This document shows positions 1-64,000 of a stretch of DNA of 64,000 nt, piece after piece. The stretch is taken from the sequence record PV467748.1. The stretch is one strand, 5' to 3'. The notes beneath the pieces were generated by a model that was not told the DNA's origin, did not search any database, and was given only the letters and a program-made list of their open reading frames with translations. How positions within the stretch are numbered: the first letter of the stretch is position 1; each line of letters begins with the position of its first letter. The position numbers were made by a program, and so were the translations under genes. The stretch comes from a phage.

Positions 1-1918
<1,918 letters not shown>

Positions 1919-1947
1919 ACAATAAAGCATAACCAAGAGGATTCAAA

Positions 1948-3930
1948 ATGTCTTTATTATCACCGGGCATTGAGCTCAAAGAAACGTCCGTACAGAGTAC
2001 TGTCGTTCGTAACGCAACGGGTCGTGCAGCGCTGGTTGGTAAATTCCAGTGGGGCCCTGCTTTCCAGGTAACTCAAATTACTAACGAAGTTGAACTGGTG
2101 GATTTGTTTGGAGGTCCTAACAACGAAGTGGCAGATTATTTTATGTCTGGTATGAACTTCCTCCAATATGGTAACGACCTTCGTACTGTTCGTGTTGTTA
2201 ACCGTGAATTCGCTAAAAACGCATCTCCTGTTGCAGGCAATATCGAAACCACTATTACTACGGCTGGTTCTAACTATGCAGTAGGCGATAAAATTAATAT
2301 CAAGCACAACCAAACTGTTGTTGAATCTGAAGGTCGTGTGACTTCTGTAGATACGGATGGTAAAATTCTTTCCGTGTTTATCCCATCAGCAAAAATTATT
2401 GCTTATGCACGTTCTTTAAACCAGTATCCTACCCTGGGCCCGGCTTGGACGGCTGAAGTTACTTCCGCTTCTTCTGGTGTTTCCGGTACTATTACCGTAG
2501 GTAAAATTGTTACGGATTCAGGTATTCTTTTAACTGAAGCAGAGAACAGTGAAGAAGCTATTACTTCCCTGGAATTCCAAGCATCTCTTAAGAAATTTGC
2601 TATGCCAGGCGTAGTTGCTCTTTATCCAGGCGAAATTGGTTCCACCTTAGAAGTAGAAATCGTTTCCAAAGCCGCTTATGATGTTGGTTCTTCTAAAATG
2701 CTGGATATTTATCCGGGCGGTGGTTCTCGTGCTTCTATTGCCAAGGCGGTATTTAATTACGGGCCACAAACAGATGACCAATACGCGATTATTGTTCGTC
2801 GTGATGGCGCTATCGTAGAATCTGTCGTACTTTCTACCAAAGAAGGTGAAAAAGACGTTTACGGTAATAACATTTATCTTGACGACTATTTCGCTAAAGG
2901 TACTTCTAACTATATTTTTGCTACCTCTTTGAACTGGCCTAAAGGCTTCAGCGGTATCATTAATCTGATGGGTGGTGTATCTGCTAACGATCAGGTTACT
3001 GCGAGTGATTTGATGCAGGGTTGGGATTTGTTCGCCGACCGTGAAGCCCTCCATATTAACCTTTTGATTGCCGGGGCCGTTGCCGGTGAAGGTGATGAAG
3101 TTGCTTCTACCGTCCAGAAACACGTTGTTAGTATTGCTGATGAACGTCAGGATTGCTTGGCATTTATTTCTCCTCCTAAAGGACTGTTGGTTAACGTTCC
3201 ATTGACTCGTGCAGTAGATAATCTTATCGACTGGCGTACCGGTGCAGGTACTTTCGATACCAACAACATGAACATTAGCACCACTTATGCTGCTATTGAC
3301 GGTAACTATAAATATCAGTATGACAAATATAATGACGTAAACCGTTGGGTGCCTCTGGCAGCTGATATGGCTGGTTTGTGTGCGCGTACAGATGATGTTT
3401 CTCAGCCTTGGATGTCTCCGGCCGGTTATAACCGTGGTCAGATTCTTAACGTTTTGAAATTGGCAATTGAACCCCGTCAAGCTCAACGCGACCGCATGTA
3501 CCAAGAAGCTATTAACCCGGTTGTTGGTTTTGCTGGTGGCGATGGTTTCGTATTGTTTGGTGATAAGACTGCAACTAAAGTTCCATCTCCGATGGACCAT
3601 ATTAACGTTCGCCGTCTGTTCAATATGCTTAAGAAAAATATCGGTGATGCCTCTAAATATAAACTGTTTGAATTGAACGATAACTTCACTCGTTCAAGCT
3701 TCCGTATGGAAGTTTCTCAGTACTTAGATGGTATTAAGGCACTTGGTGGGATTTATGAAGGACGTGTGGTTTGTGATACTACAGTGAACACCCCTGCGGT
3801 TATAGACCGTAATGAGTTTATTGCTAATATCTACGTTAAACCTTCTCGTTCCATTAACTACATCACGTTGAACTTCGTTGCAACGAGCACTGGTGCTGAT
3901 TTTGATGAATTGATTGGACCTTTAGTATAA
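1948..3930 (+). CDS. 18: contractile tail sheath protein
   Basis: 660 aa; N-terminus and length match T4 gp18; synteny. Confidence 0.95.
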   Translation: MSLLSPGIELKETSVQSTVVRNATGRAALVGKFQWGPAFQVTQITNEVELVDLFGGPNNEVADYFMSGMNFLQYGNDLRTVRVVNREFAKNASPVAGNIETTITTAGSNYAVGDKINIKHNQTVVESEGRVTSVDTDGKILSVFIPSAKIIAYARSLNQYPTLGPAWTAEVTSASSGVSGTITVGKIVTDSGILLTEAENSEEAITSLEFQASLKKFAMPGVVALYPGEIGSTLEVEIVSKAAYDVGSSKMLDIYPGGGSRASIAKAVFNYGPQTDDQYAIIVRRDGAIVESVVLSTKEGEKDVYGNNIYLDDYFAKGTSNYIFATSLNWPKGFSGIINLMGGVSANDQVTASDLMQGWDLFADREALHINLLIAGAVAGEGDEVASTVQKHVVSIADERQDCLAFISPPKGLLVNVPLTRAVDNLIDWRTGAGTFDTNNMNISTTYAAIDGNYKYQYDKYNDVNRWVPLAADMAGLCARTDDVSQPWMSPAGYNRGQILNVLKLAIEPRQAQRDRMYQEAINPVVGFAGGDGFVLFGDKTATKVPSPMDHINVRRLFNMLKKNIGDASKYKLFELNDNFTRSSFRMEVSQYLDGIKALGGIYEGRVVCDTTVNTPAVIDRNEFIANIYVKPSRSINYITLNFVATSTGADFDELIGPLV

Positions 3931-4055
3931 TCTATTATCCCAGGCTGTAATATAAAGAACCTAAAACCATTATACCATGAGTTTGGTTACAGCGTACATC
4001 ACGTAGAATTGCGCCTGGGATTGATTAACTATCAGGAATATGATTTATCAACTGT

Positions 4056-4063
4056 TATAAATA
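4056..4063 (+). promoter_or_regulatory. late promoter TATAAATA upstream of gene 19
   Basis: Exact TATAAATA. Confidence 0.55.
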
Positions 4064-4115
4064 AATTAATCAGAATGTTCCTGGTGGGTCCAGGAACTGA
4101 CTTATGAGGCATCCC

Positions 4116-4607
4116 ATGGAACTTACCGATATCACTAGGGCTTTTGAATCAGGTGACTTTGCACGCCCTAACCTTTTCGAAGTGGAAATTCCATTTCTTG
4201 GTAAAAACTTTAGCTTTAAATGTAAAGCAGCACCTATGCCGGCAGGCATTGTAGAAAAAGTACCGGTTGGCTACATGAACCGTAAAATTAACGTAGCTGG
4301 TGACCGTACGTTTGATGATTGGACAATTACCATTTATAACGATGATGCACATGACACTCGTCAAGCCATTGTTGATTGGCAGAATCTCTGTCATGGTATG
4401 ACCAATGAAATTACCGGTGCAGCACCTGCAGAATATAAGAAACAAGCAGTAGTTCGCCAGTTCCATCGTGACGGCAAGACTGTGACCAAAGAAGTTACAA
4501 TTTACGGCTTATGGCCTACTAACGTTGGTGAAGTCCAGATGGATTGGGATTCGAACAACGAAGTTGAAACGTTTGAAAGTACGTTCGCTATCGATTGGTG
4601 GGAATGA
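4116..4607 (+). CDS. 19: tail tube protein
   Basis: Start moved to internal Met (MELTDITRAFESGDFARPNLF) giving 163 aa as in T4 gp19; high similarity. Confidence 0.9.
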   Translation: MELTDITRAFESGDFARPNLFEVEIPFLGKNFSFKCKAAPMPAGIVEKVPVGYMNRKINVAGDRTFDDWTITIYNDDAHDTRQAIVDWQNLCHGMTNEITGAAPAEYKKQAVVRQFHRDGKTVTKEVTIYGLWPTNVGEVQMDWDSNNEVETFESTFAIDWWE

Positions 4608-4608
4608 G

Positions 4609-4616
4609 TATAAATA
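4609..4616 (+). promoter_or_regulatory. late promoter TATAAATA upstream of gene 20
   Basis: Exact TATAAATA, followed by a GGAGCTTCGGCTCC tetraloop hairpin at 4629-4642. Confidence 0.55.
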
Positions 4617-4664
4617 GAATTATCAAGGAGCTTCGGCTCCTTATCCCATTCATCGGAGACTCTA

Positions 4665-6239
4665 ATGGCAAACTTTAATACAATATTAAGTTTTCTTAAG
4701 CCATGGGCTAATGAAGACGAAAAAGAATATAAACAACAAATTAATAACAATTTAGAGTCTGTCACCGCACCTAAGCTTGATGATGGCGCTCGCGAAATTG
4801 AGACACAAGAGCAAAATATTCCTTATAATGCTCTTATGCAACAGATGTTTGGTAGTAATGAGCCTGAAGTTAAAAATACCAGGGAACTTATTGATACCTA
4901 CCGTAATTTAATGAACAACTATGAAGTCGACAACGCCGTACAGGAAATTGTGTCTGACGCTATTGTCTATGAGGATGATAAAGAAGTAGTTGCATTGAAT
5001 TTAGACGGGACAGAATTTAGTCAAGCAATTAAAGATAAAATCTTGGCCGAATTCAGTGAAGTTTTAAACCTTTTAAATTTCCAACGTAAAGGCACTGACC
5101 ATTTCCAACGCTGGTATGTAGACTCAAGAATTTTCTTTCATAAAATTATAAACCCTAAAAAAATGAAAGATGGCGTACAAGAGCTTCGTCGCTTAGACCC
5201 ACGCCAAGTCCAATATATTCGAGAAATCGTTACACGTATGGAAGATGGTGTTAAAGTTGTAGACGGATATCGCGAGTTTTTCGTTTATGATACAGGCCAT
5301 GAAAGTTATTGCGCTGATGGACGCATTTATTCGGCCGGGACTAAAGTTAAAATTCCTCGTGCTGCAGTGGTTTATGCACATTCTGGATTATTAGATTGTT
5401 GTGGTAAAAACATCATTGGCTATTTGCAACGTGCTATTAAGCCTGCAAACCAGCTTAAATTGATGGAAGACGCAATGGTCATTTACCGTATTACCCGTGC
5501 TCCCGACCGTCGTGTGTTTTATATCGATACTGGTAATATGCCTTCACGTAAGGCGGCAGCACAAATGCAACATATCATGAACACGATGAAAAACCGTGTT
5601 GTGTATGATGCTTCGACAGGTAAAATTAAAAACCAACAACACAATATGTCCATGACTGAAGACTATTGGTTGCAACGTCGTGATGGTAAAGCGGTAACAG
5701 AAGTTGATACAATGCCAGGTGCTACTGGTATGAGTGATATGGATGACGTTCTTTATTTCCGCACAGCACTTTACCGTGCGTTGCGTGTTCCTGAATCACG
5801 TATCCCTAGCGAGTCTAATTCTGGCGTTATGTTTGATGCTGGTACAGCAATCACTCGTGACGAATTAAAATTCTCTAAATGGATTCGTCAACTACAAAAC
5901 AAATTTGAAGAAATTTTCCTAGACCCGTTAAAAACAAACCTCATTCTTAAAAAGATTATTACAGAAGATGAGTGGGAAAAGGAAATAAATAATATTAAAG
6001 TTACGTTTAACCGTGATAGCTATTTCAGTGAAATGAAAGATGCTGAAATCATGGAACGCAGAATCAATATGCTAACGATGGCTGAACCATTTATTGGTAA
6101 GTATATTTCACATCAAACGGCTATGAAAGATTTCCTCCAAATGACCGACGAAGAAATTAATCAAGAAGCTAAGCAAATTGAAGAAGAGTCTAAAGAGGCT
6201 CGTTTCCAAAACCCAGATGAAGAAGAAGAGGATTTCTAA
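4665..6239 (+). CDS. 20: portal vertex protein
   Basis: 524 aa, same length as T4 gp20; synteny. Confidence 0.95.
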
Positions 6240-6484
6240 TGGAAGATTTAATCGAAGCTATTAAATCAAACGACCTCGTAGCAGTTCGTAAAGCAGCAGC
6301 CCCGCTTATCGAATCTCGAGTAACCGCTTTGATTGAAGCCCGTAAAGCAGAAATTGCTCGCTCCGTTATGATTGAAGGCGAAGAAGCTGACGAAGATGAC
6401 GAAGACGACGAAAAATCCGATAAAGCAGATAAGAAAGACAAAAAAGAATCTGACGATGCGGATGACGACGAGGACGACGAATAA
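6239..6484 (+). CDS. 67: prohead core protein
   Basis: 81 aa, acidic C-terminus; position between 20 and 68. Confidence 0.8.
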
Positions 6485-6912
6485 TGTTCCTTATCCCTGA
6501 TGATTACGAATTAACTCTAGAAAGTGTAGAGGCCAAAATTCCAGAAGCACAGGGACGTTTTGCTGCTCTTTCTGAAGCGCTCGAGAAAAGCGATATAAAT
6601 AATCTTGTAGAGAACATGATTGCTGAAGGCGATATCGAATGTGCTATCGCTCTTGGTTCTTTAAATGAATCAATGCCTCTTAACGAATTTATCGTTAAAC
6701 ACGTTTCCTCTAAAGGTGAGCTTACTCGTACTAAAGATATTAAAACCCGTCAACGTAACGCATTCCAAACGACCGGTTTATCTAAAGCAAAGCGCCGTCA
6801 GATTGCTCGCAAAGCATCTAAAACCAAACGTGCTAATCCATCTACTCAAGTGCGTGCTGAACGTAAGCGTAAGAAAGCCCGTTCTAAACGTAAAGCTTTT
6901 GGACTTAACTAA
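6484..6912 (+). CDS. 68: prohead core protein
   Basis: 142 aa, basic C-terminus; synteny. Confidence 0.8.
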
Positions 6913-7547
6913 TGAAACCTGAATTGCTCATCGAACATTGGGGACAACCAGGTGAAATTATCGATGGGGTTCCTATGTTGGAATCTCATGATGGAAAAAA
7001 TTCTGGGCTTGCTCCCGGCCTTTATATAGAAGGCATTTTCATGCAAGCAGAGGTAGTTAACCGTAATAAACGCCTTTACCCAAAACCTATTTTGGAAAAA
7101 GCCGTTGCCGATTATATGGCTGAACAGGTTGCTACTAAACAAGCTTTAGGAGAATTAAACCATCCACCTCGTGCTAACGTTGACCCTATGCAAGCTGCTA
7201 TCATTATTGAAGATATGTGGTGGAAAGGTAATGATGTTTATGGACGTGCACGTATCATCGAAGGTGACCATGGCCCGGGTGATAAACTAGCCGCAAATAT
7301 TCGAGCGGGTTGGGTTCCTGGTGTTAGTTCTCGTGGTCTTGGTTCTTTAACCGAAACCAATAAAGGATATAAGCGTGTAAACGAAGGTTATAAATTAACC
7401 GTCGGCGTTGATGCAGTATGGGGACCATCTGCTCCTGATGCTTATGTAACTCCGAAGCAAATTACAGAATCACAAACGGTAGAAACCGATACCAGTGCCG
7501 ATGACGCCTTTATGGCTCTCGCAGAGGCCATGAAAAAAGCGTTATAA
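6912..7547 (+). CDS. 21: prohead core protease
   Basis: 211 aa; synteny and similarity to T4 gp21. Confidence 0.9.
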   Translation: MKPELLIEHWGQPGEIIDGVPMLESHDGKNSGLAPGLYIEGIFMQAEVVNRNKRLYPKPILEKAVADYMAEQVATKQALGELNHPPRANVDPMQAAIIIEDMWWKGNDVYGRARIIEGDHGPGDKLAANIRAGWVPGVSSRGLGSLTETNKGYKRVNEGYKLTVGVDAVWGPSAPDAYVTPKQITESQTVETDTSADDAFMALAEAMKKAL

Positions 7548-7550
7548 ATA
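7543..7550 (+). promoter_or_regulatory. late promoter TATAAATA upstream of gene 22
   Basis: Exact TATAAATA. Confidence 0.55.
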
Positions 7551-7577
7551 TTATTATCTAAACAACAGGACTACAAA

Positions 7578-8393
7578 ATGCTTAAAGAACAACTAATCGC
7601 CGAAGCACAGAATATTGATGCTTCCGTTGCTCTTGACAGTATTTTCGAATCAGTTAATATTTCTCCGGAAGCAAAAGAAACTTTCGGCACTGTATTCGAA
7701 GCTACCGTCAAGCAACACGCCGTGAAACTGGCTGAATCTCACATCGCTGAAATCGCTGAAAAAGCGGAAGAAGAAGTCGAGAAAAATAAAGAAGAAGCTG
7801 AAGAAAAAGCCGATAAGAAAATCCAAGAAGCTGCCGGTCGTTTCCTTGACCACGTTGCTAAAGAATGGATGGCTGAAAACCAGCTGGCTGTTGATAAAGG
7901 TATTAAAGCCGAACTGTTCGAATCCATGTTGATGGGTATGAAAGAACTGTTTGTTGAACACAATGTGGTTGTTCCAGAAGAAGCAGTAGATGTTGTTGCT
8001 GAAATGGAAGAAGAGCTCCAAGAGCAGAAAGATGAAACCGCTCGTCTGTTCGAAGAAGTTGGTAAGCGCGATGCGTATATTAATTACGTACAGCGTGAAG
8101 TTGCTGTTACGGAAGCAACTAAAGACCTGACTGAATCTCAAAAAGAAAAAGTTAGTTCTCTGGTAGAAGGCATGGATTATTCCGATGCATTCGGTAAAAA
8201 AATTGGCGCTATTGTTGAAATGGTTAAAGGTCAGTCTGACGTTGAAAACCCAATCACTGAAGCCGCTATAAATAAAAATGTAGACGATGCTGCGGCACTG
8301 AATTACATTTCAGAAGCAGTTGAAGAAAAAGGCTCTAAGCCTACCCTGTCCTTCGCGGACCTGTCTGCAATCGCAGCATCACGAATTTCTTAA
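7578..8393 (+). CDS. 22: prohead core scaffold protein
   Basis: 271 aa, highly acidic coiled-coil-like; synteny. Confidence 0.9.
   Translation: MLKEQLIAEAQNIDASVALDSIFESVNISPEAKETFGTVFEATVKQHAVKLAESHIAEIAEKAEEEVEKNKEEAEEKADKKIQEAAGRFLDHVAKEWMAENQLAVDKGIKAELFESMLMGMKELFVEHNVVVPEEAVDVVAEMEEELQEQKDETARLFEEVGKRDAYINYVQREVAVTEATKDLTESQKEKVSSLVEGMDYSDAFGKKIGAIVEMVKGQSDVENPITEAAINKNVDDAAALNYISEAVEEKGSKPTLSFADLSAIAASRIS
8267..8274 (+). promoter_or_regulatory. late promoter TATAAATA inside the 3' end of gene 22, likely serving gene 23
   Basis: Exact TATAAATA about 140 nt upstream of the gene 23 ATG. Confidence 0.45.
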
Positions 8394-8414
8394 TTTAATA
8401 AGGTTATACAACAC

Positions 8415-9974
8415 ATGAAAAAGAATGCATTAGTTCAAAAATGGTCCGCTCTGCTGGAAAACGAAGCCCTTCCTGAAATCGTGGGTGCTTCTAAACAAGC
8501 TATCATCGCTAAAATTTTCGAAAACCAGGAACAAGACATCCTGACTGCTCCGGAATACCGTGATGAAAAAATCTCTGAAGCATTTGGTTCTTTCCTGACC
8601 GAAGCTGAAATTGGTGGTGACCACGGTTATGATGCTACCAATATCGCAGCTGGCCAGACTTCTGGTGCTGTAACTCAGATTGGGCCGGCAGTAATGGGTA
8701 TGGTTCGTCGTGCTATTCCTCATCTGATTGCTTTTGATATTTGTGGTGTTCAGCCTCTGAATAACCCTACCGGCCAGGTATTTGCCCTTCGTGCAGTTTA
8801 TGGTAAAGACCCTATCGCTGCTGGCGCTAAAGAAGCTTTCCATCCGATGTATTCTCCGGACGCTATGTTCTCTGGTCAGGGCGCTGCTCAGACTTTTGAA
8901 GCACTGGCTGCAAGCAAAGTTCTGGAAGTTGGTAAAATTTATTCTCACTTCTTCGAAGCTACCGGTGCTGCACACTTCCAGGCTGTTGAAGCTGTAACCG
9001 TTGATGCTGCTGCTACCGATGCCGCTAAACTGGATGCTGCTGTTACCGCTTTGATTGAAGCTGGTAAGTTGGCTGAATTGGCTGAAGGTATGGCTACTTC
9101 TATCGCTGAACTTCAGGAAGGCTTTAACGGTTCTACTGATAACCCGTGGAACGAAATGGGCTTCCGTATCGATAAACAAGTTATCGAAGCTAAATCTCGT
9201 CAGCTGAAAGCAAGCTACTCTATCGAACTGGCACAGGACCTTCGTGCAGTACACGGTATGGATGCAGATGCTGAACTGTCCGGTATCCTTGCTACCGAAA
9301 TTATGCTCGAAATCAACCGTGAAGTTATCGATTGGATTAACTACTCTGCACAGGTTGGTAAATCTGGTATGACCAACACCGTTGGCGCTAAAGCTGGTGT
9401 GTTTGACTTCCAGGACCCGATTGATATCCGTGGTGCTCGTTGGGCCGGTGAGAGCTTTAAAGCCCTTCTGTTCCAGATTGATAAAGAAGCAGCCGAAATC
9501 GCTCGTCAGACCGGTCGTGGTGCTGGTAACTTCATCATCGCTTCCCGTAACGTAGTTAACGTACTGGCTGCAGTTGATACTTCTGTAAGTTATGCAGCTC
9601 AAGGTCTGGGTCAGGGTTTCAACGTTGACACAACCAAAGCAGTATTTGCCGGTGTTCTTGGTGGTAAATATCGTGTTTACATCGACCAGTATGCTCGTTC
9701 CGATTACTTCACCATCGGTTATAAAGGTTCCAACGAAATGGACGCAGGTATCTACTATGCTCCGTACGTTGCACTGACTCCGCTGCGTGGTTCCGATCCG
9801 AAGAACTTCCAACCGGTAATGGGCTTCAAAACTCGTTACGGTATCGGTATTAACCCGTTCGCTGACCCAGCTGCTCAGGCGCCTACCAAACGTATTCAGA
9901 ATGGTATGCCTGACATCGTTAACAGCCTCGGTCTGAATGGTTACTTCCGTCGCGTATATGTTAAAGGTATCTAA
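8415..9974 (+). CDS. 23: major capsid protein
   Basis: 519 aa; strong similarity to T4 gp23. Confidence 0.97.
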   Translation: MKKNALVQKWSALLENEALPEIVGASKQAIIAKIFENQEQDILTAPEYRDEKISEAFGSFLTEAEIGGDHGYDATNIAAGQTSGAVTQIGPAVMGMVRRAIPHLIAFDICGVQPLNNPTGQVFALRAVYGKDPIAAGAKEAFHPMYSPDAMFSGQGAAQTFEALAASKVLEVGKIYSHFFEATGAAHFQAVEAVTVDAAATDAAKLDAAVTALIEAGKLAELAEGMATSIAELQEGFNGSTDNPWNEMGFRIDKQVIEAKSRQLKASYSIELAQDLRAVHGMDADAELSGILATEIMLEINREVIDWINYSAQVGKSGMTNTVGAKAGVFDFQDPIDIRGARWAGESFKALLFQIDKEAAEIARQTGRGAGNFIIASRNVVNVLAAVDTSVSYAAQGLGQGFNVDTTKAVFAGVLGGKYRVYIDQYARSDYFTIGYKGSNEMDAGIYYAPYVALTPLRGSDPKNFQPVMGFKTRYGIGINPFADPAAQAPTKRIQNGMPDIVNSLGLNGYFRRVYVKGI

Positions 9975-9989
9975 TATAAACCTTATTAT

Positions 9990-10007
9990 GGGAGACTTCG
10001 GTCTCCC
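9990..10007 (+). terminator. intrinsic terminator after gene 23
   Basis: GGGAGAC-TTCG-GTCTCCC hairpin followed by a T-rich tract. Confidence 0.7.
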
Positions 10008-10022
10008 ATTCTTGTTTCTATA

Positions 10023-10289
10023 CTATGCAATCTTAACACGATGGTTGATGATATCACGGAAGTCAATACGATTTTCTTGGATTTTCAGCCAGTTACCAGA
10101 TTTGTCTTTGGTATGGGTAGAGTATTCACCGTTCCACCAGAAGTCGGTAGCATAAGCCATGGCTTCGTATTTCTTAACTAGTGCATTCACTGCATTACCG
10201 TTAGGATTGGAACCATATTTTTCTACCAGGGCTTTGATGTCTTTATCAAGAGCGGAAAGAGTAGTACGAATAAAGTTTAACTTGTTCAT
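10023..10289 (-). CDS. hypothetical early protein in the 23/24 intergenic slot
   Basis: ORF with GAGGAG SD before the internal Met (MNKLNFIRTT...); own early-type promoter upstream; no recognisable domain. Confidence 0.5.
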   Translation of the reverse strand: MNKLNFIRTTLSALDKDIKALVEKYGSNPNGNAVNALVKKYEAMAYATDFWWNGEYSTHTKDKSGNWLKIQENRIDFRDIINHRVKIA

Positions 10290-10318
10290 TTTTAATCTCC
10301 TCATGTTTTGATAGGTCT

Positions 10319-10348
10319 ATAGTAACATGTGATAACCTTGCTGTAAAC
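10319..10348 (-). promoter_or_regulatory. early sigma70-type promoter (GTTTAC, spacer, TACTAT)
   Basis: Reverse complement reads GTTTAC...TACTATAGACCTATC; member of a repeated promoter/leader family. Confidence 0.5.
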
Positions 10349-10354
10349 AACTTT

Positions 10355-10362
10355 TATAAATA
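10355..10362 (+). promoter_or_regulatory. late promoter TATAAATA upstream of gene 24
   Basis: Exact TATAAATA. Confidence 0.55.
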
Positions 10363-10390
10363 AACATATACCCTCAATAAGGAAAGCGCA

Positions 10391-11674
10391 ATGGCAAAGA
10401 TTAACGAATTACTGCGCGAGTCAACAACTACTTCTAGCAACTCATTGGGTCGCCCTAATCTTGTTGCTTTGACCCGTGCTACAACCAAATTGATTTACCG
10501 TGATATTATTGCTGAACAACGTACTAGCCAGCCTATTGCTGCATTGTATGGTGTCAAATATCTTACTCCTGATAATGAATTTAGCTTCCAAACTGGTGCC
10601 GTTTATGGTGGTGAAGTTGGTTCTAAAGACCGTGAAACTATCCCGGAACTCACAGATAAGGCCCAGGCTATTGCCAAGGGTGAATATTTCAAGTATCAGA
10701 ACATAGTTTATAAGGCTCTTCAAGCAAGCCCACTCGCATCCACTAGCGCTACAGGATTGGCTGATGCTCTTCAAGAAGGTTTAGTGTCATTAACATGTCG
10801 TCTGGTTCCGGACGCTGCTCATACCACTAAATTCGAAGCGAGTGATGTAGAAATCTCTGATGCTGTATTCCAGGTAAATAAATGGAATGCTCCTGTTAAG
10901 ACTCGTAAATTGAAGACTGCTTTGACAGTAGAATTGGCACAGGATATGGAATCAAATGGATTCGACGCCCCTGCATTCTTAGAAGACCTCCTGGCTACAG
11001 TAATGGCAGATGAAATTAATAAAGACGTTCTGCAATCCTTGATTACGGTATCTAAACGTTATAAAGTTACCGGTGTATCTGATAACGGCATCATAGATTT
11101 GACTTATGATAGTGCTCCGGAATCTGCACGTAAACTTTATGAAATTGTTTGTGAGATGAATTCTGAAATCCAGAAAACTACTTCTTATTCTGGTACGTTT
11201 GTTGTGGCTTCAAGTCGTGTGGCTGCAATGCTTGCAGGTTCTGGCTGGTTAAAACATAAACCTGAAGATAATAATTGGCTCCCAGAAACCGCCTATGGGT
11301 ATTTGTTGAATGGATTACCTCTGTTCTGTGACGTTAACAGCCCGTTGGATTATGTTATCGTCGGTGTTAAAGAGAACTATGGTGGTAATGAAGTTGTCGG
11401 TTCTATTTTCTATGCCCCGTATACAGAAGGCCTGGATTTAGACGACCAAGAACACGTTGGCGCTTATAAGGTTATTGTCGACCCGGATTCATTACAGCCT
11501 TCTATTTCTCTGATGGTTCGTTATGCACTGTCCGCTAATCCATACACCGTAGCTAAAGACGATAAAGAAGCTCGTGTTATAGATGCAACTAATATGGATT
11601 TAATGGCGGGCCAGAGTAATATGTCTTATCTGCTTGGTGTTAAACTTCCAGCAATTATTTACGAGGCTGATTAA
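10391..11674 (+). CDS. 24: capsid vertex protein gp24 (ortholog copy)
   Basis: 427 aa; very close to T4 gp24. Confidence 0.95.
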   Translation: MAKINELLRESTTTSSNSLGRPNLVALTRATTKLIYRDIIAEQRTSQPIAALYGVKYLTPDNEFSFQTGAVYGGEVGSKDRETIPELTDKAQAIAKGEYFKYQNIVYKALQASPLASTSATGLADALQEGLVSLTCRLVPDAAHTTKFEASDVEISDAVFQVNKWNAPVKTRKLKTALTVELAQDMESNGFDAPAFLEDLLATVMADEINKDVLQSLITVSKRYKVTGVSDNGIIDLTYDSAPESARKLYEIVCEMNSEIQKTTSYSGTFVVASSRVAAMLAGSGWLKHKPEDNNWLPETAYGYLLNGLPLFCDVNSPLDYVIVGVKENYGGNEVVGSIFYAPYTEGLDLDDQEHVGAYKVIVDPDSLQPSISLMVRYALSANPYTVAKDDKEARVIDATNMDLMAGQSNMSYLLGVKLPAIIYEAD

Positions 11675-12954
11675 TGTCTAAGATTGTAGACCTAATTAAA
11701 GAATCCACATTGACGGCTGCCAACTCGGTTGGCCGTCCTGCTCTTCTTTCATACACCCAAGCAACTAATAAACGAATCTTTAAAGCCTTAGTTGCTGAAC
11801 AAAAAACAAGTCAACCTGTTGCCGCTCTGTACGGGGTTCGTGTACTTAATCCTGATGACAAAATGACTTATCTTGGTGGCGCTACATTTGCAGGCCAGAT
11901 TGGTATGTCGGAACGTGAAAATATTCCTGAATTTACCGATTCGTCTACAGCTTATGCAGCCGGCGATATGTTCCAGTTTGAAAGTGTAGTGTTTAAAGTT
12001 CTGGAAGCATCTCCTTTCGCCGGAACCACAGAAACTGACCTCGGTGAAGTTATTTCTGAAGCAGTGGCTGCTGGGCATATTCGTATGGTATCAGATGCGG
12101 CTATTACTTCTAAATTCGAACAGGGCCATCCTGAAATTGCTGAAGCAGGCTTCCGTATTGATAAGTGGCAGACTGAAGTTAAATCACGTAAACTGAAAAC
12201 TTCATTGACCGTCGAATTAGCCCAAGATCTAGAATCAAACGGGTTTAATGCTCCTAATTTCGTTGAAAACCTGCTAGGCATTCAAATGGCAGAAGAAATT
12301 AATAAGGACGTATTACAGTCATTAATTACGGTGAGTTCTCGTTTTAAAGTCCAGGGTGTTTCCGAAAAGGGTGTATTGGACCTTACCAACCCACGTTACG
12401 ATAATGCTCAGGACCGTGCTCGTACATTGTATTATTACATGTGTGAGATGAACTCTGCCGTACAACGCCAGACTTCTTTCGCTGGGACTTATGCAGTAGC
12501 TAGTTCTCGTTGTGCCGCTATTCTTGCCGCATCTGGTTGGGTTGAGAAAAAGGAAGACCAAGACGAACTGGCTTACGGTATATTAAAAAATGGCCTGCCT
12601 CTTTATGCCGATATGAATAGTCCGTGTGATTATGTTATTGTTGGTGTAAATGCTCAGATGGGTGAAGGACAGACGGTCGCATCTTTATATTATGCGCCTT
12701 ATACGGAAGGTTTGAATGAGGTTGATGAGGAAGGGGATACTTCAGTAGGTGAATTTAAGGTTATTGTTGACCCGGAAAGCTTACAACCTACAGTAGCATT
12801 GCTTGCTCGTTATGCATTGACTGCAAACCCTTATACCGTCGCTAAGGACGATAAAGAAGCCCGCATTATTGATGGTTCTGATATGGACAAAATGGCTAAT
12901 CAAAGTCAATTGAGTTCTTATCTCGGTGTAAAATTACCACCTTTAGAAAAATAA
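11674..12954 (+). CDS. capsid vertex protein paralog (second, divergent gp24-like copy)
   Basis: 426 aa; alignable over full length with the upstream gp24 (shared LQSLITVS, YAPYTEGL, KVIVDPxSLQP, ANPYTVAKDDKEAR blocks) at roughly half identity. Confidence 0.85.
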   Translation: MSKIVDLIKESTLTAANSVGRPALLSYTQATNKRIFKALVAEQKTSQPVAALYGVRVLNPDDKMTYLGGATFAGQIGMSERENIPEFTDSSTAYAAGDMFQFESVVFKVLEASPFAGTTETDLGEVISEAVAAGHIRMVSDAAITSKFEQGHPEIAEAGFRIDKWQTEVKSRKLKTSLTVELAQDLESNGFNAPNFVENLLGIQMAEEINKDVLQSLITVSSRFKVQGVSEKGVLDLTNPRYDNAQDRARTLYYYMCEMNSAVQRQTSFAGTYAVASSRCAAILAASGWVEKKEDQDELAYGILKNGLPLYADMNSPCDYVIVGVNAQMGEGQTVASLYYAPYTEGLNEVDEEGDTSVGEFKVIVDPESLQPTVALLARYALTANPYTVAKDDKEARIIDGSDMDKMANQSQLSSYLGVKLPPLEK

Positions 12955-12977
12955 AAGGGACCGTGAGGTCCCTTTTT
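12954..12977. terminator. bidirectional intrinsic terminator between the gp24 paralog and rnlB
   Basis: AAAAGGGACC-GTGA-GGTCCCTTTTT. Confidence 0.7.
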
Positions 12978-12980
12978 CAT

Positions 12981-13988
12981 TTATTTGGATACTAGGTCAA
13001 TCCATACTGCTCGTAGGGTATCTTTTACACACTCAACGAGCTGCTTTTTAACTTCAACAGGATTTTCAGCATCAGTTAATTCTAATTCTTCACGGGCAGC
13101 TTCTTCTAAGATATCTTGGACTGTCAAGCCCATTACCTTTCCAAAATCCTTCGGCGATACTTCACCAATCTTACTGATGACGTTGTTAATGCGGTTAACA
13201 GTCACATAATCAGTGAATTGCCACATCAAGTCCATATCGTCTTGGGATAAAACCACTGCAACTTTAATAGGCTTATCAGACTTTTTCTTCTCGCTGAATT
13301 TAGAGTTCTTACATTTAATCGCTACACGATTTCCGTTTGGAAGCCAGATAGGAACATCAGGTTTCAGTACAAAGCCTTCGGCGGTGAATACTTTACCTTC
13401 TACCTTAGGAATAAAATCTGTTGAGTTCGCAATAGTTAGGCCAGCATTATCCACTGCAAAATTATAATCAGGAACAACAGAATCAAAATCATTAGGAAGT
13501 TTAATAAGGTCTTCAAAGCTACCAGTGGCCAGACATGGCGCAACCTTAAACTTATGGATAATACAGAAGGCTTCCATCAATGTATCGGATAGAACAGATT
13601 CTGAGCCATCTTCCTTAGTAACTCGGATATCGAACACATAAAAGTCTTTATCACCGTAATCCACATTCTTCTGGATACCCGGCCCAGCGAATTCGCCGTA
13701 AATTTGATATGACTGATAATTAATCGATTCAATTAGATGTTGAACGGATTTAATAGAATCAGCATAATTCTTTAAAACAATTTCATAACCAAAGAAATCT
13801 TCAGCAGGGAGGATAGGGCCAGTGCGCTTGGCGCATGTGACTGCGTCACGTTCTATGATTAAACTAAAGTTGGTCCCATGAATCTTCTCACGTGCCACCC
13901 ATTCACCACCAGTCAAACCGTTAGTACGGAGTTTTTCGATAAACTTACTGTTGTAGTGGTTTTCGAGACTGCTATATTTCTTGAACAT
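12981..13988 (-). CDS. rnlB: RNA ligase 2
   Basis: 335 aa; near-identical N-terminus to T4 Rnl2, including the KIHG nucleotidyltransferase lysine motif. Confidence 0.95.
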
Positions 13989-14102
13989 AAATCACCATAA
14001 TAAATATAATTAAATAGAAGAGCTAGTAGTCTTCTGTCACCAAGCCAAATGGTTTAACGGAAGGACCTAGACCCATTATATCACACCTAAATTTAAAGCA
14101 TA

Positions 14103-14312
14103 TTACTTTGAACCAGAACGCGCTTTGCGCCGAACCTTGTTGTTCAATCTTTTACGATAAACAACCTTTTCTTTCGCTTTAAATTTGGCCTTGGCTTGTT
14201 CTACATCAACCCATGCTTTGGCCATGTCCTTAGCGGTCCCGCCCATTTTTTTAGCAATTTCTATAAAATTCAACCCAGATTCGTGTAAAAAATGTACTTT
14301 AACCTTGTCCAT
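14103..14312 (-). CDS. small basic protein with a predicted helix-turn-helix
   Basis: 69 aa; HTH-like segment LNFIEIAKKMGGTAKDMAKAW and a lysine/arginine-rich tail; sits in the T4 24.2/24.3 position. Confidence 0.45.
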   Translation of the reverse strand: MDKVKVHFLHESGLNFIEIAKKMGGTAKDMAKAWVDVEQAKAKFKAKEKVVYRKRLNNKVRRKARSGSK

Positions 14313-14397
14313 AACAATTCTCTCGTTGAGCCGGTAAAACTCATCTTAACATAGAATTTTTAACTTGTAAACAGGAATTTTGTACTTTAATGCAAAA

Positions 14398-14413
14398 TGG
14401 GCCTTGCGGCCCA
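14398..14413 (-). terminator. intrinsic terminator downstream of hoc
   Basis: TGGGCC-TTGC-GGCCCA hairpin with a T-tract on the - strand. Confidence 0.55.
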
Positions 14414-14416
14414 TAA

Positions 14417-15265
14417 TTAATAAACGTAATCGTATATAATACCAGCTTCTAAAGTGGTGCGATGAATAATTCGACCATTACGAGATTCTTGTACATCAAC
14501 CTCTGGATAGTCGGTAATCATTTTTTGAAGTGTATACCGGTGCAAATAATACGGGCTATCCGGGTCATCTGTTTTCCAGTCTTTGCCTTCAAGAGTCATT
14601 TTCTGGATTTCATCCATAACCCACCAACCGCACCAAATATAAGCTGAATTACGTACTGGCAATGGATGAACGTAAGGTAATTCGCCATCCGGAACCGGTG
14701 CGACTTTAGCCGTGACCGTTACATTACCGGTTTTTGTGACAGTCGCCTGGTTATAATCAGCCGCCGAAACCACAACAGAAACTTCAATAACCTGTGAACC
14801 TTCGGTGCTTGTGTCGATTGTTAGAGTATCCGTGGTGCCAACTACAGGAGAACCGTCTTTCTTCCAAGAATAGGCAAAAGTAGCGCCAGCAGGCGCGCCG
14901 ACTACATCCGCTTTAAAAGAAGCTGGAGTGCCTTCCGGAACATTAATTGATTCTGGGGTTAATGTCACAGAAACACCAGACATAGTTTTATTCTGGATAG
15001 TTAAAGTCGTCTCAGCTTCAGCAGTTTCCGGTTCGCCGTCCGCTGGTGTAGTTGTTGCAACAACTTTAATAGTCTTGCTGCCTGCTGGACCAACAGCAAC
15101 ATAATCCATTGCAGCAGTCACAGAAGATTGAGGAACGCCATCAACGGTCCAGACAAATGATTCAGTACCTTCAGCTGCAGCACCGGAACCGGTCGCAGTG
15201 AAATTGGTTGTTGCTCCAATAACGGCCGTAGCCGCCAAAGGAGAAATATCTACGGTATAAGCCAT
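14417..15265 (-). CDS. hoc: highly immunogenic outer capsid protein Hoc (short form)
   Basis: 282 aa; Ig-like repeats plus the conserved C-terminal capsid-binding segment (YIWCGWWVMDEIQKM...); about one Ig domain shorter than T4 Hoc. Confidence 0.9.
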   Translation of the reverse strand: MAYTVDISPLAATAVIGATTNFTATGSGAAAEGTESFVWTVDGVPQSSVTAAMDYVAVGPAGSKTIKVVATTTPADGEPETAEAETTLTIQNKTMSGVSVTLTPESINVPEGTPASFKADVVGAPAGATFAYSWKKDGSPVVGTTDTLTIDTSTEGSQVIEVSVVVSAADYNQATVTKTGNVTVTAKVAPVPDGELPYVHPLPVRNSAYIWCGWWVMDEIQKMTLEGKDWKTDDPDSPYYLHRYTLQKMITDYPEVDVQESRNGRIIHRTTLEAGIIYDYVY

Positions 15266-15274
15266 AATAAACCC

Positions 15275-15946
15275 TTATTTTAAAGTGACAAAAGATGAGT
15301 TACGAGTTTCTCGTACTAGAACAGACCCATTACGATTGATGTAATAAATCAAGCTGAATAGTGTTTGGTGTGCGGTAGGATGTTGGAAAGCAGTTGGACG
15401 TTCTTTCCAATCCGGAGTCTCAGAAATCCATTGGTAAATCCACCAAGGAACAGTGCAATAACCTGGGTTCTTACCGATAAGCAAAAGATTAGGACTGAAG
15501 TTTTCAGGTAAAGAGAATACAGGTTTTTCAGATTCAACAACCTTGGCTACAGCCTTTTTGAATTTCTCTTCGTCAAATGGAACATCCTCTTCGATAATCT
15601 CTACCTTAGGAAGTTCGGCTACCTCTATTACTTCAACAACTGCCTCAGGAGCATCGAACAACAGGGTTGCTTCTTCTTTAGCTGGTTCTACACCTTCGAT
15701 AAAATCATTATCACCAGTGAGTTCGTCAGCAGCATCAATCAAATCAGAAATAGACAACCCGTCTGTTTCCGGAAGTGGTTCGTCAGCCAAGGCTTTAAGG
15801 CCTTCAGAGATATCGATAATCAAATTATCAAACGAACGGGTTTTCTTAAGTTTTAAACCGAACTGTTCGCCGTATTCGATTAACTTAGCTTTAGCTTCTT
15901 TTTTGTCTTTGAGTGCACGAAGCTCTTCAATATATTGAGTATCCAT
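15275..15946 (-). CDS. inh: inhibitor of prohead protease
   Basis: 223 aa; N-terminus resembles T4 Inh; synteny hoc-inh. Confidence 0.8.
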   Translation of the reverse strand: MDTQYIEELRALKDKKEAKAKLIEYGEQFGLKLKKTRSFDNLIIDISEGLKALADEPLPETDGLSISDLIDAADELTGDNDFIEGVEPAKEEATLLFDAPEAVVEVIEVAELPKVEIIEEDVPFDEEKFKKAVAKVVESEKPVFSLPENFSPNLLLIGKNPGYCTVPWWIYQWISETPDWKERPTAFQHPTAHQTLFSLIYYINRNGSVLVRETRNSSFVTLK

Positions 15947-15965
15947 AATTAGTCTCTTGTTGGTG

Positions 15966-15973
15966 TATAAATA
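15966..15973 (+). promoter_or_regulatory. late promoter TATAAATA upstream of uvsW
   Basis: Exact TATAAATA. Confidence 0.5.
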
Positions 15974-15979
15974 TAACTA

Positions 15980-15987
15980 TATTTATA
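15980..15987 (-). promoter_or_regulatory. late promoter (TATAAATA on the - strand) upstream of inh
   Basis: Reverse complement is TATAAATA; divergent from the uvsW late promoter. Confidence 0.45.
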
Positions 15988-16001
15988 ACTGAGAATTACT
16001 T

Positions 16002-17498
16002 ATGCAAATTCAAGTACATTTTGATAATTTTAGTCATGTCCGTATCGAGTGTGATGAATCCACATTCTACGAACTCAGAGACTATTTTAGCTTTGAAGCT
16101 GATGGGTATAAATTCAACCCTAAATTTCGTTATGGGCAATGGGATGGACGTATTCGTCTTCTGGATTATAACCGTAAACTTCCTTATGGATTGGTTCCGC
16201 AAATTAAAAAGTTCGCCGAACAATTTGAATATTCTCTGTGGATTGACCCACGTATTCTTGAACAGGAAGATATTTCTCGTGAAGATTTTGACTCATGGGT
16301 AGCTTCTCAAGAAATTTATTCAGGGTCTACCAAGATTGAGCCTCATTGGTATCAGAATGAAGCTGTATACAACGGCCTGACAAAACGTCGCGCAATTCTG
16401 AATTTACCTACATCCGCAGGTAAATCATTGATTCAGGCGCTCCTGAGTCGATATTACGTTGAGAACTATGAAGGTAAAATTCTTATATTAGTTCCTACTA
16501 CTGCACTTGTCGACCAGATGATTAATGACTTCATCGATTATAGATTGTTCCCTAAAGCAGAAATGCTTGGTATTCGTTCAGGTACTGCTCGTGATTCTGA
16601 TGCAATGATTTACGTTTCAACTTATCAAACTGCTATCAAGCAACCTAAAGAATGGTTTGCTCAGTTTGGTATGTTTATGAACGATGAATGCCACTTGGCT
16701 ACAGGTAAATCTATTTCTACTATCATCGAAGGCCTAACCAACTGTATGTTTAAATTCGGTTTGTCTGGTTCTTTAAAAGATGGTAAAGCTAATTTAATGC
16801 AATATATGGGTTTGTTTGGTGATGTGTTTAAGCCAGTATCCACCTCCCAGTTAATGGAAGAAGGACAGGTTACCGACCTTAAAATCAACAGTATTTTCCT
16901 TCGATACCCAGACGAATTCACTGTTAAGATGAAAGGTAAAGATTACCAATCAGAAATCAAGGTCATTACTAAGGCTACTCGTCGTAATAAATGGGTTGCT
17001 AATTTAGCTGTTAAACTCGCTAAGAAAGAAGAGAACGTATTCCTGATGTTTAAAAACATCGAACACGGTAAAACTCTTTTTGAAATGGTTAAAGAGCAAC
17101 ATAAAGAAGTTTATTACGTATCAGGTGAAGTTAATACCGAAACGCGTAATGCTCTGAAAGTAATGGCGGAAAATGGTAAGGGTATTATTGTTGTTGCAAG
17201 TTATGGTGTGTTCTCTACTGGTATTTCCGTTAAGAACCTTCATCACGTTGTATTTGCCCACCCAGTAAAATCCAAAATCATTGTACTCCAGACAATTGGT
17301 CGTGTACTCCGTAAACATGCCTCTAAATCAACAGCACAGGTATGGGATATCATCGACGACATGGGTGTTAAGCCTAAATCAGCTACGGCTAAAAAGAAAT
17401 ATGTTCATTTGAACTACGCCCTCAAACACGCTTTAGAACGTATTCAACGTTATGCTGATGAGAAATTTAATTACGTAATGAAACAGGTGGATTTATGA
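16002..17498 (+). CDS. uvsW: UvsW DNA/RNA helicase (SF2)
   Basis: 498 aa; helicase motifs (LNLPTSAGKS, DECH); high similarity to T4 UvsW. Confidence 0.95.
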   Translation: MQIQVHFDNFSHVRIECDESTFYELRDYFSFEADGYKFNPKFRYGQWDGRIRLLDYNRKLPYGLVPQIKKFAEQFEYSLWIDPRILEQEDISREDFDSWVASQEIYSGSTKIEPHWYQNEAVYNGLTKRRAILNLPTSAGKSLIQALLSRYYVENYEGKILILVPTTALVDQMINDFIDYRLFPKAEMLGIRSGTARDSDAMIYVSTYQTAIKQPKEWFAQFGMFMNDECHLATGKSISTIIEGLTNCMFKFGLSGSLKDGKANLMQYMGLFGDVFKPVSTSQLMEEGQVTDLKINSIFLRYPDEFTVKMKGKDYQSEIKVITKATRRNKWVANLAVKLAKKEENVFLMFKNIEHGKTLFEMVKEQHKEVYYVSGEVNTETRNALKVMAENGKGIIVVASYGVFSTGISVKNLHHVVFAHPVKSKIIVLQTIGRVLRKHASKSTAQVWDIIDDMGVKPKSATAKKKYVHLNYALKHALERIQRYADEKFNYVMKQVDL

Positions 17499-17722
17499 AA
17501 ACCTTTAAAGAAGTTATTCAAGAAGCATCTATTGAAAGCTTCATGGCTAAAATTGGTTCTTGTCAGACTATGGATGGTCTGAAGGAATTAGAAAAGTATT
17601 ACAAAACTCGTAGTAAGGAAGCTGAACTTCGTGATTCGGACGATATTAGCGTGCGTGATGCATTGGCTGGTAAGAGAGCTGAATTGGAGTCGATGGACGA
17701 CGAGGAAGAGGAAGATTTCTAA
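17495..17722 (+). CDS. uvsW.1: UvsW.1 small acidic protein
   Basis: 75 aa; ATGA overlap with the uvsW stop; same position as in T4. Confidence 0.8.
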   Translation: MKTFKEVIQEASIESFMAKIGSCQTMDGLKELEKYYKTRSKEAELRDSDDISVRDALAGKRAELESMDDEEEEDF

Positions 17723-17730
17723 ACAAAAAA

Positions 17731-17752
17731 GGCCCAACCTTTCGGAAGGGCC
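17731..17752. terminator. stem-loop/terminator between uvsW.1 and uvsY.-2
   Basis: GGCCCAACCTT-TCGG-AAGGGCC imperfect hairpin with flanking A/T runs. Confidence 0.5.
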
Positions 17753-17781
17753 AATAACCATAAATGGCTATACACACTAGA

Positions 17782-17949
17782 CTAAAGTAGTAATTGGGTT
17801 TCGTTCAGCTGTTCTTCAGTGTTTTCCGTAACAGGCATGCTTTGAACGTAATTATAACATGAGCCCGGATGAACCGGACCTTTTTCTGTTTCAACAACCA
17901 ATGCAGCATCGATTGGAGTTTTACAGACAACGCAAATCTTATCTGACAT
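17782..17949 (-). CDS. uvsY.-2: UvsY.-2-like small cysteine-rich protein (below the ORF-track length cutoff)
   Basis: Hand translation: MSDKICVVCKTPIDAALVVETEKGPVHPGSCYNYVQSMPVTENTEEQLNETQLLL (55 aa), which I recall as close to T4 uvsY.-2. Confidence 0.7.
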   Translation of the reverse strand: MSDKICVVCKTPIDAALVVETEKGPVHPGSCYNYVQSMPVTENTEEQLNETQLLL

Positions 17950-17977
17950 GATTGTCTCCTTAGTTTAACTTACATAT

Positions 17978-18076
17978 CTATTTATTACTTGATAAAGCAG
18001 TATTAATGAATTCTTGAAGAAGTTTCATTTTATCGGCATCTACTTTAATGGGTTTGGTATTTTTAGTACGTCTCAT
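17978..18076 (-). CDS. possible small ORF (uvsY.-1 position)
   Basis: 32-codon ORF MRRTKNTKPIKVDADKMKLLQEFINTALSSNK; position only. Confidence 0.3.
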   Translation of the reverse strand: MRRTKNTKPIKVDADKMKLLQEFINTALSSNK

Positions 18077-18511
18077 TTATTTACCTGCCTCAAATTGTCT
18101 CATCTCATGCATGGTCTTAAGGTTAAAACCACGCGCCTTAATAGCATCAAGTGCTGAACTACAAAAGTCCTGTAATAAAGCCCAATACTGAATTGATGTG
18201 TCGATTTTAATTACACTAGAATCCGCAGCCATAACGGTCTTTAATTCAGACTTCTCATACTGGTCCATACAAACCTCATCACCAGGCTCTCCACGTCCCG
18301 TGTAGAAATCTAATCGCTTCTTAAGTGAGGTCTTTTTCTGGATTTCTAATCTCATTATTTCTTTCTTACAATTCGTATACAGCCTTAGCCATTTGCTGTG
18401 CAGCAAAACGTTGTTCTGTACTTCATATTGTAAACGAGTTCCATCAATCTTTAAATCCTCGTCTAATGCGTCCTGAAATGATTCTAATTTATATTCAATC
18501 TCTTTACTCAT
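18077..18511 (-). CDS. uvsY: recombination mediator UvsY
   Basis: Similarity to T4 UvsY across its length; start set to the internal Met (MSKEIEYKLE...). Confidence 0.9.
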   Translation of the reverse strand: MSKEIEYKLESFQDALDEDLKIDGTRLQYEVQNNVLLHSKWLRLYTNCKKEIMRLEIQKKTSLKKRLDFYTGRGEPGDEVCMDQYEKSELKTVMAADSSVIKIDTSIQYWALLQDFCSSALDAIKARGFNLKTMHEMRQFEAGK

Positions 18512-18569
18512 CGCATGTTTCCTGTGTAATAACCATAGGACCATTATACACTATTCATTTGAACAGCAA

Positions 18570-18959
18570 TTAACCACTCTGTGAGAGCTGGATTCTAATT
18601 TGCTCTAATGTATCCGGGTCATCAACTATACTAAACTGAACCGTCACTATAATCGAGTTATCATCATACACAGGTGTCACACCTACAGCCAGGGTAGAAA
18701 TTCTGGGTTCGAAGTTCCGCACAGCGGAAACTATATTACGCTTAATGGTATCCGTGATTAGTGGAGTAATATTCTCAAACAATTGGTTACTGATGTCACA
18801 ACCAAATTCAGGCATAAAAGGGCGTGAACCTTTGCGAGTAGTAATAATGCCTAACAAACTATTTTTTACTGCACGAGCGCCTGTGGCTTTAGCGACGTCT
18901 CTATTCCAAGACGTCCTCATTTCAGGGTCTAAATCTGAATACATTTTATTGATATTCAT
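18570..18959 (-). CDS. 25: baseplate wedge protein
   Basis: 129 aa; strong similarity to T4 gp25. Confidence 0.9.
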   Translation of the reverse strand: MNINKMYSDLDPEMRTSWNRDVAKATGARAVKNSLLGIITTRKGSRPFMPEFGCDISNQLFENITPLITDTIKRNIVSAVRNFEPRISTLAVGVTPVYDDNSIIVTVQFSIVDDPDTLEQIRIQLSQSG

Positions 18960-19582
18960 TACATCACCTTAAAGAACTCTTTAAGTCCCTCAATAACGTG
19001 GACGGTATGTTCACCACATTCACAAGAAATAGGTATAGCCAAAATAGGCTTAGGGGCGACTAGTGCATCATAAACTTCTTTTATGTCTTTTTCTGTTATC
19101 GCAGAATAAAGGTCATCAAGTTCCGCATCACTTAAATCGGAAAGAAAAAGCTTTTCGCCTGCAGAAGTTAAAATATAATCGATACACCCTGCGACCATCA
19201 TAGCCCTATTTTTATCTTCAAAGAGTTTAGGATATCTGAAAACAATTTTAAAGTTGCCAAAGTCTTTAATAACATCCGGCTCTTTACCTAATGTTGCGCG
19301 AGTTAGTGTCATAGGGACAACCTGTGAGCGACCGCAACTACAAACCCACTCACGTTCTATATTCACTTCAGCTAATGAATGGGCCCACAGGTTTATCACC
19401 AGGAGCTCAGATTCTTGCTTGTTTAAATCACGAGCATCTGTGCAATTCGAAATGAGTTCATTGATAAAGGACTCTATTCTGCCTTCTAATTTAGCTTGGA
19501 GCAAGTCCTTATACTCTCTGAGGGTAAATGCTCTGCATTTTATGGTTTTGTTTTTAATTTTTACGTCAAAAGTATAATTCAT
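18959..19582 (-). CDS. 26: baseplate hub subunit
   Basis: 207 aa; synteny 25-26. Confidence 0.85.
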   Translation of the reverse strand: MNYTFDVKIKNKTIKCRAFTLREYKDLLQAKLEGRIESFINELISNCTDARDLNKQESELLVINLWAHSLAEVNIEREWVCSCGRSQVVPMTLTRATLGKEPDVIKDFGNFKIVFRYPKLFEDKNRAMMVAGCIDYILTSAGEKLFLSDLSDAELDDLYSAITEKDIKEVYDALVAPKPILAIPISCECGEHTVHVIEGLKEFFKVM

Positions 19583-19604
19583 TGTCTTCTCCTTTAAGCT
19601 TATT

Positions 19605-19612
19605 TATAAATA
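19605..19612. promoter_or_regulatory. palindromic late promoter shared by divergent genes 26 and 51
   Basis: TATTTATAAATA reads TATAAATA on both strands. Confidence 0.5.
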
Positions 19613-19632
19613 CATCAATAAGAGGACACCCT

Positions 19633-20385
19633 ATGGCTAATATAGTACGTTGTGAAATGCCTGATGGAGTCCACCGATTTAAACCTTTTACAGTAGCTGA
19701 TTATCGTGATTTTATTTTGATTCGAAATGACATGAATAATAAATCACCTGAAGAGCAAAAACAAATTTTAGATGAGTTACTGGAAGAATACTTCGGTGAA
19801 TATCCTATGTCATGGCGCCCGTATATGTTCATTGAACTTTACACATCATCACTCGGCAAGACCAAAATTCCTATCCGATACACTTGTAGTAAGTGTGAAA
19901 AGGATAGACAAGTTTTATTCAATTTGAAACAGACCAAGTTAGATAATCCCACAATTGAAGTGGCCGGCTTGAAGCTAGCATTCAAATTTCCGGAAATAGA
20001 ATATCAAGACAAATCCGAATTGATTCTGAACACCCTCCAAACCGTGGAAGATGAAAACGGGAAATATAATTGGACTGACCTTTCTGAAGAAGACCAATTA
20101 GCCGTAATAGATGCTATAGACTTATCCACTTTAGAGGATATAGTCAAACAAACTAGCCCTATTAATTTTGAACTAAAATATGGATGCTGTAATCGTAGAA
20201 CAATTACGTATACCGATATTTTAGAGGTGTTTAAGCTTATAGTCAATCCGGATGAGATATTTTTATTTTACCAAATAAACCATTTATTGGTAAAGAACAA
20301 TTATTCATTAGAAAGCATTATGCAGATGATTCCAATCGAACGCGGTATTGCTTTGTCTTTGGTTGAAAAGGACCTTAAGAAATGA
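19633..20385 (+). CDS. 51: baseplate hub assembly catalyst
   Basis: Start at internal Met after AAGAGGA SD ([12 protein letters not shown]...); 250 aa vs 249 in T4. Confidence 0.85.
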
Positions 20386-21551
20386 GTTCAAAAACTATGC
20401 AACGTGAAGGCTTTCCTAATATTAGTATACGCCTTTACGAAGATTATGACGCCTGGTTAGAGCATCGTTTTGTTGAACTAGGCGCGACATTTACTACTCT
20501 AACAATGCGAGATGGACTTTACGGTAGTAATGAAGGATTGCTCCAGTTTTATGATGCAAAGAACCTTCATACTAAAATGGACGGTGAGCAGATTATTCAA
20601 ATTTCTGTTAAGAATGCTAACTCTGAGCGTACCCAATCAAGAATTTATGGAAGTAAGCACTTTGCTGTAGGAGTGGATTCTAAGGGCGACAATATCATAA
20701 CAATACAACTCGCCCCAATCCACTTTTTAGAAAATCTTAAATTCGGACGTATGTTCTTCCCTAGTGTTCAAGAAACATTAACTGAAATGATTGGTGTTAT
20801 TTATCAAGACCGTCCACTTCTTGCACCTCCATTGAACGGGATAAACGTTTACGTTCCTAATGTTCCTTGGTGCGATTCAATGGACCGTTATATGGAATTT
20901 GTACGAGAAGTAGGTATGGCTGTTGAATCTGATAAATTTGTATTTGTCTGGGAAGATATAGATGGTATTTCTATTATGGACTACGAATTTATGGTTAATC
21001 AAGAGCCAATTAATTTTGTGGTAGGTGAGCCGCGTTTAATAGGCCAATACGTTCAAGATATGGATACTCCTATCGCATTTGATTTTGAATGGTTAACTAA
21101 AGCCAACCAGCATTCCAGAAAGCCATATGAAAACGCTACTATATACGCCCACTCTTTCTTAGACAAAAACGCCACACGAATTACTTTTGGCGATGGGCAA
21201 AACAGTATATTGGTTTCTCGCTCTGGCGGATATTCCGATTATACCTATCGAAATGGATATGAAGAAGCTGATAGATTAGTTACAATGGCCCAATACGACG
21301 GCTACGCGCATTGTAAGGTATACGGTAACTTTGAACTAACTCCAGGCGATAAGATTAATTTCTATGACCCTAAAAACCAATTCCAATACGATTTTTATGT
21401 AGACGAAGTTATTCATGAAGTGAGTAACAATACATCAATTACAAACCTTTATATGTTTACTAATGGTAAGCCTATTAAGATTGAAGAACCACCGAAGGTT
21501 AAAAATGAACTTAAAACTGATACTCCCTATCAAGAAAATAACGCTGGGTGA
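20382..21551 (+). CDS. 27: baseplate hub subunit
   Basis: 389 aa; synteny and similarity. Confidence 0.9.
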
Positions 21552-22032
21552 TAAAGAGATTTCTATTCCTAAATTGGGTCTTAAACACCAGAAATTGGTT
21601 AAAGATGAAAAAGACCCTTACAAGGCTCTTCACATATTAATGAATTCCATTTATAAAGATTTATCCGCGGCAGAGACTGATTTTGCCGCTCTTCACCTTT
21701 TAGAATTCAATGGAAGATTAAAAAGTAAAGTAACCAAAGACGGGTTTACTTATAACTTAAATGACCTTTATATTTGCCAACGACTTGAATTCCAATTCCA
21801 AGGTAAAACATTTAAATTTAAATCACATGAACCATTTCAAACATTTGGGCCTGTTGATAGTGTATTACAGTCCCTTTACCTTGGTGATGATGTACCAGAT
21901 TTTCTGGATATGCCTGCCTTTGTTGCTACATGGGCCGACGATATAACTTCTACTATAGCTATCCCTGGTCCTAATGGTCCTATCAAAGGATTGCTTAAAA
22001 TCATGGATATCTTAAATGAAGAACGAATCTAA
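21505..22032 (+). CDS. 28: baseplate hub distal subunit (start uncertain)
   Basis: ORF overlapping the gene 27 end; about 175 aa from an internal Met vs 177 in T4. Confidence 0.75.
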
Positions 22033-23752
22033 TCAGAATAGTTTTCGTCGCAATAAACTGATTGAAGAAATGGCTCCTCAGCGTCGTGCTGAGGCGCTAG
22101 CCCAAACTCAGAACGACGAATTAGGAAATATATCAGATGTTTTATCCGATTCCCAGGCGGCGTCTGAATTGCTCTCTGAAGTGGTTGAGACAAAGTCCAA
22201 TCAGATTATTAGTTCTGTAGACCGAGTAGATAAAAGCGTCCAAGATGTTGTTGCTGGGACAGAATTAACGGCTGAAGCTATATCAGAACAAACTCAACAA
22301 TCTAAAGCTCTTTCGGATGCACTAAACGAAAAGATTAATAAGCTTTCTAATATGTTAGAGGCTAAATTTTCTGGTATTTCTATTCCACCGGAAGGGAGTT
22401 CATTAAAGGTTATTGAAGACTCTATTCCGGAAGAACCTAAGGCCGAAACTCCTAAAGTTCCTGCTGTTGTTGAAGATATTCTTCCGCCTGAAGATAATAA
22501 ACCTGACGCTGAATTTATGCCCGAGCCTCCTAAAAATTCAGATGAAGGTAAAGAAGGTGATAAGACTTCTCTTTCTGATAAAATTGAAGCCCTTACTAAA
22601 ATAACTGAAAAGGGATTTAAAGCTTCTATAGGCGTCGCTGATAGAATTTCAGGCATGCTTTTTAAGTATACCATTACCGCTGCCGCTGAAGCTGCTAAAC
22701 TCGCAGCAGGTTTAGTCCTTTTAATATTTGGTATAGATGCCATTCGCGTATACTTCCAATATTTCATGGACCAATTTGAGTCAGGGTGGAAAGAATTTAA
22801 CGATAAGTTTAAAGAGTGGGGACCATTACTTGAAGGGCTAATGACATGGGCCAAGAATGCTGAAGCCATGTTTAGTGAAGGAAACTGGTTAGGTCTGGCT
22901 GAAGCTATTATTCGTGGTATGGTTAATCTTACCAAAAATATGGCACAACTTTTAATGCTTGGTATTTCTAAGTTGATTTCTGCTATTTTAAGTAAAATAC
23001 CTGGTATGGGTGATTTAGCTGAAAACGTAGAGGCTTCTGCTTTAATGTCATATCAGCAAAATACCGGAGCCACTTTGGACGATGAAGACCAAACTAAAGT
23101 GGCCAAGTACCATGATAGACGTTCAGCCGAGGCTTTAGAAACAGCCGAGAAAATGAATAAGAAGTATAAGGATAAACCTGAGCTTATAAACCAGGCAGAG
23201 AAATACGGTAATCTTACTAAAGAACAAGCCGACCAATTACGCGCAGGTGGAATTGACACAAGCTTCCGTGACCTCCCTGAAGAAGAACGTTTAGAGTATT
23301 TCAAGAAACGTGATAAAGCTCAGGCTGATATTATTCGTTTGACACAAACCGCTGATAATATAATGAAGCCAGATTCTAAAGATATCGAAAATGCTAAAGC
23401 ATTTAAAGCTGATATCGAGAAACAATTGGCCGACCCTATTATGGCTAAAGGTGGGGCACCGAAAGACCTTAATATCCAGCAATTACTCGATAAGATGAAT
23501 AAATCTTTAGAGAAATTTAATGAAGCTGAAAAGCCTAAACCTGCTTCTGTAGCGGAATCTCCTGAAAATACCCAGGTTAAAAAGGTTGATGAGCAAATGA
23601 GAGCAAAGGAAAATGCTAAATATAGTCAGCAAGCTCCAACTCAAATAAATCAGCAAACGAATATCAAGAAAACGAGTAAGACAAGCTATAATATGCCTCC
23701 ACAGTCCTCTACTCCTGCTCCTGGTATGCGTCAAGCTACTAAAGTTAATTAG
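22016..23752 (+). CDS. 29: baseplate hub / tail length determinator
   Basis: 578 aa; synteny. Confidence 0.9.
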   Translation: MKNESNQNSFRRNKLIEEMAPQRRAEALAQTQNDELGNISDVLSDSQAASELLSEVVETKSNQIISSVDRVDKSVQDVVAGTELTAEAISEQTQQSKALSDALNEKINKLSNMLEAKFSGISIPPEGSSLKVIEDSIPEEPKAETPKVPAVVEDILPPEDNKPDAEFMPEPPKNSDEGKEGDKTSLSDKIEALTKITEKGFKASIGVADRISGMLFKYTITAAAEAAKLAAGLVLLIFGIDAIRVYFQYFMDQFESGWKEFNDKFKEWGPLLEGLMTWAKNAEAMFSEGNWLGLAEAIIRGMVNLTKNMAQLLMLGISKLISAILSKIPGMGDLAENVEASALMSYQQNTGATLDDEDQTKVAKYHDRRSAEALETAEKMNKKYKDKPELINQAEKYGNLTKEQADQLRAGGIDTSFRDLPEEERLEYFKKRDKAQADIIRLTQTADNIMKPDSKDIENAKAFKADIEKQLADPIMAKGGAPKDLNIQQLLDKMNKSLEKFNEAEKPKPASVAESPENTQVKKVDEQMRAKENAKYSQQAPTQINQQTNIKKTSKTSYNMPPQSSTPAPGMRQATKVN

Positions 23753-23760
23753 GATTAATA

Positions 23761-24849
23761 ATGAAAGTAAAAGAACTTGACTTTGATGTAGCCTCCTTGT
23801 TTAAAGGAGGTTCAAAGACCTCCGCAGGTCAATCTAAAACACCTCCAATAAAAACCACGGTAACCGCTCAGTATCCAGCTGAGCGGGCTTCAGGTAATGA
23901 TACCTCAACCGATATGGTATTAAACGACCTCTATAAAAATGGATTGCTTTTTACTGCATATAATTTTAGTTCTCGTGTATCTCCGGATTTGCGTAACGAC
24001 CGTTCGAGTCAAATGACTAAAAAGTTCTCAAGTGCAGCCAGCAAATTAACAGGTAATAGTGGAACATATAGTGCTGTTAAAAACTTGTTTAGTAATAACT
24101 CTAAGGGCGTTAAATTTGATAGCCAAGCCTTAGCCAATATTCTTTTACCTCGTTCTAAATCTGATGTGGATTCCGTGTCACATAAATTTAACGATGTAGG
24201 CGAATCATTGATTACTAAAGGTGGTGGTACTGCTACAGGTATTTTAAGTAACGTTGCAAGTACTGCGGTATTTGGTGCGTTGGAATCTGTGACTAATGGC
24301 GTAATGGCTGATTCAGGTGAACAGATATACACCACTGCCCGTAGTATGTACGCCGGCCCGGATAACCGTACTAAGGTATTTACTTGGGAAATGACTCCAC
24401 GAAACGCCCAAGACCTTATCCAGATTATTAAAATATATGAAATCTTTAATTACTATTCTTATGGTGAAACCGGCAACTCAGCCTTCGCAGGCGAATTAAA
24501 AGATAAGATTGATACTTGGTACCGTTCTACATTTAAAAAAGAAGCTATTGACAAGTTTGATGGTAAGCTATTAGGGGAAAGTATTACAAGCTTCCTTTCT
24601 AATGTTATTGTGGTAAGTAACCCTACCATTTGGTATATCCGAAACTTTGGCGATAGCAGTTCATATGATGGTCGTGAAGATATTTTCGGCCCGTGTCAAA
24701 TCCAAAGTATCCGTTTCGATAAAACTCCGGACGGGCATTTTAACGGATTGGCTATTGCTCCTAACTTACCATCTACATTTAGTTTAGAAGTTACTTTCCG
24801 TGAAATCATTACTTTGAACCGTGGCTCACTTTATACGGAAGGATTCTAA
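23761..24849 (+). CDS. 48: baseplate tail-tube junction protein
   Basis: 362 aa; synteny. Confidence 0.9.
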   Translation: MKVKELDFDVASLFKGGSKTSAGQSKTPPIKTTVTAQYPAERASGNDTSTDMVLNDLYKNGLLFTAYNFSSRVSPDLRNDRSSQMTKKFSSAASKLTGNSGTYSAVKNLFSNNSKGVKFDSQALANILLPRSKSDVDSVSHKFNDVGESLITKGGGTATGILSNVASTAVFGALESVTNGVMADSGEQIYTTARSMYAGPDNRTKVFTWEMTPRNAQDLIQIIKIYEIFNYYSYGETGNSAFAGELKDKIDTWYRSTFKKEAIDKFDGKLLGESITSFLSNVIVVSNPTIWYIRNFGDSSSYDGREDIFGPCQIQSIRFDKTPDGHFNGLAIAPNLPSTFSLEVTFREIITLNRGSLYTEGF

Positions 24850-25778
24850 TGTATACTTTACAAGAATTTCAGAACCAGGCAATTAATATTGACCTACAGA
24901 GGAATAACCTGTTTAGTGTAGTATTTGCTACAGTTCCTTCTTCTAAATCCCAAGCGCTCCTCGACCAGTTCGGTGGAGCTTTATTTAACAATATCCCATT
25001 GAATAGCGATTTGTTTGGTATTACACAAGGAGAGTTGACCCAAGGTGTTACGACATTAGTGACAGCGGGCACTCAGAAGTTGATTCGTAAGTCAGGCATA
25101 AGTAAATATCTGATTGGAGCTATGTCATCCAGGGTTGTGCAGAGCTTACTAGGAGAGTTTGAAGTAGGTACATATCTGATGGATTTTTTCAATATGGCCT
25201 ATCCTACGGCAGGTCTTTTAGTCCACGCCGTTAAAATCCCAGATAATACTTTGAGCTATGAAATGGATTTGAACCACAACTCGCCTAACATCAAAATTAC
25301 CGGAAGAGAATATTCTCCATTGGTATTAAGCTTCCGTATGGATTCTGAAGCTGCTAACTACCGTGCTTTTAATGATTGGGTCAATAGTGTTCAAGACCCT
25401 ATTACACAATTAAGAGCATTGCCTGAGGATGTTGAAGCCGACATTCAAGTCAACCTTCATTCTCGTAATGGATTGCCACATACGGTAGTAATGCTTAATG
25501 GTTGTGTTCCAATGAGCGTATCTTCCCCGGAATTATCTTACGACGGTGATAACCAAATTGCTTCGTTTGATGTTACATTTGCTTATAGAAGTGTACAGAC
25601 AGGCGCAGTCGGTAAACAGGCTGCTTACGAATGGCTGGAAGATAAGATTATTAAAGGCGTCGCTGGGCTAAGTGAGAATAATTCACTGAGTTCTTCAGTA
25701 GCTAAATTAAGTCGACTTTCAGGAGCGGCTAGTGGATTAACAGGATTGGTTAATAGTAGAATATCGAGGTTGCTATAG
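24849..25778 (+). CDS. 54: baseplate tail-tube initiator
   Basis: 309 aa; synteny. Confidence 0.9.
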   Translation: MYTLQEFQNQAINIDLQRNNLFSVVFATVPSSKSQALLDQFGGALFNNIPLNSDLFGITQGELTQGVTTLVTAGTQKLIRKSGISKYLIGAMSSRVVQSLLGEFEVGTYLMDFFNMAYPTAGLLVHAVKIPDNTLSYEMDLNHNSPNIKITGREYSPLVLSFRMDSEAANYRAFNDWVNSVQDPITQLRALPEDVEADIQVNLHSRNGLPHTVVMLNGCVPMSVSSPELSYDGDNQIASFDVTFAYRSVQTGAVGKQAAYEWLEDKIIKGVAGLSENNSLSSSVAKLSRLSGAASGLTGLVNSRISRLL

Positions 25779-25780
25779 CA

Positions 25781-25806
25781 AAAAAGGAGAGCGTACGCTC
25801 TCCTTT
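25781..25806. terminator. bidirectional intrinsic terminator between gene 54 and the alt-region operon
   Basis: AAAAAGGAGAGCG-TA-CGCTCTCCTTT. Confidence 0.7.
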
Positions 25807-25812
25807 AGGGGG

Positions 25813-26103
25813 TTATTTACGGAACGAAATGAAACCTGCTGCAGTCATTAGTGGTTGCTTTTTATCAAACACCGTAACTGAAATAGGAGCTTCAGATTCG
25901 AGTTGTCCTGTCACTACACCGTTAAAAATGTTTTCGGTTTGTTCTGGATGAGAAAAATTCTCAACAGGCCGGATATCAAACTGTTTGTCTTCACCGAAAA
26001 CTCGACGTAATTCATTACCCACTGCACTGTCAAACTCTTCAGAAGCAGGGATAACGTTTTCAACCACCAGTTCTTGACCATTAAAACGGAATGCAGATTT
26101 CAT
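25813..26103 (-). CDS. hypothetical protein downstream of the alt paralogs
   Basis: 96 aa; GAGGAG SD; early-type promoter upstream. Confidence 0.5.
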   Translation of the reverse strand: MKSAFRFNGQELVVENVIPASEEFDSAVGNELRRVFGEDKQFDIRPVENFSHPEQTENIFNGVVTGQLESEAPISVTVFDKKQPLMTAAGFISFRK

Positions 26104-26131
26104 AATGTTCTCCTCATGTTTGTGTAAGGTA

Positions 26132-26161
26132 ATAGTACCACATCCTTGTGGTGTTGTAAAC
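26132..26161 (-). promoter_or_regulatory. early sigma70-type promoter (GTTTAC ... TACTAT)
   Basis: Reverse complement GTTTAC, 18-nt spacer, TACTAT. Confidence 0.4.
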
Positions 26162-28284
26162 TACATTTTGAATTTATTTGATAAAGAAGAGATATCCAAA
26201 GACGCTGCAAGGATTTCCATAGCTTCGTTGCTTTCAGAAACGGATTCATTAACCAAGAATTGACTAAATCCATCCATCAGGCGAACTTCACCAGTTTCCA
26301 TCAAATGGTCACCATCGTAAACAGATTCGCTGAGCTCTGAAGGAGGTGTTACGGTAGCTTCCATAAGGTATTTGTGAGATACTCTATCATTCATGGCAAA
26401 AGCCGCTACTTTATCAACCTTCAACAATAATCCGCGCGGAAGGATAATTTCTGCTTCTTCGGCATATTCTGTAAGGTCACCAGGAGCGATAACTTTAACT
26501 GCTTCAGCACCTCGAATAACCATACCAATTTCAGCAATTCTATCTGCAGGACCTTCAGGTGCAATTGGATTACCAAACTCGTCTTCTTCCCATTCTACCT
26601 CTTCGTCATCGACTTCACCCACATCAGATGAACTACCACTAGCCAATTTAAACAACTCATCAGCTGAGGACAAAGAACCTTCACCACCAACAAAAACGGC
26701 TTGGTTGTCGAGGGCCATATAATTTTTACCGAATTCACCAAAGATGTTAGGCTTTAATGAGGCTGACACAAAGTTCTTAAAGTAAAATGTTTTGTTATCG
26801 ATATTATGGCGCAGAATTTTGTATGGCAAATCCTGACCACGATACAAAATAGTACCCTTAGGAAGTTTAATACCCTTAGTAAATGCTGAGTCTAAATCCT
26901 TAATCAATTTAATAGCCGTTGTATTGTTTTCGGATTCAGGTTTACCTAAAAGGAATAAGTTCATAGGAGCATATTCAGCCGCGCAATATTCAATAATAGC
27001 ATTGCTTTCGTCTTTGGTTAGGTCCTTAGGTTTAATGAGCTCGCCTGAATAAGCATATGCATCACTAATAGAATCGTTAACCAGTTTATAAACTGCTTCC
27101 ATAGCGAAAGCAATTCGAGAGGCCTTTTCTGAAGGGGAACCCTTAAAACGGGTACTCAGGTTATTAACAATTTTCTTAATAATATCCAGACTATTGGTTG
27201 TATTGATTTGCGAAAGACCACTTAAAAGTCTATCGACTTCTGTATTAAAAAATGCCATATTATTAGAGTAAATTTCAAACCCTTGTTTATCTCTATTAGC
27301 ATAATTTAGTTTAAATTTACTATCAGTCATTAAAGCGTGTGTGAGAGCAATAGTGTATCTAAAGTTGGCAAGGTCCTCGCTCTTAGATTTAAACTGAGAA
27401 GCCTGGCGCATTTTAGTAATAGCACCTTTTTTAAAGTTCTGGCTAATCTGTTCAATACCTTCATTCTCAGGGCCTTCAGCCGTGTGAACAGGTACAGAAG
27501 CTTCAAACTCATTATAAACCTGCAATTCTTTAGGGGACAAAGTTTCAGGTTCGGCAGTAGAATACTGCGCCGCTGCTGCCATACGACGGGAAATCTTAGT
27601 ACGGGTAATGACAGCCTTATCGGTACGTTTCTCTTCAACTTGTGCAATAGATGCCGCTACTGCTTCAACCTTACTTACGGCCTGGCCGGTTTTCTTAGAA
27701 ACATACACTTCGCCAACTTTAGACTCAACTTTAGTATAAAGATCGGCATTAATTTCAGGCATACCCTTGATATCTTCAATATTAGCACCACGACGTACTA
27801 AAAGAACGTAGGTATGTTTTCCGCTGAATTGGAACATGTCGTCAACAACTTTAAACTTACCACCGGTACGAGCCATAGCCAAACGAGCTAATACGCGCTG
27901 AACGGTAGGGCCCTTACCTTTCATTTTCTTAGTAGGGAAACGGAACAGAACTGCGTCCATTTTAAGTTTGTTTATTTGTTCGTATATGGTATCGAAAATG
28001 GTGTTCAGTGTACCAAGTGGATCGGTACCCAACCCGCCCTTGAGTTCTGCCGGAGCGCCTTTAGCTGACAAACTCATCAAAATAACATGAACATATTTGT
28101 CGCCCGGCTTAACCATTTTAATAGCGTCTCCTTGAGACGCATAAGATACCATACGAGCAACCAGATTATCATTACCTGGTGCTTGGATAGAGAAAATCTG
28201 TGGAATACCGGAACCCGGTTTAAGATTTGTTACTGGATAGTTTTTAGCGGAATCACTATCAAAAACCTCATTTAAATTTTCCAT
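26161..28284 (-). CDS. alt: Alt-like packaged mono-ADP-ribosyltransferase, paralog 1
   Basis: 707 aa; N-terminal LNE-V processing motif, PQIFS, KGGLG, RFPTKKMKG; C-terminal R/S/ExE elements (YRGQ, FVSASL, EAEIILPRG). Confidence 0.85.
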   Translation of the reverse strand: MENLNEVFDSDSAKNYPVTNLKPGSGIPQIFSIQAPGNDNLVARMVSYASQGDAIKMVKPGDKYVHVILMSLSAKGAPAELKGGLGTDPLGTLNTIFDTIYEQINKLKMDAVLFRFPTKKMKGKGPTVQRVLARLAMARTGGKFKVVDDMFQFSGKHTYVLLVRRGANIEDIKGMPEINADLYTKVESKVGEVYVSKKTGQAVSKVEAVAASIAQVEEKRTDKAVITRTKISRRMAAAAQYSTAEPETLSPKELQVYNEFEASVPVHTAEGPENEGIEQISQNFKKGAITKMRQASQFKSKSEDLANFRYTIALTHALMTDSKFKLNYANRDKQGFEIYSNNMAFFNTEVDRLLSGLSQINTTNSLDIIKKIVNNLSTRFKGSPSEKASRIAFAMEAVYKLVNDSISDAYAYSGELIKPKDLTKDESNAIIEYCAAEYAPMNLFLLGKPESENNTTAIKLIKDLDSAFTKGIKLPKGTILYRGQDLPYKILRHNIDNKTFYFKNFVSASLKPNIFGEFGKNYMALDNQAVFVGGEGSLSSADELFKLASGSSSDVGEVDDEEVEWEEDEFGNPIAPEGPADRIAEIGMVIRGAEAVKVIAPGDLTEYAEEAEIILPRGLLLKVDKVAAFAMNDRVSHKYLMEATVTPPSELSESVYDGDHLMETGEVRLMDGFSQFLVNESVSESNEAMEILAASLDISSLSNKFKM

Positions 28285-28287
28285 TAT

Positions 28288-30372
28288 TTACCCTTGGATG
28301 AATTTTTCTGGGATGTCATAGAGGTCTATGCATGAAGCCAAAAGAGGCAGTACATCAAACCGGGTAGATTTAACAAATGAATCAAAAGATACAGGGCTTT
28401 CGGAAGTATCGAAGTCATCTTGGTATACAACCAATTCACCAGTTTCCATTAGTACGTCACCATCATACACTACAGATTCTTGAAGCTCATCTGTTGTCAT
28501 AACTTCAGCTTGAATGAGTTTTGTATTATTAGATGTTGTTCCATCATTATTAGAAGCATCTGTTATTTTATTAACTTTGACCATTAATCCACGTGGTAGA
28601 ATAACTTCAGCTTCAGTTGCTATTCCGAGATTTCCTGGATATACAACATTAACTTTATGAGCACCGTCAATTGCCCATCCTATTTGAGCTTTAACGTAAT
28701 CAGGATTTTCCTTATACGCCCTTATTTCATTAGGGTTAATAGTTATTCCTTCTTCATTTTTATCGACTGTCAATTCATTGCGAACTTCCGGTTCTAAAAG
28801 ACCGATACCAGCGTGTGTAACACCAAATCGTCCAAAAATGATAGGGGTTAAAGAAGTAGATACAAAATTTCTGAAATAGAACACTTTATTTTTAACTAGT
28901 GCTTCGTATATAGGAGCAGTCATACTCTGGGCACGATAAACTGTGATGCCTTCTGGTATACGGTCGCCGTTTTCAAAAGCTGAATCTAAATTATTTATCG
29001 CAGATTCAATTTCTTTTTCACTCATTACCTCATATCGTTCTGGATTGTAGCGACCTAAAAGAAGATTATTGATGTCAGTATATCCTGAACCACAATATTC
29101 TCTGATACCACGCTTTTGTGATGGAGTATATTTAGAACCCTCACGAGCAATAGTAATATCAACCATAATACCGCCACCTACACCAGCAAAACTATAAACA
29201 CATTTTTTAATGAACTTGGTCTTAGTGGCTTTCCACTTGGACTCGGTTAATTCATTCCAGACGTCGTCAGGTTGACCTTTACGAGTTTTGTTATGCTTGG
29301 CCAACCATTTGGCTTTGTATTCTTCGAAAATGGTATTAATAGCAGAGGCATATTTTTCTAGAGCTTTAACAGATGTCAAAGGTTCGTTTTTGATGGCCGC
29401 AAGAATTTTATCTTTAATTTTCTCTTGGATTTCACCTATACCGTGAAGAGGAAACATTTTGTAATCGTAATGCAATTCTTCAGCAGTGCCTTCAGCTATT
29501 ATATTAGCAACCTTATTTTTAGCCGCAGGAGAATTGTTATTAGTAACCATTTCCTGGGCCTCAGGGATTAATGGAGCTGTTGCTGGTTTATTAAAATCCA
29601 CTGCAGTAGCTTCATATTTCTTAAACAGTTCACTTTCATTACGATAAGATTCTAACGATTGACTTGCTGCAATAGCACGACGCGAAATCTTAGTCTTGGT
29701 TATAACCATTTTATCAGTGCGACGTTCTTCAACTTTAGCAATACTGCCGGCAATAGCAGTTTCTTTAGTAACCTGCACACCTTCTTTTTTAGAAATATAA
29801 ACTTCACCGACATCAGAATCTACCTTAGTGTATAATTCGGAATTAATTCCAGGCATACCTTTGATATCTTCGATATCAGCTTGTTTACGAACTACTAGAA
29901 TATAAGTATGTTTACCAGTAAATTGGTACATAGCCGGAACTACTTTGAAGCGTCCACCTGTTTTTTGAGTTGCCAAACGTTGGATAATCCGTTGGACGAT
30001 AGGTCCTTGCCCTTTCATTTTCTTGGTTGGAAAACGGAACATCACAGCATCCATACGAAGCTTTTTAACTTGTTCGAATACTACGTCGAAAATGGTATTA
30101 ATAGCATCAATAGGAGTAGGGCCTAAGCCGCCTTTAAGTTCGGCTGGAGAACCTTTAGCTGAAAGGCTCATAAGGATAATGTGGGCGTATTTATCACCTA
30201 ATTTAACCTGTTTAATAGCATCGCCTTCAGAGGCATAAGATACCATACGAGCAACCAATTGGGATTCAGCATCGCCAATCTTCCAAATCTGGGGTACTTT
30301 AAGTTTTGGGTTTAAGTTTACAGTAGGCAGGGTGCCTTCGGACTCAAACACCTCATTCAATTGTTCGGTCAT
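28288..30372 (-). CDS. Alt-like packaged mono-ADP-ribosyltransferase, paralog 2
   Basis: 694 aa; same N-terminal module; C-terminal YRAQ, FVSTSL, EAEVILPRG. Confidence 0.85.
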   Translation of the reverse strand: MTEQLNEVFESEGTLPTVNLNPKLKVPQIWKIGDAESQLVARMVSYASEGDAIKQVKLGDKYAHIILMSLSAKGSPAELKGGLGPTPIDAINTIFDVVFEQVKKLRMDAVMFRFPTKKMKGQGPIVQRIIQRLATQKTGGRFKVVPAMYQFTGKHTYILVVRKQADIEDIKGMPGINSELYTKVDSDVGEVYISKKEGVQVTKETAIAGSIAKVEERRTDKMVITKTKISRRAIAASQSLESYRNESELFKKYEATAVDFNKPATAPLIPEAQEMVTNNNSPAAKNKVANIIAEGTAEELHYDYKMFPLHGIGEIQEKIKDKILAAIKNEPLTSVKALEKYASAINTIFEEYKAKWLAKHNKTRKGQPDDVWNELTESKWKATKTKFIKKCVYSFAGVGGGIMVDITIAREGSKYTPSQKRGIREYCGSGYTDINNLLLGRYNPERYEVMSEKEIESAINNLDSAFENGDRIPEGITVYRAQSMTAPIYEALVKNKVFYFRNFVSTSLTPIIFGRFGVTHAGIGLLEPEVRNELTVDKNEEGITINPNEIRAYKENPDYVKAQIGWAIDGAHKVNVVYPGNLGIATEAEVILPRGLMVKVNKITDASNNDGTTSNNTKLIQAEVMTTDELQESVVYDGDVLMETGELVVYQDDFDTSESPVSFDSFVKSTRFDVLPLLASCIDLYDIPEKFIQG

Positions 30373-30380
30373 AATAATTC

Positions 30381-32276
30381 CTATTTAAATAAATTTGATA
30401 ATTTTTCCATAGAATCTTCGTAAAGGATTTTATCATAACTTTCAAATGAAAGTACTGTGCTATACGAATTTTCTTCTGTGATTTGTTCAGAACCAATAAC
30501 TTCGCACTCCACCAATACGTACTTACCTATAGAACCCATAAGACCTTTAGAAGCACCATACACTTTATTAATTTTAAGCATTACGCCTCTAGGAAGAATA
30601 ACCTCAGTTTCTGTAGACCAATTTGCCAAATTACCTGGTACGATAACTTTAATTTTGTCCGCGCCTTTAATAATTAATCCAAGCTTAATTGTCTCTCTAG
30701 CACTTCCGGTTGCACTTTTAATTGTGTCTTCTAGATTATTATCTATATCGCTAGAAAGAGCTTCGGGATCTAAATTTGATTGAGCGTGTCCCATTTCGCC
30801 AAAAATATTAGGAGCTAATGAGGTAGATGCGAAAATAGGAAGATACATTACTTTATGTTTTATTGAATTCAAAGCCATTTCGGTGGGCATTATTTGAGAT
30901 CGATACACTATAGTTCCTTTAGGGAGCTTTGTACCGTTTTCAAAAGCAGAATCCATATCACCAATCATTTTTATCATTTCATCAGTAGTATCTGTTTTAC
31001 CTAATAAAAAGTTGTTAATGTGATTATATCCACCGCGAGTGTACTTTTTGATAGCCTCTTCTTGAGGTTTAGTTAAATTGGGATTGTCATCTATTTTAAA
31101 CAAAGGTTGTATAGATTTGGTATAGACTGCTACTAATGATTTTATTACTTCTTTTATTTTAGATTCTCTAGCCCATGTACCTTTAACTGAACCATCTAAA
31201 AGAGATGCGGCAACTAATCTAAGGACGTCCACATGTGTTTTACCTGATTTTAAAGCATTTATAACACCATTAGATTTATCTAAAGAATCTGATGATTCTA
31301 AAGCAAACTTTATATCTTTAATTAATTTAAGCCTATGCTCATCTATTTCAAACGACGGATTAACACCATTAAAAATATAATCTAAATATTCTGCCATTTC
31401 TTTAGAAGTATCTTTTAATACTTTAATACCGGCTGACGCTATTTGGCTTTCTTTAGAACCTTCAGAAGAATGCACTGAACTAGTAATAGATAAATCGGAG
31501 TAAACTTTTTTATGTTCTTCTGAAAATTTATTCAATCCTGACGGTTCTGATGTTGAGTATAGTGCATTTATTGCGGCTCGTTTAGAAACCTTTGTTTTGG
31601 TTATAACCATTTTATCTGAACGAGATTTTTCTATTTCATCTATAGATTTAGCTATGGCTTCTAGTTTAGTAACATCTTCACCTGTTTTCTTTGAAACATA
31701 TACATCACCAACTTCAGATTCAACTTTAGTATATAACTCAGCATTAATATTTGGGATGCCTTTTATAGATTCTATATTTTTATTTTTACGGTAGATAAAA
31801 ACATATGAATGTTTACCACTGAATTGGTACAAGGCGTCAAGGACCTTGAATTGTCCACCCGCTCTAGAAGCTATCAATTTGGCTAGGACTCTCTGTACGG
31901 TTTTTTCCTGCCCTTTCATTTTCTTGGTTGGAAAACGGAACATCACAGCATCCATACGAAGAGCTTTAATTTGTTCATAGACTATATCAAATATGGAACG
32001 AATAGCTGAAATAGGATTTGTGCCTAGCCCGCCTTTAAGTTCAGCCGGCGTACCTTTAGGAGATAGGCTCATTAAAATAACATGCACGTATTTATCACCC
32101 GGCTTAACTTGTCTAATGGCATCACCTTCTGAAGTATAAGAAACCATTCGCGCTACAAGGTTATCATTACCTTCTGCCTTTATATTCCAAATCTGTGGTA
32201 CTTTAAGTTTAGGGTTTAAATTAATAGCAGATAAATCTACATCCCCATCAAATATTTCATTTAGTTGTTCAGGCAT
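30381..32276 (-). CDS. Alt-like packaged mono-ADP-ribosyltransferase, paralog 3
   Basis: 631 aa; same N-terminal module; C-terminal YRSQ, FASTSL, ETEVILPRG. Confidence 0.85.
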   Translation of the reverse strand: MPEQLNEIFDGDVDLSAINLNPKLKVPQIWNIKAEGNDNLVARMVSYTSEGDAIRQVKPGDKYVHVILMSLSPKGTPAELKGGLGTNPISAIRSIFDIVYEQIKALRMDAVMFRFPTKKMKGQEKTVQRVLAKLIASRAGGQFKVLDALYQFSGKHSYVFIYRKNKNIESIKGIPNINAELYTKVESEVGDVYVSKKTGEDVTKLEAIAKSIDEIEKSRSDKMVITKTKVSKRAAINALYSTSEPSGLNKFSEEHKKVYSDLSITSSVHSSEGSKESQIASAGIKVLKDTSKEMAEYLDYIFNGVNPSFEIDEHRLKLIKDIKFALESSDSLDKSNGVINALKSGKTHVDVLRLVAASLLDGSVKGTWARESKIKEVIKSLVAVYTKSIQPLFKIDDNPNLTKPQEEAIKKYTRGGYNHINNFLLGKTDTTDEMIKMIGDMDSAFENGTKLPKGTIVYRSQIMPTEMALNSIKHKVMYLPIFASTSLAPNIFGEMGHAQSNLDPEALSSDIDNNLEDTIKSATGSARETIKLGLIIKGADKIKVIVPGNLANWSTETEVILPRGVMLKINKVYGASKGLMGSIGKYVLVECEVIGSEQITEENSYSTVLSFESYDKILYEDSMEKLSNLFK

Positions 32277-32311
32277 AATAATTCCTCTTAATACCTGTAT
32301 TTATGCCAGAA

Positions 32312-32329
32312 AAAGGCCCGAAGGCCTTT
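32312..32329 (-). terminator. intrinsic terminator upstream of alt paralog 3
   Basis: AAAGGCC-CGAA-GGCCTTT with a T-tract on the - strand. Confidence 0.6.
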
Positions 32330-32330
32330 A

Positions 32331-32516
32331 TTAAGGAAGTACTAGCAGAGTACGGTAAACTTCAAATTTAGGACCCTTTTCATAGCGGTCGAAATTATCT
32401 TTAAAATCAGCGAACGCGATTTCATTTTCAAATTCAAGGACAATTTGGGACACTGCGGTGGAGACATCGCCACCTTCTTTATATCCAATAACCACGGTTT
32501 CTAAATAAGCTTTCAT
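32331..32516 (-). CDS. hypothetical small protein (start uncertain)
   Basis: ORF abutting the ligase stop; internal Met start gives 61 aa. Confidence 0.4.
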   Translation of the reverse strand: MKAYLETVVIGYKEGGDVSTAVSQIVLEFENEIAFADFKDNFDRYEKGPKFEVYRTLLVLP

Positions 32517-32517
32517 A

Positions 32518-34023
32518 TTATAGTCCAGTTTGAGACCAATCGCCAAATACATCTTCAAATGTATCAGCTTCTGTTTTATCGAAACGCCAACCTTTAATAA
32601 TTGGAAGGAAAATACCTACAGTATCAGTACGTCCTTTAGAATGAACCCAACCATTACATTCGCAGTCAGCAATACGACCAATCAATTTACCTTCACGGGC
32701 TTGTTTCATAAGAAGTTCACGGTCTAAATCAGGACGGTCTTCTAATGGAATCAATACCTTTTTACCTGATTTATCTTTCTTATGGGTGGTATCTTTAAAG
32801 CCTGAGCCACAGTCACTTGTAATTCGACGACAACGTGATACCAATTCGACACCACCAAGTTTGTTAGGGTCCTTCGAGTGTTCATAATAACCCACTACTT
32901 CTAAAGCGATATCGATTACTTCTTTGAACTTGATAAGATTCTTAGAACGGCGGTTTTCCCAGTAGGAGTCCATGTTCTTAAGGATAATACCTTCCAGACC
33001 TTGGTCGACATATTTCTTATAAACGACTTTAGCTTCTTCAAGATTATTAACCCATTGCGTTTCAATAGGCTCGACACGTGTAAAGCCTTCAGCCATTTGT
33101 ACTAATGCAGCTAAACGAACATCGTATTTTTGACCTTTAATTTTGCCTTCAGAATAAACTTCATCTAACGGAACATAGTCCCATGCCTGCAATACCATAC
33201 CATCTGCTTCAGCTGGAGTAATAGTTCCTTGAAGAGCTTTATTAGCCAAACCATTTGAAGTAGAACGGTCGGCGACTGTCTGGAATTCCTTGGCTTTACT
33301 TAATTCCGGAAGTTCTTCATCAAACATACTAAACAAATCGTTAGATGCTTTAGGTTCAACTTTAGGGGTATGGTAAACTAATTCACCATCAATCATAACG
33401 CCATTAGGATGACGTTGACGAGCTTCTTCGGTCATTTTAATAAGTTCGGCTGCAAGCTTAGTAAGCCCTTGATATTCATTACCACCGCGAGTAAGGAATG
33501 TAACGCCCGAATCACGAACTTCAGCAAAACAACGAGCACCGTCAGCTTTTAATTGAGCAAACGCCGGCCATTTAATATTTTTCTTAATTAGAGCTTCGTC
33601 ATAAGAACTAGCCAACATCTGTGGTTGTTCAGGGATTAAACCTTTCCAAACCTTGTTAGCAATAGAAATCGATGCACCACATTCAAGGTCGCGCATCATT
33701 ACACGACGTAATACCTCGGCATCTGGTCCCTTAGCATCGGCAATGATTTGAGCCAGTTCTTCAATAGCAGCATTACCGGTAACCTTACGAGTAGCCAAAG
33801 TGAATTCAGCGAAATCAAGAAGGTCTTCAAGAGTAATCATACCAAAGGATTGGGACGTAAATCCAGGTTCAGGCCACTTTTTGATGCCGTAGTTCAGACG
33901 ACGGGTATACGCCATACGATAAACGCGTTTCAGAAGCTCATTGTCCTTTTCACGAGCAATAATAGCTTCTTTAGCTTTAGTAGAATCAATAGAAGCAATT
34001 TCGTTTAAAATATCTAAAATCAT
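32518..34023 (-). CDS. 30: ATP-dependent DNA ligase
   Basis: 501 aa; KADG adenylation motif (QLKADGARCF); similarity to T4 gp30. Confidence 0.95.
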   Translation of the reverse strand: MILDILNEIASIDSTKAKEAIIAREKDNELLKRVYRMAYTRRLNYGIKKWPEPGFTSQSFGMITLEDLLDFAEFTLATRKVTGNAAIEELAQIIADAKGPDAEVLRRVMMRDLECGASISIANKVWKGLIPEQPQMLASSYDEALIKKNIKWPAFAQLKADGARCFAEVRDSGVTFLTRGGNEYQGLTKLAAELIKMTEEARQRHPNGVMIDGELVYHTPKVEPKASNDLFSMFDEELPELSKAKEFQTVADRSTSNGLANKALQGTITPAEADGMVLQAWDYVPLDEVYSEGKIKGQKYDVRLAALVQMAEGFTRVEPIETQWVNNLEEAKVVYKKYVDQGLEGIILKNMDSYWENRRSKNLIKFKEVIDIALEVVGYYEHSKDPNKLGGVELVSRCRRITSDCGSGFKDTTHKKDKSGKKVLIPLEDRPDLDRELLMKQAREGKLIGRIADCECNGWVHSKGRTDTVGIFLPIIKGWRFDKTEADTFEDVFGDWSQTGL

Positions 34024-34283
34024 TTTACCGTCCTTACAGTTTGTGTACTTCTATTATAAGCTACTTCATCTAAAAGCTCATTTAAAGTTTTGTGATACGA
34101 TATAATACGCTTATCTTTAATATCGTATTCAGTAACATACATAAATCCGCGCCGAACACATTGGATAAAGATATCTTCATCTTTGGCTTGGAAATATACA
34201 GGGTTCAATCGAAGGAAATATCTAACGTTTCCATAATCATGGGATTTAGGCGTTCCATCAGTAATAGTATGAACTACAAACAT
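34020..34283 (-). CDS. hypothetical protein
   Basis: ORF between the HAD-like gene and ligase; start uncertain. Confidence 0.4.
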   Translation of the reverse strand: MFVVHTITDGTPKSHDYGNVRYFLRLNPVYFQAKDEDIFIQCVRRGFMYVTEYDIKDKRIISYHKTLNELLDEVAYNRSTQTVRTVK

Positions 34284-34284
34284 A

Positions 34285-34923
34285 TTAACCTCGAGCAATC
34301 CATTCAACTGCAGCGTTATTACGAAGGGATTCAATTGCTGCGATATCGTCCCATGAATTAACCTTTACGGCCAGATTAGGTTTAAAGTCACGTTCACCAC
34401 GGGCCAACCAATAAACTTGGATATCCATGAGAACATTAGATGCGGCATCACAGTGGTGAGCCAAATCATCGACATAAAACTTAATGCGTTTGCCGTATGT
34501 ATTTTTAGCTCTTATGAACAGGTCTTCTTTTGATTCTGAATGACCACACATCAGAATCTCCTTGAATGCGCCAGGGAACAAAGCATTCAAATTGAATTGT
34601 CTATTCAGCAGGGCGTCAATTGAGTCGCCTAGCGCAGTCACGGCTACAAAATCGAAGTCTTTTTTGAGCTTGTTGATGTGTTTTAATGCGTCCATGTAAG
34701 GAGACAGATAACGAATAAAATCCGACTGATTATATTTCTCAATTAAACGTGCGCCTAATTCGTCGTCACAATTAAACAGTTCGCCTGGAGATAAGAAACG
34801 TTCGTCCTGAATCATATTCAAAATATGTTCTAAAGGCAAATTATATTTCTGTGCGAAATAAGGCAAGCCGGACTGCCAACTTAAACACACTCCATCGATA
34901 TCTGTTAAGATAACTGGTTTCAT
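34285..34923 (-). CDS. HAD-superfamily hydrolase (nucleotidase/phosphatase-like)
   Basis: 212 aa; N-terminal DxDG motif (ILTDIDGV) typical of HAD phosphatases. Confidence 0.6.
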   Translation of the reverse strand: MKPVILTDIDGVCLSWQSGLPYFAQKYNLPLEHILNMIQDERFLSPGELFNCDDELGARLIEKYNQSDFIRYLSPYMDALKHINKLKKDFDFVAVTALGDSIDALLNRQFNLNALFPGAFKEILMCGHSESKEDLFIRAKNTYGKRIKFYVDDLAHHCDAASNVLMDIQVYWLARGERDFKPNLAVKVNSWDDIAAIESLRNNAAVEWIARG

Positions 34924-35387
34924 AATAAATCTCTCAATTTGTTTAGGATGTCGATAAACTCTTTTTCAGTTAGTATTGTATCACATTCTGTAAGGTGGCT
35001 TGCCATTGAATGCTTTAAAACCTTACCTTTAGCGGCTTGTAACGCATCTCGGAATCCTTTGTTCTGGAGCGCTGCTTCAAAATATGCATTTGTATACAAC
35101 TCTTTCCATGCTGCAGAGTATCTTGAAAAGGGAATTCCAAGCCAGAAAAGCGTCCCACGGTCCGCAGCTCTTGCATAAGCTCTTCCACTTTGCTGGGCGG
35201 CCAATCCGGACATCCCAAATATACGTTTTTGTTGTTCAATATTTTTCACCTTACACCCTTGGAGGAATCCTTCGAGTCCACCAAATTGGATACCATCCAT
35301 AACGAAAGGCCATTTAGCAAAGTTACTTAATGCGCATGATGGCCACGGAAAGTTACTTCTAATTTCTAACTCAGACATCTTTGACAC
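34920..35387 (-). CDS. NADAR (YbiA-like) domain protein, candidate ADP-ribose glycohydrolase
   Basis: 155 aa; LSNFAKWPFVMDGIQFGGLEGFLQGCK matches the YbiA/NADAR signature (SNFAAWP..DG....EHYFQAQK). Confidence 0.65.
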   Translation of the reverse strand: MSKMSELEIRSNFPWPSCALSNFAKWPFVMDGIQFGGLEGFLQGCKVKNIEQQKRIFGMSGLAAQQSGRAYARAADRGTLFWLGIPFSRYSAAWKELYTNAYFEAALQNKGFRDALQAAKGKVLKHSMASHLTECDTILTEKEFIDILNKLRDLL

Positions 35388-35583
35388 TTATAATTTCGAC
35401 ATCGGCCCAATGCCCGTAACCAGGCAGACGGTCTTTAATAGATAATCCACCGTCAGACTTCAGCATTTTAATTGTTTTGGTATACGGTTCATCTTGTGGT
35501 TGCACAGGAGATAAATCAGTTACACGATAAGTCACTTCGACCATTTCCGTACCTAATAATTTCTGAATCAGTTTCTTAAACAT
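35371..35583 (-). CDS. hypothetical protein
   Basis: 70-aa ORF in an operon-like array. Confidence 0.4.
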   Translation of the reverse strand: MFKKLIQKLLGTEMVEVTYRVTDLSPVQPQDEPYTKTIKMLKSDGGLSIKDRLPGYGHWADVEIISVKDV

Positions 35584-35584
35584 G

Positions 35585-35779
35585 TTATCCTCGCTTTAAA
35601 CATTTGATTACGGACAGTTCAGAACCCATACGAACGTCTTCAGTTCCATCGACCCATAGGACGGTGTAGGCTTCTTTAATAGTAGCATTACCTAATTTAA
35701 AAGCAGGTAGAACCTTTGAAATCATACCAGGAATACCTACACCTTTTAATTGGACTGTTTGTGATAAGAATAGTTGCAT
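35585..35779 (-). CDS. hypothetical protein
   Basis: 64-aa ORF, tightly packed. Confidence 0.4.
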   Translation of the reverse strand: MQLFLSQTVQLKGVGIPGMISKVLPAFKLGNATIKEAYTVLWVDGTEDVRMGSELSVIKCLKRG

Positions 35780-36066
35780 TAGAACCTCATCTGAAAGCCA
35801 TGGGATTTAACATTACCACCATAGATGTCAGAGGTATTGACTTCACGGGCGACACTTGGGTCGATGTTAATATCATGGTTGAGCTTAGTGATTGCTAGGG
35901 TGTCACGACCATTAACAGTACGGAATTCTACTGGACATACAACATCGGCATAAGCCTTAATGGATTCACGAGTAGGCTGTTTGTCAGCAGGAACATCTTT
36001 ACTTGCCTTAGAGAAAACAACTTCACAGAAATTTTTACGAGTATCGAAATAAGTGGTCATAAACAT
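35779..36066 (-). CDS. hypothetical protein
   Basis: Start moved to internal Met after GAGGAA SD (MFMTTYF...). Confidence 0.45.
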   Translation of the reverse strand: MFMTTYFDTRKNFCEVVFSKASKDVPADKQPTRESIKAYADVVCPVEFRTVNGRDTLAITKLNHDINIDPSVAREVNTSDIYGGNVKSHGFQMRF

Positions 36067-36081
36067 AATATTTTCCTCAAT

Positions 36082-36097
36082 GGAGGCCGAAGCCTCC
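36082..36097. other. stable stem-loop GGAGGC-CGAA-GCCTCC
   Basis: Perfect 6-bp stem with a CGAA loop between two - strand genes. Confidence 0.5.
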
Positions 36098-36107
36098 ATT
36101 TTTAAGA

Positions 36108-36473
36108 TTAGATATCGAATTCATTCAGAACTACATCAAAGATTGCTTCCAGGTGTTCAGGTTTAGCTCGGTTGCTCAGGATGTGACGAATCCAGGTTTT
36201 AACCAGAAGCTTACGATTAGAACCGTTCCAGCAAGGATGGGTACCTAAATCACGTTGACGGAAATCGTCATCTAAAGCGATTTTAAAAGTAGAACCTTCC
36301 ATAGTGATTGAAACCGTAATACCATTTTCAAAGCGCATGTAAACGTAGTTAGGAGTCATGCACTGTTCGATTTCACACACTGTACCGTTTTCGTGTTTCC
36401 ACAGGCAAATAACTTCGGAAGAACCAGCGATACCGTTAGAAACATATTTACGTTCGAAGTTGATGTAGTTCAT
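36108..36473 (-). CDS. hypothetical protein
   Basis: Start at MNYINFERK after GGAGAATAAAA SD; shares its leader with the next gene upstream. Confidence 0.5.
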   Translation of the reverse strand: MNYINFERKYVSNGIAGSSEVICLWKHENGTVCEIEQCMTPNYVYMRFENGITVSITMEGSTFKIALDDDFRQRDLGTHPCWNGSNRKLLVKTWIRHILSNRAKPEHLEAIFDVVLNEFDI

Positions 36474-36510
36474 TTTTATTCTCCAGTTTGTTTTCGTATT
36501 ATTTGGTACA
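36474..36510 (-). repeat. conserved promoter-proximal leader cassette, copy 1
   Basis: Near-identical to 36881-36917 (ttattctccagtttgttttcgtattatttggtaca). Confidence 0.7.
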
Positions 36511-36515
36511 GCTCT

Positions 36516-36545
36516 ATAATAACACAACCTGTACCAAAGTAAAAC
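36516..36545 (-). promoter_or_regulatory. early-type promoter with -10 inside the inverted repeat GGTACAG/CTGTACC
   Basis: Reverse complement GTTTTAC ... TATTAT; followed by the shared leader. Confidence 0.4.
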
Positions 36546-36547
36546 AT

Positions 36548-36880
36548 TTATTTCACAACATTCCAATTTTTCATATCAAGTTTACCAACTTTTTTCATCT
36601 GAGCAATCAGACGTTCAGCGCGTGTACGGGCATTAACGTAATAGAATTCACCAATTTTGTTTTCTTCAATACGACCAGTAATTACAGTTTTCAGTTCATA
36701 AATCCAACCTGTAAAGAAGTTGTGAAGCTCGATGGTAAATGTGAAATCAGTACCCATACCTTCAGTTGTTTCAACTTCGATGATATCACCTTCAACTGCA
36801 GTCAGGACCCACATGGTTTCTTGATATCCACCGTTGAAACATTTAGCTTTAACAGATGCATTCAGATTTACAGTTTTCAT
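36548..36880 (-). CDS. hypothetical protein
   Basis: 110 aa; leader identical to that of the 36108-36473 gene. Confidence 0.5.
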   Translation of the reverse strand: MKTVNLNASVKAKCFNGGYQETMWVLTAVEGDIIEVETTEGMGTDFTFTIELHNFFTGWIYELKTVITGRIEENKIGEFYYVNARTRAERLIAQMKKVGKLDMKNWNVVK

Positions 36881-36917
36881 TTTATTCTCCAGTTTGTTTT
36901 CGTATTATTTGGTACAT
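36881..36917 (-). repeat. conserved promoter-proximal leader cassette, copy 2
   Basis: Near-identical to 36474-36510. Confidence 0.7.
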
Positions 36918-36921
36918 GTCT

Positions 36922-36950
36922 ATAGTATCATGCCTACCGGAGATGTACAC
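36922..36950 (-). promoter_or_regulatory. early-type promoter (GTGTAC, 17-nt spacer, TACTAT)
   Basis: Directly downstream of a - strand terminator. Confidence 0.45.
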
Positions 36951-36978
36951 CTTTTTTTTAAGATTTAGAAACAAAAAT

Positions 36979-36996
36979 GGGACTCCGAAGAGTCCC
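36979..36996 (-). terminator. intrinsic terminator
   Basis: GGGACTC-CGAA-GAGTCCC followed by ATTTTTGTTTCT on the - strand. Confidence 0.65.
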
Positions 36997-37001
36997 ATAA
37001 C

Positions 37002-37163
37002 TTATGCCTGAGGCTTACCAAAGCAAGCAGCATCTGCACGCAATACTGCACGAGCACGAGCTTGAAGCTTATCAACTACCTGATTGATACGCTTGTTGGA
37101 CGCACGCTTGTAACCAGCGCGTTTAGAGGTACCGTCAACTACTTTAACTTCTTTCTTAGCCAT
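37002..37163 (-). CDS. small basic protein (53 aa), below the ORF-track cutoff
   Basis: Hand translation MAKKEVKVVDGTSKRAGYKRASNKRINQVVDKLQARARAVLRADAACFGKPQA; followed by a terminator. Confidence 0.4.
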   Translation of the reverse strand: MAKKEVKVVDGTSKRAGYKRASNKRINQVVDKLQARARAVLRADAACFGKPQA

Positions 37164-37319
37164 TTTTAAATCTCTTAAATTAGGATGCAGGACTTATTGG
37201 CGTTGCCTGCGCAAGCCCTCAAGGGGAACATAGGTTTTGGATATTTAACGACAGGATAACCATAAACCTCGTCATCATACCAACCACGACTTAGACAGAT
37301 AACCTTTTTCTGACGCGTG

Positions 37320-37348
37320 ATAGTACAAAATACATTCAAGAGGTACAC
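37320..37348 (-). promoter_or_regulatory. early-type promoter (GTGTAC, 17-nt spacer, TACTAT) with a long leader
   Basis: Reverse complement GTGTACCTCTTGAATGTATTTTGTACTAT; about 150 nt upstream of the 37163 start. Confidence 0.4.
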
Positions 37349-37426
37349 CGTAAAACTGTTGGGGTCTTAAAACTATAATGATTCGCAAATCATTAATCAA
37401 ACAGTTCGACGGCTCCTCGATTTAAT

Positions 37427-37675
37427 TTACTTCAGGGTAATAATAAAATGACGTACTGCTTTACGAGCTGCTGAAGCCAAAGGCTTAGCAAATTTCAGTT
37501 CATCTTTAGCTTCCAGTTCAGCAGCCAGAGTAGCCTGAGCAGGATTCAGATGTTTGAAATAACGCAGGATTTCCAGTGCTTCGGCTTCGACATCAATAGA
37601 TGCGCCGTAGTTTTCGTGACCGTTGTTCCAAGCGTTGCGTTGCAGTTCAAGAGCGTGATTCAATTGTTTGTTCAT
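37427..37675 (-). CDS. rIII: rIII lysis-inhibition accessory protein
   Basis: 82 aa; same length and position as T4 rIII, adjacent to gene 31. Confidence 0.8.
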   Translation of the reverse strand: MNKQLNHALELQRNAWNNGHENYGASIDVEAEALEILRYFKHLNPAQATLAAELEAKDELKFAKPLASAARKAVRHFIITLK

Positions 37676-37821
37676 TTTAGTTTCTCAATTCGAGATAAAG
37701 ATTGGTGGACACGTTCTTCTGAATTTCACTTCCTTTCGGCAAGTCTCTCAGTTGTAGTCCACCGCTTAGGATTCTCCGGTTAACTAACTAGTCCGGCAGC
37801 CAATCCATATTATTATTTATA

Positions 37822-38145
37822 TCACTTATAAAGACACGGAATAGCTTTATAGTGACAGGTAACGAATTTCTGTTTAATTTCTTTAGGTTGCTTAATACCG
37901 AGCGCAACTAAAGGATGAGGCACGTTAGCAATCTTACCAACAGGAAGTGGAGTCAAATCACCTACTTCACAAAAACCTTCAGGGACATCAGGTCCTACAG
38001 AATAAATTTCACAAAGTTCGGGGATTTCACCTTGATGAAGCTTGCCAATAACGATACCAGATGCAGTAGTTTCTTCATCGCCAGCTTGTTTTGGTTCGGA
38101 AACGAGAATAACATATTCTCCGACCGCTTTAATAGGAAGTTCCAT
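37822..38145 (-). CDS. 31: co-chaperonin (GroES-like) for capsid folding
   Basis: 107 aa; near-identical C-terminal half to T4 gp31 ([24 protein letters not shown]...[17 protein letters not shown]). Confidence 0.92.
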
Positions 38146-38176
38146 ATTTAATCCATATTGTTTTGTTGATAGATTA

Positions 38177-38203
38177 ATAATAACACGCTATTCTTAAAGC
38201 ATA
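38177..38203 (-). promoter_or_regulatory. candidate MotA-dependent middle promoter for gene 31
   Basis: Reverse complement ATGCTTTAAG (MotA-box-like TGCTTtA), 12 nt, TATTAT. Confidence 0.35.
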
Positions 38204-38503
38204 TTACAGGACAAGCAGAGTTTCAGTCTGAAGCCCGTTAATAGAAATCAGTTTATCGAAACGGAACGAGCGCCAGTCATTAACCTTGGTATCAAATACT
38301 CTGATGTAATTAACAGGTTCTTTATTGGCTTCAGGCCCAGGGGCCTGGACTTCTTTATATGGAAGCAGGTCTAAGTCACGTGTACAAGTCATACGACGGG
38401 CACTACCATCAGCCTTTTCAAACAGAACTTCGTGAAAGCCTACAGACAAAATAGTCTTGACTTTTTCACGCAGACGAATAGTTTCTTGTTCAGTTAAAAT
38501 CAT
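38204..38503 (-). CDS. hypothetical protein
   Basis: 99-aa ORF between 31 and cd. Confidence 0.5.
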   Translation of the reverse strand: MILTEQETIRLREKVKTILSVGFHEVLFEKADGSARRMTCTRDLDLLPYKEVQAPGPEANKEPVNYIRVFDTKVNDWRSFRFDKLISINGLQTETLLVL

Positions 38504-38505
38504 AA

Positions 38506-38739
38506 TTATTCCAGAATAGTTTTAATAGTGGTTGCATTACGCTCTTTTAGAGCTCTTAATAGGCTATGGCAATTTTCAAGAATAGGTACTGTTTTGTAAT
38601 TCATGTTGGCATAAACCCAATCAGATTTATAGTACGATTTCCAACGAGAGAAAAAGTACTTTTTGTATTCTACTGAATAGGCTACTAAGCTTTCACCTTT
38701 TGAATTCAGACCTGAAAACTTAACTAGACGAAATTTCAT
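38506..38739 (-). CDS. hypothetical protein
   Basis: 77-aa ORF. Confidence 0.45.
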   Translation of the reverse strand: MKFRLVKFSGLNSKGESLVAYSVEYKKYFFSRWKSYYKSDWVYANMNYKTVPILENCHSLLRALKERNATTIKTILE

Positions 38740-39284
38740 TATTCACCACAATAGTTTTGAATTGATTCCCAGTTCAGAGAACGGAGGCCAGTACGGTTAT
38801 ACTGGATAACCTCAATGCCTGATTCACGGAGGATATCGTCCCACCCTTCAGGATTTCGGTCATAGAGTTCAGCATAAACCAGTGTTTTAATTCCGGACTG
38901 CGCAATAGACTTAGCACAATCTGCACATGGGGACAGTGTCACATACATCGTAGCACCGTCAATAGAACTTCCTGTACGAGCTGCGAACAGGATAGCATTC
39001 AGTTCGGCATGGATTTCATTTTTAGATGACCATGCAGCGTGAGCCATACGGTGTTCTTTAAGAAGAACGGATTTGTGCGACATCCGAGTTGGGTCATACA
39101 CCACACGGGTCCAGTCCTGTTCCACAGCGTGGTCACAACAGTTAACACCACCGGACGGTGAACCATTATACCCTGTAGAGATAATGCGACCATTCTTTTC
39201 AATAACCGCGCCCACTTTCCATGAACAACATTTTGATTCTTGAGAAATCAGATATGCAATCTGAAGGTATGTGCTTGCTTTCAT
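38739..39284 (-). CDS. cd: dCMP deaminase
   Basis: 181 aa; zinc-binding cytidine/dCMP deaminase motifs (HAELNA, SPCADCA). Confidence 0.9.
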   Translation of the reverse strand: MKASTYLQIAYLISQESKCCSWKVGAVIEKNGRIISTGYNGSPSGGVNCCDHAVEQDWTRVVYDPTRMSHKSVLLKEHRMAHAAWSSKNEIHAELNAILFAARTGSSIDGATMYVTLSPCADCAKSIAQSGIKTLVYAELYDRNPEGWDDILRESGIEVIQYNRTGLRSLNWESIQNYCGE

Positions 39285-39622
39285 TACATCACCATGATAT
39301 AGGCAGATTTAGCAGTTTCAACACGATATAATTCATGTCGCAATTTCGTGATTGATTTTACACGTGAGGTTAATATACCATAACCATCTTTAAAGCGTTT
39401 TTTCTTATCAAAAAATACTACACCCGCTAATGAACTACCAATTTCAACTGGTAACATAGTCAGCAGCACACCGTCATAATCAGCCGGGTTAATGCTTTTG
39501 AACAGGGTATCATTCATCAACAAAGATCGGATAAATTGTATAGCGCCATCAGAGAGACCGCGATGGTCTCCATCCTTATCTTCTTGTAATGCGGTGGTAA
39601 TAGCTTCTACTAAACTAATCAT
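39284..39622 (-). CDS. hypothetical protein
   Basis: 112-aa ORF, coupled to cd. Confidence 0.45.
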   Translation of the reverse strand: MISLVEAITTALQEDKDGDHRGLSDGAIQFIRSLLMNDTLFKSINPADYDGVLLTMLPVEIGSSLAGVVFFDKKKRFKDGYGILTSRVKSITKLRHELYRVETAKSAYIMVM

Positions 39623-39849
39623 TGATATACCCGCTGTGCTTCAACCAAACCGTCTGAACCTAGTTTTAACTGGGTAATCTGGTCGCCATCTTTAGGATTA
39701 ACGATAACCAATACCGCACGTGGTGTTTCCTGGATTACTCGAAGAGTTGCATCAGGAAAACGTACAGAAACCTTATTAATCAGGGCCTGAGCAAATTCTT
39801 TAACTTTAACGTGGAACTGCTCTACAGTAATAGGTTGTTCGCTCAGCAT
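39619..39849 (-). CDS. hypothetical protein
   Basis: 76-aa ORF. Confidence 0.4.
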   Translation of the reverse strand: MLSEQPITVEQFHVKVKEFAQALINKVSVRFPDATLRVIQETPRAVLVIVNPKDGDQITQLKLGSDGLVEAQRVYQ

Positions 39850-40400
39850 TAGATGGTCTCCAACTTAAGTTGTTTGGTAGTGGTAGCTTGGGTAACATCG
39901 CCTTTAACAATATAACACACTTGTTGGAACGACTTAGTCAAAAGCTCTTCGGCTTGACGATCGGCTTGTTCCTTTGTGTTATGGCGAGAATGAACTTCAA
40001 TCTTACCATTTTTAACGATAAGCACTTTCCAATCCGCAGTGGCTTTTACTGGTTTAGGCTCATTTTCAGGAATACTCACCGAGGCCAGTGGACGTACTAC
40101 TTCAATAAAGTAATCGAATTCATGGCCAAAAAAGCCTGAGGAATTAAAAAGAACAGCATTTGCATCATCAGGATTACCTGTGATTTTGCTCAGGTCAACA
40201 AACCTCAACTCATCGTATACACGAATTCGGCTTACACGTTCACGCCCATTATGGTAATCAATTTCAACTTCAAACGGATTCATACCTACATACTTGGCAA
40301 AAGCTGTATTGAGGCCATAAGCGCCGTTATTAGTGAATTTGTTTTTAGTGTATTCACTACCGAACTTATAAAACTTACGCTCTTCAAAGAACTTGCTCAT
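39849..40400 (-). CDS. hypothetical protein
   Basis: Start at MSKFFEERKF after GAGGAAATCGAA SD; early promoter upstream. Confidence 0.5.
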   Translation of the reverse strand: MSKFFEERKFYKFGSEYTKNKFTNNGAYGLNTAFAKYVGMNPFEVEIDYHNGRERVSRIRVYDELRFVDLSKITGNPDDANAVLFNSSGFFGHEFDYFIEVVRPLASVSIPENEPKPVKATADWKVLIVKNGKIEVHSRHNTKEQADRQAEELLTKSFQQVCYIVKGDVTQATTTKQLKLETI

Positions 40401-40430
40401 TTCGATTTCCTCATTTGTTTCGGTAGGACT

Positions 40431-40460
40431 ACTATACCACAGTCCTACCATGATGTAAAC
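40431..40460 (-). promoter_or_regulatory. early-type promoter (GTTTAC ... TATAGT) with -10 in the loop of a 9-bp hairpin
   Basis: GGTAGGACT / AGTCCTACC stem at 40422-40449 flanks the -10. Confidence 0.45.
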
Positions 40461-40462
40461 AC

Positions 40463-40741
40463 TTAAATTGCTTCGACAACTACCGTTTGTTTCTGGAAGT
40501 CCATTTTGCATGAAATAGCCAAAATGTGGTTATCAATTTTAAATGGAACGATTGCAAATGCTGCACCAGACGTGAGTTGGACAGTGATTGCATCAACTGC
40601 ATCTGGGAACATGATTTCCAGAATAGCAGACAAACGGCCGTGAACTTTTAATTCAATCGACGTGTCGACAGGTTCGTATAGGTAATCAGATACAATCTGA
40701 CTAAAAACTACTTTAACAATTTCAGAATAAGTAGGGAACAT
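40463..40741 (-). CDS. hypothetical protein
   Basis: 92-aa ORF. Confidence 0.45.
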   Translation of the reverse strand: MFPTYSEIVKVVFSQIVSDYLYEPVDTSIELKVHGRLSAILEIMFPDAVDAITVQLTSGAAFAIVPFKIDNHILAISCKMDFQKQTVVVEAI

Positions 40742-40748
40742 AATTACC

Positions 40749-40964
40749 TCAGTGTACTGTATGGACCTTCACGTTAACAATAAACCGGTCAACGACTTCA
40801 GTCAGAGGAACGAACTCAACATAGTACTCACCTTTGTAACGTTCATTCAAATCGTTACGGAGAGCGGCAAGCGAGTTAATGAGAGCAGGAGACATATTCT
40901 GTCCTACCAGTTTCTGAAGCTCTTTATAAGCTTCTTCTTCAACTTCATGGTGTTTGTTATACAT
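40749..40964 (-). CDS. hypothetical protein (start uncertain)
   Basis: N-terminus trimmed to avoid overlap with the well-supported upstream ORF. Confidence 0.35.
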   Translation of the reverse strand: MYNKHHEVEEEAYKELQKLVGQNMSPALINSLAALRNDLNERYKGEYYVEFVPLTEVVDRFIVNVKVHTVH

Positions 40965-41153
40965 AATGTTTTTCCAAGAAGGCAAGGAGTTCTGGCGCTG
41001 ATTTAAAAATACCACCATCGACCCTGTCTTCATCTTTATAGTCCATAACATCCAGGCCAATACGTCCATCAGTTAAAGGCCATACGCCGAAGAAAAAGCA
41101 TTTACGTTTTTCAATTTCTTCGATTGTACGAAAAATCTTTTCGATATTATTCA

Positions 41154-41154
<1 letters not shown>
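40957..41154 (-). CDS. hypothetical protein
   Basis: 65 aa; AGGTGA SD; start overlaps the pseT stop by one base. Confidence 0.5.
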
Positions 41155-42379
<1,225 letters not shown>

Positions 42380-42414
42380 AATAATTTCCTCAAATTTTAT
42401 AATCCGTAGGAGCA

Positions 42415-42443
42415 TTATACTCTGCTCCCAAGAGTTTGTAAAC
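42415..42443 (-). promoter_or_regulatory. early promoter GTTTAC-17-TATAAT
   Basis: Consensus-like hexamers on the - strand. Confidence 0.5.
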
Positions 42444-42550
42444 TACTTTCCAAAAAGACCATGCATACACATGCTGAACACAATCCCAAAACAAAAGAAT
42501 GCGGCGCCAAATCTAACGGCATCCCAACCGCAAACACATGTCTCAATCAT
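42443..42550 (-). CDS. candidate 35-aa single-pass membrane peptide, translationally coupled to Rz1
   Basis: Hand translation MIETCVCGWDAVRFGAAFFCFGIVFSMCMHGLFGK; GAGGAG SD; ATGA overlap with the Rz1 stop. Confidence 0.4.
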   Translation of the reverse strand: MIETCVCGWDAVRFGAAFFCFGIVFSMCMHGLFGK

Positions 42551-42837
42551 TTGCACTTCTCCTCTTTTAGTCCAGAACGATAATAACATAACATAGATTT
42601 CTGGTCTTGTACATATCTTTTTACGTCATTCAACCAAATGCGATGTTCTTGAGAGTCTTCAAATGGCATACCGACCCAAGCCTTACCATCGATTACCTTA
42701 ACCTGCCACTTAACATTATGTTCGGCAATAGGTTGTGGCCATGAAGGGTGGAGTTGTTGTTTAGGCGCTACAGGAACATCCTGGGCACATCCAACTAGCA
42801 ATCCAATAGATAACATTACAACAGCCAATTTAATCAT
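42547..42837 (-). CDS. o-spanin (Rz1-like outer-membrane lipoprotein)
   Basis: Signal peptide with lipobox (LLVGC); pseT.2 position of T4. Confidence 0.7.
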   Translation of the reverse strand: MIKLAVVMLSIGLLVGCAQDVPVAPKQQLHPSWPQPIAEHNVKWQVKVIDGKAWVGMPFEDSQEHRIWLNDVKRYVQDQKSMLCYYRSGLKEEKCK

Positions 42838-43187
42838 TCTGTGATGCTCCTGAAGTCTTCTGTAAAGGAATCGAAGGACTTGTTGATTTGTTTTTCGACC
42901 AATCCTGGCTTACTTGCCACCACGTGCGCCTTCTTCGAATCTTTACGGAGCTTTTCATTTTCTACCTTAATTTTATCCATTCGGGCATTCATTTCAGTAG
43001 TGCGGAATTCAATATCAGAGTATTGACCACGAAGGTCCTCTACAGCTTCAGCGTTCTGTTTAGCTGTTTGCTGGGTTGTTTTCAGTTCTTCAGTAAGGGT
43101 ATCAATACGGCTTGATTGATACGAAATAAGACTGTACGCGCCTACTGCAATGGCTCCGGCTAAAAGGTAAATACTTAATTTAGACAT
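42834..43187 (-). CDS. i-spanin (Rz-like)
   Basis: N-terminal TM helix then charged coiled-coil; pseT.3 position. Confidence 0.7.
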   Translation of the reverse strand: MSKLSIYLLAGAIAVGAYSLISYQSSRIDTLTEELKTTQQTAKQNAEAVEDLRGQYSDIEFRTTEMNARMDKIKVENEKLRKDSKKAHVVASKPGLVEKQINKSFDSFTEDFRSITE

Positions 43188-43675
43188 TTGGTAATAATCT
43201 CGATGATGTCATCACGTGACAGGGAATTAATAAGAACCGTTTTAGGATTTTCACACTGAATTTTATACGTTTCAAACATGAAACACAATTCTTCAGCGGT
43301 ATGGTAAGGACTTGAAATGCCAAGGCGATTAAACTTGTCGCTTAATGGGTCACAAATCAAATAGAACGTGATGCCTGAGATTTTAACATTAGGCTGGCTG
43401 ATGTTAATGAATACCTCGGCATCGTATTTGGAAAGGTTGTTTTGGAGAAACTCGACCATAGAGTTAACAGCTTCCGGCATGGCTTCACGCTTTTCTTCTG
43501 CATAACGGGTAGAGTATTCTTTTTGCTTAATTTTCTTTTTAGCATTTTTGGCTAAAGTAACACGAAGATCGGTCAGGTAACCTACTGCACGAGAACCTTT
43601 AAAAACTTGGATGCCGTCAGTAGAGTCACCAAAAGCCTTAACAACCATTTCGTTAGTAATCATTTGCATATTCAT
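43175..43675 (-). CDS. alc: Alc-like protein (host transcription inhibitor), assigned by synteny
   Basis: About 166 aa from an internal Met after AGGAG SD; sits between the spanins and rnlA as T4 alc does. Confidence 0.55.
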   Translation of the reverse strand: MNMQMITNEMVVKAFGDSTDGIQVFKGSRAVGYLTDLRVTLAKNAKKKIKQKEYSTRYAEEKREAMPEAVNSMVEFLQNNLSKYDAEVFINISQPNVKISGITFYLICDPLSDKFNRLGISSPYHTAEELCFMFETYKIQCENPKTVLINSLSRDDIIEIITKCLN

Positions 43676-43704
43676 TTGTTTTCTCCTCATTAGTTGGTAA
43701 GTCT

Positions 43705-43733
43705 ATACTAACACATCATGAGGAGATGTAAAC
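43705..43733 (-). promoter_or_regulatory. early promoter (GTTTAC-17-TAGTAT)
   Basis: Member of the repeated cassette family. Confidence 0.45.
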
Positions 43734-44881
43734 TACTCTACCACAATTTCTTTCAAATATTTTTCAGGGATTTGGGCTTTGTGGTTTTTCAAGAACACAG
43801 AGTTAATCTGGTCTACAACCATATCATAATTAATACCGCCTACGTACGCCTGCATAAGAATAGAGAACAGCCCTGGGAAGTCCTTAAGGATTAATTGACC
43901 TGTAACGGCGTAGTCCTTACGGTCACGACCCTTGAGCTGAGAATATGCTGCTTCTAACAAGGCCAATGATTGTTCTAGGTAATCTAAATGGATACGTTCA
44001 AAGGCATCGATTTTCTCGATAGCAAACGAATCCGTACTGAACAATCCACGAAGGTCATCGGTTCCACCTGCAACTACAACTTCAAACAAACGTTCGTTAT
44101 TGTTAATGGAATCCTTGGTATGATGCAGTGCACTGTACCAGGCCGTTTTGAGTTTAAAGAACGTACCATCTTTCAGTACAAAGATGAAACCTTCAATACC
44201 CTCTTGTTTACGGATGTTTTCTACGAAATCACCCTCAGTAAGGTCATAACTTTCAACCAAATGCTTACGCAACGCAGCGTCCTTAAACAGTTCAGCATAC
44301 GGAATATATTCACCTGTTTCATTATTACGAACGTTCAACAGGATAAGATTTGTTTCTTGGTAAGCCAGCACGATACGGTTGGTAGGTGCTACATATTCAA
44401 GGTTGCAGGTGTACCCTGCTTTGGTGATTTCTTCCAGTCGAGCAGCGAAGGCCTCGTTTTCAGGGAGACGAAGGAAACGTAAAGAATCATGTACCATTGA
44501 TGAATGGATAGAACCTTTAGATTTAACAGAAAGATACTGTCGGTCCATGAATGTAGAAATCAGAGAACCGTCTTCCTTAGCCATTACGAGGTCGATATTT
44601 TCCGGCGACAAATCCAGACCGATAGTCATAGGGTTTTCGTCGAGGTTAAAGAACTTTTGCATAGGACGAGCAGCAATACGTACCGGACCGTTCTCGTCCA
44701 TTTCAAACATAATGCCTCGGCACTCTAGTGCGCCGTCTTCCAACCAATCACTGTACGATGCATAGTTATAACTAAAGATGCGATAGTTGACTCCTAGCGC
44801 ACTCTGAAAGTCTTTAAAGAAGAACTTAGATTTAGTCGAGTTTTTAACCAGGGCCATCAAGTTATCATATAATTCAATCAT
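43733..44881 (-). CDS. rnlA: RNA ligase 1
   Basis: 382 aa; strong similarity to T4 Rnl1 (YRIFSYNYASYSDW, ALECRGIMFEMD). Confidence 0.92.
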   Translation of the reverse strand: MIELYDNLMALVKNSTKSKFFFKDFQSALGVNYRIFSYNYASYSDWLEDGALECRGIMFEMDENGPVRIAARPMQKFFNLDENPMTIGLDLSPENIDLVMAKEDGSLISTFMDRQYLSVKSKGSIHSSMVHDSLRFLRLPENEAFAARLEEITKAGYTCNLEYVAPTNRIVLAYQETNLILLNVRNNETGEYIPYAELFKDAALRKHLVESYDLTEGDFVENIRKQEGIEGFIFVLKDGTFFKLKTAWYSALHHTKDSINNNERLFEVVVAGGTDDLRGLFSTDSFAIEKIDAFERIHLDYLEQSLALLEAAYSQLKGRDRKDYAVTGQLILKDFPGLFSILMQAYVGGINYDMVVDQINSVFLKNHKAQIPEKYLKEIVVE

Positions 44882-45291
44882 TGCTTTATCCTATGTTGAG
44901 TATTCCAAGGTGGATTAAATTTCTTTATGAACATTGGCTCTTCAAGAGACATGGTCTCAACTGACATAGTTCCAAGTTCGTTAGTCATCGACAGATTAAA
45001 GCACTGCCGTGCATAGAACTCCACCTTTTTACCTGCCATTAATGCTTCATGAATCAGAATGGACTTAGTCGAATCTGACGTTTGGTCCTTACGATTAATA
45101 GCTGTACGGTAGTAGTTGATGCGCTTACGAAGATTTTTAGTCTTCCCGACGTAGACTAGTATATCATCAACCGCTATAGCATATATGACATTTTGTTTAT
45201 TTGGTACTGTGAGTGGAGCTATGGTGGCGTCATCTTGGAGTTCTAGGGTGACGTACTTGATAAAGCTAAATTCGTCTGCGATTTCTTTCAT
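44878..45291 (-). CDS. denA: endonuclease II (GIY-YIG)
   Basis: Start at MKEIADEFSFIKY; near-identical to T4 EndoII (VIYAIA...YVGKTKNLRKRINYYR). Confidence 0.9.
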   Translation of the reverse strand: MKEIADEFSFIKYVTLELQDDATIAPLTVPNKQNVIYAIAVDDILVYVGKTKNLRKRINYYRTAINRKDQTSDSTKSILIHEALMAGKKVEFYARQCFNLSMTNELGTMSVETMSLEEPMFIKKFNPPWNTQHRIKQ

Positions 45292-45299
45292 AGCAATAA

Positions 45300-45313
45300 G
45301 GGGCCGAAGCCCC
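45300..45313 (-). terminator. stem-loop / putative terminator after nrdB
   Basis: GGGGCC-GA-AGCCCC. Confidence 0.45.
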
Positions 45314-45318
45314 ATTCC

Positions 45319-46497
45319 TTAAAAATATTTCTTGTACGATGCCATTACTTTTTCATCGACATCGTTATCAATTTGTGCTACAAGGTAAGAACTGATTTCC
45401 ACTTCCTGAGGAGCAGCCTGTACAGCATCAGAGTTCAGGTATTCTCGAATCCAAGGATAAGGATGGCGAGTAGGGGCATCAGTAATAGGACATGGTAAGC
45501 CACATTGCTTCATACGAGAAACTGTCAGGTAATCGACAAAAGCACCCATGTTCTGAGTATTTAATCCAGGGCAAGTACCATCTTTGAACAGGTGAGTGGC
45601 CCATTCTTTTTCTTGACGGTTAACTTCCATGAAAATATCAACGGCTTCTTGTTCGCACTCTTGAGCAATTTTAACCCATTCATCCCCATCAGTACCAAGT
45701 TGGAGTTGACGAATAATGTACTGAGTACCCTTAAGGTGAAGCTGTTCATCACGTGCAATGAACTTCATAATCTTAGCATTACCTTCCATGATTTCCATGT
45801 TTTTATGGAAGTTAAAGGTGCATGCGAAAGATACATAAAAACGAATAGCTTCCAACGCGTTGATTACATGAAGGCAAAGGTAAAGGGATTTCATTAGCTC
45901 ACGCTTCCAATACATCTCATGCTCAATAGCATCTTCAATATCGTCTTCGTCTGCATTAATTTCTTTTTGGTATTCGATATCAGCTTTAGCATTCTGCCAA
46001 TAGCGAGTTTTCTCAATAACGTCATCATAGTAACGACCAATGGACTCGGCACGTTTCATGATAGCGTCGTCTAACAGAATTTCATCAAATACCTTAGATG
46101 GGTCTGTATAGAGGTTACGCATGATATGGGTATACGAACGAGAGTGAATGGTTTCACTAAAGGTCCATGTAGCCACCCATGTATCAAGGCTAGGGTCTGA
46201 AATCAAGGCTTGAAGTGCAGCAGAAGGAGCACGTCCCTGGATACTGTCCAGAAGTGATTGATACTTCAGATTATTGGTAAAAATATTTTGCTGGAATTGT
46301 GGAAGCTTATTAAACTGGGCAGCATCCATCATCAAGTTAACTTCCTCTGGACGCCAGAAAAAACTCAACTGCTTCTCACAAAGCTCTTCGAATACTTTAT
46401 GGCGTTGGATATCATAACGAGCAATACCCAATCCTGAACCAAAGAACATCGGTTCGACTAAAACATTAACTGGGGTAGTATTAAAAACTGTAGACAT
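45319..46497 (-). CDS. nrdB: ribonucleotide reductase small subunit (uninterrupted)
   Basis: Continuous ORF; di-iron ligand motifs; start at MSTVFNTTPV. Confidence 0.93.
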   Translation of the reverse strand: MSTVFNTTPVNVLVEPMFFGSGLGIARYDIQRHKVFEELCEKQLSFFWRPEEVNLMMDAAQFNKLPQFQQNIFTNNLKYQSLLDSIQGRAPSAALQALISDPSLDTWVATWTFSETIHSRSYTHIMRNLYTDPSKVFDEILLDDAIMKRAESIGRYYDDVIEKTRYWQNAKADIEYQKEINADEDDIEDAIEHEMYWKRELMKSLYLCLHVINALEAIRFYVSFACTFNFHKNMEIMEGNAKIMKFIARDEQLHLKGTQYIIRQLQLGTDGDEWVKIAQECEQEAVDIFMEVNRQEKEWATHLFKDGTCPGLNTQNMGAFVDYLTVSRMKQCGLPCPITDAPTRHPYPWIREYLNSDAVQAAPQEVEISSYLVAQIDNDVDEKVMASYKKYF

Positions 46498-46550
46498 GTT
46501 ATTCTCATTTGTTAGTGACTCATCCATGAGTCAATTATAATCAGATTTTA

Positions 46551-48806
46551 TTAAAGCTTACAAGCTGCGCAATCATCGGCTTTAGGAGTTTCTAATTCAT
46601 AATCATCAGTACCAGAGCCATCACGGGTATTGTGGTAGTAAAAATTCTTGAGCCCATAATACCATCCGTACAGCAGGTCATCAAGCATTACCGACATAGG
46701 AACTTTTCCTTTTGGGAAAATCTGTGGGTCGTAATATGTATTAGCTGATGCTGATTGACACACCCATTTCAACGCTATTGCCACTTGGGTAAGATAAGGT
46801 TTATTACCTTTCTTAGCAAGGGTCCAAGCATAATCATACAACCCTAGGTTATGTTCTACATTAGGAACTACCTGACGGAAGTTACCTTCTTTAGATTCTT
46901 TAATACTTACCGGGCCACGTGGAGGTTCGATACCGTTTGTAGAGTTGGAAACCTGGCTGCTTGATTCACACGGCATAAGTGCTGATAATGTGCTATTACG
47001 GATGCCATGTTTAGCCAAGTCTTCCCGCAACGACGTCCAGTCACAAACATAGTTAGGGGCTGCGATTTGGTCAATCTTTTTATTGTACCAGTCGATAGGT
47101 AATTCGCCTCGAGACCATTTAGTGTCTGAATAATACTCGCAAGGTCCTTTTTCTTCGGCCAACTTGATGGATGCTCGGATAAGTCCATATTGTAATCTCT
47201 CAAACAATTCATGAGTTAAATCGTTAGCGTCTTCATAAGAAGCAAAGTTGCTTGCTAACCAAGCGGCATAGTTCGTAACACCAACGCCCAGGTTACGACG
47301 TTTCTTAGCCTTCAGAGCTTCAGGAACAGGATAATCTTGGTAGTCTAACAAGTTATCAAGTGCACGGACTTGTACTTCAGCAAGCTCGTTAATTTTGTCT
47401 TGGTCCTGCCAATCGAAATTATCCAGCACAAATGCAGACAACGTACACAATCCGATTTCAGCGTCCGGACTATTCACATCAGTAGTCGGGATAGCAATTT
47501 CACAACACAAGTTGCTCTGGCGAATAGGAGCTTTTTCACGAATAAATGGTGTGAAGTTGTTAGTGTTATCAACGAACTGAGGATAAATTCGTGCAGTGCC
47601 TGAACGTTCAGTCATGAACAATTCAAAGAGGTCACGTGCTTTAATACGTTTCTTACGAATACTAGGGTCTTTTTCTGCGGCTTCATACAATTCACGGAAA
47701 CGGTCTTGGTCTTCGAAATAAGAATGGTAAAGCTCACCACCCATTTCATGAGGACTAAACAGGGTAATATAATCATTTTTACCGAAACGTTCCATCATAA
47801 GGTCGTTCATCTGGATTCCGTAGTCCATATGGCGAATACGGTTCTCATCGACTCCTTTGTTGTTTTTCAGAACGAGCAGATTTTCAACTTCCAAATGCCA
47901 AATAGGATAATAAGCAGTAGCAGCGCCGCCACGGATTCCACCTTGTGAACATGATTTAACAGCAGTCTGGAAATGTTTCCAGAATGGAATAACGCCTGTA
48001 TGTTTGACTTCACCCATGCCAATACGAGAACCTTCAGCACGAATCATACCAACGTTGATACCAATACCTGCACGTTTAGAAATGTATTCAATTATTGAGT
48101 TAGCAGTTTTGTTAATAGATTTCAGTGAGTCGCCTGCTTCAATAACCACACAAGAACTAAATTGACGGGTAGGTGTACGTGCTCCAGCCATAATAGGAGT
48201 CGGTAATGAAACCTGACGGGTACTTACAGCATCATAAAAACGAATAATATGGGCTAAACGATTACCCGGCTCGTCTTGGTGTAAGGCCATGCCAATACAC
48301 ATGATAGCGAACTGAGGGGTTTCGTAGATTTTACCGGTTGTTTTATCTTTAACCAGATATTTCTCTTTAAGCTGCATCGCCCCAGCATAAGTCAATTCGA
48401 AATCGCGTTCATGCTTTATATGAGATTCTAAGAAAGTAATTTCTTCTGCAGAATATCGAGACAGCAATTCGGGGTCATATTTACCTTCGTTAACACAATA
48501 GGAAATATGGTCAATAAAACTACGTGGTTCGAACTGGCCATAAACTTCTTTACGCAGTGCAAACATCAATTCTTTTGCAGCCACATATTGGTAATCAGGC
48601 TCTTCAACCGAGATAAGGTTGGCTGCTACCTTAACAGTCAGATTCTGGATATCTTTGGTAGTCATACCATCACGAAGATGAGATTTGATTTCTTCATATA
48701 ATTTATAGGGGTCGATTTGGGTTCCTTCACAGCCCCAAGTCAGAACTTTAATAATTTTTTGTGCGTCAAAATCTTGGGATACACCACTACTTTTTTGTAC
48801 TTGCAT
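46551..48806 (-). CDS. nrdA: ribonucleotide reductase large subunit
   Basis: 751 aa; active-site NLCCEI motif; C-terminal CxxC. Confidence 0.95.
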   Translation of the reverse strand: MQVQKSSGVSQDFDAQKIIKVLTWGCEGTQIDPYKLYEEIKSHLRDGMTTKDIQNLTVKVAANLISVEEPDYQYVAAKELMFALRKEVYGQFEPRSFIDHISYCVNEGKYDPELLSRYSAEEITFLESHIKHERDFELTYAGAMQLKEKYLVKDKTTGKIYETPQFAIMCIGMALHQDEPGNRLAHIIRFYDAVSTRQVSLPTPIMAGARTPTRQFSSCVVIEAGDSLKSINKTANSIIEYISKRAGIGINVGMIRAEGSRIGMGEVKHTGVIPFWKHFQTAVKSCSQGGIRGGAATAYYPIWHLEVENLLVLKNNKGVDENRIRHMDYGIQMNDLMMERFGKNDYITLFSPHEMGGELYHSYFEDQDRFRELYEAAEKDPSIRKKRIKARDLFELFMTERSGTARIYPQFVDNTNNFTPFIREKAPIRQSNLCCEIAIPTTDVNSPDAEIGLCTLSAFVLDNFDWQDQDKINELAEVQVRALDNLLDYQDYPVPEALKAKKRRNLGVGVTNYAAWLASNFASYEDANDLTHELFERLQYGLIRASIKLAEEKGPCEYYSDTKWSRGELPIDWYNKKIDQIAAPNYVCDWTSLREDLAKHGIRNSTLSALMPCESSSQVSNSTNGIEPPRGPVSIKESKEGNFRQVVPNVEHNLGLYDYAWTLAKKGNKPYLTQVAIALKWVCQSASANTYYDPQIFPKGKVPMSVMLDDLLYGWYYGLKNFYYHNTRDGSGTDDYELETPKADDCAACKL

Positions 48807-48869
48807 AATTTCCTCAATATGTTAGGTTCTACAATTATTCTATCATAGAACCTGTTAAGCATGGACTGA

Positions 48870-48877
48870 TATTTATA
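48870..48877 (-). promoter_or_regulatory. possible late promoter (TATAAATA on the - strand) upstream of nrdA
   Basis: Reverse complement is an exact TATAAATA. Confidence 0.3.
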
Positions 48878-48934
48878 GAATGAAATTCAGTCCGACCATA
48901 ATAACCAAAAACAGAGTACAGATTATTTGAATTT

Positions 48935-48938
<4 letters not shown>
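48873..48938 (-). CDS. possible 21-aa hydrophobic leader peptide coupled to td
   Basis: MKIQIICTLFLVIMVGLNFIL; ATGA overlap with the td stop; may be chance. Confidence 0.2.
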
Positions 48939-50620
<1,682 letters not shown>

Positions 50621-50645
50621 TTTATTCTCCTTAGTTGACAAGGCT

Positions 50646-50675
50646 ATAGTATCACTACCATAGCCTGATGTAAAC
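50646..50675 (-). promoter_or_regulatory. early promoter (GTTTAC ... TACTAT) inside inverted repeat AGGCTAT/ATAGCCT
   Basis: Cassette family member. Confidence 0.45.
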
Positions 50676-50903
50676 TTATTTTTGAATTAAGCCCATATAA
50701 AATTTAGCGTCTTCCGGGTGCATACCGTCACAATACTCGCCAGCCATAAAGCGGGTAAGGTCTTCAAGAGGACCTTGAACTTCAATTTGCATACTACAGA
50801 ATTGTGTGTCTTTGATATAAGTCATAGTCAAAGAAGGATAACTATTACGGATAACTTCGTAAGTGTATTCAAAATCAACGATATCAATATTAACTTTAGC
50901 CAT
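50676..50903 (-). CDS. hypothetical protein
   Basis: 75 aa; GAGGAAAATAAAATG initiation region. Confidence 0.45.
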
Positions 50904-50932
50904 TTTATTTTCCTCATGTAGTTGATAGGTCT

Positions 50933-50961
50933 ATAGTATCATGACTACAGACCTTGTAAAC
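50933..50961 (-). promoter_or_regulatory. early promoter GTTTAC-17-TACTAT
   Basis: Cassette family member; leader nearly identical to 51616-51652. Confidence 0.5.
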
Positions 50962-50963
50962 AC

Positions 50964-51224
50964 TTATTTTTGAATTTTATCGAGCCACTTACCGAGTTTA
51001 ATCATTTCTTTGGTAGCTTTTTCCATACTTCTGAATTTAACCAGTAAAGGTTGGGCATCAACACCCATAACTAAGCTGGTTACAAGACTATGTTCACCTA
51101 CAAGCCATAAAGAATACGTTTGAATATCGAGCCCGTAATTTCGGTCTTTATGGACCCGTACACCCATCACTTCAAATTTCTCACTGGCTTTTTCTACTGC
51201 ATCCAGGAAATCATCTTTAGTCAT
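50964..51224 (-). CDS. hypothetical protein (start uncertain)
   Basis: ORF downstream of the 129-aa gene. Confidence 0.4.
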   Translation of the reverse strand: MTKDDFLDAVEKASEKFEVMGVRVHKDRNYGLDIQTYSLWLVGEHSLVTSLVMGVDAQPLLVKFRSMEKATKEMIKLGKWLDKIQK

Positions 51225-51225
51225 A

Positions 51226-51615
51226 TTAGGCCTTAAAAGTTTTTTGCAAAAGTTCAATGATTTGGTCAACGTTCTGTTCGGTGACAATGCAATGGATTTG
51301 AGTCACACCTGCCTTAGCAATAGGCGCATCGATTTCTTTATCTTCCACAACATATTCACGGAAGCAATAGAACTCATCTTCGTGCAATTCAAAATAATTT
51401 GGCGCTAACCCAACTTCATTATAAATCTCGCCGTTAGCGCATTCGATTTCAGTCACAAATTTGTCGCCATCCATGGTCAACATATCCTTTACTTCAAACC
51501 AACCGCCGTTGTCTTGGATAAGGTCGACCATGCTTTTATTATTTTCATATTCGTCCATTTCAATAAAGTCTTTAATGCATTCAGGGCGAAGTTCGTATTT
51601 TTTACCGATTTCCAT
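51226..51615 (-). CDS. hypothetical acidic protein
   Basis: 129 aa; cassette promoter/leader upstream. Confidence 0.5.
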   Translation of the reverse strand: MEIGKKYELRPECIKDFIEMDEYENNKSMVDLIQDNGGWFEVKDMLTMDGDKFVTEIECANGEIYNEVGLAPNYFELHEDEFYCFREYVVEDKEIDAPIAKAGVTQIHCIVTEQNVDQIIELLQKTFKA

Positions 51616-51644
51616 TTTTATTTCCTCATGTAGTTGATAGGTCT

Positions 51645-51673
51645 ATAGTATCATGTTTAAAGGCATTGTAAAC
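51645..51673 (-). promoter_or_regulatory. early promoter GTTTAC-17-TACTAT
   Basis: Cassette family member. Confidence 0.5.
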
Positions 51674-51725
51674 CATTAAGTGCCAAAAAGGGAAGACCGA
51701 AGTCTTCCCATTATAAATCAATAAC

Positions 51726-52631
51726 TTATAGACCAGCTAACAAATCGTCCAGGCCGTCGTCATCAGAAGGACTTACTGATGGTTCAGGAGTAGTGGAACG
51801 AGTTGGTGTAGACGGTTTGGAATCATAGGCATCAAGGTCTGCACTGAATGCGTCCAGGTCATCACCAATCTTATCAGCAGCTGCAGAAGCTTTAGCGGCA
51901 GCACCACCAAGAGCAGCAGTACCAACAACTTTCTTAAACTTGGCTTCGTTAGTTTCGAACGATTTGAACTCGAGCAGTTTAGAAAGGTCGTGCATTTCTT
52001 CCATCAATTTGGCTTGGTAAGCTTCATCATTGATGTTAGGAATTTCAGACTGGCCCATGAATTTGGAATCGTCGTAGTTTTTGAAGTCGCCAACTTTCTT
52101 AGATTTCAGTACGAAGTTCGCACCATCAAACGGACATGTTACGTCAACCGGCACTTCACCGATATCAGTATCAACTTCAACCATCTGGTTGATTTTATCC
52201 ATAATTTTCTGACCGAAACGGAATTTAAACACTTTACCTTCGTTAGCAGGCACTGCACTATCCTTAATAACAAGGATGTTAGCCCAGAAGGAAGTTTTAC
52301 GTTTCATCAGCTTGTATTCGGCATTATTAGTATTATACGTATCGTTCTGGTTCATGTATTTACATACAGGACAAGAATCGAAATCACCGTGAGTAGACGT
52401 ACAGTTTTCAATATACCATTGACCATTTTTCTTAAAGCCGTGGTTAACGAGCTTAATGAATGGAGATGGATTTTCTTCGTTTTTCGAAGGTAGGAAACGA
52501 ATTACCGCAGTACCAACACCGTTGTCATCTTTCAATTTCCATTCAGCTTTATCATCGGAAGAGAAAGAAGAACCACCTTTCATTGCAGACAGTTGAGCAG
52601 CCAGTTGGGAAGGGTCTTTACGTTTAAACAT
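51726..52631 (-). CDS. 32: single-stranded DNA-binding protein
   Basis: 301 aa; near-identical N-terminus and zinc-binding region vs T4 gp32; acidic C-terminal tail. Confidence 0.95.
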
Positions 52632-52695
52632 ATTATTTACCTTAGCAGATTTAGCAGTTGTATTTTATTGACAGTTTTTAACAGATTGAGTTAGT

Positions 52696-52720
52696 ATATT
52701 AACACAGTTGATTTGAAGCA
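52696..52720 (-). promoter_or_regulatory. candidate MotA-dependent middle promoter for gene 32
   Basis: Reverse complement ATGCTTCA (MotA-box-like), 11 nt, TAATAT. Confidence 0.35.
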
Positions 52721-53374
52721 TTAAAACTTGCAAGATTTGATAGTTTCAATGAACAATTTACGAGCTTCTAAATTATCGATTATAAGAATTTTCTTATAAG
52801 CATTTAATTTAGTCGAATACTTAGACCACACCAAATCGTTGGTCTGTTCATCATGTTTATTTATTATGTCCATAAATGAATCAAGCAAAATAAACGTTTC
52901 GAATGAAATAACATTCGATTGAAGGAGCTTAAAAATATAGCTCGAATTAACTTTTTTATTATAATCAAAAATTTCAGAAAGCGCTTGAACTTCCACTTTC
53001 TTACTGAAATAATAGATGTTTTTGATATCGTCCTCAAAAACTTGTTTTATTCTTTTAAGTCTACCGATATATTCTCGGTAAAAGACTAAGGCGTCAGCAT
53101 CACTGATGTCGCCAATCCATGCGTCTTGGTTAGCCACCAAGTTACTCATGAAGATAAGAGCAAGCTCTTTCAAAGTGTATTTATCACTCAATTTCTCGAA
53201 GAAATATTTGTCACGACGTTTTTGGTAAGCCGTATCAGAGATTCGCATGACCCAGTTATATTTTATAACGTCGTATTTGGCGTTGAAGTGATGTTTGAGC
53301 ATTAAGTATAGTGAATATACGCTCTTACCATTCACCATACGGTTATTGTTTGGTGGCATGCGAATCTTAATCAT
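52721..53374 (-). CDS. 59: helicase loader
   Basis: 217 aa; very high similarity to T4 gp59. Confidence 0.92.
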   Translation of the reverse strand: MIKIRMPPNNNRMVNGKSVYSLYLMLKHHFNAKYDVIKYNWVMRISDTAYQKRRDKYFFEKLSDKYTLKELALIFMSNLVANQDAWIGDISDADALVFYREYIGRLKRIKQVFEDDIKNIYYFSKKVEVQALSEIFDYNKKVNSSYIFKLLQSNVISFETFILLDSFMDIINKHDEQTNDLVWSKYSTKLNAYKKILIIDNLEARKLFIETIKSCKF

Positions 53375-53673
53375 AACAAGAAATCCAGGGTATTAGTTTT
53401 TTGCGTTCGTGCCATTGAAGGACGAAGCAAGTTATCATCAATGGCCTCGTTCATAATTTTATCAATAATTCCTGCAGGCAAATAACGGGCAAAGTTACCT
53501 TCAGGGATGCTGTTCTCTTCCAACCATGCGGTAGCCGCTTCGAGATAGCTACATCCTTCGGCCTCAACAAAGGCCTCAATATCAAGGCCATTCTGTTGTT
53601 TATTTACCAATACATGGACGGGTTCAGAAGCGGTATTAACCGCTCCATCAAAATCATTCAAAGATTGTGTCAT
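53371..53673 (-). CDS. 33: late-transcription accessory protein
   Basis: 100 aa; C-terminus ...LLRPS...TLDFLL as in T4 gp33. Confidence 0.75.
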   Translation of the reverse strand: MTQSLNDFDGAVNTASEPVHVLVNKQQNGLDIEAFVEAEGCSYLEAATAWLEENSIPEGNFARYLPAGIIDKIMNEAIDDNLLRPSMARTQKTNTLDFLL

Positions 53674-53932
53674 ACAGTTCTACCACTTCAGTTTTTTCGT
53701 CTTCGAAACGTTCACGAGTGCCTTTATGATACAGGGAGAACAGCTGGTTAAACATTTTACCGTCGACACCAAGTTCAGTCTTAGCACGGTCTTTGATATC
53801 TTTAATTTCATCGCCATAGGCTTCCATTTTTAATTTAGTATCGGAAGCAGTTTTAATCAACTGGGCTAGGGTATTACCATGTTCTTCTTGATTGAATTCA
53901 ACTTTCACTTTTTCTTTAGCCATTATATTCAC
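53654..53932 (-). CDS. dsbA: dsDNA-binding protein
   Basis: 92 aa; position between 33 and rnh. Confidence 0.75.
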   Translation of the reverse strand: MNIMAKEKVKVEFNQEEHGNTLAQLIKTASDTKLKMEAYGDEIKDIKDRAKTELGVDGKMFNQLFSLYHKGTRERFEDEKTEVVELYDTIFE

Positions 53933-53933
53933 C

Positions 53934-54881
53934 TTAATAGAAATCAGCTACTGTAGCAGTTAGTTTAGACAAACCAGATTTAACGAAATAAGGATAAACT
54001 TTAGATTTCGAAGGTTTGTTATACGTATTATATCTTTCAGTAATTAAAGCAACAATATCATCTGGAATAAAGTCCATATCAATTAAGATTTGGTTTTCAC
54101 AGAAACGTTCATATTGTTCCTCAGTAAGAAGTGTTTTAATTATATCATGGTCATAATAATTCAGAGCAATTGCTTCAAGTTCCTTGGCACGAGTGCTAGG
54201 AGTACGTTCGCCTTCAACCATAGTCAACCAATAATCACCACGAACTTTAATACTCGCAACGTTATCCTTGCGGTCGCCTTTAACAACCTTAGTCACGCAA
54301 TCAAGCAGAGCATCGCCAGATTTTGTTTTGACGAATTTTTTCTGCATTGGAGACCATTGTTTTACACCAGGGAATTTATGAAGTTGGGTAAAGTCACCAT
54401 CCGAAGAACCGATCATAACAGGATGACCTAAAGCCGTAAGGATACGAGTCAATACAGCAATATGGTCATCAGCCTCGATTGTATCGATATTCATAACAAT
54501 ATAAGGCATATTATGTTCAAGCTCATCAACAATAATATGCATTGCCGTAAATAAGCCTTCCCAATCAAATGGTGATTCGTCACGAGCCTTAGCACGGTTT
54601 TTCTTATAATAAGAAGAATAACGACGACGCCAATAACCTGATTTAGAGTTATCAACACAAATGATTAGTTGGTTGTAACCTTGTTTTTTAAAGTCTTTAA
54701 TATTTTTCTTAATCGAATTCAGCACGAGGTGTCGAAGCATTGCTGTAGTTACTTTAGGAAATCCAGCGTTTTCACCAAATTCTTGGAAGGCTGCAGCCAT
54801 AATGATTTGGCTGAAATCTAGGAGTAAAAACCCGTCTTTTTGTTGGTCTTCTTCAGGAAGTAAAAAATCTAAATCGTTCAT
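53934..54881 (-). CDS. rnh: RNase H (5'-3' exonuclease, FEN family)
   Basis: Start at MNDLDFLL; acidic metal-binding residues typical of FEN; synteny. Confidence 0.9.
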   Translation of the reverse strand: MNDLDFLLPEEDQQKDGFLLLDFSQIIMAAAFQEFGENAGFPKVTTAMLRHLVLNSIKKNIKDFKKQGYNQLIICVDNSKSGYWRRRYSSYYKKNRAKARDESPFDWEGLFTAMHIIVDELEHNMPYIVMNIDTIEADDHIAVLTRILTALGHPVMIGSSDGDFTQLHKFPGVKQWSPMQKKFVKTKSGDALLDCVTKVVKGDRKDNVASIKVRGDYWLTMVEGERTPSTRAKELEAIALNYYDHDIIKTLLTEEQYERFCENQILIDMDFIPDDIVALITERYNTYNKPSKSKVYPYFVKSGLSKLTATVADFY

Positions 54882-54912
54882 ATGAACCTCTGTCCAATTA
54901 GTGTAGAGGTTC

Positions 54913-54941
54913 ATTATATCATGACCCTAGAAGAAGTAAAC
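54913..54941 (-). promoter_or_regulatory. early promoter GTTTAC-17-TATAAT for rnh
   Basis: Consensus hexamers; overlaps a 10-bp inverted repeat spanning the rnh start. Confidence 0.5.
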
Positions 54942-54948
54942 ACTTTGC

Positions 54949-54956
54949 TATAAATA
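54949..54956 (+). promoter_or_regulatory. late promoter TATAAATA upstream of gene 34
   Basis: Exact TATAAATA about 30 nt before the ATG. Confidence 0.55.
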
Positions 54957-54988
54957 GTTCTATACCCTGAAAACGAAAAGGAAATAAA

Positions 54989-57900
54989 ATGGCCGATATT
55001 TTAAAACCTGCATTCCGTGCTACATCCGGACTCGATGCTGCGGGCGAGAAAGTTATCAATGTTGCCAAAGCCGATTACAATGTATTAGATGATGGCGTCA
55101 ACGTTGAATTCTTTATAGATGAGAACACCATCCAGGCGTACGACGAGACGCGCGGATATAAGAAAGGGTTTGCAGTAATCCATGACCAACGTATCTGGGT
55201 TGCTCAACGTGATATCGATGCTCCAGCAGGAACCTTTGTACCTGGTTATTGGACTGCTACCCGTACTGACCCTAAATGGATTACTGTAGCATCTCCTACA
55301 CGCCAGCTGGCTTCCGGTGAATATATTGCTGTGGATTCCGCTGCTAGCTTTACCACATTTACCCTGCCTCCTAACCCTACTGATGGCGATACCGTTGTAA
55401 TTAAAGATATCGGCGGTCGTGTAGGTTATAATGAAATCAAGGTCCAATCTAGTTCTGCTCCAGGTGGTGGTAATCAGAAAATTGTCCGTTTTGGTAACCA
55501 GTTCACTGAGACCTTAATTACGAAGCCTTTTTCCTATAATATGATTATCTTTGCCAACCGTCTTTGGCATTTCTGGGAATCAGGTAATGAAGAACGTGGT
55601 ATCCGTGTAGAACCTAACACCGCTCAGTTCCAAGCTCAAGCAGGCGATAATGTTCTCCGTCGTTATACTTCAGGTGCAGTAATTAAGTTTACTCTTCCTA
55701 AGTATGCGAACCAAGGTGATATTATTAAAACCGCTGATATCGATGGTTTAGGAAGTAAGTTCCACTTAATTGTTGAAACGTTTGATGCTTCATCTTCATT
55801 AGGTAAGCTTGGTCAGCATAGCATGGAATTCCGTACCTCCGGCGATGGATTCTTTGTTTATAACTCTACCGAAAAATTATGGTACGTTTGGGACGGCGAC
55901 CTTAAAACCCGTTTACGTGTAATTCGCGATGATGTTGAGCTCTTGGCTAACGAAAGTGTTATTGTTTTTGGCCCTAATAATACAACACCACAGACGATTA
56001 ATATCACATTACCTACAGGCGTAGCCCAGGGTGATGTCGTTAAGATTGCTCTGAACTATCTCCGTAAAGCTCAGACGGTAAATATTAAGGCTGCCGTAGG
56101 AGATAAAATAGCTTCTTCGGTTCAATTGCTCCAGTTCCCTAAACGTTCTGAATATCCGCCAGATACTGAATGGGTTCTGAATGACGTATTGACCTTCAAT
56201 GGCAACTTAAGTTATACTCCGGTTATTGAACTTAGCTATATAGAAGACACCGCTACAGGTGGCAAATATTGGGTTGTTGCTCAGAACGTTCCTACTATAG
56301 AACGTGTGGATTCTAAGGACGATTTAACCCGTGCTCGCCTCGGTGTTATTGCTCTGGCGTCACAAACGCAAGCAAACGTCGACCATGAAAATAATCCTGA
56401 AAAAGAACTTGCAATTACTCCACAGACTTTAGCTAATCGTGTAGCGACTGAATCTCGTCGTGGTATTGCTCGTATTGCTACTACTGCTCAGGTGAACCAG
56501 GATACAACCTTCGCATTCCAGGACGATTTAATTATTTCTCCTAAGAAATTAAACGAACGTACTGCAACCGAAACTCGTCGTGGTGTTGCTGAAATTGCTA
56601 CGCAAGTTGAAACTGATGCCGGCATAGATGATACCACAATCATCACTCCTAAGAAGCTACAAGCGCGCCAGGGTTCGGAAAGTCTTTCAGGTATTGTAAC
56701 ATATACCTCTACCGTAGGAACCACTCCTGCGACTGCTAGAGACACTGTAGGTACTAACGTTTATAATAAGAACGTAGGCAATTTGGTTATTTCTCCTAAA
56801 GCACTTGACCAGTATAAAGCTACTCAAGTTCAACAGGGTACAGTATATCTTTCTAACCAATCCGAAGTTAACGCAGGTCAATCTGCAAGTGGATTTGCTA
56901 ACAGTGCTGTTTCTCCTGAAACATTACATGCTCGTGTGGCTCTTGATACTCGTACAGGGTTAATTGAAATTGCTACGCAACAGGAAACTGATACCGGAAC
57001 AGATTATACTCGTGCAGTAACGCCTAAAACGTTAAATGATAGGAAAGCTACGGAAGGATTGACTGGTATTGCTAGAATTGCAACACAGGTAGAATTTGAT
57101 GCAGGTACGTTAGATAATGTTATTTCAACTCCGTTGAAAATTAAAACAAGATTTAATGATACTGCTAGAACTTCTGTCTCAGCAGCCAGTGGTTTGGTTG
57201 AATCAGGAACCTTATGGAACCATTATACACTAGATATTAGAGAAGCAAATGAGACTCAACGTGGTACTGCTCGCCTGGCGACCCAGACCGAAGTCAACGT
57301 TGGTACCGATGATAAAACCATCATCACTCCTTTGAAATTACACTCTAAAAAATCTACTGAAAGCTCTGAAGGTATTATTCGTGTTGCAACGAATACCGAA
57401 ACAACCGCAGGAACTTCTAAAGTTTTGGCTGTAAGCCCTTCTGGTTTAAAATATGTAGTACAGACCGAAACCACTTGGGAAGCTACTGCACTTCGTCGTG
57501 GATTTGTTAAACTAACCGAAGGTGCTTTAACCCATTCAGGAAATAAAGTTACCGGTTCCGGTGTTAAATTTAACTCAGGTACAGGCCTTTATGAGAACGA
57601 TGATACTGTTCTGAACGCAGCGAACTATCCTAAAACGGGTTATGCGGTTTCATCTTACGAGATGAATAAAACCTTACAGAACTTTTTACCTATAAATGCT
57701 ACGGCTGTGAACTCCGAGAAATTAGATGGCCTAGATTCACTCCAGTTCATTCGTAGAGACGTCGACCAAACGGTTAATGGTTCTTTAACCCTGGCCAAAC
57801 AATTGAACCTGGCGGCTCCTCTGGTGTCTTCTAGTACTGCTAATATTACCGGCAACACTATTTTAGGTTCTCTGGAAGTAACCGGGAATTCTACTTTTAA

Positions 57901-59032
57901 AAATGATGTATCTGTTAGCTCAGGTAAATCTATTAAATTTGTAGGACCCCAGTCTGGCGCAGGTTCTTGGGATTCTCAGGCAACTAATTTTGCACCTATT
58001 TTCTCTGAGATAAATTCTACTGTTGATGCTAGTTATCACCCTATTGTTAAGCAACGACTAGGGCAAGGTACTTTCTCTTTAGGTACTTTAAATGACGGCT
58101 CCGGCGATTTTAAAATCCATCATATCAGCGGTGCTTTAAAATCTTCCTACTGGACCTTTAATACGACTGGTGACTTTGCTGTTAATAGTGGTTCCATTAG
58201 TATTTCTAAGAATGCTAATATCACAGGTATAACCACTTCTAACGGTGTTTCTACAACCACACTAAATGCTTCTGCTCTGTCTTCATTACAAAACGTAACT
58301 ACTTCAGGTACTATCGTTTCTACCGGACAGGTATCGGCAAATAATGGTTTGGTTGCTCAAAAATACGTTCGTTCTGTTGGTGTTAAACCTACATTAGCAT
58401 CCCAGGCCCCTACTGCAGAAACAGTTGGCTTCTGGTCTGTTGATATCAATGATTCGGCTACATTTAACCTGTTCCCTGGTTATTGGACGATGAAAACTAA
58501 ACGCCAGGTTAATATCGATACGGTCCAAACTAAACCTGCCGGTGTTTCTGATGAGATATGGAATGCTTCTGGTTGGTTGACAGAAACGGGTGCATTTAGT
58601 TCCCCGGCCATTCGTTATCGTAACGAAGACGGTAGTTTTGGTGACGAGGTTCTCGGTACATCAGGTCAGAAATTACGTGGTACTTGGTTTGATTATTCTG
58701 TTCGTGATAAGGAAGTTAAATATCCTGGTACGTTAACTCAGTTTGGTAATACTCTGGATTCATGTTATCAGGATTGGGTGTGCTATCCTACAGGATTGAA
58801 TGGCGGTACTATTCGTTATACTCGCACCTGGCAGAAGAATAAAAACGCATGGACTACGTTCTCTATGGTCTATACCGCAGATAACCCTCCTTCTGCGGAA
58901 GAGGTTGGTGCATTACCTGCTGATAACGCTACAATGGGTAACATTACAATCCTTGATTGGTTACGTATTGGTAACGTTCGTATTATTCCTGACCCGGTCA
59001 CTAAATCCGTTAAGTTTGAGTGGATTGAATAA
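54989..59032 (+). CDS. 34: long tail fiber proximal subunit
   Basis: 1347 aa; extensive similarity to T4 gp34, including the C-terminal NATMGNxTIxDxLRIGNVRI block. Confidence 0.95.
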   Translation: MADILKPAFRATSGLDAAGEKVINVAKADYNVLDDGVNVEFFIDENTIQAYDETRGYKKGFAVIHDQRIWVAQRDIDAPAGTFVPGYWTATRTDPKWITVASPTRQLASGEYIAVDSAASFTTFTLPPNPTDGDTVVIKDIGGRVGYNEIKVQSSSAPGGGNQKIVRFGNQFTETLITKPFSYNMIIFANRLWHFWESGNEERGIRVEPNTAQFQAQAGDNVLRRYTSGAVIKFTLPKYANQGDIIKTADIDGLGSKFHLIVETFDASSSLGKLGQHSMEFRTSGDGFFVYNSTEKLWYVWDGDLKTRLRVIRDDVELLANESVIVFGPNNTTPQTINITLPTGVAQGDVVKIALNYLRKAQTVNIKAAVGDKIASSVQLLQFPKRSEYPPDTEWVLNDVLTFNGNLSYTPVIELSYIEDTATGGKYWVVAQNVPTIERVDSKDDLTRARLGVIALASQTQANVDHENNPEKELAITPQTLANRVATESRRGIARIATTAQVNQDTTFAFQDDLIISPKKLNERTATETRRGVAEIATQVETDAGIDDTTIITPKKLQARQGSESLSGIVTYTSTVGTTPATARDTVGTNVYNKNVGNLVISPKALDQYKATQVQQGTVYLSNQSEVNAGQSASGFANSAVSPETLHARVALDTRTGLIEIATQQETDTGTDYTRAVTPKTLNDRKATEGLTGIARIATQVEFDAGTLDNVISTPLKIKTRFNDTARTSVSAASGLVESGTLWNHYTLDIREANETQRGTARLATQTEVNVGTDDKTIITPLKLHSKKSTESSEGIIRVATNTETTAGTSKVLAVSPSGLKYVVQTETTWEATALRRGFVKLTEGALTHSGNKVTGSGVKFNSGTGLYENDDTVLNAANYPKTGYAVSSYEMNKTLQNFLPINATAVNSEKLDGLDSLQFIRRDVDQTVNGSLTLAKQLNLAAPLVSSSTANITGNTILGSLEVTGNSTFKNDVSVSSGKSIKFVGPQSGAGSWDSQATNFAPIFSEINSTVDASYHPIVKQRLGQGTFSLGTLNDGSGDFKIHHISGALKSSYWTFNTTGDFAVNSGSISISKNANITGITTSNGVSTTTLNASALSSLQNVTTSGTIVSTGQVSANNGLVAQKYVRSVGVKPTLASQAPTAETVGFWSVDINDSATFNLFPGYWTMKTKRQVNIDTVQTKPAGVSDEIWNASGWLTETGAFSSPAIRYRNEDGSFGDEVLGTSGQKLRGTWFDYSVRDKEVKYPGTLTQFGNTLDSCYQDWVCYPTGLNGGTIRYTRTWQKNKNAWTTFSMVYTADNPPSAEEVGALPADNATMGNITILDWLRIGNVRIIPDPVTKSVKFEWIE

Positions 59033-59040
59033 GAGGTATT

Positions 59041-60162
59041 ATGGAAAGATTTATGGCAGAATTTGGACAAGGATATGTCCAGGTTCCTACATTATCTGAA
59101 AACAATGCTGTAAGGTATAAACTTAGTATAGCTGGTAGTTGTACTAAGTCTACCACAAAAGCATATGTTAAATTTCAAGATGGGAACTTCGGTTCCCAGA
59201 ATTTTCAAAATGGATTAAACCTTATAGAAATCGATGTTAGTGCCGAACCTAAAATCGTTGCTAACAAAACTTATAGTTTTACAAAAGATTTTGATGTTAT
59301 TTCTGAAGCTTTTATAACGTATATAAACTCTATACCAGCCAATAGAATAGTTTGTTTAGTATCTTCCGGTAGATTAAATGCTTCACAAAAACTTATCGAT
59401 TGGTTCCGTGCAGCAGGAAGTACTGCATTTCCATCTAAATGGCTAATAGACCGCTTCGAGCCGTCTTATTCAGCGTTTTATGTTTCAGGAAGGAATGCTA
59501 TAGTAATGGAACATGTGCTTTATAATGATGGGGTATTGGTCGAAGATGTTTCTACCCCATTAGAAGTCGTTTTTGACGACATCAGTGATGTCGGTGGTAC
59601 AGGATATCCTGTCAGAATTGTTGAAGACGAAAGCACTTATCTAAGCAATGATGGAGATGAAATTAAGCGATTTCCTACCGAATCTCCTACTACCCCATTA
59701 ACAGATTATAATATGAAACCAGGTGAATTCTTTTACCTTAAGTTTCAATTAATGTGCGACCAGGCTTTAAAAGACGTCGGGACTTCTCAGATGTCTGTTA
59801 GATTTTTTAATGCCTCAGGTGCTTTAACTGGGACAGTTAATATGGACGTTCCTTCCAACGTTCCTGCCGGTGCATGGATGACATTTGAACGGGTAGTAAT
59901 GGTTCCTGAAGGTACTACAGACTTTACCCTTTATGCCAGAAAAACAGCTTCGGCTGGCCAAGGTGGAGTTCGAAATGTTATGTTCGGTGAGATATCTGAA
60001 TCAGAACCTCAGCCAAAACCTGCCGAATTTGGTGTTAACGGTATTCGTATGAACTTTGGTACAGAAACTAAAAATATGGGTACTACCATAGCCCAGCTAT
60101 ATGATAAAACAGGCACTAAACCTGGACAGGTTTGGGTCGCCGAATTTAGAGAAAAATATTAA
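59041..60162 (+). CDS. 35: long tail fiber hinge connector
   Basis: 373 aa; synteny 34-35-36-37. Confidence 0.9.
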   Translation: MERFMAEFGQGYVQVPTLSENNAVRYKLSIAGSCTKSTTKAYVKFQDGNFGSQNFQNGLNLIEIDVSAEPKIVANKTYSFTKDFDVISEAFITYINSIPANRIVCLVSSGRLNASQKLIDWFRAAGSTAFPSKWLIDRFEPSYSAFYVSGRNAIVMEHVLYNDGVLVEDVSTPLEVVFDDISDVGGTGYPVRIVEDESTYLSNDGDEIKRFPTESPTTPLTDYNMKPGEFFYLKFQLMCDQALKDVGTSQMSVRFFNASGALTGTVNMDVPSNVPAGAWMTFERVVMVPEGTTDFTLYARKTASAGQGGVRNVMFGEISESEPQPKPAEFGVNGIRMNFGTETKNMGTTIAQLYDKTGTKPGQVWVAEFREKY

Positions 60163-60189
60163 GGAACCTTCGGGTTCCTTTTTCGTTTT
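60161..60189 (+). terminator. intrinsic terminator after gene 35
   Basis: AAGGAACC-TTCG-GGTTCCTT followed by TTTCGTTTTC. Confidence 0.65.
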
Positions 60190-60237
60190 CTACAGCCATA
60201 AATATATAAAAGGCTATAACTCCCAAAGGAAACTCAA

Positions 60238-60885
60238 ATGGCAGATTTAAAATTAGGTTCTACAGCAGGAGGTTCGGTATTATGGCACCAAGGTAATTTC
60301 CCCTTAACGCCTGTATCAAATGACCTTCTTTACAAAACATATAAGGTTTATACCGAGTATAATAAACCACAAGCAGCTGATAATGATTTCGTTTCAAAAG
60401 CTAACGGTGGTAATTATAAGAATACCGTGTATTTTGAAAAAGGTTTGACCTTTAATGATACTAATGGATATGGTATTAAATTAGGAGCAAGAACTGGCGG
60501 AGCACCGTTCACAGCTTCTTTCCGTATTAAAGGCGCTTTTGGATATGAAACGGAAGATGGTACACCGTTCGTTATATTTGACCCGAATACGGCAGTTGGT
60601 GCTAAACGCCTCACAGTAATGGGTGATTCATTATTCCGCCAAGTATATGATGAATCAGGTCGTGTATTCAGCCCCGGCAACACCCCTACTAAAGCTCAAG
60701 TTGGATTGTCATTAGTAGATAACGCAAAACAGGTCCAAATAAATAATACTAATATGCAAACAATGACTGGGGTACTTGCGGCTCCTAACTTCATTTCATT
60801 AAATCCGGCCTCTGACGCAGGACATGTTCCGCGTTTCGACCAGATTGTTATTAAAGATTCTATCCAAGATTTTGGTTATTATTAA
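60238..60885 (+). CDS. 36: long tail fiber distal connector
   Basis: 215 aa; synteny. Confidence 0.9.
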   Translation: MADLKLGSTAGGSVLWHQGNFPLTPVSNDLLYKTYKVYTEYNKPQAADNDFVSKANGGNYKNTVYFEKGLTFNDTNGYGIKLGARTGGAPFTASFRIKGAFGYETEDGTPFVIFDPNTAVGAKRLTVMGDSLFRQVYDESGRVFSPGNTPTKAQVGLSLVDNAKQVQINNTNMQTMTGVLAAPNFISLNPASDAGHVPRFDQIVIKDSIQDFGYY

Positions 60886-60893
60886 GAGGCATT

Positions 60894-63800
60894 ATGGCTA
60901 CTTTAAAACAGATACAATTTAAAAGAAGTAAAGTAGCTGGTGTACGTCCTACGCCAGCGCAGTTGGCTGAAGGCGAGCTGGCTATTAACTTAAAAGACCG
61001 TTTGTTATTTACCAAAGATGACACTGGAGCGATTATCGACCTTGGCTTTGCTAAAGGTGGTAATATTGACGGTAACGTTATTCATAATGGTAATTACAAT
61101 CAAACCGGTGATTATACCCTGAATGGTACTTTTACCCAAACTGGTGATTTTAATTTAACAGGTATTGCTCGTGTAACTCGCGATATTATTGCCGCAGGTC
61201 AGATAATGACTGAAGGTGGAGAACTTATTTCTAAGAGTACCTCAACTTCTCACCTTCGTTTCTTTGATGGCAATGACCGTGAACGTGGCATTATCTTTTC
61301 TCCTAATAATGCAGGGGCAACCAACCAAGTAGTTAATATTCGTGTACAAGATTATTCTACCGCAAGCGAAAGCACTTATGCATTTTCAGGCGCCGGTGTA
61401 TTTTCTTCTCCTGTAGTTTTTGGATGGAAATCTGTATCAACTCCCGTAATTTATACTAATAAAGTTATTACAAATGGTAAAGTTGCCGGCGATTATGATA
61501 TCTATTCATTGGCCGATAATACCCCATTGGCAGAAAGTGAAACAGCTATTAACCATCTCCGTGTTATGCGAAATGCTGTAGGCGCGGGTATATTTCACGA
61601 AGTTAAAGATAATGACGGAATAACCTGGTATGCTGGAGATGGATTGGACGCTTATCTTTGGTCATTTACATGGTCAGGTGGATTGAAAGCCGGTCATTCT
61701 ATTTCCGTAGGCACCCCAGGTAACTCTAAAGGATATTCTGAATTAGGAAATGCTTCAATTGCTCTTGGCGATAATGACACCGGGCTAAAATGGCATCAGG
61801 ATGGATATTTCCATACAGTAAACAACGGCACGAGAACTTTCCTGTACAGCCCAGCAGAAACCACCAGTCTTAGAAAAATGGTTATGGGGTATTCTACTAA
61901 CGGAACCGATTTAACTACTCCTCCTACTGAAAACTATGCTCTTGCTACTGTTGTTACTTACCATGATAATAACGCGTACGGTGACGGTCAAACTCTTTTA
62001 GGGTATTATCAAGGCGGTAATTATCACCACTATTTCCGTGGTAAGGGCACTACAAACGTTAACACCGCTGGCGGTTTGTTAGTTACTCCTGGTAATATTG
62101 ATGTTGTAGGTGGTTCGGTTAATATTGATGGTCGCAACAACGCTTCGACTCTTTTGTTCAGAGGAAATACAACAGGAAGTAGTTCAGTTGATAATATGAC
62201 TATCAGCGTTTGGGGTAACACCTTTACTAATGTCGCCGGTGACCGCAAAAACGTAATGGAAATATCTGATGCCGTTGGTTGGATGCATTATATTCAGCGT
62301 AAGACTGATAATACAGTCGAAGCCCATTTAAATGGCGGCATGAATGTAAACGAAAGCATCAACGTCGGCAGAGAAGTTAACGCCTCCGGCACTATTGCTG
62401 GTAATGCTGTCAATGCCCTTAGAATTTGGAACGACGACTACGGTGCCATTTTCCGCCGTTCAGAAAACAGTCTTCATATTATTCCTACTGCTTTTGGTGA
62501 AGGTAAAACCGGTGATATTGGCCCACTTCGTCCATTTAGTTTGGCTTTAGATACAGGTAAGGTCGTTATTCCTGACCTAGATTTGAGTTATGCTTCTTTT
62601 GCAGCAAACGGCTATATTAAATTCGGTGGCCATGGTGCAGGCGCTGGTGGTTATGATATTCAATATGCACAAGCAGCTCCTGTTTTCCAAGAAATTGACG
62701 ATGACGCGGTAAGTAAATATTATCCTATTGTCAAGCAGAAATTCTTACAAGGAAAAGCTGTTTGGTCTTTAGGTACTGAAATTAATTCCGGTACTTTTGT
62801 TTTGCATCATTACAAAGAAGACGGGACCCAAGGTCATACATCAAGATTTAATGCCGATGGTACAGTTAACTTCCCGGATAACGTACAGGTTGGTGGCGGT
62901 GAAGCTACTATTGGCAAAAATGGTAACATCTGGTCTGATATCTGGAAAACGTTTACTTCTGCCGGTGATGTAACCAATCTTCTTGGTGCTGTCTATAGCC
63001 GTGTTTCTAAAGAAGGCGACACGATGACCGGCCGCTTAACTCTTAAAACCAACTCAGATGCTGTGGTTATTGATTATCCAGCAGATGAAGCGGGTTATGT
63101 TAAGGGTAAAAAAGGTGGTGCTGATAACTGGTATGTCGGTAACGGTGGTGCTGATAATGGTTTAGCCTTCTGGAGCTTCCAATCCCAAGGTGGTATTAAT
63201 ATTAACCCTAATGGCGAGGTTATTTTAGCCCCACAAGGTGTTGCAATGTTCAATATAAACCGCGACCGTATTCATATGAACGGTGCTAACTGGATTGCAC
63301 ATAAATCTGGTGCATGGGGTGACCAATGGGGTTTAGAAGCACCTTATTTCCTTGAGTTTGGTAGTGTGGGTGAAGACACTTATTATCCCATTATTAAAGG
63401 CCGATCTTTAATTAGTGGTCAGGGTTATACTACTTCTGTTGATTTAGGCATGCGTCGTACTCCACAAACATGGGGACAAGCGATAATTCGAGTAGGTAAT
63501 GCCGAGGGTGGCGACGGTCCTGTAGGTATTTTCGAATTCCACTCTAGCGGTTTATTTTACGCCCCGACTTTAGTCCAGACTCCTGCCATTGGTGTTGGTA
63601 CTGTTAACGGATTAGGCTCTCCTAGTATTGCTATCGGTGATAATGACACAGGATTATCACATGGTGGCGATGGACGAATTAATATGGTTGCCAATGGTAT
63701 GCATATTGCATCTTGGGCTAGCTCTTACCATATCCATGAAGGTCTTTGGGATACCACTGGGGCCTTGTGGACTGAAACAGGAAGAGCTATTATTTCTTTT

Positions 63801-64000
63801 GGTCATTTAGTCCAACAAAACGATAGCTATTCAACATTTGTTCGTGACGTTTATGTTCGTTCTGATATTCGTGTTAAAAAAGACCTTGTTAAATTTGAAA
63901 ATGCTTCACAGACACTTTCAAAAATTAACGGTTACACTTATATGCAGAAACGTGGCCTAGATGAAGAAGGTAATCAGAAATGGGAACCTAACGCCGGTTT
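60894..64000 (+). CDS. 37: long tail fiber distal subunit, 3'-truncated by the window end
   Basis: Open frame from ATG 60894 to the window end (absent from the ORF track because there is no stop); N-terminus MATLKQIQFKRSKVAGVRPT typical of gp37. Confidence 0.9.
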   Translation, partial: MATLKQIQFKRSKVAGVRPTPAQLAEGELAINLKDRLLFTKDDTGAIIDLGFAKGGNIDGNVIHNGNYNQTGDYTLNGTFTQTGDFNLTGIARVTRDIIAAGQIMTEGGELISKSTSTSHLRFFDGNDRERGIIFSPNNAGATNQVVNIRVQDYSTASESTYAFSGAGVFSSPVVFGWKSVSTPVIYTNKVITNGKVAGDYDIYSLADNTPLAESETAINHLRVMRNAVGAGIFHEVKDNDGITWYAGDGLDAYLWSFTWSGGLKAGHSISVGTPGNSKGYSELGNASIALGDNDTGLKWHQDGYFHTVNNGTRTFLYSPAETTSLRKMVMGYSTNGTDLTTPPTENYALATVVTYHDNNAYGDGQTLLGYYQGGNYHHYFRGKGTTNVNTAGGLLVTPGNIDVVGGSVNIDGRNNASTLLFRGNTTGSSSVDNMTISVWGNTFTNVAGDRKNVMEISDAVGWMHYIQRKTDNTVEAHLNGGMNVNESINVGREVNASGTIAGNAVNALRIWNDDYGAIFRRSENSLHIIPTAFGEGKTGDIGPLRPFSLALDTGKVVIPDLDLSYASFAANGYIKFGGHGAGAGGYDIQYAQAAPVFQEIDDDAVSKYYPIVKQKFLQGKAVWSLGTEINSGTFVLHHYKEDGTQGHTSRFNADGTVNFPDNVQVGGGEATIGKNGNIWSDIWKTFTSAGDVTNLLGAVYSRVSKEGDTMTGRLTLKTNSDAVVIDYPADEAGYVKGKKGGADNWYVGNGGADNGLAFWSFQSQGGININPNGEVILAPQGVAMFNINRDRIHMNGANWIAHKSGAWGDQWGLEAPYFLEFGSVGEDTYYPIIKGRSLISGQGYTTSVDLGMRRTPQTWGQAIIRVGNAEGGDGPVGIFEFHSSGLFYAPTLVQTPAIGVGTVNGLGSPSIAIGDNDTGLSHGGDGRINMVANGMHIASWASSYHIHEGLWDTTGALWTETGRAIISFGHLVQQNDSYSTFVRDVYVRSDIRVKKDLVKFENASQTLSKINGYTYMQKRGLDEEGNQKWEPNAG

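Follow-up and report, generated by a model that had tools for sequence, protein, structure and literature searches.

The distal subunit of the long tail fibre (gp37) encoded at the end of the window, by which we mean the whole 64 kb stretch of phage DNA that was analysed, very probably terminates in a self-cleaving chaperone of the S74 type and forms a T2-like tip, in which a cleaved gp37 (predicted) would be capped by a separate gp38 adhesin. To judge from its homologues, gp37 would be cleaved at Arg989-Ser990, with the release of ~111 residues (990 to ~1100). An S-D-x-R-x-K motif had been placed near residue 990 by the initial annotation, and this was exact: the peptide quoted there, VRSDIRVKKDLVKFENASQTLSKINGYTYMQK, corresponds to gp37 V988-K1019 (nt 63855-63950), and the motif occupies Ser990-Lys995, inside the stretch 63840-64000 to which it had been assigned.

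Such a chaperone at the end of gp37 is already known, common, and textbook biology, and a published phage has exactly the same 46 residues as the part of it that lies within the window. This finding adds nothing to the knowledge of T2-like fibres and is useful for annotation and for fibre engineering. Its value for annotation is that the fibre can be assigned to the style of T2, T6, and S16, which is predominant among T-even phages, and not to that of T4. With a fibre of this style, host range is therefore to be sought in the small gp38 adhesin expected just beyond the window and not in gp37, whose mature form should be annotated as ending at Arg989 (predicted).

Gene 37 and its genomic setting

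The window originates from a Dhakavirus-like T-even phage. A 10-kb stretch of its core genes (40000-50000) shares 94-95% DNA identity with WG01, QL01, Bp7, and IME281, with IME540 also among the nearest phages, while the best DNA identity for the distal 2 kb of gene 37 (62000-64000) is 89.8%, to WG01. The Dhakavirus species or strain of origin may be absent from the collections searched. An exact-protein look-up of gp36 gave no match, and exact 37-47-mers taken from the window end matched no viral, metagenome, or genome contig. No Rfam family at the gathering threshold and no tRNA gene were found in the whole 64 kb window, and because Rfam matches were absent, the td/nrd region (~40-50 kb) has no recognisable group I intron. 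In Bp7, a relative, the annotation of the matching region includes I-TevIII and an intron-like endonuclease.

The fibre genes are arranged in the order 34, 35, 36, and 37, as in WG01 and T4. Gp34, the proximal fibre subunit (window 54989-59032), comprises 1347 aa, compared with 1289 aa in T4. The ATG of gene 37 is found 8 nt after the gp36 stop and is preceded by AAGAGG, which resembles a Shine-Dalgarno sequence. From this ATG to the window end the frame contains no stop, and the remaining two forward frames are full of stops over the same stretch (Table 1). The N-terminus of the product, MATLKQIQFKRSK, matches that of T4 gp37 and of T-even gp37, and a Pfam search of the protein returned three families, namely Gp34_trimer, gp37_trimer, and, below its cut-off, Peptidase_S74.

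Table 1. Location of gene 36, gene 37, and the features predicted at the end of gp37 (positions in the window).
Feature	Position	Strand	Basis and remarks
Gene 36, fibre subunit to which gp37 attaches	60238-60885	+	215-aa ORF; collinear with the annotated gene 36 of WG01 and T4
Gene 37, long tail fibre distal subunit	60894-64000	+	5' 1035 codons; cut by the window end; predicted full length ~1100 aa
D985-V-Y-V-R989, predicted C-terminal five residues of mature gp37	63846-63860	+	Alignment with S16 (DLNVS) and the fPS phages (DVYIR)
Predicted scissile bond Arg989-Ser990	63858-63863	+	Ser990 at position 1 of PF13884; alignment with the second Ser of the S16 site and, weakly, with GA-1; comparison with T5 pb1
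S990-D-I-R-V-K995, Ser nucleophile and activating Lys 5 residues downstream (predicted roles)	63861-63878	+	Sequence, alignments, and spacing in T5 pb1
Chaperone domain, N-terminal 46 residues (990-1035)	63861-64000	+	Pfam Peptidase_S74 match; identical to WG01; ~65 further residues beyond the window

The gp37 of WG01 (YP_009323449, 1100 aa) aligns with that of the window over all 1035 residues with no gap and with ~90% identity. Residues 951-1035, a stretch that takes in the cleavage motif and the 46 N-terminal residues of the chaperone, are 100% identical, whereas identity ranges from 74 to 94% per 50-residue block over residues ~450-950 and falls to 74-80% in three segments of the shaft and tip (451-500, 651-700, and 901-950). 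The closest protein is the partial gp37 of phage ECO4, with 93% identity over the distal 435 aa. At the level of sequence, the distal shaft and tip (~450-950) are thus a new allele and not the same gene as in WG01, whereas the chaperone motif itself is nothing new. Beyond residue 1035, the WG01 protein continues for 65 aa and ends in ...IAELKSEIEELKALIKSLLK. The end of the window gp37 would likewise comprise ~65 more residues, rich in heptads, and would probably read ...AELKSEIEELKAL[IV]KSLLK.

Across T-even phages, conservation of the chaperone-coding end of gene 37 (window 63600-64000) far exceeds that of the tip immediately upstream. A chaperone of at least 95% amino-acid identity is present in ~176 phage records, while the distal 2 kb is covered to at least 80% in only nine. 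The chaperone end serves as a conserved junction for the swapping of adhesin modules, a role that its strong conservation fits.

Two sequences among the relatives depart from the usual layout of gene 37. In Escherichia phage vB_EcoM_005 (NC_055783; positions 4400-5060 of locus L008), the gene is broken: a 754-aa ORF ends early, ~200 tip residues are absent, and the chaperone is spread across two frames, the first ending in ...YMQKRWN at a stop and the second reading GTDEEGNQKWEPNAG...KSLLK; an intact gp38 follows downstream. Either the fibre gene is defective, or the break stems from errors of assembly or from frameshift errors. A protein of 477 aa from a 165,631-bp contig (P0007) resembles a "mini" gp37, in which the N-terminal ~300 residues seemingly run directly into the last segment of the tip and a complete chaperone, with most of the shaft seemingly absent. 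Mis-assembly may have produced it, or it may represent a short distal fibre that occurs naturally.

The probable chaperone domain and T2-type tip

A search against the Pfam profile Peptidase_S74 (PF13884; profile length 58, gathering cut-off 22 bits), proposed by the initial annotation as a check on its claim of an S74-type chaperone, did return a match at gp37 residues 990-1026, with Ser990 at profile position 1. The match covers profile positions 1-35 of 58, and its score (17.3 bits, E=0.006) lies below the cut-off because the window end truncates the domain, of which 46 of ~111 residues are present. In the gp37 of WG01, the same profile scored 45.4 bits (E=1e-11) at residues 990-1049, in the full-length gp37 of the relatives L002, L005, L006, and L007 45.5-48.8 bits, and at the C-terminus of T2 gp37 56.5 bits. 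The tip and chaperone of WG01 also matched PDB 6F45, the gp37 tip of Salmonella phage S16 (E=2.4e-45), which provides homology to a domain whose cleavage has been shown experimentally. Taken with the truncated match in the window, these results support the S74-type chaperone.

Members of the family were taken to form the very C-terminal end of trimeric fibre or spike proteins, to comprise ~100-135 residues, and to end in a coiled coil. A chaperone profile built from six diverse chaperone regions matched 6F45 (E=1e-34), the auto-processing domain of MYRF (7DC3; E=1.6e-7), and the tail fibre 8JOV (E=4e-6). Its match to the released neck-appendage chaperone of GA-1 (3GUD) was weak (E=0.069), residue 1 of that chain being the one aligned with Ser990, and the chaperones of K1F and T5 gave no match to this profile at E<=1. 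The AlphaFold2 monomer model of ECO4 gp37 (P0001), computed from a 15-sequence alignment, was poor (mean pLDDT 49.1, pTM 0.22); within this poor model, a long terminal helix spans residues 445-481 with a pLDDT of ~80-89.

In six of the six relatives considered (WG01, L002, L005, L006, L007, and T2), a gp38 gene can be found ~30 nt past gene 37 and is followed by the holin gene t. The encoded adhesins comprise 257-265 aa and match PF05268 GP38 (E 1e-62 to 1e-81) as well as PF21721 Gp38_N. A T2-type gene 38 would be expected at the same place in the genome from which the window derives. Bp7, a close relative, is a reference phage for gp38 adhesins (PMC12032242). In T2 and T6, the C-terminus of gp37 is proteolytically cleaved and gp38 then caps the fibre, an arrangement said to predominate among T4-type phages (PMC3157838). 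The T2-like tip with a separate gp38 that had been proposed for this DNA is supported, its gp38 part by the six relatives.

A cleaved chaperone could also be combined with a different kind of tip. The end of gp37 might itself bind the receptor, as does pb1 in the L-shaped fibre of T5, or the downstream gene might encode a non-T2 adhesin, for instance an RB43-type protein with nothing but the N-terminal attachment domain in common. We consider this improbable. Chaperones of the S74 type do occur on many fibres that lack a separate adhesin, the 1116 phage records that match the chaperone domain including those of T5-like phages; gene 38 of the phage lies beyond the window end; and the gp38 of RB43-like phages is homologous to that of T6 over only ~50 N-terminal residues (PMC3157838). 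Nevertheless, WG01, which has a full PF05268 adhesin, shows 100% identity over the 39 residues that precede the cleavage site, a T2-type gp38 is present in every one of the six relatives with the same gp37 end, and conservation extends to the docking strand, DVY[IV]R. A T2-like tip capped by gp38 remains the reading that we prefer. Since the distal gp37 is a new allele and the genome shares only ~94% DNA identity with deposited Dhakavirus genomes, gene 38 could carry a new combination of hypervariable loops, and hence an undescribed receptor specificity, which is possible if somewhat doubtful.

The predicted cleavage site and its conservation

The codons of the putative nucleophile and its activator lie at 63861-63863 (Ser990) and 63876-63878 (Lys995), and Asp991 and Arg993 of the motif are also present. 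The domain thus starts with a Ser followed by a Lys at +5, a spacing equal to that of Ser1264 and Lys1269 in T5 pb1. The residues directly before the scissile Ser, DVYVR (985-989), conform to the docking-strand pattern D-[VL]-[YN]-[IV]-[RS], for which DVYIR of the fPS phages, DLNVS of S16, and NVYIR of T2 may be compared. Once gp37 is cleaved, they are predicted to form the beta-strand of the tip on which gp38 docks. As the window reads DVYVR^SDIRVKK in alignment with the sites of S16 and the fPS phages (^ marks the cut), the bond between Arg989 and Ser990 is the one predicted to be cut.

An alignment of the window protein with WG01, T2, L006, and the metagenome protein P0014 (alignment A3) showed V-Y-x-R to be invariant, and both here and in an alignment of 15 sequences (A4) the motif always has its Asp, Arg, and Lys and nearly always its Ser. 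In the larger alignment, D-x-Y-x-R and the subsequent D-x-R-x-K are found in all sequences, and 14 of the 15 have the intervening Ser. Among database homologues, 14 carry the site as D-[VIL]-Y-[IV]-R^S-D-x-R-x-K, and 111-118 residues follow the motif in the 13 homologues with a full-length C-terminus. P0014 (528 aa) has the motif DVYIR^CDRRLKI, in which Cys replaces the nucleophilic Ser at residue 412. This could be a natural thiol nucleophile, a non-cleaving variant, or a sequencing error.

Such natural variation of the nucleophile, Cys standing for Ser in P0014, lends some colour to a second alternative, according to which the chaperone is a degenerate or non-cleaving remnant and gp37 stays at full length. 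It is highly improbable, given that Ser990, Asp991, Arg993, and Lys995 are all conserved and that many viable phages carry an identical fragment, with the ~176 records mentioned above reaching at least 95% amino-acid identity in the chaperone. The reading of this site as one of autocleavage is supported by homology with S16 and with T2 and T6, and it is on this homology that the predicted cut depends.

Only four residues of the motif are fixed, and on the window alone the Pfam score is under the cut-off, so that S-D-x-R-x-K might be imagined to have arisen by chance in a T4-type gp37; this is scarcely credible, because the homology spans all 46 residues and continues in the relatives, the motif is expected only ~0.006 times in gp37 from its composition, and the T4 homology ends at residue 655, with Collar and Phage_fiber absent. 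When all 64 kb are translated in six frames, the motif occurs once in an open frame, and the only second match lies in a frame interrupted by stops. This single occurrence, the low expectation, and the start of the Peptidase_S74 profile at Ser990 together indicate that the match at Ser990 is no accident. The expectation, the S74 scores of the relatives, and the limit of T4 homology led us to reject both a motif arisen by chance and a gp37 of the T4 type.

The mechanism proposed for the self-cleaving chaperone and its T2-like tip is modelled on characterised homologues and takes as its starting point the observed sequence and homology, the conserved Ser/Lys pair, and the architecture of the relatives. 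The trimeric C-terminal domain, with its alpha/beta part and coiled coil, would nucleate the three gp37 chains and bring them into register. When the fibre tip is correctly folded, Lys995 would activate Ser990, which would then attack the Arg989-Ser990 peptide bond, so that the residues from 990 to ~1100 would leave each chain. The new C-terminus of gp37, ...RDVYVR, would form a flat trimeric tip, on which one separate gp38 adhesin could dock through its tryptophan-bearing N-terminal domain. Contact with the outer-membrane receptor would then be made by gp38 and not by gp37.

Comparison with characterised fibre systems

T4 gp37 occupies the same gene position as the window gp37, and their N-terminal two thirds are homologous, with 35% identity over window residues 1-655. 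BLASTP homology stops at window residue 655, which corresponds to T4 residue 758, and no homology to the T4-type tip (T4 gp37 ~780-1026) was found in the window protein. The tip of T4 gp37 has Collar and Phage_fiber repeats and lacks an S74 domain, whereas a Pfam search of the window gp37 gave no match to Collar or Phage_fiber. T4 gp38, a separate chaperone for the folding of gp37, comprises 183 aa and matches no adhesin family, and in T4 it is gp37 itself that acts as the adhesin (PMC3157838). The initial annotation had also noted that the ORF is still open at the window end, past the 1026 aa of T4 gp37. This is true numerically, the ORF having 1035 codons in the window, but carries no weight as evidence for a T2-like tip. 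A comparison of length with T4 is uninformative because the distal thirds are not homologous and examples of T2-type gp37 span 1080-1341 aa; we therefore rejected the greater length as an argument and regard it as a coincidence.

The K1F endosialidase (3GW6), T5 pb1, the GA-1 neck appendage (3GUD), and the ICA domain of eukaryotic MYRF (7DC3) belong to the same Pfam family as the window chaperone, share its Ser and Lys at +5, and are cut N-terminal to the Ser. They are distant in sequence from the window gp37 and have their own receptor-binding or enzymatic domain and no separate adhesin cap. Upstream "folding sensor" residues are present in the chaperones of K1F and T5, where they are Asp and Arg. 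In T5 pb1, the Thr1263-Ser1264 bond is cut and Lys1269 activates Ser1264, while an S1264A variant stays uncleaved and cleavage requires correct folding of the trimer (PMC4690869).

T2 gp37 has a C-terminal Peptidase_S74 domain, its site NVYIR^SDIRLK aligns with that of the window, and a 262-aa PF05268 gp38 is encoded next. It differs from a gp37 of WG01 length in comprising 1341 aa, 241 aa more, and in its chaperone of 99 aa, with only ~36% identity where the C-terminal regions align. That T2 gp37 undergoes proteolytic processing is cited as established (Drexler et al., 1986, cited in PMC3157838).

In S16 gp37, the last 113 residues are described as autocleaved at DLNVS^SDRRIKK (PMC7917993, citing Dunne et al., 2018, doi 10.1016/j.str.2018.07.017). 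According to the same account, cleavage uncovers a docking surface for the tryptophans in the N-terminal domain of gp38 (PMC7917993). The corresponding site in the fPS phages, which are related to S16, is DVYIR^SDGRLKI (PMC7917993). S16 gp37 differs from the window protein in having a Ser and not an Arg before the scissile bond (DLNVS compared with DVYVR), and its mature tip before the site is divergent and shorter by an 11-residue gap. It resembles the window and WG01 proteins in its homologous tip and chaperone and in the shared ...V[SR]^SD.R.KKD, and a release of ~111-113 residues and a C-terminal coiled coil as in S16 would be expected for the window protein.
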